Assembly: GCA_039934815.1 (NCBI GenBank)
Contig: JBDTLL010000001.1
Span: 1,010 to 65,009 of the forward strand
Direction: 5' to 3'
Source: Daejeonella sp.
Lineage (GTDB): Bacteria; Bacteroidota; Bacteroidia; Sphingobacteriales; Sphingobacteriaceae
DNA length: 64,000 nucleotides
Part shown: in pieces, positions 1-64,000 of the stretch
How positions within the stretch are numbered: position 1 is the first letter of the stretch
How the letters are laid out: the number at the start of each line of letters is the position of its first letter
Made by a program: the position numbers and the translations under genes
Notes under the pieces: generated by a model
What the model was told of the DNA's origin: nothing
The model's input: the letters and a program-made list of their open reading frames with translations, nothing else
Databases searched by the model: none

Positions 1-472
1 ACTTTCCCAAAGTCTTTCTATTCCACGTAAGGAAGCTGCAGAAATAATTGAAAATTATTTTACGCAATATCCGGGAATTAAAAATTACATGAATAACACC
101 ATGAATTTTGCCCGCGAAAACGGATATGTAGAAACTATAATGGGCAGACGCCGCTACTTACGTGATATTAATTCGGCGAACGCAACTGTTAGAGGTTTCG
201 CAGAGCGAAATGCAATCAATGCGCCCATTCAGGGTTCTGCCGCAGATATGATCAAAGTAGCGATGATTCGCATTCATCAGGATATCAAAGACCAGAAACT
301 ACAATCTAAAATGACCATGCAGGTGCATGATGAATTGGTGTTTGATGTGTTGAGATCTGAAGTAGAGCCGATGAAAGCCATTATTGAAAACCGAATGAAA
401 AATGCCATGAAGTTGGAAGTGCCCATTTTAGTAGAAATTGGTCAGGGAGAAAACTGGCTGGAAGCACATTAA
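1..472 (+). CDS. polA: DNA polymerase I, C-terminal part (5' truncated by window)
   Basis: GYVETIMGRRR, AINAPIQGSAAD and QVHDELVF (PolA motif C); frame is open from the window edge. Confidence 0.97.
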   Translation, partial: LSQSLSIPRKEAAEIIENYFTQYPGIKNYMNNTMNFARENGYVETIMGRRRYLRDINSANATVRGFAERNAINAPIQGSAADMIKVAMIRIHQDIKDQKLQSKMTMQVHDELVFDVLRSEVEPMKAIIENRMKNAMKLEVPILVEIGQGENWLEAH

Positions 473-582
473 TTTTCATCCGGTAAAACCGGGAAAATTT
501 TATCGGTTTATTTTGTGAAGAGAACCGATATTTTCTGGGATATTCAGTAACATTTATTAAATTAAGACACCAAATCTATTTT

Positions 583-2016
583 ATGAATGTTATTCACCTA
601 AGTGCCGAATGCTATCCCGTAGCCAAAGTTGGGGGTTTGGGAGATGTAGTTGGTGCACTTCCAAAATATTTAAATTCTCTTGGTGTGGATGCCTGGGTAG
701 TAATGCCTTTTTACGACCGAAAATTTACCCGTGAACATGAATTCGAAATTATTTTTGAAGGTTGTGGAAAATTAGGGCATAAAGATTTTGAATTCAGTGT
801 ATTAAAAGAGAAGACAAACGTATTAGGTTTTCCGCTATATCTCATTAAAATACCGGGTTTGGTAGACAGGCAGGAAGTTTATTGCTATCCTGATGAAATT
901 GAGCAGTTCATTGCTTTTCAATTAGCTTTTTTAGAGTGGATGGTTCAAACTAATTCTGAGCCGGATATTATCCATTGTCACGATCATCACACAGGGCTAA
1001 TTCCTTTTTTAGTTTCGCATTCTGCGAAATACAATTCATTAAAACATATTCCAACGGTTGTTACCATTCACAACGGTGAATATCAGGGTTGGTTTGGCTG
1101 GGATAAAGTAAGTTATCTGCCGGAAATTGATTTATCGAGATCTGGTTTGCTTGATTGGGGAGGCTGCATCAATTCTCTTGCTGCGGCTGTTAAAAGTTGC
1201 TGGAAATATACTACCGTATCGCCCGGTTATCTTCGAGAATTGTCTTACAATTCAAATGGTTTGGAACTCCTTTTCCAAATGGAAACGCAAAAAGGTCAGG
1301 GAATTATAAACGGGATAGATACAGAAGTTTGGAATCCGGCAACGGATCCAAGAATTGCAAATCATTTTGATAGTAAAACTTTTCGGCATGGGAAGAAGCT
1401 AAGTAAATCTCAGCTTTGCAAAGAGTTTGGCTTGAATGAAAAGCTTCCCTTATTTGTGTTTATTGGACGACTTGTAGGTGAGAAAGGTGCCGACTTACTT
1501 CCGGAAATAATTAGTCAAACCTTAACAAAACATAAAAATGAAGCAAGCTTTCTGATTCTGGGTTCCGGAGAAAAGTTGATTGAAAAGGAATTGACGGATC
1601 TTAAAAAGAAATTCAAAAAACAGTACGCCCTGTTTATTGGTTATGATGAAGACCTTGCTCATCGCATTTATGCGGGCGCAGATTTTATAATAATGCCTTC
1701 GCGGGTTGAGCCTTGCGGTTTAAATCAGCTATATTCTTTAAGATATGGAACTTTACCAATTGTAAATAATACAGGAGGTTTAGCAGATACTATAATTGAT
1801 TTTGATTCTCCTGACGGTTATGGGATCAAATTTGACAAAGCAACTGTAGTTGATGCGATGAATGCTATTGGCAGAGCCATTAAACTTTTTAATGAACCTG
1901 AAAAATTATCCGGTTTAGTTAAAAAAATGATGACTCTGAATTTTTCCTGGGATAAATCAGCAAAAGAATATATACAGTTATATCAAAATTTAATACTCTT
2001 AAAAAATGGATTATAA
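583..2016 (+). CDS. glgA: Glycogen synthase (GT5)
   Basis: KVGGLGDV ADP-glucose motif, HCHDHHT, EPCGLNQL; overlaps glgC start. Confidence 0.96.
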   Translation: MNVIHLSAECYPVAKVGGLGDVVGALPKYLNSLGVDAWVVMPFYDRKFTREHEFEIIFEGCGKLGHKDFEFSVLKEKTNVLGFPLYLIKIPGLVDRQEVYCYPDEIEQFIAFQLAFLEWMVQTNSEPDIIHCHDHHTGLIPFLVSHSAKYNSLKHIPTVVTIHNGEYQGWFGWDKVSYLPEIDLSRSGLLDWGGCINSLAAAVKSCWKYTTVSPGYLRELSYNSNGLELLFQMETQKGQGIINGIDTEVWNPATDPRIANHFDSKTFRHGKKLSKSQLCKEFGLNEKLPLFVFIGRLVGEKGADLLPEIISQTLTKHKNEASFLILGSGEKLIEKELTDLKKKFKKQYALFIGYDEDLAHRIYAGADFIIMPSRVEPCGLNQLYSLRYGTLPIVNNTGGLADTIIDFDSPDGYGIKFDKATVVDAMNAIGRAIKLFNEPEKLSGLVKKMMTLNFSWDKSAKEYIQLYQNLILLKNGL

Positions 2017-3274
2017 AGTTATATGTGTAGTGCTTGGCGGCGGACAAGGTTCACGTCTGTACCCTTTAACATCAACCCGTTCTAAACCGGCGGTACCTAT
2101 TGCAGGGAAGTACAGATTAGTGGATATACCAATTTCTAACTGCATGAATGCAGGTATTGAGCGCATTTTTGTGGTGACACAATTTAACTCAGCATCGCTT
2201 AATAAGCATATTAAGAATACGTATCACTTCAGCATTTTTAGTGATGCGTTTGTGGATATTTTAGCGGCAGAACAAACACCCTCTAATACTACCTGGTTTC
2301 AGGGAACTGCAGATGCTGTTCGCCAATGTCTGCATCATTTTGCTCAACATGAATATGACTATTTGCTGATTCTTTCGGGAGATCAGTTATACCAAATGGA
2401 CTTTCAACAAATGATTAAAAATCATGAAGAAAGCCAGGCGGAAATTTCAATTGCCACCATCCCCGTAACTGCCAAAGAAGCAACAAGCTTCGGCATTATG
2501 AAAACGGATAAAAATCATTTTATAACTTCCTTTATAGAAAAGCCTAAGGCAGATTTATTGACTGATTGGGTTTCGGACGTGGGAGAAGTAATGAAATCTC
2601 AGAACCGTAATTACCTGGCATCAATGGGTATTTATGTATTTAATAAGGGCGTTTTGTTAAGTCTGCTTGAAGGAAATGAGCTAACCGATTTTGGTAAAGA
2701 GATTATTCCGCTCTCATTGCAAAACCACAAGGTAATGAGTTACCAGTATGAAGGTTACTGGACAGATATTGGTAATATCCATTCTTTTTTCGATGCCAAT
2801 ATTGGCCTTACTGACGATATTCCACAGTTTAACCTTTTCGATAAAAAGCCTATTTACTCAAGAGCAAGAATGCTCCCGCCATCTAAAATATCCGGAACAA
2901 CGTTAGAGAAGACTGTTATTTCTGATGGTTGCATCATTAATGCAAGCAGAATTGAGCGTTCAGTAATTGGAATCAGAACTCGAATTGGTAACGGTACAAC
3001 CATTGTAAATACGTACGTGATGGGTAATGATTACTACCAGACACTGGACGAATTAAAAAGTTCTGTAGTAACAAATAATCCAATTATGGGAATTGGCGAT
3101 CGTTGCTACATTAAAAATGCAATTCTGGATAAGAATTGCCACATTGGTAATGATGTTAGAATTATTGGCAGCCCCGAAATGGAAGATGGAGATTTTGATT
3201 GCTATACCATTAAAGATGGAATTATAATAATTAAAAAGGGAGCAGTTATTGAAAACAGTAAAGTAATATCTTAA
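2006..3274 (+). CDS. glgC: Glucose-1-phosphate adenylyltransferase
   Basis: GGGQGSRLYPLT..RSKPAVP, WFQGTADAV, ASMGIYVF, GYWTDIG, C-terminal beta-helix. Confidence 0.97.
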   Translation: MDYKVICVVLGGGQGSRLYPLTSTRSKPAVPIAGKYRLVDIPISNCMNAGIERIFVVTQFNSASLNKHIKNTYHFSIFSDAFVDILAAEQTPSNTTWFQGTADAVRQCLHHFAQHEYDYLLILSGDQLYQMDFQQMIKNHEESQAEISIATIPVTAKEATSFGIMKTDKNHFITSFIEKPKADLLTDWVSDVGEVMKSQNRNYLASMGIYVFNKGVLLSLLEGNELTDFGKEIIPLSLQNHKVMSYQYEGYWTDIGNIHSFFDANIGLTDDIPQFNLFDKKPIYSRARMLPPSKISGTTLEKTVISDGCIINASRIERSVIGIRTRIGNGTTIVNTYVMGNDYYQTLDELKSSVVTNNPIMGIGDRCYIKNAILDKNCHIGNDVRIIGSPEMEDGDFDCYTIKDGIIIIKKGAVIENSKVIS

Positions 3275-3289
3275 TTTTAATCCGAAGTC

Positions 3290-3325
3290 AAATCAAAAAA
3301 GCCCTTTTCAGGGCTTTTTTGATTT
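3290..3325. terminator. Bidirectional intrinsic terminator between glgC and MBL hydrolase
   Basis: AAATCAAAAAAGCCCT-tttc-AGGGCTTTTTTGATTT inverted repeat with A/T tracts, between convergent genes. Confidence 0.9.
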
Positions 3326-4002
3326 TAAAGAATTAGCGAATCCCCGATTTCCATTATTTTGAAATTAATGTTCGCATCAGAAAATTTTCGCTTTGCTTCA
3401 TCAACATCAATTTCAATGACCGGAAATGTGTTGTAATGTATTCCGATAACATTGTCACAATTGATCATTCTGGCTGCTAAAATAGCATCGTCAATTCCCA
3501 TTGTAAAATTATCGCCAATAGGCAAAAAAGCCCAGTTAAGATGTTCATTTGCTAAAAACTGCATATCAGAATGAAGGGAAGTATCTCCGGCAAAGTAAAT
3601 TTTCCTGTCATCGGCATCAATTACAAAACCGGCCGGATTGCCTCCGTACGTTCCATCGGGCAATGAACTTGAATGGATAGCGTTTACCATTTTAACGCGA
3701 CCAAAGTCAAATTTAAACGATCCGCCAATGTTCATTGCATGAACATTTTCTATTCCCTTTTTACCCAGCCAACCCGTTATATCGGCAATACAAATTACTG
3801 TGGCATTGCTATTTTTATGGATCTCTTCCAAATCTGCAATATGATCGCCGTGACCGTGAGAGATTAAAATATAGTCAGGTTTTAAAGCAGCAACATCAAT
3901 TTTTGACGCTAATTTATTGGGGCGTATAAACGGATCAAAAAGTAAAGTTTTTGATTTCAGCTCTAGCTGCACGCAGGAATGTCCTAAATAAGTAGCTTTC
4001 AT
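3325..4002 (-). CDS. Metal-dependent hydrolase, metallo-beta-lactamase fold (UPF0173-like)
   Basis: YLGHS, SHGHGDH (HxHxDH), YFAGDT, LPIGDNFTMG, IHYNTFP. Confidence 0.9.
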   Translation of the reverse strand: MKATYLGHSCVQLELKSKTLLFDPFIRPNKLASKIDVAALKPDYILISHGHGDHIADLEEIHKNSNATVICIADITGWLGKKGIENVHAMNIGGSFKFDFGRVKMVNAIHSSSLPDGTYGGNPAGFVIDADDRKIYFAGDTSLHSDMQFLANEHLNWAFLPIGDNFTMGIDDAILAARMINCDNVIGIHYNTFPVIEIDVDEAKRKFSDANINFKIMEIGDSLIL

Positions 4003-4009
4003 AAGGATT

Positions 4010-4315
4010 TTACTTACCGAATAAACTCCCTAATCCGCCCATCATATCGCGGGTAGCCGCCTGCATTTCTGCCTGACCAACTTCATCAGCTTTGCTTAAC
4101 GCTTTATTTATGGCTGTTAAAAGAAGTTCTTCTATTTCCTCTTTGTCTGCTGATTTTAAAAAATCAGCATTTATATCAATGGAAGTAATTGCTTTATTTG
4201 CGGTAGCACGGATCTTTATTTTTCCACCTTCTACTTCAGAATCAACAGAAATATTATCCAGATTCTTTTTTATTTCTTCAGCTTTTTTCTGAGCTTCAAC
4301 TATTTTATCGAACAT
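4010..4315 (-). CDS. YbaB/EbfC family nucleoid-associated protein
   Basis: 101 aa; AQKKAEE..EGGKIKI..EEIEELLLTAINKAL pattern. Confidence 0.88.
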   Translation of the reverse strand: MFDKIVEAQKKAEEIKKNLDNISVDSEVEGGKIKIRATANKAITSIDINADFLKSADKEEIEELLLTAINKALSKADEVGQAEMQAATRDMMGGLGSLFGK

Positions 4316-4361
4316 ATACTTTTGATTTTATTCAAAAATAACATTCTTCAACAAGAAAGGT

Positions 4362-4742
4362 TTAGATAGTGCTTCGGATAATATCCGGAGAAAGGGGTTT
4401 GGAGATAAATCCGGTTACGGAAGAATAAGTTTGTGATTTTAAAATATCTTTCTCATCAACAGAAGAAGTCACAATAAAAATCCGGATGATTTTAATGAGC
4501 TCCTGGCGAAAGTTTTCGAACAAGTCCAAAAAATCCCATCCATCAACTACCGGCATATTCAGGTCCAATAAAATCACATCCGGTAAAGCCTGATCATTAT
4601 TTTTATTTTCTTTTATAAATTCAATCGCCCGTCCGGCTTCGGTAAAGCTTGTGTATTGATCAAAAAGTTGATGCTTCTCAATCATTATTTGCGCTATACG
4701 CTGATGGATCGAGTCGTCGTCAATTATAAAAACTTTGCTCAT
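4362..4742 (-). CDS. Single-domain response regulator (receiver)
   Basis: IIDDD, ILLDLNMPVVDGW, VTSS, FISKPL. Confidence 0.92.
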   Translation of the reverse strand: MSKVFIIDDDSIHQRIAQIMIEKHQLFDQYTSFTEAGRAIEFIKENKNNDQALPDVILLDLNMPVVDGWDFLDLFENFRQELIKIIRIFIVTSSVDEKDILKSQTYSSVTGFISKPLSPDIIRSTI

Positions 4743-4932
4743 TTTATTTTATGCTTCACAAATTTGATGTAGATACTTAATTATTGAAACCCTTCTGCAA
4801 TCACAGATTTTAGTTTTAATACATAAGATTGCTAATTGCCCAAAACGGTTTTTCAGTCAAAACATTTACGTGACAGCGTATGCATAAGTTACAACAAAAT
4901 ATAATTGATAAAATCGTAATTGCCTGTTATAG

Positions 4933-6153
4933 CTATTCATCTGCCTGATCGCCCGGTGCCACTGTTGATGCTCCGTTACCATAATATGCGCTTTTGCGAA
5001 CAACCGGCATACCCAGCATTTTATAAAGATCATCCAGTTTCAACAAACTGCCATTAGTTAAATTGCTCAGCAACACTACAGTTACATCATTCTTCATATC
5101 ACGCAAGTAAATATGCCTGAAACCATGCCACCAGCCGGTGTGATAGAGAACTTTTTCATTTTTGTCTTCGAACATTCTCCAGCCGTAACCATAATTAAAA
5201 TGACCACGCTCCATGTTATTATGTGGTGCATACATAGAATCCATAGAGGTTTTGCTTAATAATCTGCCCTGACGCATAGCTCTGTCAAATAAAAACAAAT
5301 CCTGTACGGTACTATAAATACCTTTATCACCAACGGGCCCGTCCAGAAAATTCTGAACTACGGAGCGACGCCATATTTTATCATGACCAACAACATCAAC
5401 AGGAATTTTATCATACTTCACTTTTGAATAGACGTTTGTATTTTTCATCCCGCTAGGAATAAATACATTTTCTTTCATAAAATCTGCATATGATTTGCCG
5501 CTTACTTTTTCGATTATGGCTCCTAAAACCATAAAATTAGAATTGTTGTAATGGAATTTTCTATCTGGTTTATTATAGGGAGCGGGTTTATACTCCGCAA
5601 TTAAATTCATTACATCGGTGTTTGACATGCCCTTGCGCTTATCTTTCCAGATGTTATCTGAGAAATAAACATAGTTCATCATGCCAGATCGATGCGTCAA
5701 TAGCATCTTAATTGTTATACCATCATACGGGAAATTGGGGAAGAACTCTTTAACATCCTGACTTAATTTCAACTTGCCACGTTCAGCCAAAATCATTATT
5801 CCGGTGGCTGTAAACGGTTTAGTTACAGATGCAAGTTCAAACTGAGAATTTATTTTTAAGCTATCGCGATGTAAATAATCTGCCCAGCCAATGGCGTTCT
5901 GATAAATGATTTTTCCCTTTTTAGCTACGAGTACATTCCCGTTAAAGCCGTATTTGCGATGAAGATTTTGCATAAATGCATCAACCTTCTTGTTTTCATT
6001 TTTAGGATTATAAACCAATAATAAACTGTCTTCTTTTCTATGGTCGACCTTCTCTGCCGAGTTACTGATATTTGTGGAGCTTGAAGAATTACAGGATGCG
6101 AAACAAAAAAGCGCAGCAAAAACTGCAAAAGTATTACGTAAATAAAATATCAT
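4933..6153 (-). CDS. Serine hydrolase, beta-lactamase/AmpC-like family, probable lipoprotein
   Basis: Lipobox FASC, SxxK (ASVTK), LLTHRSG, YNN, HTG. Confidence 0.88.
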   Translation of the reverse strand: MIFYLRNTFAVFAALFCFASCNSSSSTNISNSAEKVDHRKEDSLLLVYNPKNENKKVDAFMQNLHRKYGFNGNVLVAKKGKIIYQNAIGWADYLHRDSLKINSQFELASVTKPFTATGIMILAERGKLKLSQDVKEFFPNFPYDGITIKMLLTHRSGMMNYVYFSDNIWKDKRKGMSNTDVMNLIAEYKPAPYNKPDRKFHYNNSNFMVLGAIIEKVSGKSYADFMKENVFIPSGMKNTNVYSKVKYDKIPVDVVGHDKIWRRSVVQNFLDGPVGDKGIYSTVQDLFLFDRAMRQGRLLSKTSMDSMYAPHNNMERGHFNYGYGWRMFEDKNEKVLYHTGWWHGFRHIYLRDMKNDVTVVLLSNLTNGSLLKLDDLYKMLGMPVVRKSAYYGNGASTVAPGDQADE

Positions 6154-6334
6154 TACCGGGTTTTAAAATGGATTATATAAATAGAATGGCGAAAATTAGG
6201 AATTATTGTATTGAAGTTTTTAAAAGAGTTTTCAACGTAGTAGAATACGACTGCCGCAAAAGTAAGTTTCGGCAGAATAAAAACTATTTATTTTATCATT
6301 TATTTAATCTAAGTGCATTCTATCTTAAAAAATA

Positions 6335-6342
6335 TAAATTTG
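6335..6342 (+). promoter_or_regulatory. Bacteroidota -7 promoter element upstream of fumC
   Basis: TAAATTTG matches TAnnTTTG, 22 nt before the ATG; a divergent TACTTTTG lies on the minus strand at 6257-6264. Confidence 0.65.
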
Positions 6343-6364
6343 CAGCGAATCAAAATTCAATAAA

Positions 6365-7762
6365 ATGACTTACAGAGTTGAACACGATACAATGGGCGAA
6401 GTACAGGTACCAGCCGATAAATATTGGGGTGCCCAAACACAACGTTCGCGTAATAATTTTAAAATTGGACCTGAAGCTTCAATGCCTTCTGAAATAATTG
6501 CGGCTTTTGCTTATTTAAAAAAGGCAGCAGCTTATACAAATACAGATTGCGGTGTTCTTCCGGAGGAAAAAAGAGATCTAATTGCTGCCGTTTGCGATGA
6601 AATTTTGGAAGGGAAACTAGCTTCAGAATTTCCTTTAGTGATCTGGCAAACAGGCTCCGGCACACAATCTAATATGAATGTGAATGAAGTTGTTGCAAAC
6701 CGTTCGCACGTTTTACAAGGAAACAGCCTTGGCGACGGTAATACCTTTATACATCCGAATGACGATGTTAATAAATCACAGTCATCTAATGATACTTTCC
6801 CAACGGCCATGCATATTGCAGCTTACAAAATGGTGGCTGAAGTAACAATTCCCGGGGTTGAAAAGCTTCGTGATTCTTTAAATGCAAAAGCAGAATCTTT
6901 TAAAGATGTAGTAAAGATTGGACGTACGCACCTAATGGATGCAACACCATTAACACTGGGACAGGAATTTTCCGGTTACGTTTCTCAACTTTCTCATGGC
7001 TTAAAAGCTTTAAATAATACACTTGATCATTTGTCAGAACTTGCCTTAGGCGGAACTGCAGTTGGCACCGGAATAAACACTCCAAAAGGTTACGATGTAA
7101 AAGTAGCCTCTTACATAGCGGAATTTACTGGTTTACCATTTAGAACGGCCGAAAATAAATTTGAAGCGCTGGCTGCACATGATGCGATTGTTGAAACGCA
7201 CGGAGCATTAAAGCAACTTGCAGTGTCATTAATGAAAATCGCAAATGATATTCGCATGCTTGCTTCCGGTCCGCGTTCCGGAATCGGAGAAATCCACATT
7301 CCGGATAACGAACCAGGTTCTTCAATAATGCCTGGAAAAGTAAATCCTACTCAAAACGAGGCTGTAACCATGGTTGCTGCACAAGTTATGGGTAATGATG
7401 TAACTATTTCAATTGGCGGATCGAACGGTCATTATGAATTGAATGTTTTTAAACCGGTTATGGCGGCTAATTTTCTGCAGTCCGCACGGTTAATTGGCGA
7501 TGCATGCGTTTCATTTACAGATCATTGTGTATCTGGAATTGAGCCCAATTACGATGGTATAAAAAAGCATTTAGAAAATTCATTAATGCTTGTCACCGCA
7601 TTGAATCCACATATTGGTTATGAAAATGCGGCAAAAATTGCCAAAAAAGCGTTAAAGGAAAACACTTCCTTACGGGAAGCTGCCGTTGGTTTGGAATTAT
7701 TGACCAATGAACAGTTTGATCAGTGGGTGCGCCCGGAAGACATGATTGGCGGTTTAAAATAA
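6365..7762 (+). CDS. fumC: Fumarate hydratase class II
   Basis: [31 protein letters not shown] signature. Confidence 0.98.
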
Positions 7763-7805
7763 CGAGAAAACTTATCTCCCCAAAAAGGAGATTTTTACTA
7801 TTTAT

Positions 7806-8303
7806 ATGAGTAAATTTTTAACTGTATTACTTTTTTTAACTGCCTTTTTTTCCTCGTGCAGGTTTAATCCAAATCTTCAGAATAAAGGTACAGATTATAT
7901 TCAGGGCGTGTGGCAGGAAGGCGAGGTTGAATATGAGGATCAGTTATTACAATTTACGAAACATAACATCAAATTTGACTGCGATTCGTTTTATATAACT
8001 TTTGAAACAACTTCAAAAGTTAACATTAATCCGGATACATGTTATAGTTCTGGAAAATGGACAGAATATGCAAAAGGCGGATATCTGATAAAAAAAGATA
8101 CTCTTTACTTGTCGGGAACTTTTGCCAAATCAAATTTTAAACAAAAAATAAGTGGTTGTTTTAGAAACGGACAGTATCTGGAAAGTTTCATCATTAAAAA
8201 TCATAACGGCGATATTTTGAATCTGGAAAGTATGCAGCAGCATTTTCCTCTAAAATTAGCACTTAAAGAAAGAACAACCTGCAAACCTAAACCTGTTAAT
8301 TAG
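7806..8303 (+). CDS. Hypothetical lipoprotein, beta-rich with several Cys
   Basis: Hydrophobic N-terminus plus FSSC lipobox; IQGVW lipocalin-like start; no fumarase motifs. Confidence 0.75.
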   Translation: MSKFLTVLLFLTAFFSSCRFNPNLQNKGTDYIQGVWQEGEVEYEDQLLQFTKHNIKFDCDSFYITFETTSKVNINPDTCYSSGKWTEYAKGGYLIKKDTLYLSGTFAKSNFKQKISGCFRNGQYLESFIIKNHNGDILNLESMQQHFPLKLALKERTTCKPKPVN

Positions 8304-8309
8304 TATTTC

Positions 8310-9107
8310 ATGAAATTCACAAATTTAAAAAACCTGGTTTTAATAAGCCTTTTCATTTACGCTCCGGTTCAGTCAATGGCATGGGGAATGACCGGACACC
8401 GTGTGGTTGGAGAAATTGCATCCTGTTATCTGACCAAGCATACTAAAAATGAAATATCATCGATTTTAGGAACTGAATCTATGGCAATGGCCAGTAATTG
8501 GGCAGATTTTATTAAGTCAGACCCGTCCTACAATTATCTGGGAAGCTGGCATTATGCGAATTTTAGAGATCAATTAGCATATCAGACCCTGAAAGCAGAA
8601 ATGGAACAGGATACCACGTTAAATATTTATAACCGGATTCGTTTTATGAGTTCAGAGTTGAAATCCAAAAACTTAGATCATCAAAAAAAACAAATGTATT
8701 TAAGATTGCTGATCCATTTTGTTGGGGATATTCATCAACCGATGCATATGGGCAAAAAAGAAGATAGTGGTGGTAACGGAATTAAAGTTTTTTGGTTTAA
8801 TCAGCCTTCTAATTTACATCGGGTTTGGGACGAACAATTAATTGAATATCAGCAGCTGAGTTATACAGAATACGCTCGAGTTTTAAATCATCCCACCAAA
8901 CAACAAGTAAAAGACTGGCAAAATGATGATCTTTCTATTTGGGCAAATGAATCTTACCAGGCAAGTCGGAAAATATATAACGAAGTTAAACCTGATGAAA
9001 AATTAAGCTACCGATATAATTTTGATAATATTTCCTTGTTAAATGACCGTTTGTTAAAAGGCGGCGTTAGATTAGCGGGACTTTTGAATCAAATATTTGG
9101 CGCATAA
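8310..9107 (+). CDS. S1/P1 nuclease (exported)
   Basis: Signal peptide then WGMTGH, WADFIK, WHY, HFVGDIHQPMH, NLHRVWD. Confidence 0.95.
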   Translation: MKFTNLKNLVLISLFIYAPVQSMAWGMTGHRVVGEIASCYLTKHTKNEISSILGTESMAMASNWADFIKSDPSYNYLGSWHYANFRDQLAYQTLKAEMEQDTTLNIYNRIRFMSSELKSKNLDHQKKQMYLRLLIHFVGDIHQPMHMGKKEDSGGNGIKVFWFNQPSNLHRVWDEQLIEYQQLSYTEYARVLNHPTKQQVKDWQNDDLSIWANESYQASRKIYNEVKPDEKLSYRYNFDNISLLNDRLLKGGVRLAGLLNQIFGA

Positions 9108-9192
9108 TTCAAGATTTTGACCTTTTCATCTCAACATAAAATATCAAAACAGGGAAGAAGCACACAAACTCTTTGTTTTTTACTTTCGACGC

Positions 9193-10587
9193 ATGTCTAA
9201 CATAAAACCGGCTATCCCGAAAGGAACCAGGGATTTTTCACCAACAGAAATGGTGAAACGCAATTATATTTTCGATACAATAAAAACCGTTTTCAAAAAA
9301 TTCGGCTATCAGGAAATTCAAACTCCAACCATGGAAACCCTGTCAACCTTAACCGGGAAATATGGAGAAGAAGGTGATAAGCTAATATTCAAAATATTAA
9401 ATTCAGGAGATTATCTTTCTAAAGCTTCTGCCGAAAAATTAGAATCAAAAAATTCAAATGCGCTTGTTGCTGAAATTTCCGAAAAAGCCTTGCGTTATGA
9501 TTTAACTGTTCCTTTTGCCCGTTATGTTGTGATGCATCAGAACGATATTACCTTTCCTTTTAAACGTTTCCAAATCCAGCCGGTTTGGCGTGCAGACAGA
9601 CCGCAAAGAGGTCGCTACCGCGAATTTTACCAGTGCGATGCAGATGTAGTTGGTTCAGAAAGTCTATTAAATGAGGCAGAATTTATTTTAATCTATAATG
9701 AAGCCTTACGAAAACTTGGTTTAAAGGATTTCACCATCAAAATTAATAACCGAAAAATCCTGTCCGGCATTGCCGAAATTATTGGTAAGCCAGAGTTAAT
9801 TGTCGACATGACCGTGGCAATTGATAAATTGGATAAAATTGGCCTGGAAGGTGTTTCGAAAGAATTAATTGAAAGGGGTTTTACAAATCAGGATATTGAC
9901 ATTTTAAAACCGGTTATATTGCTGGAAGGCACTAGTTCAGAAAAGTTAGAAAAACTTAAAACTGTTCTTGCCAACTCCGTAACCGGACTTAAAGGTATTG
10001 AAGAAATTGAAACAATATTTTCTTATTTAAACGCTTTCGCTGATTTTGATGGCGATTGTCAGCTCGACATAACTTTAGCCCGTGGTTTAAATTATTATAC
10101 CGGAGCTATATTTGAGGTTAAAACCAACGAAGCATCAATGGGAAGTATAGGCGGAGGCGGCCGATATGATGATTTAACCGGAATGTTCGGACTAAAAAAT
10201 CTAACAGGCGTAGGAATTTCTTTTGGTGCCGATAGAATTTATGATGTTCTGGAAGAATTAAATTTATTTCCATCGGACGCAATTCTAACTACTCAGGTAT
10301 TATTCAGCAATTTTGATAAAGAAGCTGAAAAATTTGCTCTGCCATTACTTTTTGCCCTCAGAAAAGAAGGTATTTATTCTGAAATATACCCTTCATCAGT
10401 AAAACTTAAAAAACAGATGGCTTATGCCGACGATAAAAAAATACCTCTGGTAGTTTTAATTGGCAGCGACGAAATGGCGGGAAATTTAGTAACCGTAAAA
10501 AATATGAAGAGCGGCGAACAAATCAAGGTTTCAACTACAGAATTTTCGCTAAAAATTAAGGAACTCCTGCTCAATATAACCGCATAA
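9193..10587 (+). CDS. hisS: Histidyl-tRNA synthetase
   Basis: [40 protein letters not shown]. Confidence 0.98.
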
Positions 10588-10617
10588 AAAAAGCCTTGTA
10601 TAAATACAAAGCCTTTT
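10586..10617 (-). terminator. Intrinsic terminator between hisS and the convergent lipoprotein gene
   Basis: Minus strand GCTTTGTAT-tt-ATACAAGGC stem (one G:U) followed by a T run. Confidence 0.65.
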
Positions 10618-10635
10618 GAATTGTGATTTGAGGTT

Positions 10636-11097
10636 TTAATCTCTACAAGGGCAATGGAAGTTTATTGTATAAACAACTTTAGCCGCAGTTTTTGTTCCGT
10701 TATCGTTGTAAGTCACGTTTGTTGTTTCCTGTTTCCAGGTCATCATTTTAGTGTCTACATAAATAACCTCAAATCGTTGGCTAACTCCGCCATCAGTAAA
10801 TGAAATATAGTTTTTACCGTTTACGTTTGTTACCGCATAACTAGATGATAAATCGTGATTTTCTGCTAAGTTATAGCGGTTTATAGCATCTCCAATGATA
10901 TATTTAGATCCGGGAGTATTGCTGCTTTGAAATACTTGTTTATTCGACGAATCAAAATAAACAGAATTTTCAGAAATTGTTAACCAAGTGCCTTTAAGTT
11001 GTTCAGTAACTGGCTTGCTGATTTCTTTTTTCTTGTCCTTTTTACAGCTTGCAACCGAGATAAGGGCAATTAACGAGAGTAGGAGGATTCTTTTCAT
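10636..11097 (-). CDS. Lipocalin-like lipoprotein
   Basis: VASC lipobox followed by KKDKKKE, LKGTW motif, beta-strand pattern. Confidence 0.75.
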   Translation of the reverse strand: MKRILLLSLIALISVASCKKDKKKEISKPVTEQLKGTWLTISENSVYFDSSNKQVFQSSNTPGSKYIIGDAINRYNLAENHDLSSSYAVTNVNGKNYISFTDGGVSQRFEVIYVDTKMMTWKQETTNVTYNDNGTKTAAKVVYTINFHCPCRD

Positions 11098-11351
11098 AGT
11101 AGTATGTTTTTAGAGGTAGATATTTGCAATAACTTAAGTTAGATAATTTATGTAAGAATTAACATAATTTATGCCAAAAAAGTTAATTAACGGTTTCAGG
11201 CAAAATTCAGCTTGTTTTGTTTAAAATTTTCAATTTAAATAAAAGTTATTTCTTTAAAGTAAACACTTCTTTCAATTTTTGCGAGCAAAGAGAAAAACTA
11301 AAAACACAATTTTTTAGTAAATTAAAGCCAGATTTCGAAAGAGGTTAACCT

Positions 11352-14300
11352 ATGGAAAATGTAAGTGACAATTACCATTTTTTGATAAAAAAATTGGATG
11401 AATTTGTCCGAAAATTTTATCTGAACAGGATTTTACGGGGAACTATTTATCTTCTAAGTAGCTTTTTTGTCCTTTTTCTAATATTCAACTTTGCCGAGTA
11501 CTGGGGTAATTTTAATCCGATAGGTCGGAGAGTTTTGTTCTACGGATTCTTGATTTTCAATCTGGCTATCTTCACCTATTACATTCTTATCCCGCTATTC
11601 TCTTATTTCCGACTGGGAAAAATTATTAGTTATGAAAAAGCATCTTTAATTATCGGAGATCATTTTCATCCTATAAAAGATAAATTATTAAACACACTAC
11701 AACTTAAAAAACTAGTTGAAAGCAATGCAGAGCACAACGAATTAATAATCGCCAGCATCAATCAGCGCATCGTTGAATTAAACCCAATTCCGTTTACGTC
11801 GGCAATCCGCTTAAGCGAGAACAAAAAATATTTAAAATTTGCGGTAATTCCTTTATCCTTAATTGTTTGTGTACTATTTTTAGCTCCAAGTATTCTGGAC
11901 GACAGTACAAACCGGATCATTCATTTTAATAAGCATTTTGAAAAACCTGCACCTTTTGAATTTATAATAATTAATAAAAATTTAAATGCCGTTTCCGGCG
12001 ATGATTATAAAATTGAAATAAAATTGGTTGGGAACGAAATCCCTCAAGAAGTTTATCTGGAAGATGGTCAAAACACATTTAAGCTCGACAAAGAATCGAT
12101 AGTACGGTTCAATTATCTTTTCAAAAATCTTCAGAAAGATAAAACCATTCATTTTTCTGCCGGAGGATATTCATCTCCCTCTTATACAATTAATGTTAAG
12201 CGAAGACCCGAAATCACCAATTTTGATGTCAAATTAAACTATCCTTCCTATTTGGGTAAAAAAAATGAAACCGTTTCTAACAATGGCGATTTTGTAATTC
12301 CGGAAGGAACCCGGTTAACCTGGGTTTTAAAAACTGAAAACGTCGATAAAGTAGAATTTGTAAGCAATGGTAAAAAATTGCCGTTCCGGTTAGAAAAAAG
12401 AGATACTTATCATTTTGAAAAAAGAGCTTTGGATAATTTTGAATATAATTTAAAGCCCGCTAATTCTGATATTAAGGTTAATGATGAATTATCCTATCAT
12501 GTGCAGGTAATTCCAGATTTATTCCCTGCTATTCAAGTGGTAGAAAAACCAGATTCAGTGAATAACAAGGTAATATATTTTGTAGGACAGCTAAACGATG
12601 ATTACGGTTTCAGTAAATTAACTTTTGACGCGAAAGTTGTTGATCCGGAAAATGGAAAAGTGCTGAGGCACTTAATTCAGTCAATTCCTTTCAATAAAAA
12701 TGGTTTGCAAAGCAGTTTTTTTCACGCCCAGGATTTTAAAACTCTGGTCTCCTCCGGTCAGAACATTGAATACTTTTTTGAAGTTTGGGATAATGACGCG
12801 GTAAATGGCGCTAAATCAAAAAGATCAGAAGTAAAAGTGTTTAAATCTTTATCATCTGCTGAAGTAGAAAAGCAACTTGACGCCAATACTGAATCAGTAA
12901 AAAATAAAATGGACCAGGCTATTCTTAAAGCTGCTGAAGTAGAAAAAGAAGCTAAGCGACTGAACCAAGCCCTGGTTGAAAAGAAAACGCTTACGTATGA
13001 CGATAAGAAACAAGTTGAACAGTTGTTATCTAAGCAAAAAGAATTAGAAAGCCTGATTAAAGACATTCAGAAAGACAATAAACAAAATCAATTTGAACAG
13101 AAAGAAAATCAAAATTTGAACGAAGAATTGCTGCAAAAACAGAAGCAAATTGAAGATCTTTTCAACAATATTCTAGATGAAAAGACCCGCGAAATTCTGA
13201 AAAACATTCAAAAACTTTTAGAACAGAATGATAAAAATCTAACTCAGGATGAATTATCAAAAATGCAAATGGATCAAAAATCTTTGCAGAAAGAACTCGA
13301 CAGGATATTAGAATTGTATAAACAGCTGGAATTTGACCAAAAGCTAGCTTTAACTACCGATAAGCTTAAGGAACTATCTAAACAGCAAGAAAAATTAGGC
13401 GAATTAACCAAAGAAAAGAAAGAATCAACAGACCAACTAAAAAAAGAGCAGGTAGAATTAAACAAGGATTTCTCAGAAATTAAAAAGAACCTGGACGAGC
13501 TTCAGCAAAAAAACCAATTACTTGAAAAACCGAACGATTTTCAAAATCCCGAAAAGGAACAGCAAGTTATAGAAGAACAGCAGAAACAAAGTTCAGAGAA
13601 TCTTGATAAACAAAATAGAGACAAAGCTTCCCAGAATCAGAAAAATGCGGCCGAAAAAATGCAGCAACTGGCTCAAAAGCTGGAAAATATGCAGCAGGAA
13701 AGTGAGATGGAAGAAAATGAGGTAAACATCCAAAGTCTCCGTGAAATATTGGACAACCTGCTCATAACTTCCTTTGATCAGGAAAAAGTGATGCAAACTT
13801 TGAAAATCATGAACCCTGCTGATCCGAATTTTTCTATGAATGTTCAAAAGCAAAAAGATATCAGGGATCATCTAAAAATGGTTGAAGACAGCCTTTATTC
13901 CTTAAGCAGAAAGGTGCCGCAAATAGAGACTGTTGTCAATAAAGAAATTCAAACTATTAACAACAGTGTTAAATTGTCGCTAGAAAACCTCTCTGACCGA
14001 AAAATCCCTGAGGCAAATCGAAATCAACAGTTTGCGATGACCTCTATTAATAATTTGGCCCTGATGTTGAGTGAGGCCTTGGATCAATTACAAAAGGCGC
14101 AACGCAATGCACAATCTGGGGGAAAAGGCAAGAAAAAACAAAGCCTTTCTCAATTAAGTAAAATGCAGGAACAGCTTAACAAAAATATGCAGCAGGCAAG
14201 GCAACAAATGCAGCAGGAAGGCGGTCAGGGCAAGCAAAGTCAGGGAAAAAGTTCTATGAGCCAATCCTTAGCAAAAATGGCCAGAGAGCAGCAAATGATT

Positions 14301-14696
14301 AGACAGGCGATGCAGGAAATTAACAGAGAAATGAATAAAGACGGTCAAAATGGTTTAGGCAACCTGGACAAGCTGATGAAACAGATGGAACAAACTGAAA
14401 CTGATCTCGTAAACCGAAAGATTCAGCAAGAAACTATTGTTAGGCAACAAGAAATTTTAACTAAATTGCTCGAGGCAGAAAAAGCAGATCGTGAGAGGGA
14501 GCAGGATGTTAAAAGAGAGAGCAAAAAGGGGCTTGACATGGCTCCAGATTATAAAATGTTCCTTCAGGAATATCAAAAAATTAAACAGCGTGAGACTGAA
14601 TTATTGATGACAGTACCTCCCGCTCTAAATTCATTTTACAAAATAAAAGTGGGAGATTATTTTAAATTCTTAAATTCGGGTAATAATGAGCACTAA
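11352..14696 (+). CDS. DUF4175-like membrane-anchored long coiled-coil protein
   Basis: N-terminal TM helices, Ig-like middle (DDYGFSKL, VWDNDAVNG), long Q/E/K-rich coiled coil. Confidence 0.75.
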   Translation: MENVSDNYHFLIKKLDEFVRKFYLNRILRGTIYLLSSFFVLFLIFNFAEYWGNFNPIGRRVLFYGFLIFNLAIFTYYILIPLFSYFRLGKIISYEKASLIIGDHFHPIKDKLLNTLQLKKLVESNAEHNELIIASINQRIVELNPIPFTSAIRLSENKKYLKFAVIPLSLIVCVLFLAPSILDDSTNRIIHFNKHFEKPAPFEFIIINKNLNAVSGDDYKIEIKLVGNEIPQEVYLEDGQNTFKLDKESIVRFNYLFKNLQKDKTIHFSAGGYSSPSYTINVKRRPEITNFDVKLNYPSYLGKKNETVSNNGDFVIPEGTRLTWVLKTENVDKVEFVSNGKKLPFRLEKRDTYHFEKRALDNFEYNLKPANSDIKVNDELSYHVQVIPDLFPAIQVVEKPDSVNNKVIYFVGQLNDDYGFSKLTFDAKVVDPENGKVLRHLIQSIPFNKNGLQSSFFHAQDFKTLVSSGQNIEYFFEVWDNDAVNGAKSKRSEVKVFKSLSSAEVEKQLDANTESVKNKMDQAILKAAEVEKEAKRLNQALVEKKTLTYDDKKQVEQLLSKQKELESLIKDIQKDNKQNQFEQKENQNLNEELLQKQKQIEDLFNNILDEKTREILKNIQKLLEQNDKNLTQDELSKMQMDQKSLQKELDRILELYKQLEFDQKLALTTDKLKELSKQQEKLGELTKEKKESTDQLKKEQVELNKDFSEIKKNLDELQQKNQLLEKPNDFQNPEKEQQVIEEQQKQSSENLDKQNRDKASQNQKNAAEKMQQLAQKLENMQQESEMEENEVNIQSLREILDNLLITSFDQEKVMQTLKIMNPADPNFSMNVQKQKDIRDHLKMVEDSLYSLSRKVPQIETVVNKEIQTINNSVKLSLENLSDRKIPEANRNQQFAMTSINNLALMLSEALDQLQKAQRNAQSGGKGKKKQSLSQLSKMQEQLNKNMQQARQQMQQEGGQGKQSQGKSSMSQSLAKMAREQQMIRQAMQEINREMNKDGQNGLGNLDKLMKQMEQTETDLVNRKIQQETIVRQQEILTKLLEAEKADREREQDVKRESKKGLDMAPDYKMFLQEYQKIKQRETELLMTVPPALNSFYKIKVGDYFKFLNSGNNEH

Positions 14697-15120
14697 CTCG
14701 ATTGATTTTTCAGATAACACAGGCTTATATACCCTGCAGTTACCCTCTAAAATAGACAGTATACTTACGGTCGAAAACTTCATTGAAAACCTTCGGGATA
14801 AATATGATTTAAGCGAAGAGACCTATGCAAATGTACTGATCTGCCTAAGCGAAGCGGTAAACAATGCTATTGTACATGGCAATAAGGAAGATGCTTCTAA
14901 AAAGGTTTTCTTGAACCTGGAAGTTATTGAAGGAAAAAGAATGATTTTTACCATTGCCGATGAAGGTGACGGTTTTGATTATAATAACCTGCCTGATCCT
15001 ACCGATCCGGAGAATTTGGAAAATTATAGTGGCAGAGGGGTTTTTATTATCAAAAAACTTGCTGACCAATGTATTTTTAATACAAAAGGGAACGAATTGG
15101 AGCTACACTTTAAATTCTAA
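14686..15120 (+). CDS. RsbW-like anti-sigma/Ser-Thr kinase (HATPase_c_2)
   Basis: EAVNNAIVHGN, IADEGDGFD, GRGVFII. Confidence 0.88.
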   Translation: MSTNSIDFSDNTGLYTLQLPSKIDSILTVENFIENLRDKYDLSEETYANVLICLSEAVNNAIVHGNKEDASKKVFLNLEVIEGKRMIFTIADEGDGFDYNNLPDPTDPENLENYSGRGVFIIKKLADQCIFNTKGNELELHFKF

Positions 15121-15554
15121 TGCCCCAATACCCGATTCATTTTTTTTCTGAAGAGATAGAGTTTACTATAAAACAAAAAATGGCCGTAAGGTCCTGGATT
15201 AGAGATACCATCAAGTCTGAAAATTATAAACTCGGCGAATTAAATTTCATTTTCTGCAGTGATGAATATCTGTTGAATATTAATCAGGAATATTTAAATC
15301 ACGATACATTTACAGACATCGTAACATTCGATAATAGCGAAACTGACGGTCTTATAATTGGTGATATTTTTATCAGCATAGACCGAGTCAAAGAAAATTC
15401 AAAAAAATTTAAGGTAAATGAAACAGATGAATTGCACCGTGTAATTATTCACGGCACACTTCATTTGTTAGGATATCCCGACAAAGGTCAAAAAGCGAAA
15501 AAGCTGATGACTGAAAAAGAAGATCAATATCTAGCTTGCAGAGCCTTTGTTTAG
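15120..15554 (+). CDS. ybeY: rRNA maturation endoribonuclease YbeY
   Basis: TDIVTF, GDIFIS, HGTLHLLGY. Confidence 0.96.
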   Translation: MPQYPIHFFSEEIEFTIKQKMAVRSWIRDTIKSENYKLGELNFIFCSDEYLLNINQEYLNHDTFTDIVTFDNSETDGLIIGDIFISIDRVKENSKKFKVNETDELHRVIIHGTLHLLGYPDKGQKAKKLMTEKEDQYLACRAFV

Positions 15555-16265
15555 TTATTGCATTGGAACATCAATAATCAGAATCTTAGAATTCTCTAAT
15601 ACTTTAATATCAAAATCCTCTGTTTGATATACGCCTACAGCATCTCTTTTATTAAATATTTCGCCGTCTATTTCAATTTTACCTTCAATTAAAAATACAT
15701 AAGCTCCGTTACCGGGATGTTTGATCCGATAATTTTGAGCCATTCCTTCACTAAAGTTTCCAAGACTGAAATATGCATCCTGATTTATCCACATGCTATT
15801 TTCTTCTCCGCTCGGAGAAACTAAAACATGAAAATGGTTGTCTTTCTTCTCTATTTCAAACTTCTTTTGATCATACCTTGGTTCTATATTATCTTTTTTA
15901 GGAAAAACCCATAGCTGGAGTAAATTAACTTCTTCTGTTTTTGAGCCATTAAATTCAGAATGACGGATTCCGCTACCAGCAGACATTACCTGAACTTCTC
16001 CCGGACCAATTAAGCCTTCAGAACCCAGACTGTCCTTATGTGCCAATGATCCTTTCAAGGGAATGGTCACAATTTCCATATTATCGTGTCCATGAGTGCC
16101 AAAACCCATTCCGGGAGCTATTATATCATCATTGAGAACTCGTAACAATCCAAAATTATTTTTAATTGGATCATAGTAGTTTGCGAAACTAAACGAGTGA
16201 GCGGCTTTTAACCATCCATGATTTTGCATGCCCCTTTCATCTGCACGATAAATTAACTTTTTCAT
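15555..16265 (-). CDS. Pirin family protein (YhhW-like)
   Basis: HSFSFANYYDP, LRVLNDD, HGHDNMEI, MSAGSGIRHSE. Confidence 0.93.
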   Translation of the reverse strand: MKKLIYRADERGMQNHGWLKAAHSFSFANYYDPIKNNFGLLRVLNDDIIAPGMGFGTHGHDNMEIVTIPLKGSLAHKDSLGSEGLIGPGEVQVMSAGSGIRHSEFNGSKTEEVNLLQLWVFPKKDNIEPRYDQKKFEIEKKDNHFHVLVSPSGEENSMWINQDAYFSLGNFSEGMAQNYRIKHPGNGAYVFLIEGKIEIDGEIFNKRDAVGVYQTEDFDIKVLENSKILIIDVPMQ

Positions 16266-16351
16266 ACTTAGTGAATTAAATTACATGTTTAAACACACAA
16301 CTTTTATTCCAAACATCTATTTACGTACCTTTGCAGCTATTTAATAAATAT

Positions 16352-17008
16352 ATGTCGCGTAAAGCTATATTAATTGGTGCGAGTGGACTTATTGGCAGTA
16401 ATTTGCTCCAAGTAATTTTAGACGGAAGTTATTATTCTGACGTGTTGACTTTATCGAGATCAGAATTGCAAATCACTCATCCTAAATTAGTAAAGAAAAT
16501 TATAAATTTTGATGATACAAGTAGTTTTGAAAATCTAATTTATGGCGACGCGATTTTCAGTTGTCTTGGAACTACTAAGGGTGAAACCCCCGATAATTCT
16601 GAATACAAAAAAATAGACCATGATTATCCATTGCAGTTTGCCGAATTAGGAATCAAAAACGGGGTCAATCAATTCCATATTGTTTCATCATTAGGCGCCG
16701 ATGAAAATTCTTCAAACAATTATTTGAAGCTAAAAGGAACGCTTGAAAAAAGTCTTATAAGCTTGAATATCAAGTCATTGCACATTTATCAACCTTCGTT
16801 TTTAACAGGTGACAGAAAAGAAAATCGGCTTATGGAGAAACTTTTAGCACCATTAATCAAGCTCATTAACCCATTGTTGATAGGGAAATTAAAAAATTAT
16901 AGAAGTATAAAGGCGTTAGATGTTGCAAAGGCAATGTATAATCAGTCAACAAAAGAAATGGAGGGAACTTTTATATATCCATCCGAACAAATTAAAAAAT
17001 TAGTGTGA
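16352..17008 (+). CDS. NAD(P)-binding Rossmann oxidoreductase (TIP30/YraR-like)
   Basis: GASGLIG, CLGTT, VSSLGAD, YLKLKG. ATG at 16352 is preferred because the TTG at 16331 lies inside a TACCTTTG -7 element (16326-16333). Confidence 0.85.
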   Translation: MSRKAILIGASGLIGSNLLQVILDGSYYSDVLTLSRSELQITHPKLVKKIINFDDTSSFENLIYGDAIFSCLGTTKGETPDNSEYKKIDHDYPLQFAELGIKNGVNQFHIVSSLGADENSSNNYLKLKGTLEKSLISLNIKSLHIYQPSFLTGDRKENRLMEKLLAPLIKLINPLLIGKLKNYRSIKALDVAKAMYNQSTKEMEGTFIYPSEQIKKLV

Positions 17009-18861
17009 GTATTCTATCTACAGAACAATTAGGCCATTCTTTTAACGATGCCTGGCTATTTAAAGATTTATATGTTGGTATTTCTAAAGGAGACCGAGTG
17101 GCCCTTGTTGGAATTAACGGGACCGGTAAATCAACCTTATTAAAAATACTTTCCGGACGATTGGCGCCATCACTGGGTAAAGTTGTTACCGAAAGAGATT
17201 TAAAGATCGGGTACCTTGAACAGGATCCAACTTTTAATGAAAAATCTACCATTGCAGACTTTATTTATTCAATTGGAAATATTCAACAACAGTTGATCAG
17301 ACAATATGAAGAAGAGTTAGAGAAGCCCATTCATGACGAAGCTTTATTATCCCATTTAATGGATGAATTAAGTAATCAAAATGCATGGGAATATGAGTAT
17401 GAAATTAAAACTATTCTTGGTCGGTTAGGAATTCAGCATTTAGAACAAGAGATTTCCACTTTATCAGGTGGACAGAGAAAACGCTTAGCATTAGCAAAAC
17501 TCCTGATTGATGACCCGGATGTTTACATTCTGGACGAACCAACCAACCATTTAGACATTGAAACAATTGAGTGGCTCGAAAATTTTCTAACCACAGGCCA
17601 GAAAACAATCGTATTGGTTACTCACGATCGCTATTTTCTGGATAACGTGAGCAGCCAAATTATCGAGCTTGACAAGGGAAAATTATATTCTTACAAAGGT
17701 AATTATAGTTATTACTTAGAGCGAAAAGCAGAACAGGATGCGGCAACTGATGCAGCTTTTGAAAAAAATTCCAACTTATTGAGAAAAGAACTGGAATGGA
17801 TGCGACGCCAGCCAAAAGCCAGAACAACTAAATCGAAATCAAGAATCGATTCGTTTTATGATCTGGAGGAAAAAACTAAAGGCAGACAAGGTAAATCAAC
17901 CCTGGAATTGAGTGTGAATGTATCCCGACAGGGCAATAAAATTTTAGAACTTGATCATGTATCCAAAAGCTTTGAAGGAAAGGTGATCATGCAGAATTTT
18001 AGTTACACATTTAAAAAAGGTGATCGAATTGGTGTTGCCGGGAAAAACGGAACCGGGAAATCAACGTTATTAAATTTAATTACCGGTGCGTACAATCCCG
18101 ATTCTGGTAAAATTAATTTGGGCGAAACTACCCTTTTTGGCTACTATCGTCAGGGCGGTTTAGAGTTCAATGATGACGATCGGGTAATTGATGTTGTAAA
18201 AAATGTTGCTGAGTATATAACAATGGCCGATGGTAAAAATCTTACTGCAAGCCAGGTTCTAACACATTTTCTCTTCCCTCCTGCAAAGCAGTTTGGTTTT
18301 GTAAATAAATTAAGCGGTGGAGAAAAGAAGCGGTTACAATTAATGCGGGTTTTAATGAAAAACCCAAATTTCATGATTTTAGATGAGCCGACAAATGATT
18401 TGGATATTGATACCTTAAACGTACTGGAAGATTTTCTTTTAAACTTTCCAGGTGTTTTAATGTTGGTTTCTCACGATAGATACTTAATTGACAGATTAAC
18501 GGAACAGCTATTTATTTTCGAAGGAGATGGGAACGTTCGTATCTATTCGGGAAATTATACAGATTACCGTTTTGAGCAGGAAGATCTTAAATCAGCTAAA
18601 AAAATAGTTACTAAAATCGAAGAGAAACCCGTTATAATTAGTAACACTAAAAAACTAACTTTTAAAGAGCAAAAAGAATTACAGGATCTGGAAACTGGAA
18701 TTAAAACTTCCGAAGATCAAATTTCAACGTTAACTGAAGAATTAAATTCCGGTATCAGCGATCACACCAGGCTTTCAGAATTAGCTATTTCTATACAAAA
18801 ATTAAATACCACTATCGAGCATCAAACATTGCGCTGGATGGAATTATCCGACAAAAATTAA
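17005..18861 (+). CDS. ABC-F family ATPase (Uup-like)
   Basis: Two ABC domains (GINGTGKST, LSGGQ, DEPTNHLD; GKNGTGKST, LSGGE), no TM helices, C-terminal coiled coil; GTGA overlap with upstream stop. Confidence 0.92.
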   Translation: MSILSTEQLGHSFNDAWLFKDLYVGISKGDRVALVGINGTGKSTLLKILSGRLAPSLGKVVTERDLKIGYLEQDPTFNEKSTIADFIYSIGNIQQQLIRQYEEELEKPIHDEALLSHLMDELSNQNAWEYEYEIKTILGRLGIQHLEQEISTLSGGQRKRLALAKLLIDDPDVYILDEPTNHLDIETIEWLENFLTTGQKTIVLVTHDRYFLDNVSSQIIELDKGKLYSYKGNYSYYLERKAEQDAATDAAFEKNSNLLRKELEWMRRQPKARTTKSKSRIDSFYDLEEKTKGRQGKSTLELSVNVSRQGNKILELDHVSKSFEGKVIMQNFSYTFKKGDRIGVAGKNGTGKSTLLNLITGAYNPDSGKINLGETTLFGYYRQGGLEFNDDDRVIDVVKNVAEYITMADGKNLTASQVLTHFLFPPAKQFGFVNKLSGGEKKRLQLMRVLMKNPNFMILDEPTNDLDIDTLNVLEDFLLNFPGVLMLVSHDRYLIDRLTEQLFIFEGDGNVRIYSGNYTDYRFEQEDLKSAKKIVTKIEEKPVIISNTKKLTFKEQKELQDLETGIKTSEDQISTLTEELNSGISDHTRLSELAISIQKLNTTIEHQTLRWMELSDKN

Positions 18862-19109
18862 TGAAAACATCAGATATTATTGCGTCGATCGGCGTTACAC
18901 TGTTATTAATAGCTTTCTTTTTAAATCTTAAGAAGAAATTAAAAACAGAAGATAAAATTTACATAATATTAAATATTGTAGGCGCTGGAATGTGCGGTGT
19001 ATCCTCTTATATGATCAAATTTTATCCTTTTGTATTATTAGAAGGGGTATGGGCAACAGTAGCTGCAGCATCTCTATTTAAGAGTGTTTCACGTGAAACA
19101 CTTAAATAA
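18861..19109 (+). CDS. Small membrane protein (CBU_0592-like)
   Basis: 82 aa, three hydrophobic segments, LNIVGA and YPFVLLEGVW. Confidence 0.75.
   Translation: MKTSDIIASIGVTLLLIAFFLNLKKKLKTEDKIYIILNIVGAGMCGVSSYMIKFYPFVLLEGVWATVAAASLFKSVSRETLK
19085..19100. promoter_or_regulatory. parS site (perfect consensus)
   Basis: TGTTTCACGTGAAACA; palindrome extends to 20 bp (19083-19102). Confidence 0.93.
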
Positions 19110-19119
19110 ACTTATTAAA

Positions 19120-19135
19120 AGTTCCACGTGGAACG
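19120..19135. promoter_or_regulatory. Second parS site
   Basis: aGTTCCACGTGGAACg, 14-bp palindromic core, 19 bp after the first site. Confidence 0.85.
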
Positions 19136-19144
19136 TAAAGGCAA

Positions 19145-21007
19145 ATGTTTAAAAAATACGACGTTATAGTAGTTGGAGCAGGCCACGCAGGTTGTGAAGC
19201 TGCCGCGGCTGCTGCAAACTTAGGTTCTAAAGTGTTATTAATAACCATGAATATGGGAACTATAGCACAAATGAGTTGCAACCCCGCAATGGGTGGAGTT
19301 GCTAAAGGTCAAATTGTGCGGGAAATTGATGCAATGGGCGGTTATTCAGGAATAATTACCGACAAAACAACAATTCAATTTCGTATGTTAAATCGCTCCA
19401 AAGGACCCGCGATGTGGAGTCCGAGAGCCCAAAATGACCGGATGCGATTTGCCGAAGAATGGAGATTACAACTGGAACAAACACCCAACGTAGATTTCTG
19501 GCAAGACACCGTAAACGATCTAATAGTTAAGGGAGATAAAGTTTGTGGAGTTATCACTTCATTGGGAGTACAAATAGAAGCAGATGCTGTTGTATTAACT
19601 AATGGAACGTTCCTTAATGGTATCATACATATAGGCGAAAAGAAATTTGGCGGCGGCAGAACAGGAGAAAAGTCAGCAACCGGTTTAACGGAAAGGCTCG
19701 TAAGTTTAGGTATGGAAGCGGGTCGCATGAAAACTGGTACTCCTCCACGCGTTGACGGAAGATCATTAGATTATTCCAAAATGGAAGAACAATGGGGAGA
19801 TGAAAACCCCGGAAGATTTTCATTTACTGATACTCCCCTCCCAACCCAACAAAGATGTTGCTGGATAACTTATACAAACTCAGCTGTCCATGAAACCTTA
19901 AAAGAAGGATTTGAAAAATCACCAATGTTTACCGGTAGAATTAAAGGACTGGGTCCAAGATATTGCCCATCCATTGAAGACAAAATAAACAGGTTTGCCG
20001 AAAGAGAAAGACATCAAATTTTTGTAGAGCCTGAAGGTTGGAATACAGTAGAAATTTATGTTAATGGGTTTTCAACCTCTTTACCGGAAGAAGTACAATA
20101 TAAAGCATTGACTCATATACCTGGGTTTGAAAATGTAAAAATGTTCCGTCCGGGATATGCGATTGAATATGATTTCTTCCCACCTACCCAACTAAATTTG
20201 ACTCTTGAAACAAAACTAATTAAAAACTTATTTCTGGCGGGACAAATAAACGGAACCACAGGATATGAAGAAGCAGCTTGCCAGGGATTCATGGCCGGAA
20301 TAAATGCACACCAAAAAATAACCGATAAACATGAATTGATCTTGAAAAGATCAGAGTCATATATTGGCGTGCTGATAGATGATTTGGTAACCAAAGGAAC
20401 AGAAGAACCATATCGGATGTTCACATCAAGGGCGGAACACAGATTGTTGTTAAGACAAGATAACGCTGACATTCGCTTAAGTCCAATTGGTTTTGAGCTT
20501 GGATTAATATCACGGGAAAGATTAGATAAGGTTGAAAAGAAAGTAAAAGACTCAGACGAAATTGTTTCCTACTTAAAACAAAAACCAGCAATTCCTTCTC
20601 AAGTTAATCAGATGTTAAATGAACTCGAAACATCTCCAATAAGTCAGAATGTAAAAATGTTCCAGCTAATTACGAGACCTCAGGTAAATTTCTCTGACTT
20701 GCGAAAGGTTGATACAGGCTTTAACGAGTTATTAAACAAATACGACATTGAGACCGTTGAGCAAGCTGAAATAAAAGTTAAGTACGAAAGCTATTTTGAA
20801 AAGGAGTTAGAAATAGTTGGCCGAATGAAACGTATGGAAAACCATGAAATTAATCCCGAGTTTAATTATATAAATTTGGGTTCACTGTCAAAAGAAGCAC
20901 GAGAAAAATTGATGAGAATTAAACCACGAACTTTGGGACAGGCGTCGAGAATTTCTGGAGTTTCTCCATCAGATATTTCAGTTTTAATGGTACACATGTC
21001 AAAATAA
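19145..21007 (+). CDS. mnmG: tRNA uridine 5-carboxymethylaminomethyl modification enzyme MnmG/GidA
   Basis: [43 protein letters not shown]. Confidence 0.98.
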
Positions 21008-21045
21008 TAGTTAACGTATTGATTTACAACTAATTAATACAAAAT

Positions 21046-21083
21046 AATAATGGCTTTAAATTATCTACTTTAAAGCCATTATT
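21046..21083 (+). terminator. 15-bp inverted repeat after mnmG, probable terminator
   Basis: AATAATGGCTTTAAA-ttatctac-TTTAAAGCCATTATT followed by T-rich sequence. Confidence 0.6.
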
Positions 21084-21140
21084 TCATTTTATTTGAACAT
21101 TATATTTAAAAACACCTAAAATTCGTCTAAACGCTTATAA

Positions 21141-22772
21141 ATGGCCAAAAATAGAACTCTTCAATTTTCTCAGTATTTCATTGCTATCCTATTTGGTATT
21201 TTAATAATTCACAGCTGCGCAAGTATTCAACAACCAAGCGGCGGACCAAAAGATATCCAGCCACCGAAAGTGGTAAAGGAAATTCCAAAAAATTTAAACA
21301 GAAATTTTAGCGGCAATAAAATTGAAATACAGTTTGACGAATTTGTAAAACTTAATAGTGAATTTACCGAAATAAGCATCTCTCCTGCCTTGGATAAAAT
21401 GCCAAGTTTTAAAGCGAAGAAAAGTATTCTCGACATAAAATTTGAACAACCCCTGGATTCAAATACCACCTATACAATAAATTTCGGTAAAGCCATTGGG
21501 GATGTAAATGAGAATAACATCTTAAAAAATTATACATACGTTTTTTCAACTGGCAATGAAATAGACTCCTTGACTATTTCTGGAAATGTGATAAGTACCC
21601 TTACTAAAGAAAATTTAAAAGAAACAACTGTATTTGTTTTACCTGTTAAACAGGATTCGCTATTTGGTAAAAAACGAGCTAATATTTTTACCACTACAGA
21701 TTCATCCGGTAATTTTCAATTTAAAAATTTACGCGAAGGCAAATATTTTCTGTATGCCTTAAAAGAGCAAAATAACGATCGCATTTACAACGCCCCTTTA
21801 GAGGAAATAGGTTTTGTTAAAGACACCATCAACTTAAAAGGTAATATTACAGATCTAAAAGTTGAGGTGTTTCTAGAAGACCCTGAAAAATTTAGAGTTC
21901 AGGATAAAAAGATTGAAAACGACGGAAGAATTGTAATGGTTTTTAACCGGCCTTTAATTCAACCGGGTCTGCAAATTATCAATCCAAAGGAACTAAATAG
22001 CACAAAGGCGTTCGAATTCAGTGCAAAAAAAGACTCGGCACTAATTTGGCTACCGGCCTTAGCGTTCGATTCGATAAATGTGGCGCTCTCAGAAAATGGG
22101 AAAAATATTGATACTCAAATCATTTATAGAAATAAAAAGGATACTTACACGCGTGCAATAACAGCAACCGATAATGTTTCTACGGGCAAACTAAGGCCGG
22201 GAAAAAACCTTGAATTAACTTTTACAGCTCCGGTTAAGGAGTTTGATAAAAGTAAAATAAAATTGCTTCAGGATTCCGTAGAGCTTAAAAATTTCGAAGT
22301 ATTAAAAGATTCATCATCCGCAAGGAAATTAATAATTAAAAACGCCTGGAGAACGGAAAGATCCTACGAATTAAACCTGTCAGAAAATGCTGTTACGGAC
22401 ATTTACGGCAATAAATCAAAGATCTATAATCGACAATTTAATCTGGATTCTGAGGATAATTATGGAAATATTGCTATTCAGGTAACTGTACCCGATACCA
22501 GCAAGTCCTATATTGTACAATGGCTAAATGAACAAGATGTCATTTTAAAATCTGATCAGATAAAATCAAATACCACATTAAATTATTTCAAATTTCCAAC
22601 CGCAAAATACCATATCAGGGTAGTTTATGATATCAACAAGAATGGAAAATGGGATACCGGACGAGTTAAAACCAGGGAACAGCCAGAGGTAATATGGAAC
22701 TTCGATAAAATATTGACTTTACGGCCAAATTGGGATCTGGAAGAAAAAATGACTATTCCGCCTCCTCAGTAA
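21141..22772 (+). CDS. Ig-like (Big_5) domain lipoprotein
   Basis: HSC lipobox, P.GGPKD..PP, FDEFVKL, NTTYTINFG, YDINKNGKWDTG. Confidence 0.8.
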   Translation: MAKNRTLQFSQYFIAILFGILIIHSCASIQQPSGGPKDIQPPKVVKEIPKNLNRNFSGNKIEIQFDEFVKLNSEFTEISISPALDKMPSFKAKKSILDIKFEQPLDSNTTYTINFGKAIGDVNENNILKNYTYVFSTGNEIDSLTISGNVISTLTKENLKETTVFVLPVKQDSLFGKKRANIFTTTDSSGNFQFKNLREGKYFLYALKEQNNDRIYNAPLEEIGFVKDTINLKGNITDLKVEVFLEDPEKFRVQDKKIENDGRIVMVFNRPLIQPGLQIINPKELNSTKAFEFSAKKDSALIWLPALAFDSINVALSENGKNIDTQIIYRNKKDTYTRAITATDNVSTGKLRPGKNLELTFTAPVKEFDKSKIKLLQDSVELKNFEVLKDSSSARKLIIKNAWRTERSYELNLSENAVTDIYGNKSKIYNRQFNLDSEDNYGNIAIQVTVPDTSKSYIVQWLNEQDVILKSDQIKSNTTLNYFKFPTAKYHIRVVYDINKNGKWDTGRVKTREQPEVIWNFDKILTLRPNWDLEEKMTIPPPQ

Positions 22773-23274
22773 ACCATTTGGAGTACATGATATAATTATC
22801 GGGAAGCTTATCAAGCATTTGCTTTTGAAGATCCGTTAGCGGCTTAATTTTTCTGGCCGGAATTCCAGCATACAGAAAACCAGACTCGCAAATTGTGTTT
22901 TCCAATACAATCGCACCTGCCGCTATAATACAATACGATTCAACAATTGCATGGTCCATTACAATTGCGCCCATTCCAATTAACACTTTATCCTTCAATG
23001 TACATCCATGCACAAGTGCATTGTGTCCAATGGAAACGTTATTCCCAATATCTGTTCCAGCCTTTTGATACGTACAATGAATTACTGCGCCATCCTGTAC
23101 ATTCGTATTATTACCAATCCGTATATAGTTCACGTCTCCGCGGATGACTGCATTGAACCAAACCGAACAATTGTCGCCAATTAAAACATCGCCAACAATT
23201 GTAGAATTTTCTGCTATAAAACAATCAGAACCCCAAACAGGAGATTTCCCTTTAACAGGTAGAACAAGAGCCAT
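22753..23274 (-). CDS. Gamma carbonic anhydrase family (YrdA-like) hexapeptide protein
   Basis: WFNAVIRGD, NVQDGAVIH, GHNALVHGC. Confidence 0.93.
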   Translation of the reverse strand: MALVLPVKGKSPVWGSDCFIAENSTIVGDVLIGDNCSVWFNAVIRGDVNYIRIGNNTNVQDGAVIHCTYQKAGTDIGNNVSIGHNALVHGCTLKDKVLIGMGAIVMDHAIVESYCIIAAGAIVLENTICESGFLYAGIPARKIKPLTDLQKQMLDKLPDNYIMYSKWFTEEAE

Positions 23275-23286
23275 TATAAATAAATA

Positions 23287-24873
23287 TTAAAAAACTGTAT
23301 CGTGTGGATTTTCTTCGTGAAACGGGTAATCAGTTGTAAAATGTAAACCTCTGCTCTCTTTACGTAACATGGCAGATTTTATCACAATAAAGGAATTTTG
23401 AATCACATTACGAAGCTCACAAAGCTTTAAAGATAGTTTTGTGTGCTTATAAAAGCTTTCTGTTTCCTCATACAACAATCCCAATCTTCGCATAGCACGA
23501 TCCAAACGAAAATCAGAACGAACGATACCGACATAATCACTCATTACTTTTTGGGTTTCTCGAAGATTATGCGTTACCAAAATATCTTCGTCAGACAACT
23601 GCGTATTCGTTTCATCCCATTCTGGAATATTCTCCGGTATAGAATATTGACTAAACGATTTAGATGAATCAAGGTAAATCCGATGTGCAAAAACGGCGGC
23701 TTCCAGTAAAGAATTTGAAGCGAGCCGGTTAGCACCATGTAAGCCAGTAGAAGCGCACTCACCACATGCATATAATCGAGAGATCGAAGACTTTCCAAAT
23801 TCATCAACCATAATTCCTCCGCACATATAATGAGCAGCAGGAGTTACCGGAATCATATCTTTGGTCATATCCAAACCGATACTTAAACACTTTTCATAAA
23901 TATTCGGAAAATGTTCTAAAATATCTGCTTTTGAGCGATGCCTTATATCTAAATAAACAAAATCATCGCCCGATTTCTTCATTTCAGCATCAATAGCACG
24001 TGCAACAATATCGCGTGGAGCAAGAGAAAGGCGTTCATCATACATATGCATGAATTCTTTACCATTTTTCGTTTTCAACACACCACCGAAACCTCTTACA
24101 GCTTCAGAAATTAAAAAAGAAGGGTATTCACCAGGATTATATAAAGCCGTAGGATGAAACTGAATAAATTCCATATTTCTAACCTTACCTTTTGCACGAT
24201 AAACCATTGCAATACCATCACCGGTTGCAATAACCGGATTGGTAGTATTCGAATAGATATGCCCGGCACCGCCGGAAGCCATTATGGTTATCCTTGCTAA
24301 TATCTTTTCTACAGTGTTATTAACAGTATTTAATGCGTAAATTCCATAACAAACAATATTATCGGAGCTCTTATCAACAAATTCTCCTAAATGATGCTGG
24401 GTAATTAACTCTATCGCAAAATAATGTGTCAATATCTGGATATTTGGATTACTATGAATTTGTTCGAGCAAAGCTCTTTCAATTTCATATCCCGTAATAT
24501 CTTTATAATGTAACACTCGGTGTTCAGAATGACCTCCTTCTTTCGCTAAATCAAACGTACCGCTTTTATCTTTATCGAAATGAGTACCATATTTGATAAT
24601 TTCCTGTATGCGCTCAGGACCTTCAGTCACAACCAGTTTAACAATCTCAGGATCACATAAACCATCACCCGCTATCAAAGTATCTTCAATATGCTTTGCA
24701 AATGAATCTTCTTTATCTACAACTACAGCAACCCCACCCTGGGCATATTTAGTGTTAGATTCGTCTTCATTTGCTTTGGTAACTATCAGAACCTTACCAT
24801 GTTGCGCAGCTTTTAAGGCCAAACTTAAACCGGCAATTCCCGATCCTATAATTAAAAAATCAATGTCCTTCAT
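23287..24873 (-). CDS. nadB: L-aspartate oxidase
   Basis: GSGIAG, YAQGG, EGGHS, QFHPT, GLHGANRLASNSLLE; divergent from nadA. Confidence 0.97.
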   Translation of the reverse strand: MKDIDFLIIGSGIAGLSLALKAAQHGKVLIVTKANEDESNTKYAQGGVAVVVDKEDSFAKHIEDTLIAGDGLCDPEIVKLVVTEGPERIQEIIKYGTHFDKDKSGTFDLAKEGGHSEHRVLHYKDITGYEIERALLEQIHSNPNIQILTHYFAIELITQHHLGEFVDKSSDNIVCYGIYALNTVNNTVEKILARITIMASGGAGHIYSNTTNPVIATGDGIAMVYRAKGKVRNMEFIQFHPTALYNPGEYPSFLISEAVRGFGGVLKTKNGKEFMHMYDERLSLAPRDIVARAIDAEMKKSGDDFVYLDIRHRSKADILEHFPNIYEKCLSIGLDMTKDMIPVTPAAHYMCGGIMVDEFGKSSISRLYACGECASTGLHGANRLASNSLLEAAVFAHRIYLDSSKSFSQYSIPENIPEWDETNTQLSDEDILVTHNLRETQKVMSDYVGIVRSDFRLDRAMRRLGLLYEETESFYKHTKLSLKLCELRNVIQNSFIVIKSAMLRKESRGLHFTTDYPFHEENPHDTVF

Positions 24874-25279
24874 AAACAGGAATTAAAACATCTGGTATTA
24901 AACTATTGTTAACAACCGTACCAAAGATGTTAATATTGTATTGGTAGTTCTCTAATAAAAAGAAAACTTCTGTATAAATTCTTAACAACACCCGTAATTA
25001 GTTTATTTTTGAAAAAGTTATCAGCCCAAAAATTGTACTTCATCAACATTTCAAATCTGTGAATAATTACACAAATAACATTTGAAAAAAAACAGAGATT
25101 TATAAAGAACCCTGATAATCAATAATGTAGATACTAAGTATTGTTTACAAATTGTTAATAAATAGTGAAAAACAATTTATGCAATAAAAAGTATATCGAC
25201 TTTCTAACATAACTAACACCCTAATAAACAATAAGAATCTTATATAAAGATTTAATTGTATTTATTGATGACGTTGATA
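24874..25279. other. Candidate replication origin (oriC) in the nadB-nadA spacer
   Basis: Perfect DnaA box TGTGAATAA (25058-25066), several TTATYAACA-like variants, and tandem boxes + CCC + trio-like run + AT-rich tract at 25201-25260; parS/mnmG about 6 kb away. Confidence 0.65.
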
Positions 25280-26272
25280 ATGGATACCTTCGAAGAATTA
25301 AATATTAAAGGTTTTATAGACGAGCCTATCGATCCAACACTGGATCTGTTTGAGGAAATTAACAAACTAAAAAAAGAGAAAAATGCCGTAATACTTGCGC
25401 ACTATTACCAGGAACCGGATATTCAGGATATTGCTGATTATATTGGCGATAGTTTAGGTTTATCGCAGGAAGCTGCAAAAACAGACGCTAAAATTATTGT
25501 GTTTGCCGGAGTGCATTTTATGGCCGAAACAGCCAAGATTTTATCTCCTGAGAAAACAGTTTTATTGCCGGATTTAAAAGCAGGTTGCTCTTTATCAGAT
25601 AGTTGTCCGCCAAAGTTGTTTGCAAAGTTTAAGGAAAAATATCCCGATCATATGGTGATAACCTATGTAAATTGCACAGCAGAACTAAAAGCATTGAGCG
25701 ATATTGTTTGTACCTCAAGTAATGCGGTTCAAATTGTAGAAAGCTTAGGAAAAGATCAAAAGATAATTTTTGGTCCGGATAGAAACCTGGGTGCCTACGT
25801 AGCGAAAAAGACTGGTAGAGATTTAGTATTGTGGAATGGAGCCTGCATGGTTCACGAAATATTTTCGCAGCAGCGAATTACTAAATTGAAAGAAAGACAT
25901 CCCGAAGCGAAATTTATTGCTCACCCGGAATGTGAGGACAGTGTTTTGAAAATGGCGGATTATATTGGTTCTACCACGGGTTTATTGAAATATACAATCA
26001 ATGATCCGGCAAAAGAATTTATTGTGGCCACCGAAAGCGGAATTATTCATCAGATGGAAAAGGCAAATCCGGATAAGGTATTTATACCTGCTCCGCCGAA
26101 TAACGCCTGTGCATGTAATGATTGTCCGCATATGAAGCGTAACACGCTCGAAAAGTTGTACTTGTGCCTTAAAAATGAATTGCCGGAGGTAACGGTACCA
26201 ATGCATGTGATTGAAAAGGCCAGAAAACCTATTGAAAGAATGCTGGAAATTTCGGCAAGCTTAGGTTTATAA
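25280..26272 (+). CDS. nadA: Quinolinate synthase
   Basis: [35 protein letters not shown]; ATG 25280 preferred over TTG 25256. Confidence 0.97.
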
Positions 26273-26282
26273 TAATTAAAAA

Positions 26283-27332
26283 ATGTTTGAAAATAAAGGA
26301 CGAACAGAAATAGAACAATTGGGTGAATTTGGTTTAATAGATCACCTGACAAAAAATATTAAGATAACACAAAAATCAACTGTAAAAGGTATTGGAGACG
26401 ATGCTGCAGTTTTAAATTTCGCCAATAAAAAAACTTTGGTTTCCACCGATCTTTTACTGGAAGGAATTCATTTCGATTTAGCCTACACTCCCCTAAAGCA
26501 TTTGGGCTACAAAGCGGTTCAGGTTAATTTAAGTGATATTTATGCTATGAACGGCATAGCATCTCAGGTGACAGTTTCTATTGGTATTTCCAGTAAATTT
26601 CCGCTTGAAGCTGTTGAAGAATTGTATCAGGGAATTATAATTGCCTGCGAAAAATATAATGTTGATTTGGTTGGGGGCGATACTTCTGCGTCAAAACAAG
26701 GATTAATTATTAGTGTAACCAGTATCGGTTATGCCGATGAAAAACAAATTTGCTATCGCGATGGTGCAAAAGAAGGCGACCTTTTATGCGTATCCGGAGA
26801 TTTGGGTGGAGCATATATTGGCTTGCAATTATTGGAACGTGAAAAAAGGATTTTTCTGGATAATCCAAAAATACAACCTGATCTGGAGGGAAAGGATTAC
26901 ATAGTTGAAAGACAATTAAAGCCTGAGGCAAGGAAAGACATTGTAGAAGCGCTTCAAATTATGAAAGTGAAGCCAACTTCCATGATAGATATTTCTGACG
27001 GCCTTGCATCTGAAATTATCCATTTATGTAAGCAATCTGATAAAGGTTGCAGCTTGTACGAAGAAAAAATACCAATTGATCCGATGACGTATGATACAGC
27101 CAGAGATTTTGGAATAGATCCAACCGTTTGTGCTTTAAATGGCGGAGAAGATTACGAGCTGCTTTTCACCATTGATCAGAAAGATTTTGAGACTGTAAAA
27201 AATAACCCGGATATATCCATTATCGGACATATTACCGAACCTTCCGCCGGATATCATTTAGTTTCTAAAGCCGGAAAAGTACATCCTTTAACCGCTCAGG
27301 GATGGAATTCACTAAAATCTAACGAGGAATAA
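26283..27332 (+). CDS. thiL: Thiamine-monophosphate kinase
   Basis: GEFGLI, GIGDDAA, NLSDIYAM, DISDGL, GGEDYEL. Confidence 0.96.
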   Translation: MFENKGRTEIEQLGEFGLIDHLTKNIKITQKSTVKGIGDDAAVLNFANKKTLVSTDLLLEGIHFDLAYTPLKHLGYKAVQVNLSDIYAMNGIASQVTVSIGISSKFPLEAVEELYQGIIIACEKYNVDLVGGDTSASKQGLIISVTSIGYADEKQICYRDGAKEGDLLCVSGDLGGAYIGLQLLEREKRIFLDNPKIQPDLEGKDYIVERQLKPEARKDIVEALQIMKVKPTSMIDISDGLASEIIHLCKQSDKGCSLYEEKIPIDPMTYDTARDFGIDPTVCALNGGEDYELLFTIDQKDFETVKNNPDISIIGHITEPSAGYHLVSKAGKVHPLTAQGWNSLKSNEE

Positions 27333-27336
27333 TTTT

Positions 27337-28704
27337 TTAATTTTCAATATCAATCAGGAATTTAGGATCAATTTGCTTACTTGCTTTTGCTCCTAAATTT
27401 TTGATCTTACTGGCAGTGTTTGTTAAGTTTCCACTTCCGTTGGATAATTTATTTAAGGCTTTATCATAAGCTTCATGGCTTTGACGAATATTCTTTCCGA
27501 TAGAATCCATGTCTGTAAGAAAACCTACAAATTTATCGTACATCTGACCGCTTAAGCGAGCAATTTCCATGACATTTCTGTTTTGGCGTTCCTGTTTCCA
27601 AATGCTTGCAATTGTTCTCAAAGTTGCCAGTAAAGTCGACGGACTCACAATAACCACCCGTTTATCCCAGGCATAATTAAAAATTTCTGCATCCTGTTGA
27701 ACAGCAATACTAAAACACGATTCAATCGGGATAAAAAGCATCACAAAATCCGGAGAATTTATTTTGTGCAAATCACTATAATTTTTGGCAGAAAGTTCAT
27801 TTATATGATTTTTGATCGATTGAATATGACCTTTTAAATGAATTATTTTTTCTTCTTCAACTTCGCAATCAACTAATCGGGAATAAGAAATTAGAGAAAC
27901 TTTTGAATCAATCACCAAATGCTTGTCTTCCGGGAGATCAATTATTACATCGGGTTGAAAACGACTTCCATCTGCAGATTGAAAACTGCTCTGCACACGA
28001 TATTCCTGATCTTTAACCAAACCGGATCGCTCTAAAATCCGCTCCAGAATCATTTCTCCCCAGTTTCCCTGCTTTTTATTATCGCCTTTTAAGGCTTTGG
28101 TTAGATTTTGGGTTTCGGTGCTCATGGTTTTATTCAGATCAACCAATTGCGTAATTACACCTTTTAAAATATTGCGCTCGTCAGATTCAGTTTTATAAAC
28201 TTTATCTACCTTTTCTTCAAAAGCTTTAATGTTTTCTTTTAACGGATTGAGGAGAATATCCAGATTTGTTCTGTTTTGCTCTGTAAATTTTAGTGTTTTT
28301 TCATCCAGTATTTTTGCAGCAATTAATTCAAAATCTTTGTTGAATTTTTCCTGATTTTGATCTCTGTCTTTTTGTAATTCTTCCAGTTTTTCCTGCTGCG
28401 CTTTAAAATAAGAGCGGCTGCTTTCTAATGATTTTTCTGCCAGATTCACTTTATCGCGTTCCTGCTGCAACTCAGCTAATAATCTTTCCTGATCTGATTT
28501 TAACAGCCTTGTTATATTTTCTTTCTCCAGTTCAATGTTTTGCGCACGTTCCTGTGTTCGGGCTAATTCTATTTTTAATTCTTCATTTTCTTTTTTCAGG
28601 ATGTTATCCGTATTAGAATTTTGAGGTTTATTATTCCTGAAAAAAAAGAACAAAACAAGGGCAATAAATAGAGCGCCAATTAAAATTAAAACAGAAATGT
28701 CCAT
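27337..28704 (-). CDS. rmuC: DNA recombination protein RmuC
   Basis: N-terminal TM, coiled coil, QGNWGEMILE, PDVII, IDSKVSL, SPSTLLATL. Confidence 0.94.
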   Translation of the reverse strand: MDISVLILIGALFIALVLFFFFRNNKPQNSNTDNILKKENEELKIELARTQERAQNIELEKENITRLLKSDQERLLAELQQERDKVNLAEKSLESSRSYFKAQQEKLEELQKDRDQNQEKFNKDFELIAAKILDEKTLKFTEQNRTNLDILLNPLKENIKAFEEKVDKVYKTESDERNILKGVITQLVDLNKTMSTETQNLTKALKGDNKKQGNWGEMILERILERSGLVKDQEYRVQSSFQSADGSRFQPDVIIDLPEDKHLVIDSKVSLISYSRLVDCEVEEEKIIHLKGHIQSIKNHINELSAKNYSDLHKINSPDFVMLFIPIESCFSIAVQQDAEIFNYAWDKRVVIVSPSTLLATLRTIASIWKQERQNRNVMEIARLSGQMYDKFVGFLTDMDSIGKNIRQSHEAYDKALNKLSNGSGNLTNTASKIKNLGAKASKQIDPKFLIDIEN

Positions 28705-28778
28705 TGCTAAAAAATTTAACACGAATATATTAAAAATGAATATGAGTAGCGGTATTTACTAATTTATTTAGATAATAT

Positions 28779-29918
28779 TTACGATTGTAAAAGCAAATCA
28801 GAAACTTTTTCTCCCATTAAACTTCCAAGGGCAATTCCCATTCCGTTGCATCGAACAGCGCAGAAAATATTGGGTTCAAAGTTTTTAATGATGGGTTCTA
28901 ATTTTTCGCCGAAAGCCATAATTCCGCTCCAGCGATGTTCTATTTTAAAACTCTGTCCCGGGAGGATAACTTCTTTCAGAATTTTCTCCAATTGAATTTG
29001 TACAGGTTCAGTTATACCTAAATTAGTTGTTTCTTCGGCCTTAAAATCAATATTTCGGCCTCCGCCGATTAAAATTCGGTTATTTATATTTCTGAAATAA
29101 TAATAGCCTTTATCATAATGGAAAGTTCCTTTAATTTTTAAATCCGGAATTTCTTCGGTTACTAAAACTTGTCCCCGACCGGGAGTGATATCCAAATCCG
29201 GAAATAACTGAGCGGTAAATGCATTAGTGGCGATAATCACTTTTTTACTTTTGAAAATTCCCTGATTGCAAATTAGATTTACACCTTCGGAGGTGTTTTC
29301 CACGGTTTCAACCTTACAATTGTTAAAAACAGAAACTCCCAGCGATTGCACCTTTTGTAAATAGGCACGCATCATTTTTCCCGTATCAATCTGCGCTTCG
29401 TATTTGTTCTGAATAATTGAGCCGATATCGCGTAAGCCAAATTCGCCTATTTTTGTATTATTGACTGCAAAAATGTCAGGTTTTTGAATAACATTTTTCA
29501 GTAGATTGTTAAAATAATCTATTTTATTAATGCACTTTTCAGCAAAAATTTGGTCTGAATTTCTAAATATTTCATAGCCGGAATTTGGTTGAAAATCTAG
29601 TGCGTCATCGCCTAAATTTTGCCTGAGTTTTTCCAAACCTTTCCAGCGCATTTCAACTATATTCAAAAGTTCATCTTCTGTAGAACTTTCTAACTCATCC
29701 AACATTTCAGAAATGCTTCCAAAACAAGCAAATCCGGCATTTTTCGTGCTTGCGCCAGATGGTAAAAATCCGGCTTCAAGTATCGCGATAGCCAAATTTG
29801 GTTTTGACAATTTTAAATTCAATGCCGCACTTAACCCAACAATGCCGCTGCCTACAATAATTACATCGTAACCGGATAGAAAAGTAGTTTGTTCCCAATA
29901 AGAAAAGCTGTTTAGCAT
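28779..29918 (-). CDS. FAD-dependent oxidoreductase (DAO family)
   Basis: GSGIVG, GASTKNAGFAC, GRGQV, WSGIM. Confidence 0.88.
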   Translation of the reverse strand: MLNSFSYWEQTTFLSGYDVIIVGSGIVGLSAALNLKLSKPNLAIAILEAGFLPSGASTKNAGFACFGSISEMLDELESSTEDELLNIVEMRWKGLEKLRQNLGDDALDFQPNSGYEIFRNSDQIFAEKCINKIDYFNNLLKNVIQKPDIFAVNNTKIGEFGLRDIGSIIQNKYEAQIDTGKMMRAYLQKVQSLGVSVFNNCKVETVENTSEGVNLICNQGIFKSKKVIIATNAFTAQLFPDLDITPGRGQVLVTEEIPDLKIKGTFHYDKGYYYFRNINNRILIGGGRNIDFKAEETTNLGITEPVQIQLEKILKEVILPGQSFKIEHRWSGIMAFGEKLEPIIKNFEPNIFCAVRCNGMGIALGSLMGEKVSDLLLQS

Positions 29919-30018
29919 ATAAGCTCTCAGATTTTTATTCGTTTAAAACCTATCTATTAGACAATAGCTTACCAACATTCGGAATGCTTTTTGAAATAGA
30001 ATTGTAAATTATAAAATT

Positions 30019-30705
30019 ATGGGATTAATGTTAATGATTGTTATTGCTGTGATCAGTTTCATTGTGCAATGGCGGTTTAAAAGTAAATTTAAAAAATACG
30101 CTGAAATACCTTTAACGTCGGGTTTGAGCGGAAAAGATATAGCCACAAAAATGTTGGCCGACAATGGAATTTTTGATGTTGAAGTGATTTCTGTAGAAGG
30201 AAAATTATCAGATCATTACAATCCGGATAAGAAAACTGTGAATTTAAGTCCGGAGGTTTTCCACGGTCGAAGTGTAGCATCTGCAGCAGTTGCCGCTCAC
30301 GAATGCGGTCACGCTGTTCAGCATGCGAAAGCGTATAGTTTCTTAAAATTCAGATCAGCCATGGTTCCGGTAGTAACCGTTTCATCAAAAATGATTCAAT
30401 GGACTTTAATGATTGGCGTAATGCTCCTGATTTTTTCAGGAAACATTATGGTTTTAGCGGTTGGTGTTGGCGCTCTGGCAATTGTAACGCTATTCAGTTT
30501 CATTACACTTCCGGTTGAATTTGATGCAAGTAAAAGAGCTTTAGCCTGGTTGCAAACAAATCGCGGTATTATGCAATCTGAAGTAGAAAATGAGCAGGCA
30601 AAAGATGCGCTTTGGTGGGCCGCTATGACCTACGTTGTTGCCGCATTAGGATCTTTAGCAGCGCTGCTTTATTACGCGAGCATGCTCAGCGGCAGAAGAG
30701 ATTAA
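30019..30705 (+). CDS. Membrane zinc metallopeptidase (YugP-like)
   Basis: DHYNP, AAHECGHAVQH, TLPVEFDAS, AAMTYV. Confidence 0.92.
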   Translation: MGLMLMIVIAVISFIVQWRFKSKFKKYAEIPLTSGLSGKDIATKMLADNGIFDVEVISVEGKLSDHYNPDKKTVNLSPEVFHGRSVASAAVAAHECGHAVQHAKAYSFLKFRSAMVPVVTVSSKMIQWTLMIGVMLLIFSGNIMVLAVGVGALAIVTLFSFITLPVEFDASKRALAWLQTNRGIMQSEVENEQAKDALWWAAMTYVVAALGSLAALLYYASMLSGRRD

Positions 30706-30709
30706 ACAC

Positions 30710-30744
30710 AAAAAAACCTGAATGATTTTCATTCAGGTTTTTTT
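30710..30744. terminator. Bidirectional intrinsic terminator
   Basis: AAAAAAACCTGAATGA-ttt-TCATTCAGGTTTTTTT between convergent genes. Confidence 0.9.
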
Positions 30745-30783
30745 TATAACCTTAATTTGCTATCGCGAAGCAATAGAAATGTG

Positions 30784-31170
30784 TTAGTTTAATTTGTAAG
30801 GAGTTAGTAAATAGAACTCGGGTATGTTAACCTGGAAACGTTCTGAGTCAACTACTCTTTTCATTTCGTAGAAACCCTTCATACTTCCAATATCTGTTTT
30901 TAAGTTGCAGCCAGAAACATATTCGTGATTTTCTCCAGGCTCAATAACAGGTTGCATTCCAACAACACCCTCTCCATCAACTTCGCGATGTGTGCCGTTA
31001 GAATCAAAAATATCCCAATGTCTGTTTAATAACTGAACGCTGTATTCAGTCATGTTTTCGATATTCACTTTATACGCGAACATGAAATGTTCATTCACGG
31101 GATTTGAATACTCAGGTTGGTAAATTGTTTCTACCGACACTTTAACTCCATCAGTAATTGCTGTTACCAT
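30784..31170 (-). CDS. apaG: ApaG protein
   Basis: FAY, RHWDI, GEGVVGMQP, YVSGC, GSMKG. Confidence 0.94.
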   Translation of the reverse strand: MVTAITDGVKVSVETIYQPEYSNPVNEHFMFAYKVNIENMTEYSVQLLNRHWDIFDSNGTHREVDGEGVVGMQPVIEPGENHEYVSGCNLKTDIGSMKGFYEMKRVVDSERFQVNIPEFYLLTPYKLN

Positions 31171-31217
31171 AAAATAAAGATTTATTCAAGATAATAATAT
31201 AATTCAGAAAGCCAAAA

Positions 31218-32210
31218 TCAGGCAATCACAGAGTCAAACTGTTCGTTAATTTCTTCAAGAACAGCATTAATGTCATCAATGTTTTCCAGCGAAACTAATT
31301 TCATTCTGTACTCCTTAAAATTCGGAATTCCTTTAAAGTAATTTGAATAATGTCTGCGCATTTCAAAAATACCGGTTTTAGGACCTTTCCAAACTACAGA
31401 TTTTTCTAAATGGGTTCTGCAAACCTCTACTCGTTCTGTTATTGTTGGTCCTGGCAAATGTTCTCCGGTAGCAAAAAAGTGTTTAATTTCTCTGAAAATC
31501 CATGGATAGCCGATGGCCGCACGGCCGATCATGATTCCATCAATTTCATACTCTAACTTCCAGTTTGCAGCTTTTTCAACACTGTCCACATCGCCATTTC
31601 CAAAAATGGGTATTTGTATTCTTGGATTTCTTTTTATCTCACGAATCAAAGTCCAGTCGGCGCTGCCTTTATACATTTGAGCACGTGTTCTGCCGTGAAT
31701 GGTTAATGCCTGAATTCCGATATCCTGCAAACGTTCTGCAACTTCATAAACGTTTTTGGTAGTATCGTCCCAGCCCAGGCGTGTTTTTACCGTTACCGGA
31801 AGATGCGTGGCTTCCACAACCGCCTTGGTCATTTTCACCATCTTGTCAATATCCTGAAGTAAACTTGCTCCGGCTCCGCGACAAGCGACATTTTTAACCG
31901 GACAACCGTAATTAATATCGATCAGATCTGGTTTTACAATGGTTGCAATACGCGTTGCTTCACGCATACTTTCTATATCGCTTCCAAAAATCTGGATTCC
32001 AATTGGCCGTTCGTACTCAAAAATATCTAATTTCTGACGGCTTTTTGCGGCATCACGAATCAAACCTTCCGAAGAAATAAATTCCGTATACATCATGTCA
32101 GCGCCGTTTTGCTTACAAACAAAACGGAAAGGCGGATCGCTCACATCTTCCATTGGTGCAAGCAACAGCGGGAACTCTCCTAAATCTATATTTCCAATCT
32201 TAACCGACAT
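31218..32210 (-). CDS. dusB: tRNA dihydrouridine synthase
   Basis: LAPMEDV, INYGCP, KTRLGWD, IHGRT, NGDV, MIGR. Confidence 0.93.
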   Translation of the reverse strand: MSVKIGNIDLGEFPLLLAPMEDVSDPPFRFVCKQNGADMMYTEFISSEGLIRDAAKSRQKLDIFEYERPIGIQIFGSDIESMREATRIATIVKPDLIDINYGCPVKNVACRGAGASLLQDIDKMVKMTKAVVEATHLPVTVKTRLGWDDTTKNVYEVAERLQDIGIQALTIHGRTRAQMYKGSADWTLIREIKRNPRIQIPIFGNGDVDSVEKAANWKLEYEIDGIMIGRAAIGYPWIFREIKHFFATGEHLPGPTITERVEVCRTHLEKSVVWKGPKTGIFEMRRHYSNYFKGIPNFKEYRMKLVSLENIDDINAVLEEINEQFDSVIA

Positions 32211-32276
32211 TAGCTATCTTCAACGCAATTATTTTACAAAATTCTTCGGACGCAAAATTACAAATATTTACTAATC

Positions 32277-33218
32277 ATGCCTGAATACGGGTCAACTGAA
32301 CGTCATCCTTTTATTTCCCTCATTTTTCTTCTTTTGCTATTGCTTGCCGGAACCATTGTTTTTACAATTTTGGGCGGTGTTGCCGGAGCAGCTTTATACG
32401 GAACAACGGACGTTTTAAAATTCTTTACAGGAAATTTTAGCAATAATTTAAACCTGACCAAACTAATGCAGATTTTTTCTGCTACCGGAATGTTTATTGT
32501 ACCGGCACTCGCTTTTGCCCGGATAGAGAGCCGAAACTGGAAAAAATATTTAAAATTCAATTCAGCCTCCATCATATTATTTCTGCTGGTACTATTTATC
32601 ATGTTTAGTTCCGGGCCTTTAATGGAGCTTTCTGTAGCTATTAATGAGAAAATGAAATTGCCGGCTTTCCTTCGTGATATGGAAATCTGGATGCGAAATC
32701 AGGAAGATCAGCTTGCGGAACTTACCAAGCAACTTTTAACGATGAATAATTTTGGGGATTTAGCCGTCAATCTGTTGATGCTGGCAATCATTCCGGCTAT
32801 TGGCGAAGAATTAATTTTTCGCGGTAGCCTGCAAAAGTTATTTAACAAAATGACTGGAAATTATCACGTTGCCATTTGGATAACCGCAATTATATTCAGC
32901 GCTTTCCACATGCAGTTTTATGGTTTTTTACCAAGAATGTTTTTAGGAGCCATGTTTGGTTATCTGTTGGTTTGGAGCAATTCAATCTGGATACCGATAT
33001 TAGCGCACTTTGTGAATAATGGCGTGGCGGTTTTTACCGCATATTATTATCAGCGACAGGGAATTTCATTAGAAAAACTCGATCAGGCGCAATCTTATTC
33101 AGCAATTTTTTATGTAATAAGCGCAGTTCTTACAGCTGCTCTATTATGGTTATTTTATACCCGATCTTTTAAACAACAACAGATTATTACAGACGATAAT
33201 GGAGCAAGGCTGGGTTAA
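32277..33218 (+). CDS. CPBP/CAAX (Abi) intramembrane metalloprotease
   Basis: EELIFRG, FSAFH, AHFVNN, multiple TM helices. Confidence 0.92.
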   Translation: MPEYGSTERHPFISLIFLLLLLLAGTIVFTILGGVAGAALYGTTDVLKFFTGNFSNNLNLTKLMQIFSATGMFIVPALAFARIESRNWKKYLKFNSASIILFLLVLFIMFSSGPLMELSVAINEKMKLPAFLRDMEIWMRNQEDQLAELTKQLLTMNNFGDLAVNLLMLAIIPAIGEELIFRGSLQKLFNKMTGNYHVAIWITAIIFSAFHMQFYGFLPRMFLGAMFGYLLVWSNSIWIPILAHFVNNGVAVFTAYYYQRQGISLEKLDQAQSYSAIFYVISAVLTAALLWLFYTRSFKQQQIITDDNGARLG

Positions 33219-33402
33219 AATTTACACGTCGCACGACTTTTTTAAGTCAGAAATTGTTCGTCAGGTTTTAATAGATCACGAAATGGAAGCGATTCTAATG
33301 GATAAGCAAGGTTTTCCTTATAAAATTGGCGAAGTAGAAGTTTATATTCATCAGGATAATTTCCATAAAGCCATTGAGCTGATTGTAAAAAACGATTTAT
33401 AA
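33199..33402 (+). CDS. Small DUF2007-like protein
   Basis: 67 aa; [20 protein letters not shown]; overlaps upstream gene and abuts cdsA. Confidence 0.75.
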
Positions 33403-33403
33403 A

Positions 33404-34210
33404 ATGAAGACAAGGGCAATTACCGGATTTTTTTTTGTGGCTGTTATGCTTGCTTCTGTGCTGTTGGGAGCTTATGCGTTTTCATTATTTTTCTTAATTC
33501 TGAGTGTACTTAGTATTGAAGAATTTTACCGCCTGGTTAGTACAGAAATAGTGAAGCCTCAAAAACGCTGGGGAATGGTACTGGCAATTTGTATTTACTT
33601 ACCGGTTTGCTTATATTTTTTAAAAGCCGAACCCATCATTTATTTGTTGATCTGCATTCCGATAACCATATTAATTTTTATTGCCGAATTATATCGCAAA
33701 CAAAATAATCCTTTCCATAATATTGCTTACACATTGTTTGGAGTTTTGTATGCCGTAGTTCCTTTTTGCTTTTTCTACGGAATGGCATTTACTGATGGAA
33801 GTTATTCCTATCATTACCCTTTAGCATTTTTAATTTTGCTTTGGGCAAGCGATACAGGAGCTTATTTGTTTGGATCAAAACTGGGTAAGCACAAATTGTT
33901 TGAAAGACACTCGCCTAAAAAAACCTGGGAAGGATTTTTTGGTGGAATGTTTACAAGTGTTGCCGCTGCCTTTATTATTAGTATTTATTTTACAGATCTG
34001 GCACCAATCCATTGGATTGTTATTTCCATAATTATTGTAACAGGCGGCACGCTTGGCGATCTGTGTGAATCTATGTTGAAACGAAGCTTATCTGCAAAAG
34101 ATTCGGGAACACTTTTGCCCGGGCACGGCGGAATTCTGGATCGGTTTGACGGATTATTATTAGCGGCGCCACTGGTATTTGTATATTTACAATTCCTAAA
34201 ATTTATCTAG
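33404..34210 (+). CDS. cdsA: Phosphatidate cytidylyltransferase
   Basis: [29 protein letters not shown]. Confidence 0.96.
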
Positions 34211-34271
34211 AAATTTTCGCAATAAAGTAAATTGTAATTGTCAGTAAATTAAGTATTCAGCGGAATCTGGA

Positions 34272-35375
34272 ATGATTTTTAGGGATATTAGTACAGAACC
34301 CAAAAGCTTAATGGAACATCAAATAAAATCTTCTCCGGAAGATTATACAACTAAAGAAAAGAAAGACCGCTCATTACTATACATGGGAATTATTCTCGGA
34401 ATAATTATTCTGGTAATGGGTTATTTAACCCTGTATGTTGATGATGCCGGCAACCTTTTTTCGTTCAAAAAAGAAACAGTTTCTCTGGTAAACGATAAGT
34501 CAGAAAGTCTGCAGGAAAATGCCAGTATGAGCGAAAGCGAGATTCGTGCTTCTCTGGTAAAATTTATTCAGGCATTTTATTATGATCAGAGTCGCGGATA
34601 TTTTGATCCGCCAAGTTATTTTGCCAGCATCACCGAAACCTATTACAATTTTCACAACCTCACGTATCAACGGTTACGCAATATTCATAGCAAGCGCATT
34701 TCTGAAATGCGCAATTTAAGTCAGAACTGGATAGTTTCATCTTTAAAGTTTGAGCACGACGGACCAAATCTGGTTGCAACTTATTGGGTCAAAATGAGCT
34801 ATTTCAAGCCGGCCTGGCGAAAGCAGGAATCGGCAGATATCAAACACGAAATGGTCATTAATTCTGAAGGCAAAATTGTGTCTCTAAAGGAATTGGAAAC
34901 CAAAAATTTCAGTTCATTTACTGTTGAGCCGGAAATTGATACTTTACAGGGTGAAGATACAAACTGGGGGGAGACAAATGCTTCCGCAGCGGCTGTTCCC
35001 GCAAGTACAGAATCTGCTCCAACAGCAAATGCAGAGGCCTTGTACGAAGGCAAATTATATGATCTTGGTTCGGTTGAAACAGCACCGGAATTTCCGGGCG
35101 GACAAAAGGCACTTGCAAAATATTTAGGATTTAATTTAAAATATCCGGCAGCCGCCAGAGAAAATAATACGCAGGGAAAAGTTTATATCAGCTTTGTAAT
35201 TGAAAAAAACGGTCAGTTAACCGATTTTAAAATTATTAAAGGGATTGGAAATGGTTGTGATACCGAAGCTTTGCGTGTTTTGAAAAACAGCGTAGCCTGG
35301 AAACCTGGTATGGTTGAAGGAAAGCCAGTTCGTACAGCGTTTACTCAACCGATAATTTTCCAGATTGCTAACTAA
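34272..35375 (+). CDS. TonB family protein with an extra periplasmic domain (alternative start 34311)
   Basis: Single N-terminal TM; C-terminal TonB_C (PEFPGG, YPAAA, GKVYISFVIE, WKPG). Confidence 0.82.
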   Translation: MIFRDISTEPKSLMEHQIKSSPEDYTTKEKKDRSLLYMGIILGIIILVMGYLTLYVDDAGNLFSFKKETVSLVNDKSESLQENASMSESEIRASLVKFIQAFYYDQSRGYFDPPSYFASITETYYNFHNLTYQRLRNIHSKRISEMRNLSQNWIVSSLKFEHDGPNLVATYWVKMSYFKPAWRKQESADIKHEMVINSEGKIVSLKELETKNFSSFTVEPEIDTLQGEDTNWGETNASAAAVPASTESAPTANAEALYEGKLYDLGSVETAPEFPGGQKALAKYLGFNLKYPAAARENNTQGKVYISFVIEKNGQLTDFKIIKGIGNGCDTEALRVLKNSVAWKPGMVEGKPVRTAFTQPIIFQIAN

Positions 35376-38300
35376 CCAATTGTGGCTGTGCAATTTCTTC
35401 AAGTACCTCTATTGCGGTTTCTATAGAATTTACGTGTTCAACAGCTATTCTGAGTGAGTTTTTAATCTCCCGTAAATTACAAATCCGCGGATGCGCCTGC
35501 GCAAATTGTAAAACACGGCTAAACTGCTCGGTCTCAAAATAAGACGACTGCTTATTGCTGATAAAATATCCTCTCAAAACATTCTTTTTAAGCGATATTT
35601 TTTCAAAACCAATCATTTTTCCAAGCCATTGCAAACGCCAGGTATTTAATAATTCCCTAACGGGATCCGGAATTGGTCCAAAACGATCAATTAATTGCTG
35701 TTCAAATTGAGCCAATTGCGCTTCATCTTCAACCTTAGAAAGTTCTGTGTACAAATTGTAGCGTTCGCCAATATTGGTTACGTATTCATCCGGAATTAAA
35801 ACTTCCAGGTCCGTGTCAACCTGTGTGAAAGTGATGAATGGACGTGGTTTTTCATCCGTAAAGAGATCCTTAAATTCATCCTCTTTTAATTCCTGTATGG
35901 CTTCATCCAGAATTTTATGATACATATCAAAACCAATTTCCGCAATAAAACCACTTTGCTCGGCGCCTAAAAGGTTTCCGCTTCCGCGGATATCCAAATC
36001 CCTCATGGCCACATTAAAGCCGCTGCCAAGGTCAGAAAACTCTTCGATAGCACTTAGTCTTTTCCGGGCTTCGTTTGTTAAAGTAGATAACGGCGGACTC
36101 AGCAAATAACAGAAAGCTTTTTTGTTGGAACGACCAACTCTTCCACGCATCTGGTGCAGATCGCTTAAGCCGAACATATGCGCATGATTGATCAGTATTG
36201 TATTCGCGTTAGCAATATCCAAACCTGCTTCTATAATGGTTGTGGCAACCAATACATCATAATCGCCATCCACAAATTTCATCATTACATCTTCCAGCGC
36301 ATCGCCTTCTAACTGTCCGTGAGCTATGCCTATGCGTGCTTTTGGAACTAATCTGTTGATCAATCCTCCCAATTGCATTAAATCCTGAACGCGGTTATGA
36401 ATGAAGAAAACCTGTCCGCCCCGATCAATTTCGTACTCAACGGCTTCTTTAATCAGTTTTTCGTTAAAAACATGGAGTTCTGTAACAACCGGCTGTCTGT
36501 TTGGTGGCGGAGTGCTGATAATACTTAAATCGCGGGCGCCCATTAAACTAAAATGCAGTGTTCTTGGAATTGGCGTTGCTGTAAGAGTTAAAGTATCTAC
36601 ATTAACCCTAAACTGCTTTAATTTCTCTTTTACGCTTACGCCGAATTTTTGCTCTTCGTCTATAATCAGCAAGCCCAGGTCTTTGAATTTAACATCCTTA
36701 CTCACAATCCGGTGCGTACCAATAATAATATCAACCTTGCCTTCGGCTAATTTTTGAAGAGTTTCTTTGATCTGTTTGCTGGTTTTAAAACGATTGATGT
36801 AATCGATATTGCAGGGAAAATCTGCCAACCGCGAGGAAAATGTTTTAAAATGTTGTAAAGCAAGGATAGTTGTTGGAACCAATATCGCAACCTGCTTACT
36901 ATCTGTTACAGCTTTAAATGCTGCACGAATGGCAATTTCAGTTTTACCAAAACCCACATCGCCGCAAACCAAACGGTCCATTGGGTGCGGAGATTCCATG
37001 TCTTTTTTTACATCGGCAGTTGCCTTTACCTGATCGGGCGTATCTTCATAAATGAAAGAAGCTTCTAATTCTGTTTGCAAATACGTATCCGGATAAAAGG
37101 CATTTCCGGTTTGCGATTTGCGTTTGGCGTAAAGTTTTATCAGATCGCGGGCAATATCCTTAACTTTTTTTTTAGTGTTTTTCTTCAGCTTATCCCAAAC
37201 ATCGGTTCCAAGTTTGTTCATTTTAGGAGTTGCGCCGTCTTTGCCGGAATATTTAGAGATCCGGTTAAGCGAATTGATATTTACATACAACAAATCATTG
37301 TCGGCGTAAATTAAACGGATCATTTCCTGCGTCTTTTCATTTACCTCAACCTTTTCTAATCCGGCATATTTTCCAATTCCGTGATCAATATGCGTGATGT
37401 AATCGCCGGGTTTTAGCTCACGCAATTCTTTTAAAGTTATGGCCTGTGAGCGTACATAACCTTTTTTTAATTTGTATTTGTAATAGCGGTCAAAAATCTG
37501 ATGATCAGTATAGCACGCCAGTTTTTGTCCGTGGTCTATAAATCCTTCCCGCAAGGATAAATGTACAGGAGTAAATTTGGTAGTTTTATCGATGTCTTCG
37601 AAAATGCTGTAAAGACGTTCGATTTGTTTGGTTGAATCTGTAAAAATGAAGTTTTGTATCTGCTGATCTTCATTCAGTTTCATGTTATGAATCAGCAGGT
37701 TGAAATCCTTGTTGAAAGATGGCTGCGGCTTTATTTCGAATGAAAATGTGTCTGTTGGCGTATAGAAAAATTGCTTTCCAAATTCCAGGATTTTAAAATC
37801 ATGGAGCTGAGCAGTAAGTAATTTGTCATCAGTAAAATTGAAAATCGGATCAAGCCATTGCGGATTTTCCTTTTTGTCTTGTGCCGGTATTGCTTTCCAG
37901 AATTCTACAGCTTTTTTGTAGCCTTGGCGGATAATATCCAGGGAAAATTCCACGTCCTTAAACCAAACCAAGGTATCCGGATCAATATATTCCAGTAATG
38001 AAATGTTGTGGTCTGTTAAAAATTTGGATTGAACGTTGGGCACGATCGTAATGCTTTTTACGTTCTCCACCGAAAGTTGATCTTCGATTTCGAAAGTGCG
38101 GATGCTTTCTATAAAATCAGCAAAAAACTCAATTCGGTAAGGAAGATCATGCGAGAAAGAGAAAATATCTACAATGCCGCCACGGATTGAAAATTGACCG
38201 GGTTCATAAACAAAATCAACACGCTCAAAATCGTATTCAATTAAAAACTCATTAATAAAATCAATATTGAGCTTGTTCCCGGTAGAAATTTCGAGTGTAT

Positions 38301-38724
38301 TTTTTTCTAATGCTTCGCGATCAATAACCTTTTCTGCCAGAGCTTCCGGGTACGTCACAATCAGCTTCCCAAACTCAGAAGAATGATTTAACTCATTTAA
38401 AACCTCTGCACGCTGCAAAACGTTTCCGCTATCTACCAAAGTAAATTCAAAAGATTTGCGGTAAGACGATGGAAAGAGCAGGACTTCCTTTTGCAGGAGA
38501 TTTTCTAAATCGCTAAGAAAATATGCCGCTTCTTCTCTTTCCGGAAGAACAAAAACCATGCTCTGGTGCTGCAGAAAATATAGGGCTATGGCAACAACGG
38601 CATCGCTGGAACCCACAAGGCCTTTCAAATGTATCCGCGGGTTCTTTCCGGCATTAATTTGTTTTGCCAGATCTGCCACACGCGGGTCTGATTTGTATAA
38701 ATTTATTATATTACGAATATCCAC
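35368..38724 (-). CDS. mfd: Transcription-repair coupling factor
   Basis: HIDHGIG, GDVGFGKT, DEEQKFGV, TATPIPRT, QMRGRVGR; GTG start. Confidence 0.98.
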   Translation of the reverse strand: MDIRNIINLYKSDPRVADLAKQINAGKNPRIHLKGLVGSSDAVVAIALYFLQHQSMVFVLPEREEAAYFLSDLENLLQKEVLLFPSSYRKSFEFTLVDSGNVLQRAEVLNELNHSSEFGKLIVTYPEALAEKVIDREALEKNTLEISTGNKLNIDFINEFLIEYDFERVDFVYEPGQFSIRGGIVDIFSFSHDLPYRIEFFADFIESIRTFEIEDQLSVENVKSITIVPNVQSKFLTDHNISLLEYIDPDTLVWFKDVEFSLDIIRQGYKKAVEFWKAIPAQDKKENPQWLDPIFNFTDDKLLTAQLHDFKILEFGKQFFYTPTDTFSFEIKPQPSFNKDFNLLIHNMKLNEDQQIQNFIFTDSTKQIERLYSIFEDIDKTTKFTPVHLSLREGFIDHGQKLACYTDHQIFDRYYKYKLKKGYVRSQAITLKELRELKPGDYITHIDHGIGKYAGLEKVEVNEKTQEMIRLIYADNDLLYVNINSLNRISKYSGKDGATPKMNKLGTDVWDKLKKNTKKKVKDIARDLIKLYAKRKSQTGNAFYPDTYLQTELEASFIYEDTPDQVKATADVKKDMESPHPMDRLVCGDVGFGKTEIAIRAAFKAVTDSKQVAILVPTTILALQHFKTFSSRLADFPCNIDYINRFKTSKQIKETLQKLAEGKVDIIIGTHRIVSKDVKFKDLGLLIIDEEQKFGVSVKEKLKQFRVNVDTLTLTATPIPRTLHFSLMGARDLSIISTPPPNRQPVVTELHVFNEKLIKEAVEYEIDRGGQVFFIHNRVQDLMQLGGLINRLVPKARIGIAHGQLEGDALEDVMMKFVDGDYDVLVATTIIEAGLDIANANTILINHAHMFGLSDLHQMRGRVGRSNKKAFCYLLSPPLSTLTNEARKRLSAIEEFSDLGSGFNVAMRDLDIRGSGNLLGAEQSGFIAEIGFDMYHKILDEAIQELKEDEFKDLFTDEKPRPFITFTQVDTDLEVLIPDEYVTNIGERYNLYTELSKVEDEAQLAQFEQQLIDRFGPIPDPVRELLNTWRLQWLGKMIGFEKISLKKNVLRGYFISNKQSSYFETEQFSRVLQFAQAHPRICNLREIKNSLRIAVEHVNSIETAIEVLEEIAQPQLVS

Positions 38725-38888
38725 TCAAGCAATTTTCGATGCAAATATACAAGTAACACCGTTTAATAAACATTGTTGTGCTTTCTAAAATTTAGAAGCA
38801 TTTGATTTATGTTTTAACTTATTTAACTTAGTTAAATACCTCTTTCTTTTTAGCAGATACTATTTTATATACTTTTTAATATACAAAA

Positions 38889-39302
38889 ATGAGAAACGCA
38901 GCTAAATATGGCCTATTGATTGGAATTGTCAGTGGCATCTGGATCCTGATTATGCATTTTGCAGGAGTTTTCGAAAATGCTTACGAGAATCCGGATAAGA
39001 TGAATTGGCTGGAATATGTCTCAATAGTGATTCCTTTTGCAGGGCTGTACCTCGGTATTAAAAACTTTAGAGATCACATAAATGAAGGCAGAATGGAGTT
39101 TTTTGAAGGACTATTCGAAGGCTTTAAAATTATAATTGTGGGCGGAGTAATCACAGCATTTTTCGCGGTGGTGTATGTACAATATTCTCCAAATTTGTTG
39201 AATACCGATTATATGGGCCGAATTGGTGGCGCCGGCCTGATCGGAATTATGTTCAATCTCATCATATCGCTGGTGCTGATGAATAAGCAAAAGCATCTGT
39301 AG
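38889..39302 (+). CDS. DUF4199-like membrane protein
   Basis: Four TM helices, KYGLLIG start. Confidence 0.7.
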   Translation: MRNAAKYGLLIGIVSGIWILIMHFAGVFENAYENPDKMNWLEYVSIVIPFAGLYLGIKNFRDHINEGRMEFFEGLFEGFKIIIVGGVITAFFAVVYVQYSPNLLNTDYMGRIGGAGLIGIMFNLIISLVLMNKQKHL

Positions 39303-39303
39303 C

Positions 39304-39612
39304 ATGTTTAAACAGCTTAAATTTGAATTGATTTTTTGGATTTCAGGATTTCTTGTTTTGTTAAACATAGATCCGGCTATTCATCATTTTACGCTTTGTC
39401 CCTTAGAAAATTTAGGCTTTTCGTGGTGCCCCGGATGCGGTTTGGGAAGATCTATAGCGTTCCTTTTTCATGGAAACATTCAGGAATCAATTAACCAGCA
39501 CTGGTTTGGAATTCCGGCATTGGCCATTATTTTACACCGCATTTTTCAACTATCTAAACAACAATTCACAAATTTTTCAAAATCAAGCCTTAAAGAATGT
39601 ATCAAGATTTAA
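39304..39612 (+). CDS. DUF2752-like membrane protein
   Basis: TLCP...WCPGCGLGRS motif. Confidence 0.8.
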   Translation: MFKQLKFELIFWISGFLVLLNIDPAIHHFTLCPLENLGFSWCPGCGLGRSIAFLFHGNIQESINQHWFGIPALAIILHRIFQLSKQQFTNFSKSSLKECIKI

Positions 39613-39959
39613 TTTCTCATTTTAATGGAATGAGCCCCGAAGAGTTTCATTTTCTGGAGCAGATTATGAGCGAAATGGACGAGAAGCAAGCCCGCACATT
39701 TGTAATGTTTTATGGCGGCAAAAGAAAGTCACCACAGGATATTCTGCTTTTCACCCTGATCGGATTTATTGGCGCCGCCGGTATTCAACGCTTTGTTATA
39801 GGGCAAATCGGAATGGGGATTTTATACTTTTTTACAGGCGGTTTATGCTTAATAGGAACAATCGTCGACATAATTAATCATAAAACGCTTGCATTTGATT
39901 ATAACAAAGAGGCAGCTTACGAATCTGCCCAATTGGTAAAGTCAGAGTGGAGAAATTAA
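39597..39959 (+). CDS. TM2 domain protein
   Basis: GIQRFVIGQIGMGILYFFTGGLCLIGTIVD. Confidence 0.88.
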   Translation: MYQDLISHFNGMSPEEFHFLEQIMSEMDEKQARTFVMFYGGKRKSPQDILLFTLIGFIGAAGIQRFVIGQIGMGILYFFTGGLCLIGTIVDIINHKTLAFDYNKEAAYESAQLVKSEWRN

Positions 39960-39985
39960 GTAATGTGCGGGTTCCGCTTTAACAG

Positions 39986-40210
39986 ATGAATAGCTTTCTA
40001 GGGAAAATTCTTATTCTAACAGGCGTGTTAATCGCGTTACTGGGTGTCGTCATTTATTTTTTACCTGGGAAATTTTCCTGGATAGGAAATCTTCCGGGCG
40101 ATATCAAAATTGAAAGAAAAAATTTCAGATTCTATTTTCCGTTAACAACCATGATATTATTCAGCCTCCTGCTTACTTTGTTTGTGCGCATTTGGAGATG
40201 GCTGCAGTAA
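39986..40210 (+). CDS. DUF2905-like small membrane protein
   Basis: GNLPGDI, FYFPLTTMIL. Confidence 0.85.
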   Translation: MNSFLGKILILTGVLIALLGVVIYFLPGKFSWIGNLPGDIKIERKNFRFYFPLTTMILFSLLLTLFVRIWRWLQ

Positions 40211-40227
40211 TAAAGTAAATTCGCTGC

Positions 40228-41325
40228 ATGAAATTATTAGAAATCACTTCCTTCCTGGAAAAAACAGCTCCTTTATCTTACCAGGAAGATTATGACAATT
40301 CTGGTTTGATAGTAGGTGACCCGAATGAGGAAATTACCCAAGCTTTAATATCATTAGACTGTACGGAAGATGTTGTTGATGAGGCTATTGCAAATGGTTG
40401 TAACCTAATTATTTCTCATCATCCCATCGTTTTCCGCGGATTGAAAAAGTTTACCGGCAAAAATTATGTGGAACGGGTTATTATTAAAGCTATCAAAAAT
40501 AATATCGCGATTTACGCAATACATACCAATTACGATAATGTGCTGCATGGCGTAAACGGCAAAATCTGTCATCAGCTTGGCATTAAAAACCCGCGGATTT
40601 TATCACCGAAAAATAATCTTTTAAAAAAGCTGGTTACTTACGTTCCGGAAAAACACAGCCAGGAGGTGAAAGACGCACTTTTCCTGGCGGGAGCCGGAAA
40701 TATCGGCGAATATTCGGAATGTAGTTTTAGTAGCAGTGGAACAGGAACTTTTAAAGCTGGCGAAAACGCAGACCCATTTGTTGGTGAAATTGGTAAAAGG
40801 CATCACGAAAGTGAAGTTCGCATCGAAATGATCTATACTTCAAATCAGGAAAGAGAAATTTTGCAAGCTTTGCATCTTGCTCATCCGTATGAAGAAGTGG
40901 CTTATGATCTGTATTCTTTAGATAATAAGCATTCGCAGATAGGTTCTGGAATGATTGGAAACCTGGAAACGGAGATGGACGAAACTCAATTTTTAATTCA
41001 TATTAAAAACAAGTTGAATGCAAATGTGATCAGATACACCAAATTGCGGAATAAATCTGTTAAAAGAGTTGCAGTCTGCGGCGGCGCCGGAAGCTTTCTT
41101 TTGCAGCAGGCAATTAATGCCGGAGCAGATTTTTTTATAAGCGCAGATTTTAAGTATCACGAATTTTTTGATGCTGATAAAAAAATCGTGATTGCCGATG
41201 TGGGACATTTTGAGAGTGAGCAATTTACACAGCAACTATTGTTGGAAATTATTACAGAAAAATTTCCTAACTTTGCACTCCGTTTAACACAAAAAAACAC
41301 AAACCCCATAAATTATTTGATTTAA
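40228..41325 (+). CDS. Nif3-like dinuclear metal protein with PII-like insert
   Basis: DNSGL, SHHP, HTNYD, HPYEEVAYD, GHFESE. Confidence 0.94.
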   Translation: MKLLEITSFLEKTAPLSYQEDYDNSGLIVGDPNEEITQALISLDCTEDVVDEAIANGCNLIISHHPIVFRGLKKFTGKNYVERVIIKAIKNNIAIYAIHTNYDNVLHGVNGKICHQLGIKNPRILSPKNNLLKKLVTYVPEKHSQEVKDALFLAGAGNIGEYSECSFSSSGTGTFKAGENADPFVGEIGKRHHESEVRIEMIYTSNQEREILQALHLAHPYEEVAYDLYSLDNKHSQIGSGMIGNLETEMDETQFLIHIKNKLNANVIRYTKLRNKSVKRVAVCGGAGSFLLQQAINAGADFFISADFKYHEFFDADKKIVIADVGHFESEQFTQQLLLEIITEKFPNFALRLTQKNTNPINYLI

Positions 41326-42077
41326 TGGAACAAACTGTAGAAGAGAAATTAAAAGCATTATACGAGCTTCAAACCATTCACACACAAATCGATAAAATTC
41401 GCCAGGTTCGCGGCGAACTTCCAATGGAAGTATCTGATTTGGAAGATGATGTTGCCGGTTTAGAAACCCGTATTCAAAAAATAAAAGGCGATCTGGATGA
41501 ACTTGAGGATTCAATTGTAACCCGCAAGAACATGATCAAAGAAGCTTTGGCTGCTACTAAAAAGTACGAAACACAGCTTAATGATGTAAAAAACAATCGT
41601 GAGTATGATGCTATTTCTAAAGAAATAGAAATTCAGGGATTGGAAATTCAGGTTTCTGAAAAGAAAATTAAGGAACATACTTTCGAGATTTCTAACCGCA
41701 CAGAAGGTTATGAAAAATCTTTAGCTGAGCTTGCTGAGTTAAAGAAAAACCTTGAAATGAAAAAAGCTGAATTAGATACGATCATTTCTGAGACAGAAAA
41801 AGAAGAGTCGGTTATTATGAAAAAAGCCGATGAAGCTGAGAAACACATTGACGAGCGTTTGCTAATTGCATACAACAGATTGCGTAACAACGCGAAGAAT
41901 GGTTTGGCGGTAGTTACCATTCAGCGTGATTCTTGTTCCGGTTGTTTCAACCAGATTCCACCACAAAGGCAGTTAGATATCCGTCAGCGTAAGAAAATTA
42001 TTGTTTGCGAGCATTGCGGACGTATTTTGGTTGACGAAGGTTTTGCATTAGAAGAAAACCCGGTTTCAGCTGAGTAA
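41325..42077 (+). CDS. C4-type zinc ribbon coiled-coil protein (DUF164/CT398-like)
   Basis: Coiled coil, NNREY, CSGC...CEHCGRIL. Confidence 0.92.
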   Translation: MEQTVEEKLKALYELQTIHTQIDKIRQVRGELPMEVSDLEDDVAGLETRIQKIKGDLDELEDSIVTRKNMIKEALAATKKYETQLNDVKNNREYDAISKEIEIQGLEIQVSEKKIKEHTFEISNRTEGYEKSLAELAELKKNLEMKKAELDTIISETEKEESVIMKKADEAEKHIDERLLIAYNRLRNNAKNGLAVVTIQRDSCSGCFNQIPPQRQLDIRQRKKIIVCEHCGRILVDEGFALEENPVSAE

Positions 42078-42089
42078 TCTAACATAGAT

Positions 42090-42129
42090 ATAAAAAAAGC
42101 GGTTCAAATATTTGAACCGCTTTTTTTAT
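42090..42129. terminator. Bidirectional terminator, perfect 40-bp palindrome
   Basis: ATAAAAAAAGCGGTTCAAAT/ATTTGAACCGCTTTTTTTAT between convergent genes. Confidence 0.92.
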
Positions 42130-42144
42130 GCTTAATATTTCGTT

Positions 42145-43221
42145 TTAGAATTTATATACCATGGCGTTAACATTCATTCCTGCTCCAACAGAAGCAAAAA
42201 CTACAATGTCACCTTCTTTAACCTCATGATCATCCAGCTGGTTTTTTAAAATCAGATCTAAAAGCGTTGGAATAGTTGCTACAGAACTATTGCCATATTT
42301 TGCAATAGTCATGGGCATTACTTCCATCGGTGTTTCCCGGATTCCGTAAAGCTTAAATAACCTTTTTAAAATTGCCTCGTCCATTTTTCCGTTTGCCTGA
42401 TGAACCAGCACCTTTTTTATGTCGGTAATATCAAGTCCAGCTTTTTCTATAGTTTGCTTTATAACCAGTGGAACATTTGATAAGGCGTACTCATAAATTT
42501 TACGGCCATCCATTTTTATAAACATATCATCGCTTATAAGATCGGGATTGCTGGATTTGCCGGAATAAAGATAAAACGCTTCCACAGAAGTGTGCGATTG
42601 CGTTTTATGCGCTAAAATTCCGTTACCGGAATCTTCCTGTCCTTCAAGAATGGTAGCGCCGGCACCATCCGAAAATATCATGCTGTCTCTGTCATGCTGG
42701 TCTGTAACTCGCGACAAAGTTTCTGTGCCGATAATCATTACTCTTTTTGCATCGCCAGAACGGATGAAATAATCGGCCTGAATCATTCCCTGCAACCATC
42801 CCGGACAACCGAAAGGTAAATCGTAAGCAATACAATCCGGGTTTACTATTCCTAACTTATTTTTTATGCGTGAAGCTAATGTGGGTAAAACCGTAGCACG
42901 AGTTCCGCCGTGGCCAATATCACCAAAGTTGTGCGCAACAATTATATAGTCTAACGTTTCCGGATCAATTCCCGAAGTTTCAATTGCATTTAAAGCGGCA
43001 AAATATCCGAGATCAGATGCATTATGGTCCGGATCGGCGTAACGGCGCTCCTCAATTTCTGTAATATCTCTGAATTTGGTGATGACCTCTGCGTTGTCAC
43101 GCATGATTTTTTCGCCATCCTTTTCATAAAAATTATGCTGTAAAAACTCGTCATTTGCAACAATGTTATCCGGTAAAAATTTACCTGTTGCTACTATAAT
43201 TGATTTGATTTTAGAACTCAT
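42145..43221 (-). CDS. 3-oxoacyl-ACP synthase III family protein (FabH-like)
   Basis: Cys-His-Asn triad: FGCPGW, VHQAN, YGNSS; VGAG at the C-terminus. Confidence 0.9.
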   Translation of the reverse strand: MSSKIKSIIVATGKFLPDNIVANDEFLQHNFYEKDGEKIMRDNAEVITKFRDITEIEERRYADPDHNASDLGYFAALNAIETSGIDPETLDYIIVAHNFGDIGHGGTRATVLPTLASRIKNKLGIVNPDCIAYDLPFGCPGWLQGMIQADYFIRSGDAKRVMIIGTETLSRVTDQHDRDSMIFSDGAGATILEGQEDSGNGILAHKTQSHTSVEAFYLYSGKSSNPDLISDDMFIKMDGRKIYEYALSNVPLVIKQTIEKAGLDITDIKKVLVHQANGKMDEAILKRLFKLYGIRETPMEVMPMTIAKYGNSSVATIPTLLDLILKNQLDDHEVKEGDIVVFASVGAGMNVNAMVYKF

Positions 43222-43301
43222 TGAGCTAATTTGAACTAAATACTACTATGGTTTATTGTTTAAAGGTAGCAATTAATCTTCTTTCGCCAAACAAGTAATT
43301 G

Positions 43302-44372
43302 TCAAAATAAATCCAGTTGTTTTCCCTTTGCGGGATTAAAGTGTTCAAAATTAAATGCCCTGAGAGTTTTGCCATCCATATATTTTTTAACAGATAGTTT
43401 GTAAAGCTGATGGATACTTTCAGCAAGCTTTCCATCGCCTGTTTTTCTTAATTGCCATCTGCTGTCATTTAATTTTCCCTGATGACAATCCGCAATCATA
43501 TTCAAAACTTTTTCGGCCCTGTCGGGAAAAGCTTTATGAATCCAATCGGTAAATATTTCCGCTATTGAGCCATTTAGTCGCACTAAAGTAAATGAGGCGC
43601 CTTGAGCGCCAGCTTCAGCAGCGGTTTTTATAACATGCGGGATTTCATCACTATTTAAACCCGGAATAATGGGAGATAACATCAGTTTAACGGGAATATT
43701 AGCTTCACTAAGTGTCTTAATTAATTTAATTCTTCCCATGCCGGTAACAGTTCTGGGTTCAAGCTTTAAACGTAAGTCTTCATTTAAAGAATTTAAAGTA
43801 ACCGAGATATGAACCAGGTCCAAAGCAGCTAATTCCTTTAAAATATCCAGATCCCGCAGCATTAAATTGTTTTTGCTGATCAAACTTACCGGATGTTTAT
43901 ATTTCAAAAATACTTTGAGCAAAGAACGGGTGATCTTTAGTTTACGCTCTGCCGGCTGGTAGCAATCGGTATTACCCGAAAGCATAATTGCTGCGGGTTT
44001 ATAACCTTTTATATTAAAATATTTCTCCAATAATTGTGGAGCATCCTGCTTAACAATTATTTTTCTTTCAAAATCTAAACCGGCACTAAACCCATAATAC
44101 TCATGCGAATTACGTGCGTAACAATAAATACAGCCATGTTCACATCCCTGGTAAGGGTTTATAGAATGCATAAAAGGCAGATCTGGACTGTTAGAAATAC
44201 TGACTATTTTTTTGGGATGTTCGGGGTAAAATTGGGTTGTTGAATTTTCCAGCATTTCCTCATCTATACCTTCGGGATGGTCCAGCACATAACTGTTTTT
44301 CAAAAATTTATTATGTGTGTTTATCTGCGCCCCACGACCTTTAAAAAAGTCATTATTTTCTGCATGCGACAT
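43302..44372 (-). CDS. PA0069/Rv2578c family radical SAM protein
   Basis: GRGA, NPYQGCEHGCIYCYAR, NTDCYQP; ATG at 44372 preferred. Confidence 0.92.
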   Translation of the reverse strand: MSHAENNDFFKGRGAQINTHNKFLKNSYVLDHPEGIDEEMLENSTTQFYPEHPKKIVSISNSPDLPFMHSINPYQGCEHGCIYCYARNSHEYYGFSAGLDFERKIIVKQDAPQLLEKYFNIKGYKPAAIMLSGNTDCYQPAERKLKITRSLLKVFLKYKHPVSLISKNNLMLRDLDILKELAALDLVHISVTLNSLNEDLRLKLEPRTVTGMGRIKLIKTLSEANIPVKLMLSPIIPGLNSDEIPHVIKTAAEAGAQGASFTLVRLNGSIAEIFTDWIHKAFPDRAEKVLNMIADCHQGKLNDSRWQLRKTGDGKLAESIHQLYKLSVKKYMDGKTLRAFNFEHFNPAKGKQLDLF

Positions 44373-44585
44373 ATGCAAAAATGCTAAAAAAATTAGTAAA
44401 ATAAGAAATAACTTTCATCGTAACTTTTTGTGGGTGTCAATCAGTTTTATTTTACGACGCTGTAAATACCAGATGTTTCTTTTTGTAAAGACCTTAATAA
44501 CAACGATATAATTTAAAATAATTTGATATTGCTATTGTCTTTGCAATGGTTAATAAGTAAATTCATTTATTCAAACCATATCACC

Positions 44586-44957
44586 ATGATGACTAAGCAC
44601 GAATTAGAAAATAATGTCAGCGAGGTTTTAACGGAGGCTGATAAATCGCAGGATAAAGTCCAAAAATTTAAATTTATCTGGCAAGGATCTGTAAAACCCG
44701 CCCTGGGTATTATAAAACTAATTACAGGCAGAAGAACGGATATGCACATTGATGAATTAATAGAAGCTGCTGACAATTTAAGTGAAGGAAATCCATCCGG
44801 AGAAAGCAAATTTTGCGCTGTATGGAATAATTTACATGCCAGATCGCTTTTAAAAACAATACAGATTCTTACCGGACCAAAGGTAGATAAAGCCTTAAAT
44901 AAATTTATAGATATTGCGGATAGTATATGTGGCCCGGAGGAAGTAGACGAACCTTGA
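44586..44957 (+). CDS. Hypothetical small helical protein with an internal duplication
   Basis: 123 aa from ATG 44586; two ~42-aa repeats KF...W...L..I...TG...D...I..AD. Confidence 0.75.
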   Translation: MMTKHELENNVSEVLTEADKSQDKVQKFKFIWQGSVKPALGIIKLITGRRTDMHIDELIEAADNLSEGNPSGESKFCAVWNNLHARSLLKTIQILTGPKVDKALNKFIDIADSICGPEEVDEP

Positions 44958-45034
44958 TCAAAGCATAATCTTCCATCGGCGGATATTTAACTCTGCACGC
45001 TTTTAATTTCTTTACAGAATTTAAAAAATGCAAC

Positions 45035-45439
45035 ATGAGCATTTATAAAACTGGTTCTGGATCATTACAGATTTTGCTAAGTACCGATATTAGTACTATT
45101 GGTTTAGCAGGCTCAAGAGCAACTTTATTTAAACCAGATTCCGGAAATGGAAGTCTTCCGGTGGCACATTCTGTAGATGCAACAGGTGATATTCCGGTAA
45201 CACCCATTGGAAAAGCTTTATCCTTAAAAGGATTTAGGTTATCCATTATGTCAAAAATAGATCTTAGTATTTTAGGTGACAGAGAAACCCGGGAGAAAGA
45301 ATTTTACAAACTATCATCGAAATATTTTTTGGATGGAGGAATAGATAATTATAAGGAATTTGAAGCTGATGATAATGAAATAACGCACGATGATGAATAT
45401 ATAACAGTACTGATCTACAAACTAATAGAATTTATTTAG
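45035..45439 (+). CDS. Hypothetical protein (134 aa, no signal peptide)
   Basis: ATG after an A-rich tract, co-oriented, 3 bp from the next gene. Confidence 0.7.
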   Translation: MSIYKTGSGSLQILLSTDISTIGLAGSRATLFKPDSGNGSLPVAHSVDATGDIPVTPIGKALSLKGFRLSIMSKIDLSILGDRETREKEFYKLSSKYFLDGGIDNYKEFEADDNEITHDDEYITVLIYKLIEFI

Positions 45440-45442
45440 CCT

Positions 45443-46606
45443 ATGAAACGAATCCAACTAATTGGTTTATTATTTCTGGGTTTTGAGCTATTCAGTTTAC
45501 AGGTTTTGGCACAATCAGCAGATGGTGGATTAAAGTTGAAAGAACTGGCGGTTCCAAATTCCCCGGCTTTTATTTTATTAGATATTGCTCCAACTTTAAT
45601 CGAAGCTCCATTAACTCCCAAAGAATTCGCCTTTGCTGCCATTCAATCTTTTTCTGATGATGCAGGTTTACCACAAAATTATTCAATGGAGTTCACTCCT
45701 TATTGGTGGCTTAATGCCAAGAAAAGAAATGTTTATGAATTTGCCGGAATTACCAAAACATCGGCAGGAGTTTTTAAAGAGAACGTTTTTTCGGGACTAA
45801 AATTCAGCAATTTTTCTGTCGCATTTGTGAATAAAGACCTTATTCCCGATACCTCAGCTTTCAATCAGAAAATATTCTCTATCGGAGTAAACACAACACT
45901 TTTAAAAATCCACAACGCAAATTACGCGGCAAAATTAAATTCAGAAATTGACAACTGGCATAAAGAAATTCAAAAGGAACTTGCAATTATGCAAGATAAA
46001 TTGAACCAGGAAAGTGATCCTGCAAAGAGAAGGGTTTTGCAGCAGGAATTAAATGACACCGTTTTTCCGGTTAGCTCAAAAATTGCCGAAAACATTAATG
46101 ATATTATAAAAGAACATCCGCTGTTTATCTTAAATTTTTCTGCAGCATATGCTGTTTACGGTATTGATAACCGGTATTTAAGAAATGGGAGGTCGGGTGC
46201 GTGGGCTACACTCGCTTCCTTTTTACCTATGAAAAGTTCTGAAAATTCCGCGAACAGTAATTATCTGAATCTGATAGTTTCTTCACGATATATGCATGAT
46301 AATTATTCTATAGATGAGAATAATATGCTTGCTAAAACTAGCTCTTTTGACCTGGGAGGAAAAATAGCATTTGAATTTAACCGCGTTCTTTTTGGTTTTG
46401 AATCTCTGCAAAGAACTTATACAAGCGGTACAAATTTTCATTACAGCAGAAATGCCGGGACCATTTCCTATCGCTTGAACAATAATTTATTTATTAACGG
46501 AACTTTTGGGAAGGATTTCGGACTGGAAAATAAAATAATTACCCTTTTTGGGTTTAACTGGGGCTTTGGAGAAGAAAAGATCAATCTTCCGGATCCCGGT
46601 TTATAA
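45443..46606 (+). CDS. Exported protein, probable outer-membrane beta-barrel
   Basis: Sec signal ending VLA-Q; amphipathic strands in the C-terminal half; ends FGFNWGFG; central coiled coil. Confidence 0.65.
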   Translation: MKRIQLIGLLFLGFELFSLQVLAQSADGGLKLKELAVPNSPAFILLDIAPTLIEAPLTPKEFAFAAIQSFSDDAGLPQNYSMEFTPYWWLNAKKRNVYEFAGITKTSAGVFKENVFSGLKFSNFSVAFVNKDLIPDTSAFNQKIFSIGVNTTLLKIHNANYAAKLNSEIDNWHKEIQKELAIMQDKLNQESDPAKRRVLQQELNDTVFPVSSKIAENINDIIKEHPLFILNFSAAYAVYGIDNRYLRNGRSGAWATLASFLPMKSSENSANSNYLNLIVSSRYMHDNYSIDENNMLAKTSSFDLGGKIAFEFNRVLFGFESLQRTYTSGTNFHYSRNAGTISYRLNNNLFINGTFGKDFGLENKIITLFGFNWGFGEEKINLPDPGL

Positions 46607-46616
46607 TTCTAAGACA

Positions 46617-47804
46617 ATGAAAAAGGAAAATGATACTCCTTTGTATTGGATGTTAATTTTTACCTGTTTAAGTTTCTTAACGGGCAATTTCGCTGCCGCG
46701 GAAGAATTGCAGCCGGCTGTTTCCAAAATCGATTTAACTACTTCTGATCAGCCACAAATAATTGATTTAAAAGTTAAAAAATTGGATACGTCTGCGGTGA
46801 ACTCTACCCGAAAAAACAACCTGGTTTATGTTAACAATCTGTTACTTGTCAGAATTACCAACCCGCGGCAGTTTCTATTGTTAAGACCATCAGATAACAG
46901 TAAGTTAATTTTATATGCCGACGGACTCCCGCTTGAAGGGATTTATTCCCGCCGTTTTGATAAGTTTTCCCGACAGGAAGTAAATGAGGGGAAAATTTAT
47001 ATACCGGACGAGATGTGGATCCCGTTTGTGATGAGCAGAGATTCTGAATCACAAATGGCATGGAAAGATCTTTACCGCCAAACTACGCACTGGTATAATA
47101 ATAACATCACTTTTCAAGCTTCTATTGGCTGGGAAGGTATGTATCCCATCCGGCAACGAGATGCCAAAGTAGATACAACCATTACCGTAGTTTTTTATAA
47201 TCCGCTTATTTTCTGGATCTGGCTGATATTCTTTGTTTTATTTGTGGTGTTTTTTATTTACCTCTCTGCCACTACTGATATTATTTGCGAATACTGCAAG
47301 GAAGGTAAAGGAGCCTATAGTTTATCGCAAACTCAGCTGGTTTTCTGGACCGTAATTGTGGTTGGTGCATTTATTTATTCTTTAATTTTAACAGATCTAA
47401 CAGACTCCTTAAATACCTCTGTTCTGATGCTTTTAGGAATAAGTATCAGCACTACAGGTGTGGCCAGCTTTATAGATTATTATAAAAAGACCAAGCCGGA
47501 ATGGGTGGTTCCCAAAAAACACAGAAGCTTTTTGTTTGATATCCTTTCTGATGGTGACAACATCAGCGTACAACGTACGCAAACGGCTATGTGGAATATT
47601 GTATTTGGGATTTACTTCGTGATTTACACCATCAATAATAAAACAATGCCCTATTTTTCAGAAACCCTGCTGGTTTTATCCGGAGTAAGTTCTTCCTTTT
47701 ATCTGGGTTCTAAACTGGTTGAAAATGTAACTCCTTTACAGGAAAGACAACCTCCAAAAATTTCAAAACCAAAGCTTGAGCCCAGCTCAGAAGCTGTAGG
47801 ATAA
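46617..47804 (+). CDS. Signal peptide + soluble domain + five-TM membrane protein with a duplicated hairpin
   Basis: ATG 46617 preferred; signal ends AAA-EE; one TM, then two SxxxTQxxxW...LxLxGxS repeats. Confidence 0.75.
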   Translation: MKKENDTPLYWMLIFTCLSFLTGNFAAAEELQPAVSKIDLTTSDQPQIIDLKVKKLDTSAVNSTRKNNLVYVNNLLLVRITNPRQFLLLRPSDNSKLILYADGLPLEGIYSRRFDKFSRQEVNEGKIYIPDEMWIPFVMSRDSESQMAWKDLYRQTTHWYNNNITFQASIGWEGMYPIRQRDAKVDTTITVVFYNPLIFWIWLIFFVLFVVFFIYLSATTDIICEYCKEGKGAYSLSQTQLVFWTVIVVGAFIYSLILTDLTDSLNTSVLMLLGISISTTGVASFIDYYKKTKPEWVVPKKHRSFLFDILSDGDNISVQRTQTAMWNIVFGIYFVIYTINNKTMPYFSETLLVLSGVSSSFYLGSKLVENVTPLQERQPPKISKPKLEPSSEAVG

Positions 47805-47836
47805 AATCAAAACATGAACCAATAACAAGAAATGAT

Positions 47837-48658
47837 ATGAAAATTTCAAATCATCTATTAGTTGACGATAACGGAAAGCAGTTTCCTTACAAAGCAACTC
47901 CTAATCACGGCGGACGATATATTCCAAAGTATTTAGTGATGCATTATACAGCAGCTACCACAGAAAGTTCTGCAGTTAGCTGGCTAACAAGTCCTATTGC
48001 GCAAGCATCGGCACATTTAGTTATCGGTAGGCAGGGAAAGGTAACTCAACTTGCTCCATTTAATGTTATAACCTGGCATGCCGGCAAGAGTACCTGGGCG
48101 GGTTTGGTTGGAATGAATAAATACGCCATAGGTATTGAGCTGGTAAATGCTGGCCGTTTGTCTAAAACTGGCGAGAAATGTATCTGCCCGGTAGATAAAC
48201 AATTTATTGATGAAAATGATGTTCTGCTGGCCCGACATAAAAATGAAAATCAGGATTCTTTATGGCAGGAATACAGCAGTGCACAATTGGAAATAGCTCA
48301 GGAGATTGCAGCGCTTCTGGTTAAAAATTACAAGCTTCTGGATATTGTCGGACATGATGATATTTCGCCAATCAGAAAGTCAGATCCGGGACCCGCATTT
48401 CCGATGAAAAGCTTTCGGGCAAGGGCTATGGGCAGAAAGGATGAAAATTTGGATAGTTACGTAACATCGGCGCTATTAAATATCAGGTCAGGACCGGGAA
48501 CTTTGTTTGAACCAATTACAAAACCCCTGCCTGCCGGAACCCGGGTAACAGCGTTAAAAACTGAAGGTAACTGGACTTTTGTAGAAGTAGAAGATGTTGT
48601 AAACGGATTGATGGATTTAGAAGGCTGGGTTTTTTCTAAGTATTTGGCTAAAGCTTAA
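47837..48658 (+). CDS. N-acetylmuramoyl-L-alanine amidase (Amidase_2) with C-terminal SH3b
   Basis: MHYTA, SAHLVI, WHAG, IGIELVN, GHDDI..RKSDPG; LNIRSGPG..GNW..GWVFSKYL; no signal peptide. Confidence 0.92.
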   Translation: MKISNHLLVDDNGKQFPYKATPNHGGRYIPKYLVMHYTAATTESSAVSWLTSPIAQASAHLVIGRQGKVTQLAPFNVITWHAGKSTWAGLVGMNKYAIGIELVNAGRLSKTGEKCICPVDKQFIDENDVLLARHKNENQDSLWQEYSSAQLEIAQEIAALLVKNYKLLDIVGHDDISPIRKSDPGPAFPMKSFRARAMGRKDENLDSYVTSALLNIRSGPGTLFEPITKPLPAGTRVTALKTEGNWTFVEVEDVVNGLMDLEGWVFSKYLAKA

Positions 48659-48662
48659 CGCT

Positions 48663-49970
48663 ATGAAATTTAAAATTTTATCAATGGATGGAGGCGGCTC
48701 CTGGGCAATAATTCAAGCCAGGGTGTTAATGGATATTTACGGCGATATCGGCGGTCACGAACTGTTGAGAAAATTTGATATGGTCATCGCAAATTCTGGA
48801 GGAAGTTTGGTGCTTGCATGCCTTTGTAACGATATGAAGCTGAGTCAGGTAATTGATGTTTTTAAATTACAGTCAAATCGCGAAAGCGTATTTTCAGAAT
48901 TAACATTTTGGGAAAAAATGACCGTAACCAATCTGATCAGTTTTTTGAGAAAAAAAATCCAGATTGGACCGAAGTACAGTACAAAAAGAAAGTTAAGTGG
49001 CTTAATTGATGTGCTCAGGCAACATGACCATTTATTTGCTGAGAAAGTTATTCAAACCCCAATTGTTGATACTTCTCTGCATAATTTACCCGAAATAATT
49101 AAAAAGCCCGAACTACAGATTTTAATTGTTGGATTTGATTATTTCCGCGAAAGAGTTAGTTTTTTTCGATCTAACACCAAAAGCAATACAGACCGGTTTA
49201 GCGATGGCAAATTCTATCAGATATCACTTGCTCACGCTATACATGCTTCCAGCAATGCGCCTATTAATTATTTTGATGCTCCGGCAACCGTAAATGTTAG
49301 CCTGCTGAACGGCGAAGACCGAAGAAAAACCTGGTTTTGGGATGGTGCCGTTTCCGGATTTAACAACCCGGTTTTAGCTGCGGTAATAGAAGCTATAACT
49401 AACAATCATACAGAACCAAAAGAATATTGCATACTTTCTCTGGGAACCGGAACTGGTGGTGAAGCTATAATTAATGATTATGAAAACTCGTCAGATCCTC
49501 TGATTGATAGCATCTATAAAGCCAATATAAATAACAAATTAGCCAAGACAGATAACACGCAGAATTTTTTGAGGGATGTACGAAAAATGTCTACCAGCAT
49601 TTTAGGAGATCCACCCGATTCTGCCTCATTTATCGCGTATTCTATTATTGAACCCAGCTTGCAAAACGGGGCCAATTTGGTTCGGATAAATCCATGCATC
49701 AAACCGGAGCTGAATAAAGACAATTATTTTGTAATACCCGAAGTATATCGAAATGATAGTAACGGCGAACAAAAATTTACACAATTGATGAATATGGATA
49801 TGGATGCAGTGCAACAGCAGCAGGTGGAGCTAATCATTGATCTTTGCGATAAGTTTATTACCCAAACCGAACCATGTCTCCCAAATCAATTTATCAGAGG
49901 AAATAAAATTAGCGGAATTGGTTATGGAACTTATCGCGAAGCAAAGGAAAAATGGATGCAAATAATTTGA
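48663..49970 (+). CDS. Patatin-like phospholipase (non-canonical motifs)
   Basis: ILSMDGGG, ANSGG nucleophile elbow, ASSNAP, WDGAV..NNP, LSLGTG. Confidence 0.85.
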   Translation: MKFKILSMDGGGSWAIIQARVLMDIYGDIGGHELLRKFDMVIANSGGSLVLACLCNDMKLSQVIDVFKLQSNRESVFSELTFWEKMTVTNLISFLRKKIQIGPKYSTKRKLSGLIDVLRQHDHLFAEKVIQTPIVDTSLHNLPEIIKKPELQILIVGFDYFRERVSFFRSNTKSNTDRFSDGKFYQISLAHAIHASSNAPINYFDAPATVNVSLLNGEDRRKTWFWDGAVSGFNNPVLAAVIEAITNNHTEPKEYCILSLGTGTGGEAIINDYENSSDPLIDSIYKANINNKLAKTDNTQNFLRDVRKMSTSILGDPPDSASFIAYSIIEPSLQNGANLVRINPCIKPELNKDNYFVIPEVYRNDSNGEQKFTQLMNMDMDAVQQQQVELIIDLCDKFITQTEPCLPNQFIRGNKISGIGYGTYREAKEKWMQII

Positions 49971-49983
49971 CAAGGTAATTTTT

Positions 49984-51018
49984 ATGAAACGGATTATAAC
50001 CTGTAGCGACGGCACCTGGAATAAACCCAATGGTTTAGATCATGGCAAACCTGTGCGTACCAACGTTCAGAAAATATTTGAAAGCATTTGCAACAGAGAT
50101 GATAATGATACTCATCAAATTAAATTTTACGATGAGGGAATTGGTTCAGAAGGTAATTTTTACAGTAAAATATTCGACGGTGCTACCGGAAAAGGTATCG
50201 ATGATAATATTATTGACATTTATAAATTCATCATCTGGAATTATGAGCCCGGAGATGAAATTTACCTGTTTGGCTTTAGCCGGGGTGCATATACAGCCAG
50301 AAGTGTAGCCGGCTTAATCCGCAACAGCGGGATTTTAAAAAACAATGACCTTGCTAAAATTCAGGAAGCATATAAAATCTATCGCGATAGAGGTAATAAA
50401 AAATTATATCCTAACGGAGATGAAGCAGTTGCTTTCCGCGAAAAGTATTCACATCCAGATCTGAGTATCAAATTTATTGGAGTTTGGGACACTGTTGGCT
50501 CATTAGGTATTCCTTCCCGCTGGTTTCAATGGTATAACAACCGGAAATACGAGTTTCACGACACCAAATTGAGCAGCAGTGTGAACTACGCTTACCAGGC
50601 GCTGGCAATTGACGAAAGGCGTGGAAATTTTAAACCAACCTTGTGGCAAACCGGAGAAAAAGTGCAAAAGGAGTTGGTAAGTCAGGTGATGGAACAGGTT
50701 TGGTTTACAGGCGTACATTCCAATATTGGGGGTGGTTACCCCGACGAAGGTTTGAGTGATATTGCGTTAAACTGGATGATAGAAAAAGCGAAAGGTGCCG
50801 GACTTGGATTTGATGAGAATTACATTAAAAACAATATAAGTCAGAAATCCGATGGCGTTTTATACAATTCCAAATCTTTCCCGTTTTCTCTGATGCCAGA
50901 TTATATTAGGCCGGTAAAACAAACTGAATTCGCGAATGAAGATATCTCCCCGCTGGTTATGGAAAGGATTAAAAAGTCGGGTGCTTATAAGCCGGAGAAT
51001 CTTAAAGAATGGTGTTAA
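49984..51018 (+). CDS. DUF2235 / Tle1-like alpha/beta-hydrolase phospholipase
   Basis: CSDGTWN, TNV, GFSRGAYTAR, GVWDTV, AIDERR, WFTGVHSNIGGG. Confidence 0.92.
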   Translation: MKRIITCSDGTWNKPNGLDHGKPVRTNVQKIFESICNRDDNDTHQIKFYDEGIGSEGNFYSKIFDGATGKGIDDNIIDIYKFIIWNYEPGDEIYLFGFSRGAYTARSVAGLIRNSGILKNNDLAKIQEAYKIYRDRGNKKLYPNGDEAVAFREKYSHPDLSIKFIGVWDTVGSLGIPSRWFQWYNNRKYEFHDTKLSSSVNYAYQALAIDERRGNFKPTLWQTGEKVQKELVSQVMEQVWFTGVHSNIGGGYPDEGLSDIALNWMIEKAKGAGLGFDENYIKNNISQKSDGVLYNSKSFPFSLMPDYIRPVKQTEFANEDISPLVMERIKKSGAYKPENLKEWC

Positions 51019-51102
51019 TTTGTTTGAATGTAATTTGCGGGTGTGTAAGATCTGCAAAATTCAAATCTGAACTTTTCATTAAATTTTAATTAAATTGTAG
51101 AT

Positions 51103-51462
51103 ATGGCACATTCAACAGAATTTGAAAATTTAGTAAACGAAGCAAAAAAGAATATTTCTGAACTTACCGTTGCTCAAACTTTAGAGCGGGTCCAGGCCGG
51201 AGCGGTAGTTATTGACGTACGTGAAGATAATGAATGGGACAAGGGACACGTTAAAGACGCCATTCATTTGGGCCGTGGAATAATTGAAAGGGATATTATT
51301 GAGGAGATTCCTGATAAGGAATCTGAATTGATTTTATATTGCGGCGGCGGTTTCAGATCTGCGCTATCTGCAGAAAATTTGCAAAAAATGGGTTATAAAA
51401 ATGTTTATTCAATGGCCGGAGGCTGGCGTGCGTGGCAGGATCAAAAAGCGCCGGTGGAATAA
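51103..51462 (+). CDS. Rhodanese-like domain protein
   Basis: IDVRE, YCGGGFRS, SMAGG. Confidence 0.92.
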   Translation: MAHSTEFENLVNEAKKNISELTVAQTLERVQAGAVVIDVREDNEWDKGHVKDAIHLGRGIIERDIIEEIPDKESELILYCGGGFRSALSAENLQKMGYKNVYSMAGGWRAWQDQKAPVE

Positions 51463-51466
51463 ATAA

Positions 51467-52102
51467 TTACCCTTCTATCAGAAAAACATACAACTCTTTC
51501 GGCCCGTGAGCTCCTAAAACCAGAGTTTTTTCAATATCCGCCGTGCGACTTGGTCCGGTTATATTAGTTATCATCGATGGCAAATCCGGGCCATATTTAT
51601 CTTTCAATAATTTGAATCCGTCTTTCAAATCCAAAACCAACTGAGAAGTATAAGCGAAAACAATATGTATGTGCGGATAAATACTTAATCTACGTCCGGC
51701 TTCATTGCCATTAGAAACCATTACGCTGCCGTTTCTGGCCACTAAAGCTTCGCAAAGTGTTATTCCAACCTCAGCTTCTAAAAAATCCGTATCGGTACTG
51801 TAAAACGGGTATTCGTAGGTTTCCAAAACTTTTTGGAGTTTAGGCTCCCAGCAATAGATTTTGCGAAATTTTTTCACTTCAGCTAACTGAAGCAAATTTT
51901 CAATGAACTGAATTTCATCCTCGCAATAAACAAACTGTCCGGAAACGGCTGTTAATTGTTCAGCAAACAGCACTTCCAAATATTCGGTATTTTCGGCGTA
52001 CAATGCAGTTTCTTCCAGATTTGGATACGGATTGTCTCTCTTTTCTAAAAGAGCTTTACGTATCTTCTTCAGCATTTTTTCTTTGGAAGTGGTTTCTTTC
52101 AT
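51467..52102 (-). CDS. LUD domain (LutC/YkgG) protein
   Basis: ITGPSRTADIEKTLVLGAHGP. Confidence 0.92.
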   Translation of the reverse strand: MKETTSKEKMLKKIRKALLEKRDNPYPNLEETALYAENTEYLEVLFAEQLTAVSGQFVYCEDEIQFIENLLQLAEVKKFRKIYCWEPKLQKVLETYEYPFYSTDTDFLEAEVGITLCEALVARNGSVMVSNGNEAGRRLSIYPHIHIVFAYTSQLVLDLKDGFKLLKDKYGPDLPSMITNITGPSRTADIEKTLVLGAHGPKELYVFLIEG

Positions 52103-52108
52103 AGCCTT

Positions 52109-52142
52109 AAAAAATCAATCCGCAGACCAGGCTGCGGATTGA
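52109..52142 (-). terminator. Intrinsic terminator downstream of ftsH
   Basis: TCAATCCGCAG-accagg-CTGCGGATTGA stem with a T run on the minus strand. Confidence 0.75.
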
Positions 52143-52167
52143 ATATTAGTATAAGAAATTCTATAGG

Positions 52168-54258
52168 TTAATCTAACGCGGAGCGATTTTCTGGAAGATC
52201 CATGTTGTGATCTATAACACCTTCGTGCTCCAAATTTTCTTTTACATCATTCCCAGCTTCCGGCACACCGTTTACAAATTCATCATAAGTTGTACGATTA
52301 TCAAACGGGCGCTTTCCTAAAATTTCTTCCAGATCAGATTGAAACAATATTTCTTTTTCAAGAAGTTTCTGAGCCAGTTTTTCTAAACCTTCACGCTTCT
52401 CGGTCAATAACTCTTTTGTACGCACATATGCACGGTCAATCTGGTTACGAACTTCAATATCGATCATTTCAGAAGTTTTCTCTGAATATGGTTTGTTAAA
52501 CTGATATTCTCCTTGCGTATCATTAAAAGAAACATTACCAACTTTCGCATTCATACCATAAATGGTAACCATGGCATAAGATAGTTTTGTTATTCTTTCA
52601 AGGTCATTCTGAGCACCGGTTGAAATTTTGCTGAAAACTAAATCTTCGGCAACACGACCACCCAATGTCATACACATTCCGTCTAATAACTGCTCTGTAG
52701 TATATAAAAACTGCTCTTTAGGTAAATACTGCGCATAACCTAAAGCTGCAACACCACGTGGAACAATTGATACTTTTACCAGCGGATCTGCATGCTCCAG
52801 AAACCATCCCGCAATAGCGTGGCCAGCCTCATGATATGCAACAATTCGTTTTTCTTCCGGAGATATGATCTTATTCTTTTTCTCCAAACCGCCAATAACA
52901 CGGTCAATTGCATCCTGGAAATCATGCATATCTACCGCTTCTTTATCCCGTCTGGCTGCAATTAAAGCAGCTTCGTTACAAACGTTTGCAATTTCTGCTC
53001 CCGCGAAACCTGGAGTTTGCGCAGATAGTTTCTTTGCATCAACTGCTTCAGCAAGTTTTAATGGCTTTAAATGAACTTTAAATATTTGCTCACGTCCAAC
53101 TAAATCTGGTTTGTCAATAGAAATCTGACGGTCAAATCTGCCCGGACGAAGCAAGGCTGTATCCAATACATCCGGACGGTTAGTTGCTGCAAGAATAATA
53201 ATTCCGGAATCTGTACCGAAACCATCCATTTCAACAAGCAACTGATTCAGCGTATTTTCACGCTCATCATTACCACCAACAATATTATTCTTTCCACGTG
53301 CACGACCGATGGCATCAATCTCATCAATAAAGATGATACATGGCGCCTTGTCTTTTGCCTGCTTAAATAAATCACGTACTCTGGAAGCACCAACACCCAC
53401 AAACATTTCAACAAAGTCAGATCCTGACAAAGAGAAAAATGGAACCTGAGCTTCACCTGCAACAGCTTTAGCCATTAAGGTTTTACCCGTTCCGGGTGCG
53501 CCAACCAATAAAGCTCCTTTCGGGATTTTACCTCCCAGATTGGTATATTTCTTCGGATTTTTTAGGAAATCTACAATCTCCATAACTTCCTGCTTGGCTT
53601 CTTCTAAACCTGCAACGTCATTAAACGTGATAGAAACCTGTGTTTCTTTATCAAATAAAGTGGCTTTACTTTTTCCGATATTAAAGATTTGACCACCGGC
53701 ACCACCGCCTGAGCCACCGCCCATACGACGCATAATGAATACCCAGAAACCGATTAATAAAAGAACCGGTAAAATAAACGACATGAACCAGCCGGCCCAC
53801 GGACTTTCTCTGGATTCGATATTTAAAGGAGTGCGCTGTTCTGCCGGAATTTCCTTTTCGGCTTCTTTTAATTTAGCTTGTAAGCCGTCAAAAGACCCAT
53901 CCGTGAAAACGTAATGAGGGTTATTTGCCGAAATATTAAAATTGCTTTTGGTCTTCAGGTCGTTGTATTTCGATTGATTTAAACGATCTTTTTTAATATA
54001 AACCTCAACAGCAATCAGGTCATTACTTTTATATGCAACAAGCTTTTCCACATCACGTGGCTTAAGCATTTCGTTCTCAAATTTCTGGTAAGTGATAGGC
54101 TTAGCGTTATTGCCGCTAAACATATACTGAACAACAAAAAGACCAATTATAATTGCGGCATAAAGCCACATAATATTAAATTTTGGTGCTTTTGGGATGA
54201 TTTTTTTACCAGGTATTTTTTTTATTGGCTTTTTATTATCTGATTTATTCTCTTTCAT
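52168..54258 (-). CDS. ftsH: ATP-dependent zinc metalloprotease FtsH
   Basis: Two TM helices, [28 protein letters not shown]. Confidence 0.98.
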
Positions 54259-54313
54259 TTTTCTTTTTTCAACAAGAATGTATTTATACTAACGAAACGC
54301 AGGGAATTATGGT

Positions 54314-54688
54314 TTAAGCGCTCTTGTAAAACTGCATTTCTGCATCGCCCCAAAGGTCTTCAATTCCGTAAAATTCGCGTTTGTCTGTTTTAAAGATGTG
54401 CACTACTACATCAATGTAATCTAAAAGTATCCATTCGCCATGTTGTAAACCTTCTTTTCTGCGAGGTTCTTCTTTTAAAGCTTTATAAACTTCTTCTTCA
54501 ACGCTGGCCGCGATGGCTTTTACCTGAGTGCTGGAATCGGCGTGACATACAACAAAATAATCAGCTACCGAACTATGTATATTCCTTAAATCTAAACGTA
54601 CAATATCATTACCTTTTTTTTCCTGAATACCATGTACTACTATTTCTGAGATGGAAGTGGATTCGAGTGCGGTTTTGTTTTTTACCAT
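54314..54688 (-). CDS. rsfS: Ribosome silencing factor
   Basis: ADYFVV, WILLDY.DVVVHIF, REFYGIEDLW. Confidence 0.95.
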   Translation of the reverse strand: MVKNKTALESTSISEIVVHGIQEKKGNDIVRLDLRNIHSSVADYFVVCHADSSTQVKAIAASVEEEVYKALKEEPRRKEGLQHGEWILLDYIDVVVHIFKTDKREFYGIEDLWGDAEMQFYKSA

Positions 54689-54731
54689 TAAAAAATTTTA
54701 GTTTTGAACAATTAATTTAGTGCTTCTGACT

Positions 54732-55502
54732 TTGCAAAATAACATTTTTTTAGGATTATTTGTTGGACATAAAATTGTCACATTAAAAGAGGTTAATTCA
54801 ACAAATGCCTTTCTTAAACATAGTTTGTCAAATTCTGCGCCATTTGCCGAAGGCACTGTTATAATGGCAGAAAAGCAGTTGGCGGGTCGTGGTCAAACTG
54901 ATAATGCATGGCATAGTGAGGAAGGTAAAAATTTAACCTTTAGCGTTCTGTTAAATCCCAAATTCTTAGATGTAAGTAAGCAGTTTGAACTGAATAAGGC
55001 AATGAGTTTAGCTTTAAATGATGTTTTAGCAGGTTATTTCGGCGATGATGCTAAAATAAAATGGCCGAATGATAGTTATATCGGCAACAAAAAAATAGCC
55101 GGAATGCTTATTGAAAATGTCGTTCAAGGCACTAAAATAAAACATGCCATTGTAGGCATAGGATTGAATATTAATCAGTCTGAGTTTCCGGAATCATTAC
55201 CCTACGCAACCTCCTTTAAAAAAATCTTACAAAATGATTATGATTTGCATGCAATATTAGTCGAAATTTGCGCCGCAATTGAAGCACGTTATTTGCAGTT
55301 GCGTGCAGGTAAATATGATTTGTTACATGCAGAATATCTGAAAACGCTTTATCAATACAATACGGTTAATACCTATAAATTTGATGGAGTAGTACAGAAC
55401 GGGAAGATCTGCGGGATAAGTAAGGAAGGCTTTTTACAGGTTGAAACAGATAAAGGGCAGAGAGAATTCAGCATTAAAGAAATTGAATTTTTAAAGACCT
55501 GA
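54732..55502 (+). CDS. birA: Biotin--protein ligase (group I, no HTH)
   Basis: STN, QLAGRGQ, IKWPND, KKIAGML, GIGLN; start uncertain (TTG 54732 or GTG 54720). Confidence 0.93.
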   Translation: MQNNIFLGLFVGHKIVTLKEVNSTNAFLKHSLSNSAPFAEGTVIMAEKQLAGRGQTDNAWHSEEGKNLTFSVLLNPKFLDVSKQFELNKAMSLALNDVLAGYFGDDAKIKWPNDSYIGNKKIAGMLIENVVQGTKIKHAIVGIGLNINQSEFPESLPYATSFKKILQNDYDLHAILVEICAAIEARYLQLRAGKYDLLHAEYLKTLYQYNTVNTYKFDGVVQNGKICGISKEGFLQVETDKGQREFSIKEIEFLKT

Positions 55503-55559
55503 TAATTTTTTGATGAATAAGCTGTAAAATGCAGCTCCGATTTTTAACTAGATAATAAA

Positions 55560-57617
55560 ATGAAGAAACTATTAGGTTTTATCCTGATCCTATTTGCCGT
55601 TACCTCACAGGCCCAAATTCTCGAACCCGTTAAATGGAGTTTCTCTTCTAAAACAATTAATGATAAAGAAGCAGAGTTAATTCTAATCGCTAAAATTGAT
55701 AAAGGTTGGCATGTTTACTCACAGTTTATAGAAGAAGGCGGTCCGGTGCCAACGTCATTTACATTTAAACCATCTCCCGATTATAAACTGGTTGGTAAAG
55801 TTTCTGAAAGTCCAAAACCGATTACGGCGATGGACAAAACCTTTGATATGAAAATCGCATATCACGAAAACCTGGTTACTTTTAAACAGAAAATCAGGTT
55901 GAATAAGCCTAAGACTTCCGTTTCCGGGAGTTTAGAATATATGGTTTGTAATGACGAACGTTGCCTGCCTCCATCAGAAGTAGAATTTAAAATTCCTGTT
56001 GAGTATAAAGGTTCCGCGGCTGTTGCTAATAACGCTGCAAGCGTTCCTTTGGTTCAAACCCAACCAGAAGTTGTTAAACCGACGGATACAATACAAGACC
56101 TTCCGGGCATTGCGCCTCCGGTAAGTGCAGATACTGCTAGTGTTAAAGAAAAAATTTCTCAGCCAGAGCCGGTAACCGAAAAATCAACATCTTTTTGGGG
56201 CATTTTTATAGCTGGTTTTATAGGCGGTTTGGCCGCGTTTTTTATGCCATGTATTTACCCCATGATTCCGTTAACGGTTTCGTTTTTCACCAAGAAAGCC
56301 GGAAGTCGGGCAAAGGGAATTCAAAGTGCAATTATCTATGGTCTTTCAATTATTATCATTTATGTGGCCTTAGGTTTATTGATAACCTTAATTTTTGGTG
56401 CTTCGGCGTTGAATGAGGCGGCCAGTAGCGCCACATTTAATCTTTTGTTTTTTGCTGCTCTGGTTGTTTTCGCGGTTTCTTTTCTGGGTGCTTTCGAAAT
56501 TACCCTTCCCTCGTCTTTAGTTAACAAAATGGACGAAAAGTCTAATAAAGGCGGATTTATTGGCCTTTTCTTTATGGCTTTTACACTGGCATTGGTTTCC
56601 TTTTCTTGTACCGGACCAATTATTGGAACTTTGTTGGTTGATGCAGTTTCCAAAGGTTCATACCTTGGGCCGGCCATCGGAATGTTTGGATTTTCATCCG
56701 CTTTAGCGATACCATTTACGTTATTTGCAATTTTCCCTTCCTGGTTAAAAGAAATGCCAAAATCTGGTGGTTGGTTAAATACCGTTAAGGTTTCTTTAGG
56801 TTTTCTGGAACTTGCGCTGGCTTTCAAATTCTTGTCAAACGTAGATTTGGCTTACCATTGGGGAGTTTTTGACCGCGATGTTTTCCTTGCCATTTGGATT
56901 ATCATCTTCGCAATATGGGGATTCTATTTATTGGGAAAAATAAAGCTTTCGCACGATTCAGAGATCAGCTTTATTTCGCTGCCGCGATTGTTTTTCGCCA
57001 TGTTTGTTCTTGGTTTTACCTTGTACATGGTTCCCGGATTATGGGGAGCACCGCTAAAAGCAATTAGTGCCTGGTTGCCCCCACAACCTACCCAGGATTT
57101 TGATTTATATACCAATTCAGGATCATCCGCCTCTGCGCAAACCGCGGGGAAAAAATATGCGGGTTTATTTCATGCTCCACATGGCCTGGATGCATTTTAT
57201 GATTATGAAGAAGGAATTGCTTATTCAAAAAAAGTAAATAAACCGGTGCTGTTAGATTTTACAGGCTGGAGCTGCGTAAATTGCCGTAAAATGGAAGCCA
57301 GCGTTTGGCCGGATGCAGGCGTTTTAAACCAGCTAAAGAATGATTACGTTTTAATTTCACTTTATGTGGATGATAAAACCGAACTTCCGGAAAACGAAAA
57401 ATATAAGTCGCTTTTCAGCGGAAAAGAAATAAAAACGCTTGGTCAGAAGTGGAGCGACTTGCAAGCTTCAAAATTTGGAACCAATTCACAGCCGTATTAC
57501 GTAATCACAGATTACAATAAAAAAACGTTAGTGGCTCCACAGGCATTTAACCTGGACATTAACAATTACATTCAATTTTTAAAGAGCGGCAAGGCAGAAT
57601 TTGATCGCGTAAATTAA
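55560..57617 (+). CDS. dsbD: Thiol:disulfide interchange protein DsbD family
   Basis: N-domain CNDERC, TM cysteines PCIYP/SCTGP, thioredoxin CVNC. Confidence 0.92.
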   Translation: MKKLLGFILILFAVTSQAQILEPVKWSFSSKTINDKEAELILIAKIDKGWHVYSQFIEEGGPVPTSFTFKPSPDYKLVGKVSESPKPITAMDKTFDMKIAYHENLVTFKQKIRLNKPKTSVSGSLEYMVCNDERCLPPSEVEFKIPVEYKGSAAVANNAASVPLVQTQPEVVKPTDTIQDLPGIAPPVSADTASVKEKISQPEPVTEKSTSFWGIFIAGFIGGLAAFFMPCIYPMIPLTVSFFTKKAGSRAKGIQSAIIYGLSIIIIYVALGLLITLIFGASALNEAASSATFNLLFFAALVVFAVSFLGAFEITLPSSLVNKMDEKSNKGGFIGLFFMAFTLALVSFSCTGPIIGTLLVDAVSKGSYLGPAIGMFGFSSALAIPFTLFAIFPSWLKEMPKSGGWLNTVKVSLGFLELALAFKFLSNVDLAYHWGVFDRDVFLAIWIIIFAIWGFYLLGKIKLSHDSEISFISLPRLFFAMFVLGFTLYMVPGLWGAPLKAISAWLPPQPTQDFDLYTNSGSSASAQTAGKKYAGLFHAPHGLDAFYDYEEGIAYSKKVNKPVLLDFTGWSCVNCRKMEASVWPDAGVLNQLKNDYVLISLYVDDKTELPENEKYKSLFSGKEIKTLGQKWSDLQASKFGTNSQPYYVITDYNKKTLVAPQAFNLDINNYIQFLKSGKAEFDRVN

Positions 57618-57618
57618 C

Positions 57619-58596
57619 ATGAGTAAAATTAAAAACATTGGCGTTTTTACTTCCGGAGGCGATTCTCCGGGGATGAATGCAGCTATACGTGCCGTTGTGC
57701 GTACCGCATTATATTATGACCTGAAAGTAACGGGCATCATGCGTGGATATGATGGATTAATAAGCGGTGATTTTGTCCCGATGGAAAGAAAATCCGTTGC
57801 GAATATAATTCAGCGGGGCGGAACTATTTTAAAAACTGCCCGCTGTATGGATTTTCATACCAAAGAAGGCCGGGCAAAAGCTTACGAGCAAGTTAAAAAA
57901 GCCGGCATAGATAGCCTGATTGCAATAGGTGGCGATGGAACTTTTACCGGCGCTAATATTTTTATCAATGAGTTTAATATCCCCGTAATGGGATTGCCCG
58001 GAACTATTGATAATGATTTATATGGTACAGATTATACAATTGGATATGATACTGCTATTAACACGGTTGTAGATGCTGTTGATAAAATCAGAGACACAGC
58101 AGAATCTCACGACAGATTATTTATAGTGGAAGTTATGGGCCGGGATTCGGGCCTGATTGCATTAAGAAGTGGAATTGGCGCCGGCGCCGAATCGATTTTA
58201 ATTCCGGAAACCCAAACAGATATTAAAGCTCTTTTAGATCGTTTAGGTAAAGGGAGAAAAGATAAATCTTCCAAAATTATTATTGTTGCCGAAGGCGATA
58301 ATGCTGGTGGCGCTTTTGAAATTGCGAGTTCTGTAAAATCAAAATACCCGTCCATCGATACCCGGGTTTCAATTTTAGGTCACATTCAGCGTGGCGGAGC
58401 ACCAACTTGTATGGATCGGGTTTTAGCAAGTCGTTTAGGCGTTGCGGCAGTTGAGGCTTTAATGGAGGGCCGTAAAGGCGAAATGATTGGAATTGTAGAT
58501 AAAAAAATCCAGTTTACTCCTTTTGGGCATGCCATTAAACATATCTCAGAGGCTAATCCGGACTTGTTAAAAATCGTTGAAATCTTGTCGCTATAA
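57619..58596 (+). CDS. pfkA: 6-phosphofructokinase
   Basis: TSGGDSPGMNA, GGDG, PGTIDND, EVMGR, GHIQRGG. Confidence 0.97.
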   Translation: MSKIKNIGVFTSGGDSPGMNAAIRAVVRTALYYDLKVTGIMRGYDGLISGDFVPMERKSVANIIQRGGTILKTARCMDFHTKEGRAKAYEQVKKAGIDSLIAIGGDGTFTGANIFINEFNIPVMGLPGTIDNDLYGTDYTIGYDTAINTVVDAVDKIRDTAESHDRLFIVEVMGRDSGLIALRSGIGAGAESILIPETQTDIKALLDRLGKGRKDKSSKIIIVAEGDNAGGAFEIASSVKSKYPSIDTRVSILGHIQRGGAPTCMDRVLASRLGVAAVEALMEGRKGEMIGIVDKKIQFTPFGHAIKHISEANPDLLKIVEILSL

Positions 58597-58694
58597 AGCA
58601 AGTTGGTTTATAAAACTCGTTCAATTTCCAAACAATATCACGTGAATATTAATTAATAACACATTGCTGTTTATTAAACCTATAAATTTTACGA

Positions 58695-60494
58695 ATGAAA
58701 AAGCTGTTTATTCCTCTACTTTTTGCTTCCATAATAAGCTCTTGCGCAGTTAACCGTACCACTCCACAAACTGCTCAGACATATTTAGATTCTTATACAA
58801 ACGAATATGTTCGATTATACACTGCGGCATCAGAAGCAGAATGGGCAGCGAATACGCACATAGTAGAAGGAGATACCAGCAATGCAGCTGCAGTTCAAAA
58901 AACTGGAGAAGCTTTCGCTGCCTTTACAGGAAGCAAAGAAAACATTGAAAAAGCTCAAAAATTTCTGAAGGATAAAAATGACCTGACCGAATTACAGGTA
59001 AAGCAACTCAATAAGATTTTATATGCTGCGGCAAATAACCCACAAACAGTTTCAGAAACTGTTAAAGAGCGTATAAAAGCAGAAAATGCACAAGTCGAAA
59101 AGCTTTTCGGTTTTGATTTTAAAATTGATGGTAAATCTGTTTCTGCAAATGATATTGATAACACTTTGCGTGAAGAAACCGACATGTCCAAAAGGTTAAA
59201 AGCCTGGGAAGCAAGTAAAGAAGTTGGGGTTGGTTTAAAAGATGGATTGGTTAATCTTCGCGATCTGCGAAATAAAACTGTTCAGGCATTGGGTTATAAA
59301 AATTATTTCGATTATCAGGTTTCTGATTACGGATTAACAAGCGACGAAATGATGAACCTGATTAGAAAATTGAACCAGGAATTACGTCCGCTTTACCGCG
59401 AATTACATACTTACGCACGTTATGAACTTGCAAAAAAATACAATGTAAAAGACGTTCCGGATTATTTACCGGCGCAATGGCTTCCAAACCGCTGGGCTCA
59501 GGATTGGAGTTCGATGGTAAAAGTTGAAGGCATGAACACAGATTCTGTTTTGAAAACTAAAACCGCCGAATGGATCGTGAAAGATGGTGAAGATTTCTAT
59601 AAAAGTTTAGGTTATTCTGCCCTTCCACAAACGTTCTGGGATAAATCAGATTTATATCCTGCACCAGAAGGCGCCAATTACAAAAAGAACAATCACGCTT
59701 CGGCCTGGCACATGGATTTACAGCAGGATGTTAGAAGTTTAATGAGTGTGGAACCAAATTCAGAATGGTACGAAACAGCGAACCATGAGCTGGGACATAT
59801 TTATTATTATATGACCTACACCAATAAGGATGTTCCGCCGCTTTTGCGTGAAGGTGCAAATCGTGCATATCATGAAGCAATGGGAAGTTTAATGGGTTTC
59901 GCAGCAATGCAAAAACCATTTCTGGAAAATAAAGGAATTATCGCCAAAGGAACTCAAACCAACGAAATTCAGGCGCTATTAAAGGAAGCGTTAAACTATG
60001 CTGTTTTCATTCCATTTTCTGCCGGAACCATGACTGAGTTTGAAAAGGAACTATACGCAGATAACCTTTCTAAAGATCAGTTGAATAAAAAATGGTGGGA
60101 ACTTGCTAAAAAGTATCAGGGAATTGTTCCGCCAACCGAACGTGGTGAGCAATATGCTGATGCCGCATCAAAAACGCATATTAATAACGATGCTGCTCAA
60201 TATTATGACTACGCACTTTCCTTTGTAATTCTTTTCCAATTGCATGATCATATTGCCAAAGAAATTTTAAAGCAAGATCCTAAAGCCACAAATTATTACG
60301 GAAATAAAGAAGTTGGCAAATTTTTGCAGAGTATTATGTATCCGGGATCAAGCAAAGACTGGAATCAGGTTTTAAAAGAAAAAACCGGCTCTGAGTTAAC
60401 AGCAAAACCAATGCTTGAGTATTTTGAGCCCTTAATGCAATGGTTAAAAAAAGAAAATCAGGGACGAAAATACACTCTTCCGGAAACGATATAA
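58695..60494 (+). CDS. M2 family (ACE-like) peptidyl-dipeptidase, lipoprotein
   Basis: ISSC lipobox, HASAW, HELGHIYY, GANRAYHEAMG, LFQLH. Confidence 0.9.
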   Translation: MKKLFIPLLFASIISSCAVNRTTPQTAQTYLDSYTNEYVRLYTAASEAEWAANTHIVEGDTSNAAAVQKTGEAFAAFTGSKENIEKAQKFLKDKNDLTELQVKQLNKILYAAANNPQTVSETVKERIKAENAQVEKLFGFDFKIDGKSVSANDIDNTLREETDMSKRLKAWEASKEVGVGLKDGLVNLRDLRNKTVQALGYKNYFDYQVSDYGLTSDEMMNLIRKLNQELRPLYRELHTYARYELAKKYNVKDVPDYLPAQWLPNRWAQDWSSMVKVEGMNTDSVLKTKTAEWIVKDGEDFYKSLGYSALPQTFWDKSDLYPAPEGANYKKNNHASAWHMDLQQDVRSLMSVEPNSEWYETANHELGHIYYYMTYTNKDVPPLLREGANRAYHEAMGSLMGFAAMQKPFLENKGIIAKGTQTNEIQALLKEALNYAVFIPFSAGTMTEFEKELYADNLSKDQLNKKWWELAKKYQGIVPPTERGEQYADAASKTHINNDAAQYYDYALSFVILFQLHDHIAKEILKQDPKATNYYGNKEVGKFLQSIMYPGSSKDWNQVLKEKTGSELTAKPMLEYFEPLMQWLKKENQGRKYTLPETI

Positions 60495-60509
60495 TTTTAA
60501 ACACCGCGT

Positions 60510-61076
60510 ATGGAGCGTATAAAAAAGCATTTTGAGCAAGCGTCCTCTTTGCTACAGGTTTTCCTTTCGGATGAACAAAACTTCTATCGGATTGAAGAAG
60601 CAGGCAAAATTTTAACAGAAGCGTTGTCAAATGGAAATAAAGTGATCTCTTGCGGCAATGGCGGTTCCATGTGCGATGCCATCCATTTTGCTGAAGAACT
60701 AACAGGCCGCTACCGCGATGACCGGAAACCTCTAGCCGCCATGGCTATTTCTGACCCGGGTTATTTGTCCTGCGTAGCTAATGATTACGGCTATTCGCAT
60801 GTTTTTTCAAGAATGGTGGAAGCGATGGGAAAATCGGGTGATGTTTTGCTGGCCATCAGCACCAGCGGAAATTCTGAAAATGTATTGAGTGCTATTAAAT
60901 CGGCGAAGCAAAAAGGAATGAAAGTAATTGGATTAACCGGCAAGAATGGCGGCGAAATGGCTTCGGTTTGTGATGTTGAGATCAGAGCGCCTTACTCAGA
61001 TTATGCTGATCGGGCTCAGGAAATCCACATAAAAATTATTCATTCTCTGATCGATTACATCGAAAAAAACATTTAA
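60510..61076 (+). CDS. gmhA: D-sedoheptulose 7-phosphate isomerase
   Basis: [39 protein letters not shown]. Confidence 0.92.
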
Positions 61077-61083
61077 AAACTAC

Positions 61084-62811
61084 TCAGTCATTCAGCTGCG
61101 CACTTTTTTTAACTATTAAATGGATCACAGAATCCAATTGTTGCATCGCTTTTTCCATATAGTCGCAAATTTCATTATTGTGTTCACCAATAATTTCTTT
61201 TCGGTCAATCAGGCTTAATAAACCAAGCATAGACGCCACCGGACCTCTAATTTCATGTGAGGTTAATGCGGTAATTTCTTTAAGAATTTTGTTTTGATTT
61301 AGTATTTTTTCTTCAAAATTCAGCCTTTCAGTAACATCATGCGCAAAGCAACTGGCTCCAATTACTTCATTCTTTGAATCGTAAATGGGATTAAAGCTTA
61401 ACTCAACTTTTTTAAATTCTCCATTATCCAGTGGCGAAGCTTCGATAGCAGAAAATTCCTCGCCGTTCAAAGCCCGATCATAATATTCCTTCCAGTTTTC
61501 GGCAATTGCGGGAGTTAATTTTTTGAAAAATAATTTTTTCCCCAGCACCGGATAATGGCCTGTTATTTTTTTCATGGATTCCCTGAAAACTTTATTGGCG
61601 GATATAAGAATCCTGTTTTTATCTATAGACCAAATCAGGTCACGTGTATTGTTAAACAGGTTATTTAAATTTTTTTCACTTAATTCAAGTGCTTTTCGTT
61701 GATTTCGTTCTTGAGTTATATCTCTGCCAACTCCTTGTAATTCAACAACTACATTGTCAAGGTTGGTAATCGCAACAAATTCCCATGTGGCCCAAAATCT
61801 TTCGCCGGAAGAGCTAAGTTTTTGGTGAGTTAAGTTTACAATTTGCCCCGGCTTTTTTATGCATTCCGCAATTGTTTTCTCGCAGAGTTTATAATCCTCT
61901 GGTATAGTTGTCATGGTAAAATGACTCCCGATTAATTCTTCTTCAGAATACCCTAAACGAGTAGCTAAACGCTGATTGACAAAGGTGAAATAACCCTTTG
62001 TATCAAGCCTCAGCAAAAAATTATTGTGTGAATTTACCAGGGATATTAACAATTTTTCTCGTTTAATAACTTCTTCGCCGGCTTTTACACGACCCGTTAC
62101 ATCGGTTGCCAGAACAATTTCCGCGTCCTTTCCGTCATAAATTAACCTATGACTTGAGACATCCACCCAAATTAAACTGCCATCTTTTTTCTTATGCTGC
62201 CAGTAACCACCTTCTCTAAAACTATCGTTAAAATGTTTTAAGTGATAATCAAATCTTTCTTTCCCTTCATTAGTGCCAATATCATAAACACTCATTTTAA
62301 GAAATTCGTCCTTGCTGTAGCCGTAATTAGTAATAGCGGCATTATTTACTGCCAGAAATTTTAATGTTTTTACATCAAAAATCCACAAGGGATTGGGATG
62401 ATTGCTAAAAAGATATCGGTATGATTCTTCAGACTTAAGAAGCTTTATTTCAAGCTCCTTTTTTTTGCTGATATCTGTAGTTGTGCCAGTTAAAATCCCG
62501 GGCTTAGATTCATCAGCGCCTATGCGGATAATTTTTTCAACTACCCATTTAATTTCCTTGCTTGTAACTATGCGGTACTCAATCTCGGCCTTATCAAATA
62601 AAAAAACCTTTTCAAACTCAGTTTCATATAATTCCCGGTCTTCCGGATGAATGAGTTGTTGCTTTAAATCCGGCTCTTCCAGAATTCTTTCCAGGGAGAT
62701 TCCCCATATTTCAGCAAGTTTTTGATTGACGTACAGGTACTTTTTTGTTAAAAGATCATAAGACCAAACCGCATCATTTATTGAAGTCAGTAATTCCTCA
62801 AGTTGAAACAT
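61084..62811 (-). CDS. Multi-PAS sensor ending in a HisKA-like helix pair, no HATPase
   Basis: Four PAS/PAC repeats, then SHEIRGPVASMLGL; stop about 55 aa later. Confidence 0.82.
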   Translation of the reverse strand: MFQLEELLTSINDAVWSYDLLTKKYLYVNQKLAEIWGISLERILEEPDLKQQLIHPEDRELYETEFEKVFLFDKAEIEYRIVTSKEIKWVVEKIIRIGADESKPGILTGTTTDISKKKELEIKLLKSEESYRYLFSNHPNPLWIFDVKTLKFLAVNNAAITNYGYSKDEFLKMSVYDIGTNEGKERFDYHLKHFNDSFREGGYWQHKKKDGSLIWVDVSSHRLIYDGKDAEIVLATDVTGRVKAGEEVIKREKLLISLVNSHNNFLLRLDTKGYFTFVNQRLATRLGYSEEELIGSHFTMTTIPEDYKLCEKTIAECIKKPGQIVNLTHQKLSSSGERFWATWEFVAITNLDNVVVELQGVGRDITQERNQRKALELSEKNLNNLFNNTRDLIWSIDKNRILISANKVFRESMKKITGHYPVLGKKLFFKKLTPAIAENWKEYYDRALNGEEFSAIEASPLDNGEFKKVELSFNPIYDSKNEVIGASCFAHDVTERLNFEEKILNQNKILKEITALTSHEIRGPVASMLGLLSLIDRKEIIGEHNNEICDYMEKAMQQLDSVIHLIVKKSAQLND

Positions 62812-62872
62812 ATCACCAATTCTAATGGTCCGGTTACCTGAATAATTCTTGGTGATTCTAATTTAACAATTA

Positions 62873-63193
62873 TTACTCAACAATTACCGCGGTTCCGCTG
62901 GCACTAACCATTAACATACTTCCGGCTTTGCCCAGAGTTTCATAGTCCAGATCAACAGACAATATGGCATTGGCGCCTAATTGCAATGCTTGTTCCTGCA
63001 TTTCCCGGAGAGCAATTTCTTTAGCTTCCCGCAATCCTCGCTCATAAGAACCTGCTCGTCCGCCAACAATATCGCGAATGCCGGCAAAAAAATCTTTTAC
63101 AATATTGGCTCCGATGATCGCTTCGCCGGATACAATTCCAATATATCTGGTCACTCTTTTTCCGTCTATATTATTTGTTGTAGTAACTATCAT
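62873..63193 (-). CDS. YbjQ/UPF0145 family protein
   Basis: [28 protein letters not shown]. Confidence 0.93.
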
Positions 63194-63211
63194 AATTGAA
63201 AATTCTTAATG

Positions 63212-63745
63212 TTAAAGTAATTTATCCGCAACTTCATTCCAGTTATTTACACGTTCATATTGAGTGATCAACATGTTATGGGGCGAGGTAAATAAAAGTT
63301 TGCGCCCGTTAAACAGATGGAAGTTTTTTATCCGGTCGTCAATTAAAATATCTGTATTTACAATTTTATCCCCACAAAAAATAATATTAGTCCAGCTGAT
63401 AAATGGAAAATGTTCTTCCAGCCAATCATATTTATCTCGAAGAGAATTTCTGAATTCCAAAGCCGCAGAAACAATGTAAACATCATATTTTTCCTGTAGA
63501 GCAAGCATCACTTGCTGACTATTTTCAATAACGGGCAAGTCTTTAAAAAAACCTTCTTCGTTTATATAGTCGTTCCACTTATCACGTGCGTGTTCCGGCA
63601 CATGGTGATACATTTCGTTCCCCGGACTTATTTTTAAGTCGAGTGGAACATTGTAATCGCGGTTATAGAGGCTGATGAATTTTGAAAGCGGATCTGCCAG
63701 AACTTCATCCATATCTACTGCCAGACGTAATTTTTTTTGGTTCAT
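63212..63745 (-). CDS. 5'(3')-deoxyribonucleotidase (HAD)
   Basis: VDMDEVLAD, WLEEHFP, ILIDD; ATG 63745 preferred over TTG 63751. Confidence 0.9.
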   Translation of the reverse strand: MNQKKLRLAVDMDEVLADPLSKFISLYNRDYNVPLDLKISPGNEMYHHVPEHARDKWNDYINEEGFFKDLPVIENSQQVMLALQEKYDVYIVSAALEFRNSLRDKYDWLEEHFPFISWTNIIFCGDKIVNTDILIDDRIKNFHLFNGRKLLFTSPHNMLITQYERVNNWNEVADKLL

Positions 63746-63788
63746 GCTCAAAAATAAGGTATTACATTTTTTAAATAAGAATTATTTA

Positions 63789-63796
63789 TATCTTTG
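63789..63796 (+). promoter_or_regulatory. Bacteroidota -7 element upstream of rpsP
   Basis: TATCTTTG followed by CA, matches TAnnTTTG. Confidence 0.7.
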
Positions 63797-63850
63797 CAGC
63801 CCCGCAGAATAGACTCCGGGACATATGTTGAATACATAAATTACTAAAAA

Positions 63851-64000
63851 ATGGCAACTAAAATCAGATTGCAAAGATTCGGTAAAAAGGGAAAACCTTT
63901 TTATCACGTAGTGGTAGCAGACGCTCGTGCTCCAAGAGATGGTAAATTCATCGAAAGATTAGGTTCTTACAACCCAAACACTAACCCGGCTACAATTGAA
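63851..64000 (+). CDS. rpsP: 30S ribosomal protein S16 (3' truncated by window; not in the ORF track)
   Basis: Translates as [50 protein letters not shown]. Confidence 0.97.

Follow-up and report, generated by a model that had tools for sequence, protein, structure and literature searches.

The closest described systems are the type 10 or domesticated phage lysis cassettes, such as Serratia ChiWXYZ, Salmonella TtsA and ChiH/ChiP, and the Yersinia entomophaga cassette (PMC13284979). The locus described here resembles them in having a membrane protein gene beside the gene of a signal-less peptidoglycan (PG) hydrolase, together with cargo hydrolases. It resembles the two-component spanins (Rz/Rz1) in that a PG hydrolase is encoded together with two partners, one of them anchored in the outer membrane and extended into the periplasm by helices. 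PMC6139136 (section 15) speculates that "an OMP could act as an o-spanin". No paper on the cassette or on its B-C gene pair was found in a literature search that covered mainly open-access papers.

The locus was identified in Daejeonella sp. (GCA_039934815.1, contig JBDTLL010000001.1, forward strand 1,010 to 65,009), and the whole 64,000-nucleotide stretch analyzed is referred to as the window. Seven ORFs, A to G, lie on the + strand at 44586..51018 and are separated by gaps of 77, 3, 10, 32, 4, and 13 bp, which reproduces the original prediction. The left border is a conserved radical SAM gene (43302..44378, - strand) and the right border is a conserved gene (51467..52102, - strand) that we take to be LUD-domain. 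Between G and the right border is a rhodanese-domain gene (51103..51462, + strand). A heuristic finds a hydrophobic N-terminus in C and D, and none in A, B, E, F, or G. No Pfam family scores above cut-off for A, B, C, or D.

Gene context shows that each instance of the cassette draws its parts from a common set of slots. The first holds a multi-pass membrane protein, either D or the unrelated family c9. The second holds a leaderless PG hydrolase of the Amidase_2, Amidase_3, GH108, CHAP, M15, or DUF5675 type. The third combines an exported component of the outer membrane with a small leaderless protein as its partner; B-C, a lipoprotein with a helical protein, or a second pair of small protein and putative barrel may take this place. 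Leaderless lipases are an optional fourth slot. The locus is tentatively read, at somewhat under an even chance, as one variant of a modular cassette, chromosomal and non-phage. This cassette would be a type 10-like analogue of holin, endolysin, and spanin made of cellular parts, which lyses or permeabilizes its producer and releases leaderless lipases. If so, it would be a Bacteroidota lysis or release route drawn from cellular rather than phage parts.

ORF E (47837..48658, + strand) is a leaderless PG amidase composed of Amidase_2 (7e-26) and SH3_3 (1.6e-7) domains, and its lack of a hydrophobic N-terminus is a feature shared with type 10 hydrolases. It matches PHROG endolysin/amidase models and carries the motifs HYT/IGIE/GHD/SDPG. 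ORF F (48663..49970, + strand) is a leaderless patatin-like phospholipase (Patatin, 1.6e-15) with the motifs DGGG, ANSGG, and DGA. ORF G (49984..51018, + strand) is a leaderless stand-alone catalytic domain (T6SS_Tle1-like_cat/DUF2235, 5.4e-93) with the motifs GFSRG, DTV, and HSNIGG; it has no significant sequence match in the PDB. From family motifs, all of these are presumably catalytic. Both the domain assignments of the three hydrolases and their absence of signal peptides agree with what had been predicted.

ORF D (46617..47804, + strand) belongs to an unnamed family. Its structure model (pLDDT 80.5) consists of a signal peptide, an exported beta-sandwich, and five long helices. The count of five TM segments in the original description of D depends on this model, as hydropathy alone gives only three clear TM segments. 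The best fold matches (Z 6.8 and 6.5) have values that common arrangements also give, and the weak IPT/TIG likeness of the exported domain is therefore treated only as a lead. D had also been called holin-like. Neither D, its TM-only forms, nor c9 matches a holin model in Pfam or PHROGs, and no known holin family adjoins E. To our knowledge, known holins lack the combination of signal peptide and exported domain seen in D. In these respects, and in the absence of PHROG holin or spanin homology in A to D, c9, the lipoprotein, and its partner, the cassette differs from type 10 systems. The part of the label that stands is the putative role of D as a holin analogue, and it comes from the gene neighborhood.

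In that neighborhood, the D membrane domain (D-TM) adjoins a leaderless PG hydrolase in nine of 28 D-family loci, compared with 0 of 120 in a distant-ORF control, and in six of 33 loci in genome contigs, one of them cyanobacterial. Loci with no adjacent PG hydrolase are the majority (19 of 28 and 27 of 33, respectively). Among the nine family cases, six come from related GH108 loci, and related amidases account for four of the six in genome contigs, so the independent events number only a handful. The GH108 partners are presumably of the TtsA family. The c9 family adjoins amidase, CHAP, or M15 genes at four loci (L063, L081, L265, and L266). A c9 search of the Daejeonella genome itself (G000, 84.5% complete) gave no match in a run made without a positive control. 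If the reading is true, two unnamed membrane families, D-type and c9, become candidate holin analogues.

The site between the border genes was surveyed in 24 same-genus genomes carrying the radical SAM gene. It is empty in 15, holds a kinase/regulator cassette in three, and holds an A-led cassette in six. ORF A (44586..44957, + strand), a leaderless acidic protein of 123 aa whose helices look amphipathic and whose sequence contains an internal repeat, is the first gene in 6 of 6 A-led cassettes. The full order A-B-C-D-E-F-G occurs in G000 and in its close relative G272, at 84-95% identity (locus L003 encodes the same proteins and is counted once). Two genomes have A-B-C only (G003 and G361). 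G189 has A-c9-lipoprotein-helical-E-F-G-rhodanese, and G023 has A-c9-lipoprotein-helical-E. In the last two genomes B-C-D gives way to an unrelated trio of c9, a lipoprotein, and a leaderless helical protein, with A and E unchanged on either side. The locus had been placed between radical SAM and rhodanese genes in housekeeping DNA. The radical SAM border holds, but the rhodanese gene is probably an eighth gene of the insert, since it follows E-F-G in G189 (76%) and is absent from 15 of 15 empty sites; it is also absent from G272.

Because the full seven recur in one close relative only, they do not form a conserved seven-gene system. Nor is the set found at 33 other D loci or at the remaining C loci. 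What does recur is the functional logic that had been proposed, namely a membrane protein, a leaderless PG hydrolase, an outer-membrane part, and leaderless lipases with no T6SS, CBASS, or phage parent. Its slots are taken elsewhere by parts that are not orthologous, and to that extent the earlier interpretation is partly supported. Profile comparisons between slot-fillers (B with a 96-aa small protein, C with the second putative barrel, A with the helical partner, and D-TM with c9) gave probabilities of 0.1-3% over thin alignments. No homology having been detected, the slot-fillers are treated as non-orthologous.

At other loci the same classes of part have recombined independently into other orders. 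These include D-CHAP-small-putative barrel (G291), D-amidase-patatin (L033 and G404), D-B-C (L169 and L170), and B-C-E-patatin (L106). A small ORF-C-like-M15-F order is present in G120. The order c9-B-C-DUF5675-1329-aa protein-G is present in G111, and G148 is alike. D-TM is commoner in C-positive genomes (11 of 21, compared with 21 of 379), as is D-TM or c9 (14 of 21, compared with 10 of 56), although in both counts related genomes are not independent. Seven of the 21 C-positive genomes have neither. PG hydrolases make up just 6 of 113 ORFs scanned in the flanks of B-C loci, and most of these loci lack a lytic neighbor. Bacteroidota are the main holders of the cassette.

These distributions bear on the possibility of an insertion hot spot, at which independent accessory blocks (A, B-C, D, and E-F-G) accreted with no joint function. 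The presence of the full set in only two genomes, the unrelated kinase/regulator cassettes at the same site, and the occurrence of the blocks on their own all point in this direction. Chance accretion had been named beforehand as a refuting outcome. However, leaderless PG hydrolases of unrelated folds lie beside D and c9 far above control, the same part classes recombine at unrelated loci, and the gaps from B to G are only 3-32 bp. The B-C pairing and the slot swap in G189 and G023 likewise argue against random accretion, and a pure hot spot is considered unlikely.

A phage, T6SS, or CBASS parent had been judged absent, and none turned up in the searches. No phage homologue of A to D was found; the viral-contig scans, which covered C and D-TM, were pattern-based with limited sensitivity and confirmed no relative of either. 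In plasmids, neither C nor a D-TM was matched. VgrG (PF04717) and sheath (PF04984) were unmatched in G000 (84.5% complete), G272 (97%), G189 (99%), and G023 (99%), with positive controls. The Bacteroidota Hcp (TssD) model found nothing, and it found nothing in the control genomes either. No CD-NTase is present among the seven genes, and the SMODS nucleotidyltransferase was unmatched in five genomes with a positive control, the 84.5% complete G000 among them.

The catalytic domains of F and G resemble those of CBASS CapV and DS-2 patatins and of T6SS Tle1 effectors. If the locus were an abortive anti-phage system, with the lipases and the amidase switched on by phage infection so that the cell dies, this would account for the patchy distribution and for weak matches of F to CapV lipase, DS-2, and PADLOC phospholipase effector models. 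F is far below the curated cut-offs, with 58.5 bits against 200 for CapV and 44.2 against 400 for DS-2. PADLOC gave no hit for A to E or G, the site lies among housekeeping genes, and no sensor is evident. Together with the unmatched SMODS domain, these points make an anti-phage role very improbable. Alternatively, E, F, and G could be orphan effectors of a T6SS or eCIS, and C and D (or the lipoprotein) the corresponding immunity proteins. Tle1-like and patatin domains are T6SS effector folds by Pfam name and in published work, and a phage-sheath-like gene lies immediately next to a GH108-D pair in G308. G differs from Tle1 effectors in being a stand-alone catalytic domain, and VgrG and sheath are unmatched as given above. 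The hydrolases paired with D have unrelated folds, and some forms of D are TM-only, with no periplasmic domain; this is a poor fit to cognate immunity. This explanation is regarded as highly improbable.

The cassette also departs from type 10 systems in the outer-membrane slot, which is occupied by a beta-barrel with a leaderless partner. This unnamed barrel is taken to be the constant core of the cassette. ORF C (45443..46606, + strand) has a signal peptide and, as had been predicted, models as an outer-membrane barrel, with 12 strands (pLDDT 83.9, pTM 0.79) and an N-terminal plug-like segment as in COG4313/FapF-type barrels. It shares its fold with KdgM/NanC, COG4313 (Pput2725), FapF, and autotransporter beta-domains (Z 16.0-16.8, rmsd 2.4-3.5, 170-205 residues), but at 5-12% identity and with no Pfam match. 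The leading matches, KdgM (Z 16.8, rmsd 2.4, 170 aligned) and the COG4313 channel (Z 16.7, rmsd 3.1, 205 aligned), score about equally, which leaves the barrel without a family assignment, and the Atlas clusters of C have no family in common. Between strands 4 and 5 is a helical hairpin of about 70 residues (157-227), placed in the periplasm by strand parity in the model. Neither this hairpin nor partner B has a counterpart in the barrel matches as far as examined.

ORF B (45035..45439, + strand) is a leaderless beta-rich protein of 134 aa (pI 4.8) in an unnamed family of 277 clusters at 50% identity. By HMM, it lies directly 5' of C at 68 of 85 other loci, a figure that rises to 74 after further checks; the two ORFs overlap by 4 nt in 31 of the 68. 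Neither B nor C has a significant sequence relative in the PDB, and a comparison of all 66 members of the B alignment with Pfam gave no family common to more than one member. The B-C complex prediction scored 0.89 in three runs, and the best of three controls scored 0.00. That mark was attained by 116 of 157 solved pairs and by 2 of 215 mismatched ones, a calibration that applies roughly here, our own alignments having been used. At least 81% of contacts agree between runs, with a partner pLDDT of at least 89. The periplasmic hairpin of C is the predicted docking site of B, and the interface on C comprises residues 88-100 and 169-222. Conservation at the predicted interface of B is not above the rest of B (p 0.36); for the C hairpin, p is 0.03. 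Where Rz/Rz1 comprise a lipoprotein and an inner-membrane i-spanin, C is a barrel and B a soluble, leaderless protein, and there is no sequence match. No lipoprotein signal or PHROG spanin match occurs among A to G, although a lipoprotein occupies the slot in G189 and G023.

The pair poses a topological puzzle, in that a signal-less protein is predicted on the periplasmic face of a barrel. One solution is that B-C is self-standing and unrelated to lysis. B would then be a cytoplasmic chaperone, assembly factor, or cargo bound to the hairpin of pre-C before Sec, C an ordinary small channel, and D-E and F-G separate modules sharing a promoter. A small, acidic, leaderless B whose gene often overlaps that of C suits this role, as do the housekeeping neighbors at most B-C loci. 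G153 and G294 each encode an in-frame fusion with B in front of the signal-like segment of C, which would hold B on the cytoplasmic side; these fusions fit a cytoplasmic role at least as well. Against this, the two interface segments of C would meet only in the folded barrel, a lipoprotein with a leaderless partner takes the same slot, and D-TM or c9 is enriched in C-positive genomes. A chaperone pair apart from lysis is considered unlikely. Even without lysis, B-C is a widespread unnamed family with a confident predicted complex.

Under the preferred reading of a lysis or release cassette, Sec would export C and D, and these would stay ready in the envelope, with A, B, E, F, and G building up in folded form in the cytoplasm. 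On a trigger, D would open the inner membrane and E would then cut PG. B, reaching the periplasm for the first time, would dock on C and either unplug it or destabilize the outer membrane. F and G would finish the membranes of the producer, be released against neighbors, or both. In favor of this reading are the slot swap at one site, the PG hydrolases beside D and c9, the independent recombinations, the predicted B-C complex, the co-occurrence of C with D-TM or c9, and the unmatched VgrG and sheath. Counting against it are the many B-C and D loci with no PG hydrolase nearby, the small number of independent pairings, the unmatched holin models and the exported domain of D, the absence of cassette neighbors in six of ten close homologues of F, the in-frame fusions of G153 and G294, and an interface on B no more conserved than its surroundings. 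A more specific form of programmed cellular lysis or release is doubtful. In it, leaderless B would signal the breach of the inner membrane by docking on C and opening the outer membrane, a spanin-independent barrel-based last step interchangeable with a lipoprotein-based one, and B-C alone would act as a sensor of inner-membrane damage in the many genomes with no more than this pair. If the cassette reading is right, it would allow a direct test of the speculation in PMC6139136 that an outer-membrane protein does the job of a spanin.

Several minor features of the locus were recorded. There are no Rfam matches within the window, and promoter and terminator scans are at chance level (19 vs 24.6 and 8 vs 6.3, respectively). 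A has ten homologues. The GC content is 0.34-0.41, with no anomaly.

All seven ORFs of the original prediction are present with the expected gaps between them: A (44586-44957), B (45035-45439), C (45443-46606), D (46617-47804), E (47837-48658), F (48663-49970), and G (49984-51018), all on the + strand. None of ORFs A to D has a family match in Pfam, NCBIfam, PADLOC, or PHROG. E contains Amidase_2 and SH3 domains, F is a patatin, and G has a Tle1-like/DUF2235 domain. By a hydrophobicity heuristic, the hydrolases E, F, and G lack signal peptides as predicted, and so do A and B. The outer-membrane barrel proposed for C agrees with a 12-stranded model (pLDDT 83.9), whose top fold matches are a tie (Z 16.0-16.8) among KdgM, COG4313, FapF, and autotransporter barrels. 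The model of D has a signal peptide, then a beta-sandwich, then five helices, in keeping with the proposed inner-membrane protein with an exported domain; the protein matches no holin. Where the source is named, homologues of C and D come from Bacteroidota, those of D mostly from Sphingobacteriaceae. Two segments of ORF A, one near FIWQGSVKPAL...ITGR and the other near AVWNNLHARSL...LTGP, resemble each other and have strongly amphipathic helices; the net charge of A is -5.

The locus is one version of a modular cassette whose core, B-C, has no name. The original interpretation is thereby sharpened and finds partial support, but the set of seven is not fixed. Beyond the window, the full set was found only in genome G272 (L003 carries the same proteins, 1/34 D loci from the genome collection), and D was not found in 36/36 same-genus genomes of a first draw. 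The radical SAM gene bordering the site on the left is present in 24 of 46 genus genomes searched. Ahead of the right border gene (51467..52102, -), 15 of these 24 sites have zero or one unrelated gene, three have a kinase/regulator cassette, and six have a cassette with A as the first gene. Cassettes at this site are A-B-C-D-E-F-G (the window and G272), A-c9-lipoprotein-helical protein-E-F-G-rhodanese (G189), A-c9-lipoprotein-helical protein-E (G023), and A-B-C (G003 and G361), where c9 is a separate membrane protein family. E, F, and G of G189 are 76-79% identical to those of the window. The rhodanese gene is probably part of the insert, as it is absent from empty sites. One slot holds either B-C-D or three unrelated genes of matching classes (a multi-pass membrane protein, an outer-membrane part that is exported, and a small leaderless partner), and profile comparison of thin alignments detected no homology between slot-fillers. 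Simple accretion of genes at a hot spot is an unlikely account.

The kinase/regulator cassettes at this site (L243, L246, and L248) contain a small leaderless ORF, a membrane protein of ~215 aa, and kinase-like and regulator-like genes, labeled by sequence appearance. The same type adjoins B-C or D in L162, L169, L170, and L177, and is possibly a system sensing a released protein. A GMC oxidoreductase and patatin cluster lies on the opposite strand after the cassette in G003, G361, and G023 (L147:10641-16909, L149, and L250). Split or frameshifted copies of the amidase, C barrel, and radical SAM gene occur in related loci (L024:11923-12740, L167:8753-10029, and the G293 radical SAM gene, respectively).

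Parts of the cassette recombine among loci. Arrangements with D include D-CHAP-small protein-second putative barrel (G291), D-lipoprotein-helical-CHAP (G061), D-B-C (G345 and G399), and D-amidase-patatin (G404), the last accompanied by a divergent lipoprotein/helical pair. Those with c9 include c9-small protein-second putative barrel-F (G136) and c9-B-C-DUF5675-large membrane protein-G (G111; G148 is similar). Others are small ORF-C-like-M15-F (G120) and B-C-E-patatin (L106). We take DUF5675 to be a wall peptidase.

The lipoprotein/helical pair, in which a predicted lipoprotein (142-165 aa) accompanies a helical protein of 107-114 aa without a leader, fills the B-C slot (L228:7906-8747, L250:10009-10853, L232:5975-6771, L233:7536-8341, L234:5370-6184, and L266:2566-3319). 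It adjoins c9 or D-type genes and peptidoglycan (PG) hydrolases, and the members scanned have no Pfam or PHROG family. A second pair in the same kind of cassette (L229:6575-8020 and L231:6827-8285) consists of a leaderless 93-96-aa protein and a signal-bearing putative barrel of 382-392 aa; homology to B-C was not detected. Candidate cargo includes the very long ORFs (2125 aa; 583-1077 aa), likewise leaderless, that come immediately after B-C or a D-type gene (L161:10799-17173, L165:4780-11154, and L234:8097-15999).

The fixed core of the cassette is B-C. Among 97 non-redundant C loci, some from related metagenomes and not independent, 85 have at least 400 nucleotides upstream. An HMM places B directly upstream of C in 68 of the 85, with a 4-nucleotide overlap in 31. 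Extra checks added six: B upstream of a frameshifted C (L058), B recognized by iterated profile (L115, L132, and L135), and B fused in frame to C (L126 and L127, from G294 and G153). The remaining loci have an unassigned 113-171-aa ORF at the B position (eight) or no ORF there (three). The B family forms 277 clusters at 50% identity, of which the best 150 span 103-173 aa; among these 150, two pass the N-terminal hydrophobicity threshold, versus 68 of 78 C proteins. Spread is patchy, with C in 21/400 family genomes and B in 5/400 phylum genomes. Contigs of 63-66% GC (L107, L110, and L112) carry the pair as well, so it probably extends beyond Bacteroidota.

The predicted B-C complex scored 0.89 in three runs, versus 0.00 for the best of three controls, with contact agreement of at least 81% and partner pLDDT of at least 89. 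This mark is reached by 116/157 solved versus 2/215 mismatched pairs, figures that apply roughly because the alignments were our own. The search found no PDB sequence relatives of B or C. On C, the predicted contacts fall within residues 88-100 and 169-222. If strands are numbered backward from the C-terminal one (365-375), which aligns with those of known barrels, both segments would be periplasmic, which makes the placement of signal-less B on that face a puzzle. Interface residues of the C hairpin are somewhat more conserved than its remainder (p 0.03); those of B show no extra conservation (p 0.36). In two genomes (L162:8600-9916 and L163:8888-10201), a B domain is fused in frame to a C barrel through an internal signal-like segment. 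Such fusions would fit a cytoplasmic B. That B is a cytoplasmic chaperone of an independent channel is rather improbable.

The membrane domain of D is present in 32/400 family genomes. Excluding the window and G272, 28 of the 30 family-draw D loci remain, and a PG hydrolase adjoins D in nine (one CHAP, two Amidase_2, and six related GH108; all hits <1e-11). Here 45 of 80 neighbours were scanned, omitting repeats, own loci, and some short ORFs. In the genome collection, which has five loci in common with the family draw, the count is 6/33 (four related Amidase_2-SH3, one cyanobacterial Amidase_3, and one Amidase_2 followed by a patatin), with a weak seventh in L029 (E 0.003). For comparison, the control pool comprised 405 ORFs separated from the anchors by 4 kb or more; the 120 scanned included no lytic PG hydrolase at E 1e-5, and one housekeeping S13 carboxypeptidase. 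The c9 family (L228:6605-7873 and relatives, alignment A6) is an unnamed membrane family of 320-550 aa with a terminal SLGAPFWF-like motif, often adjacent to wall hydrolases or proteases. It shares the PG hydrolase habit of D in L063, L081, L265, and L266; L260 and L264 have proteases instead, and L259, L261-L263, and L267 have no PG hydrolase within 1.5 kb. The D membrane domain occurs in 11/21 C-positive family genomes versus 21/379 others (4/7 versus 1/48 in genus g49; 5/8 versus 10/47 in g50), and either it or c9 in 14/21 versus 10/56 controls; kin are not independent in these counts, which makes the p values too strong.

Type 10 secretion and lysis cassettes combine a holin with a signal-less PG hydrolase, and spanins too in Serratia (PMC13284979); they are also described in PMC9527704. 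The A-G cassette would share their way of working, but it is no member by sequence, with no holin or spanin match. Scans of viral contigs, of limited sensitivity, confirmed no relatives of C or of the D membrane domain. Spanin-less phages are noted in PMC6139136, which also speculates on an outer-membrane protein as o-spanin. The literature search found no description of the A-G cassette or the B-C pair; supplements, outside that search, could hold such clusters. The working is likely of a known kind, with components of no named family.

We tentatively favor a cassette analogous to holin, endolysin, and spanin. It is the simplest account uniting three features: wall hydrolases without leaders that adjoin multi-pass membrane proteins; a partner, also leaderless, predicted to sit on the periplasmic face of an outer-membrane protein; and leaderless lipases for which no T6SS, sheath, or cyclase genes were found in the four to five genomes searched (TssD gave no match, but none in the control genomes either). 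The last result also agrees with the predicted lack of a T6SS or CBASS parent. The context is observed and the B-C contact predicted; the order of events would be that D opens the inner membrane, E cuts the wall, B reaches C and then opens or destabilizes the outer membrane, with F and G either digesting membranes of the producer or being released. A role in abortive defence is very unlikely. Several results run counter to lysis. PG hydrolases are only 6/113 ORFs flanking B-C, housekeeping genes surround most B-C pairs, 7/21 C-positive genomes have neither the D membrane domain nor c9, most D loci have no PG hydrolase neighbour, and D bears a signal peptide and no holin match. F (at least 50% identity) is present in 10/400 family genomes, with cassette neighbours in only four. 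That E, F, and G are orphan effectors is highly improbable. In G308 (L200:1-2786), a GH108 and D-type pair lies immediately upstream of a phage-sheath-like gene, which suggests use as a release module of a contractile particle.
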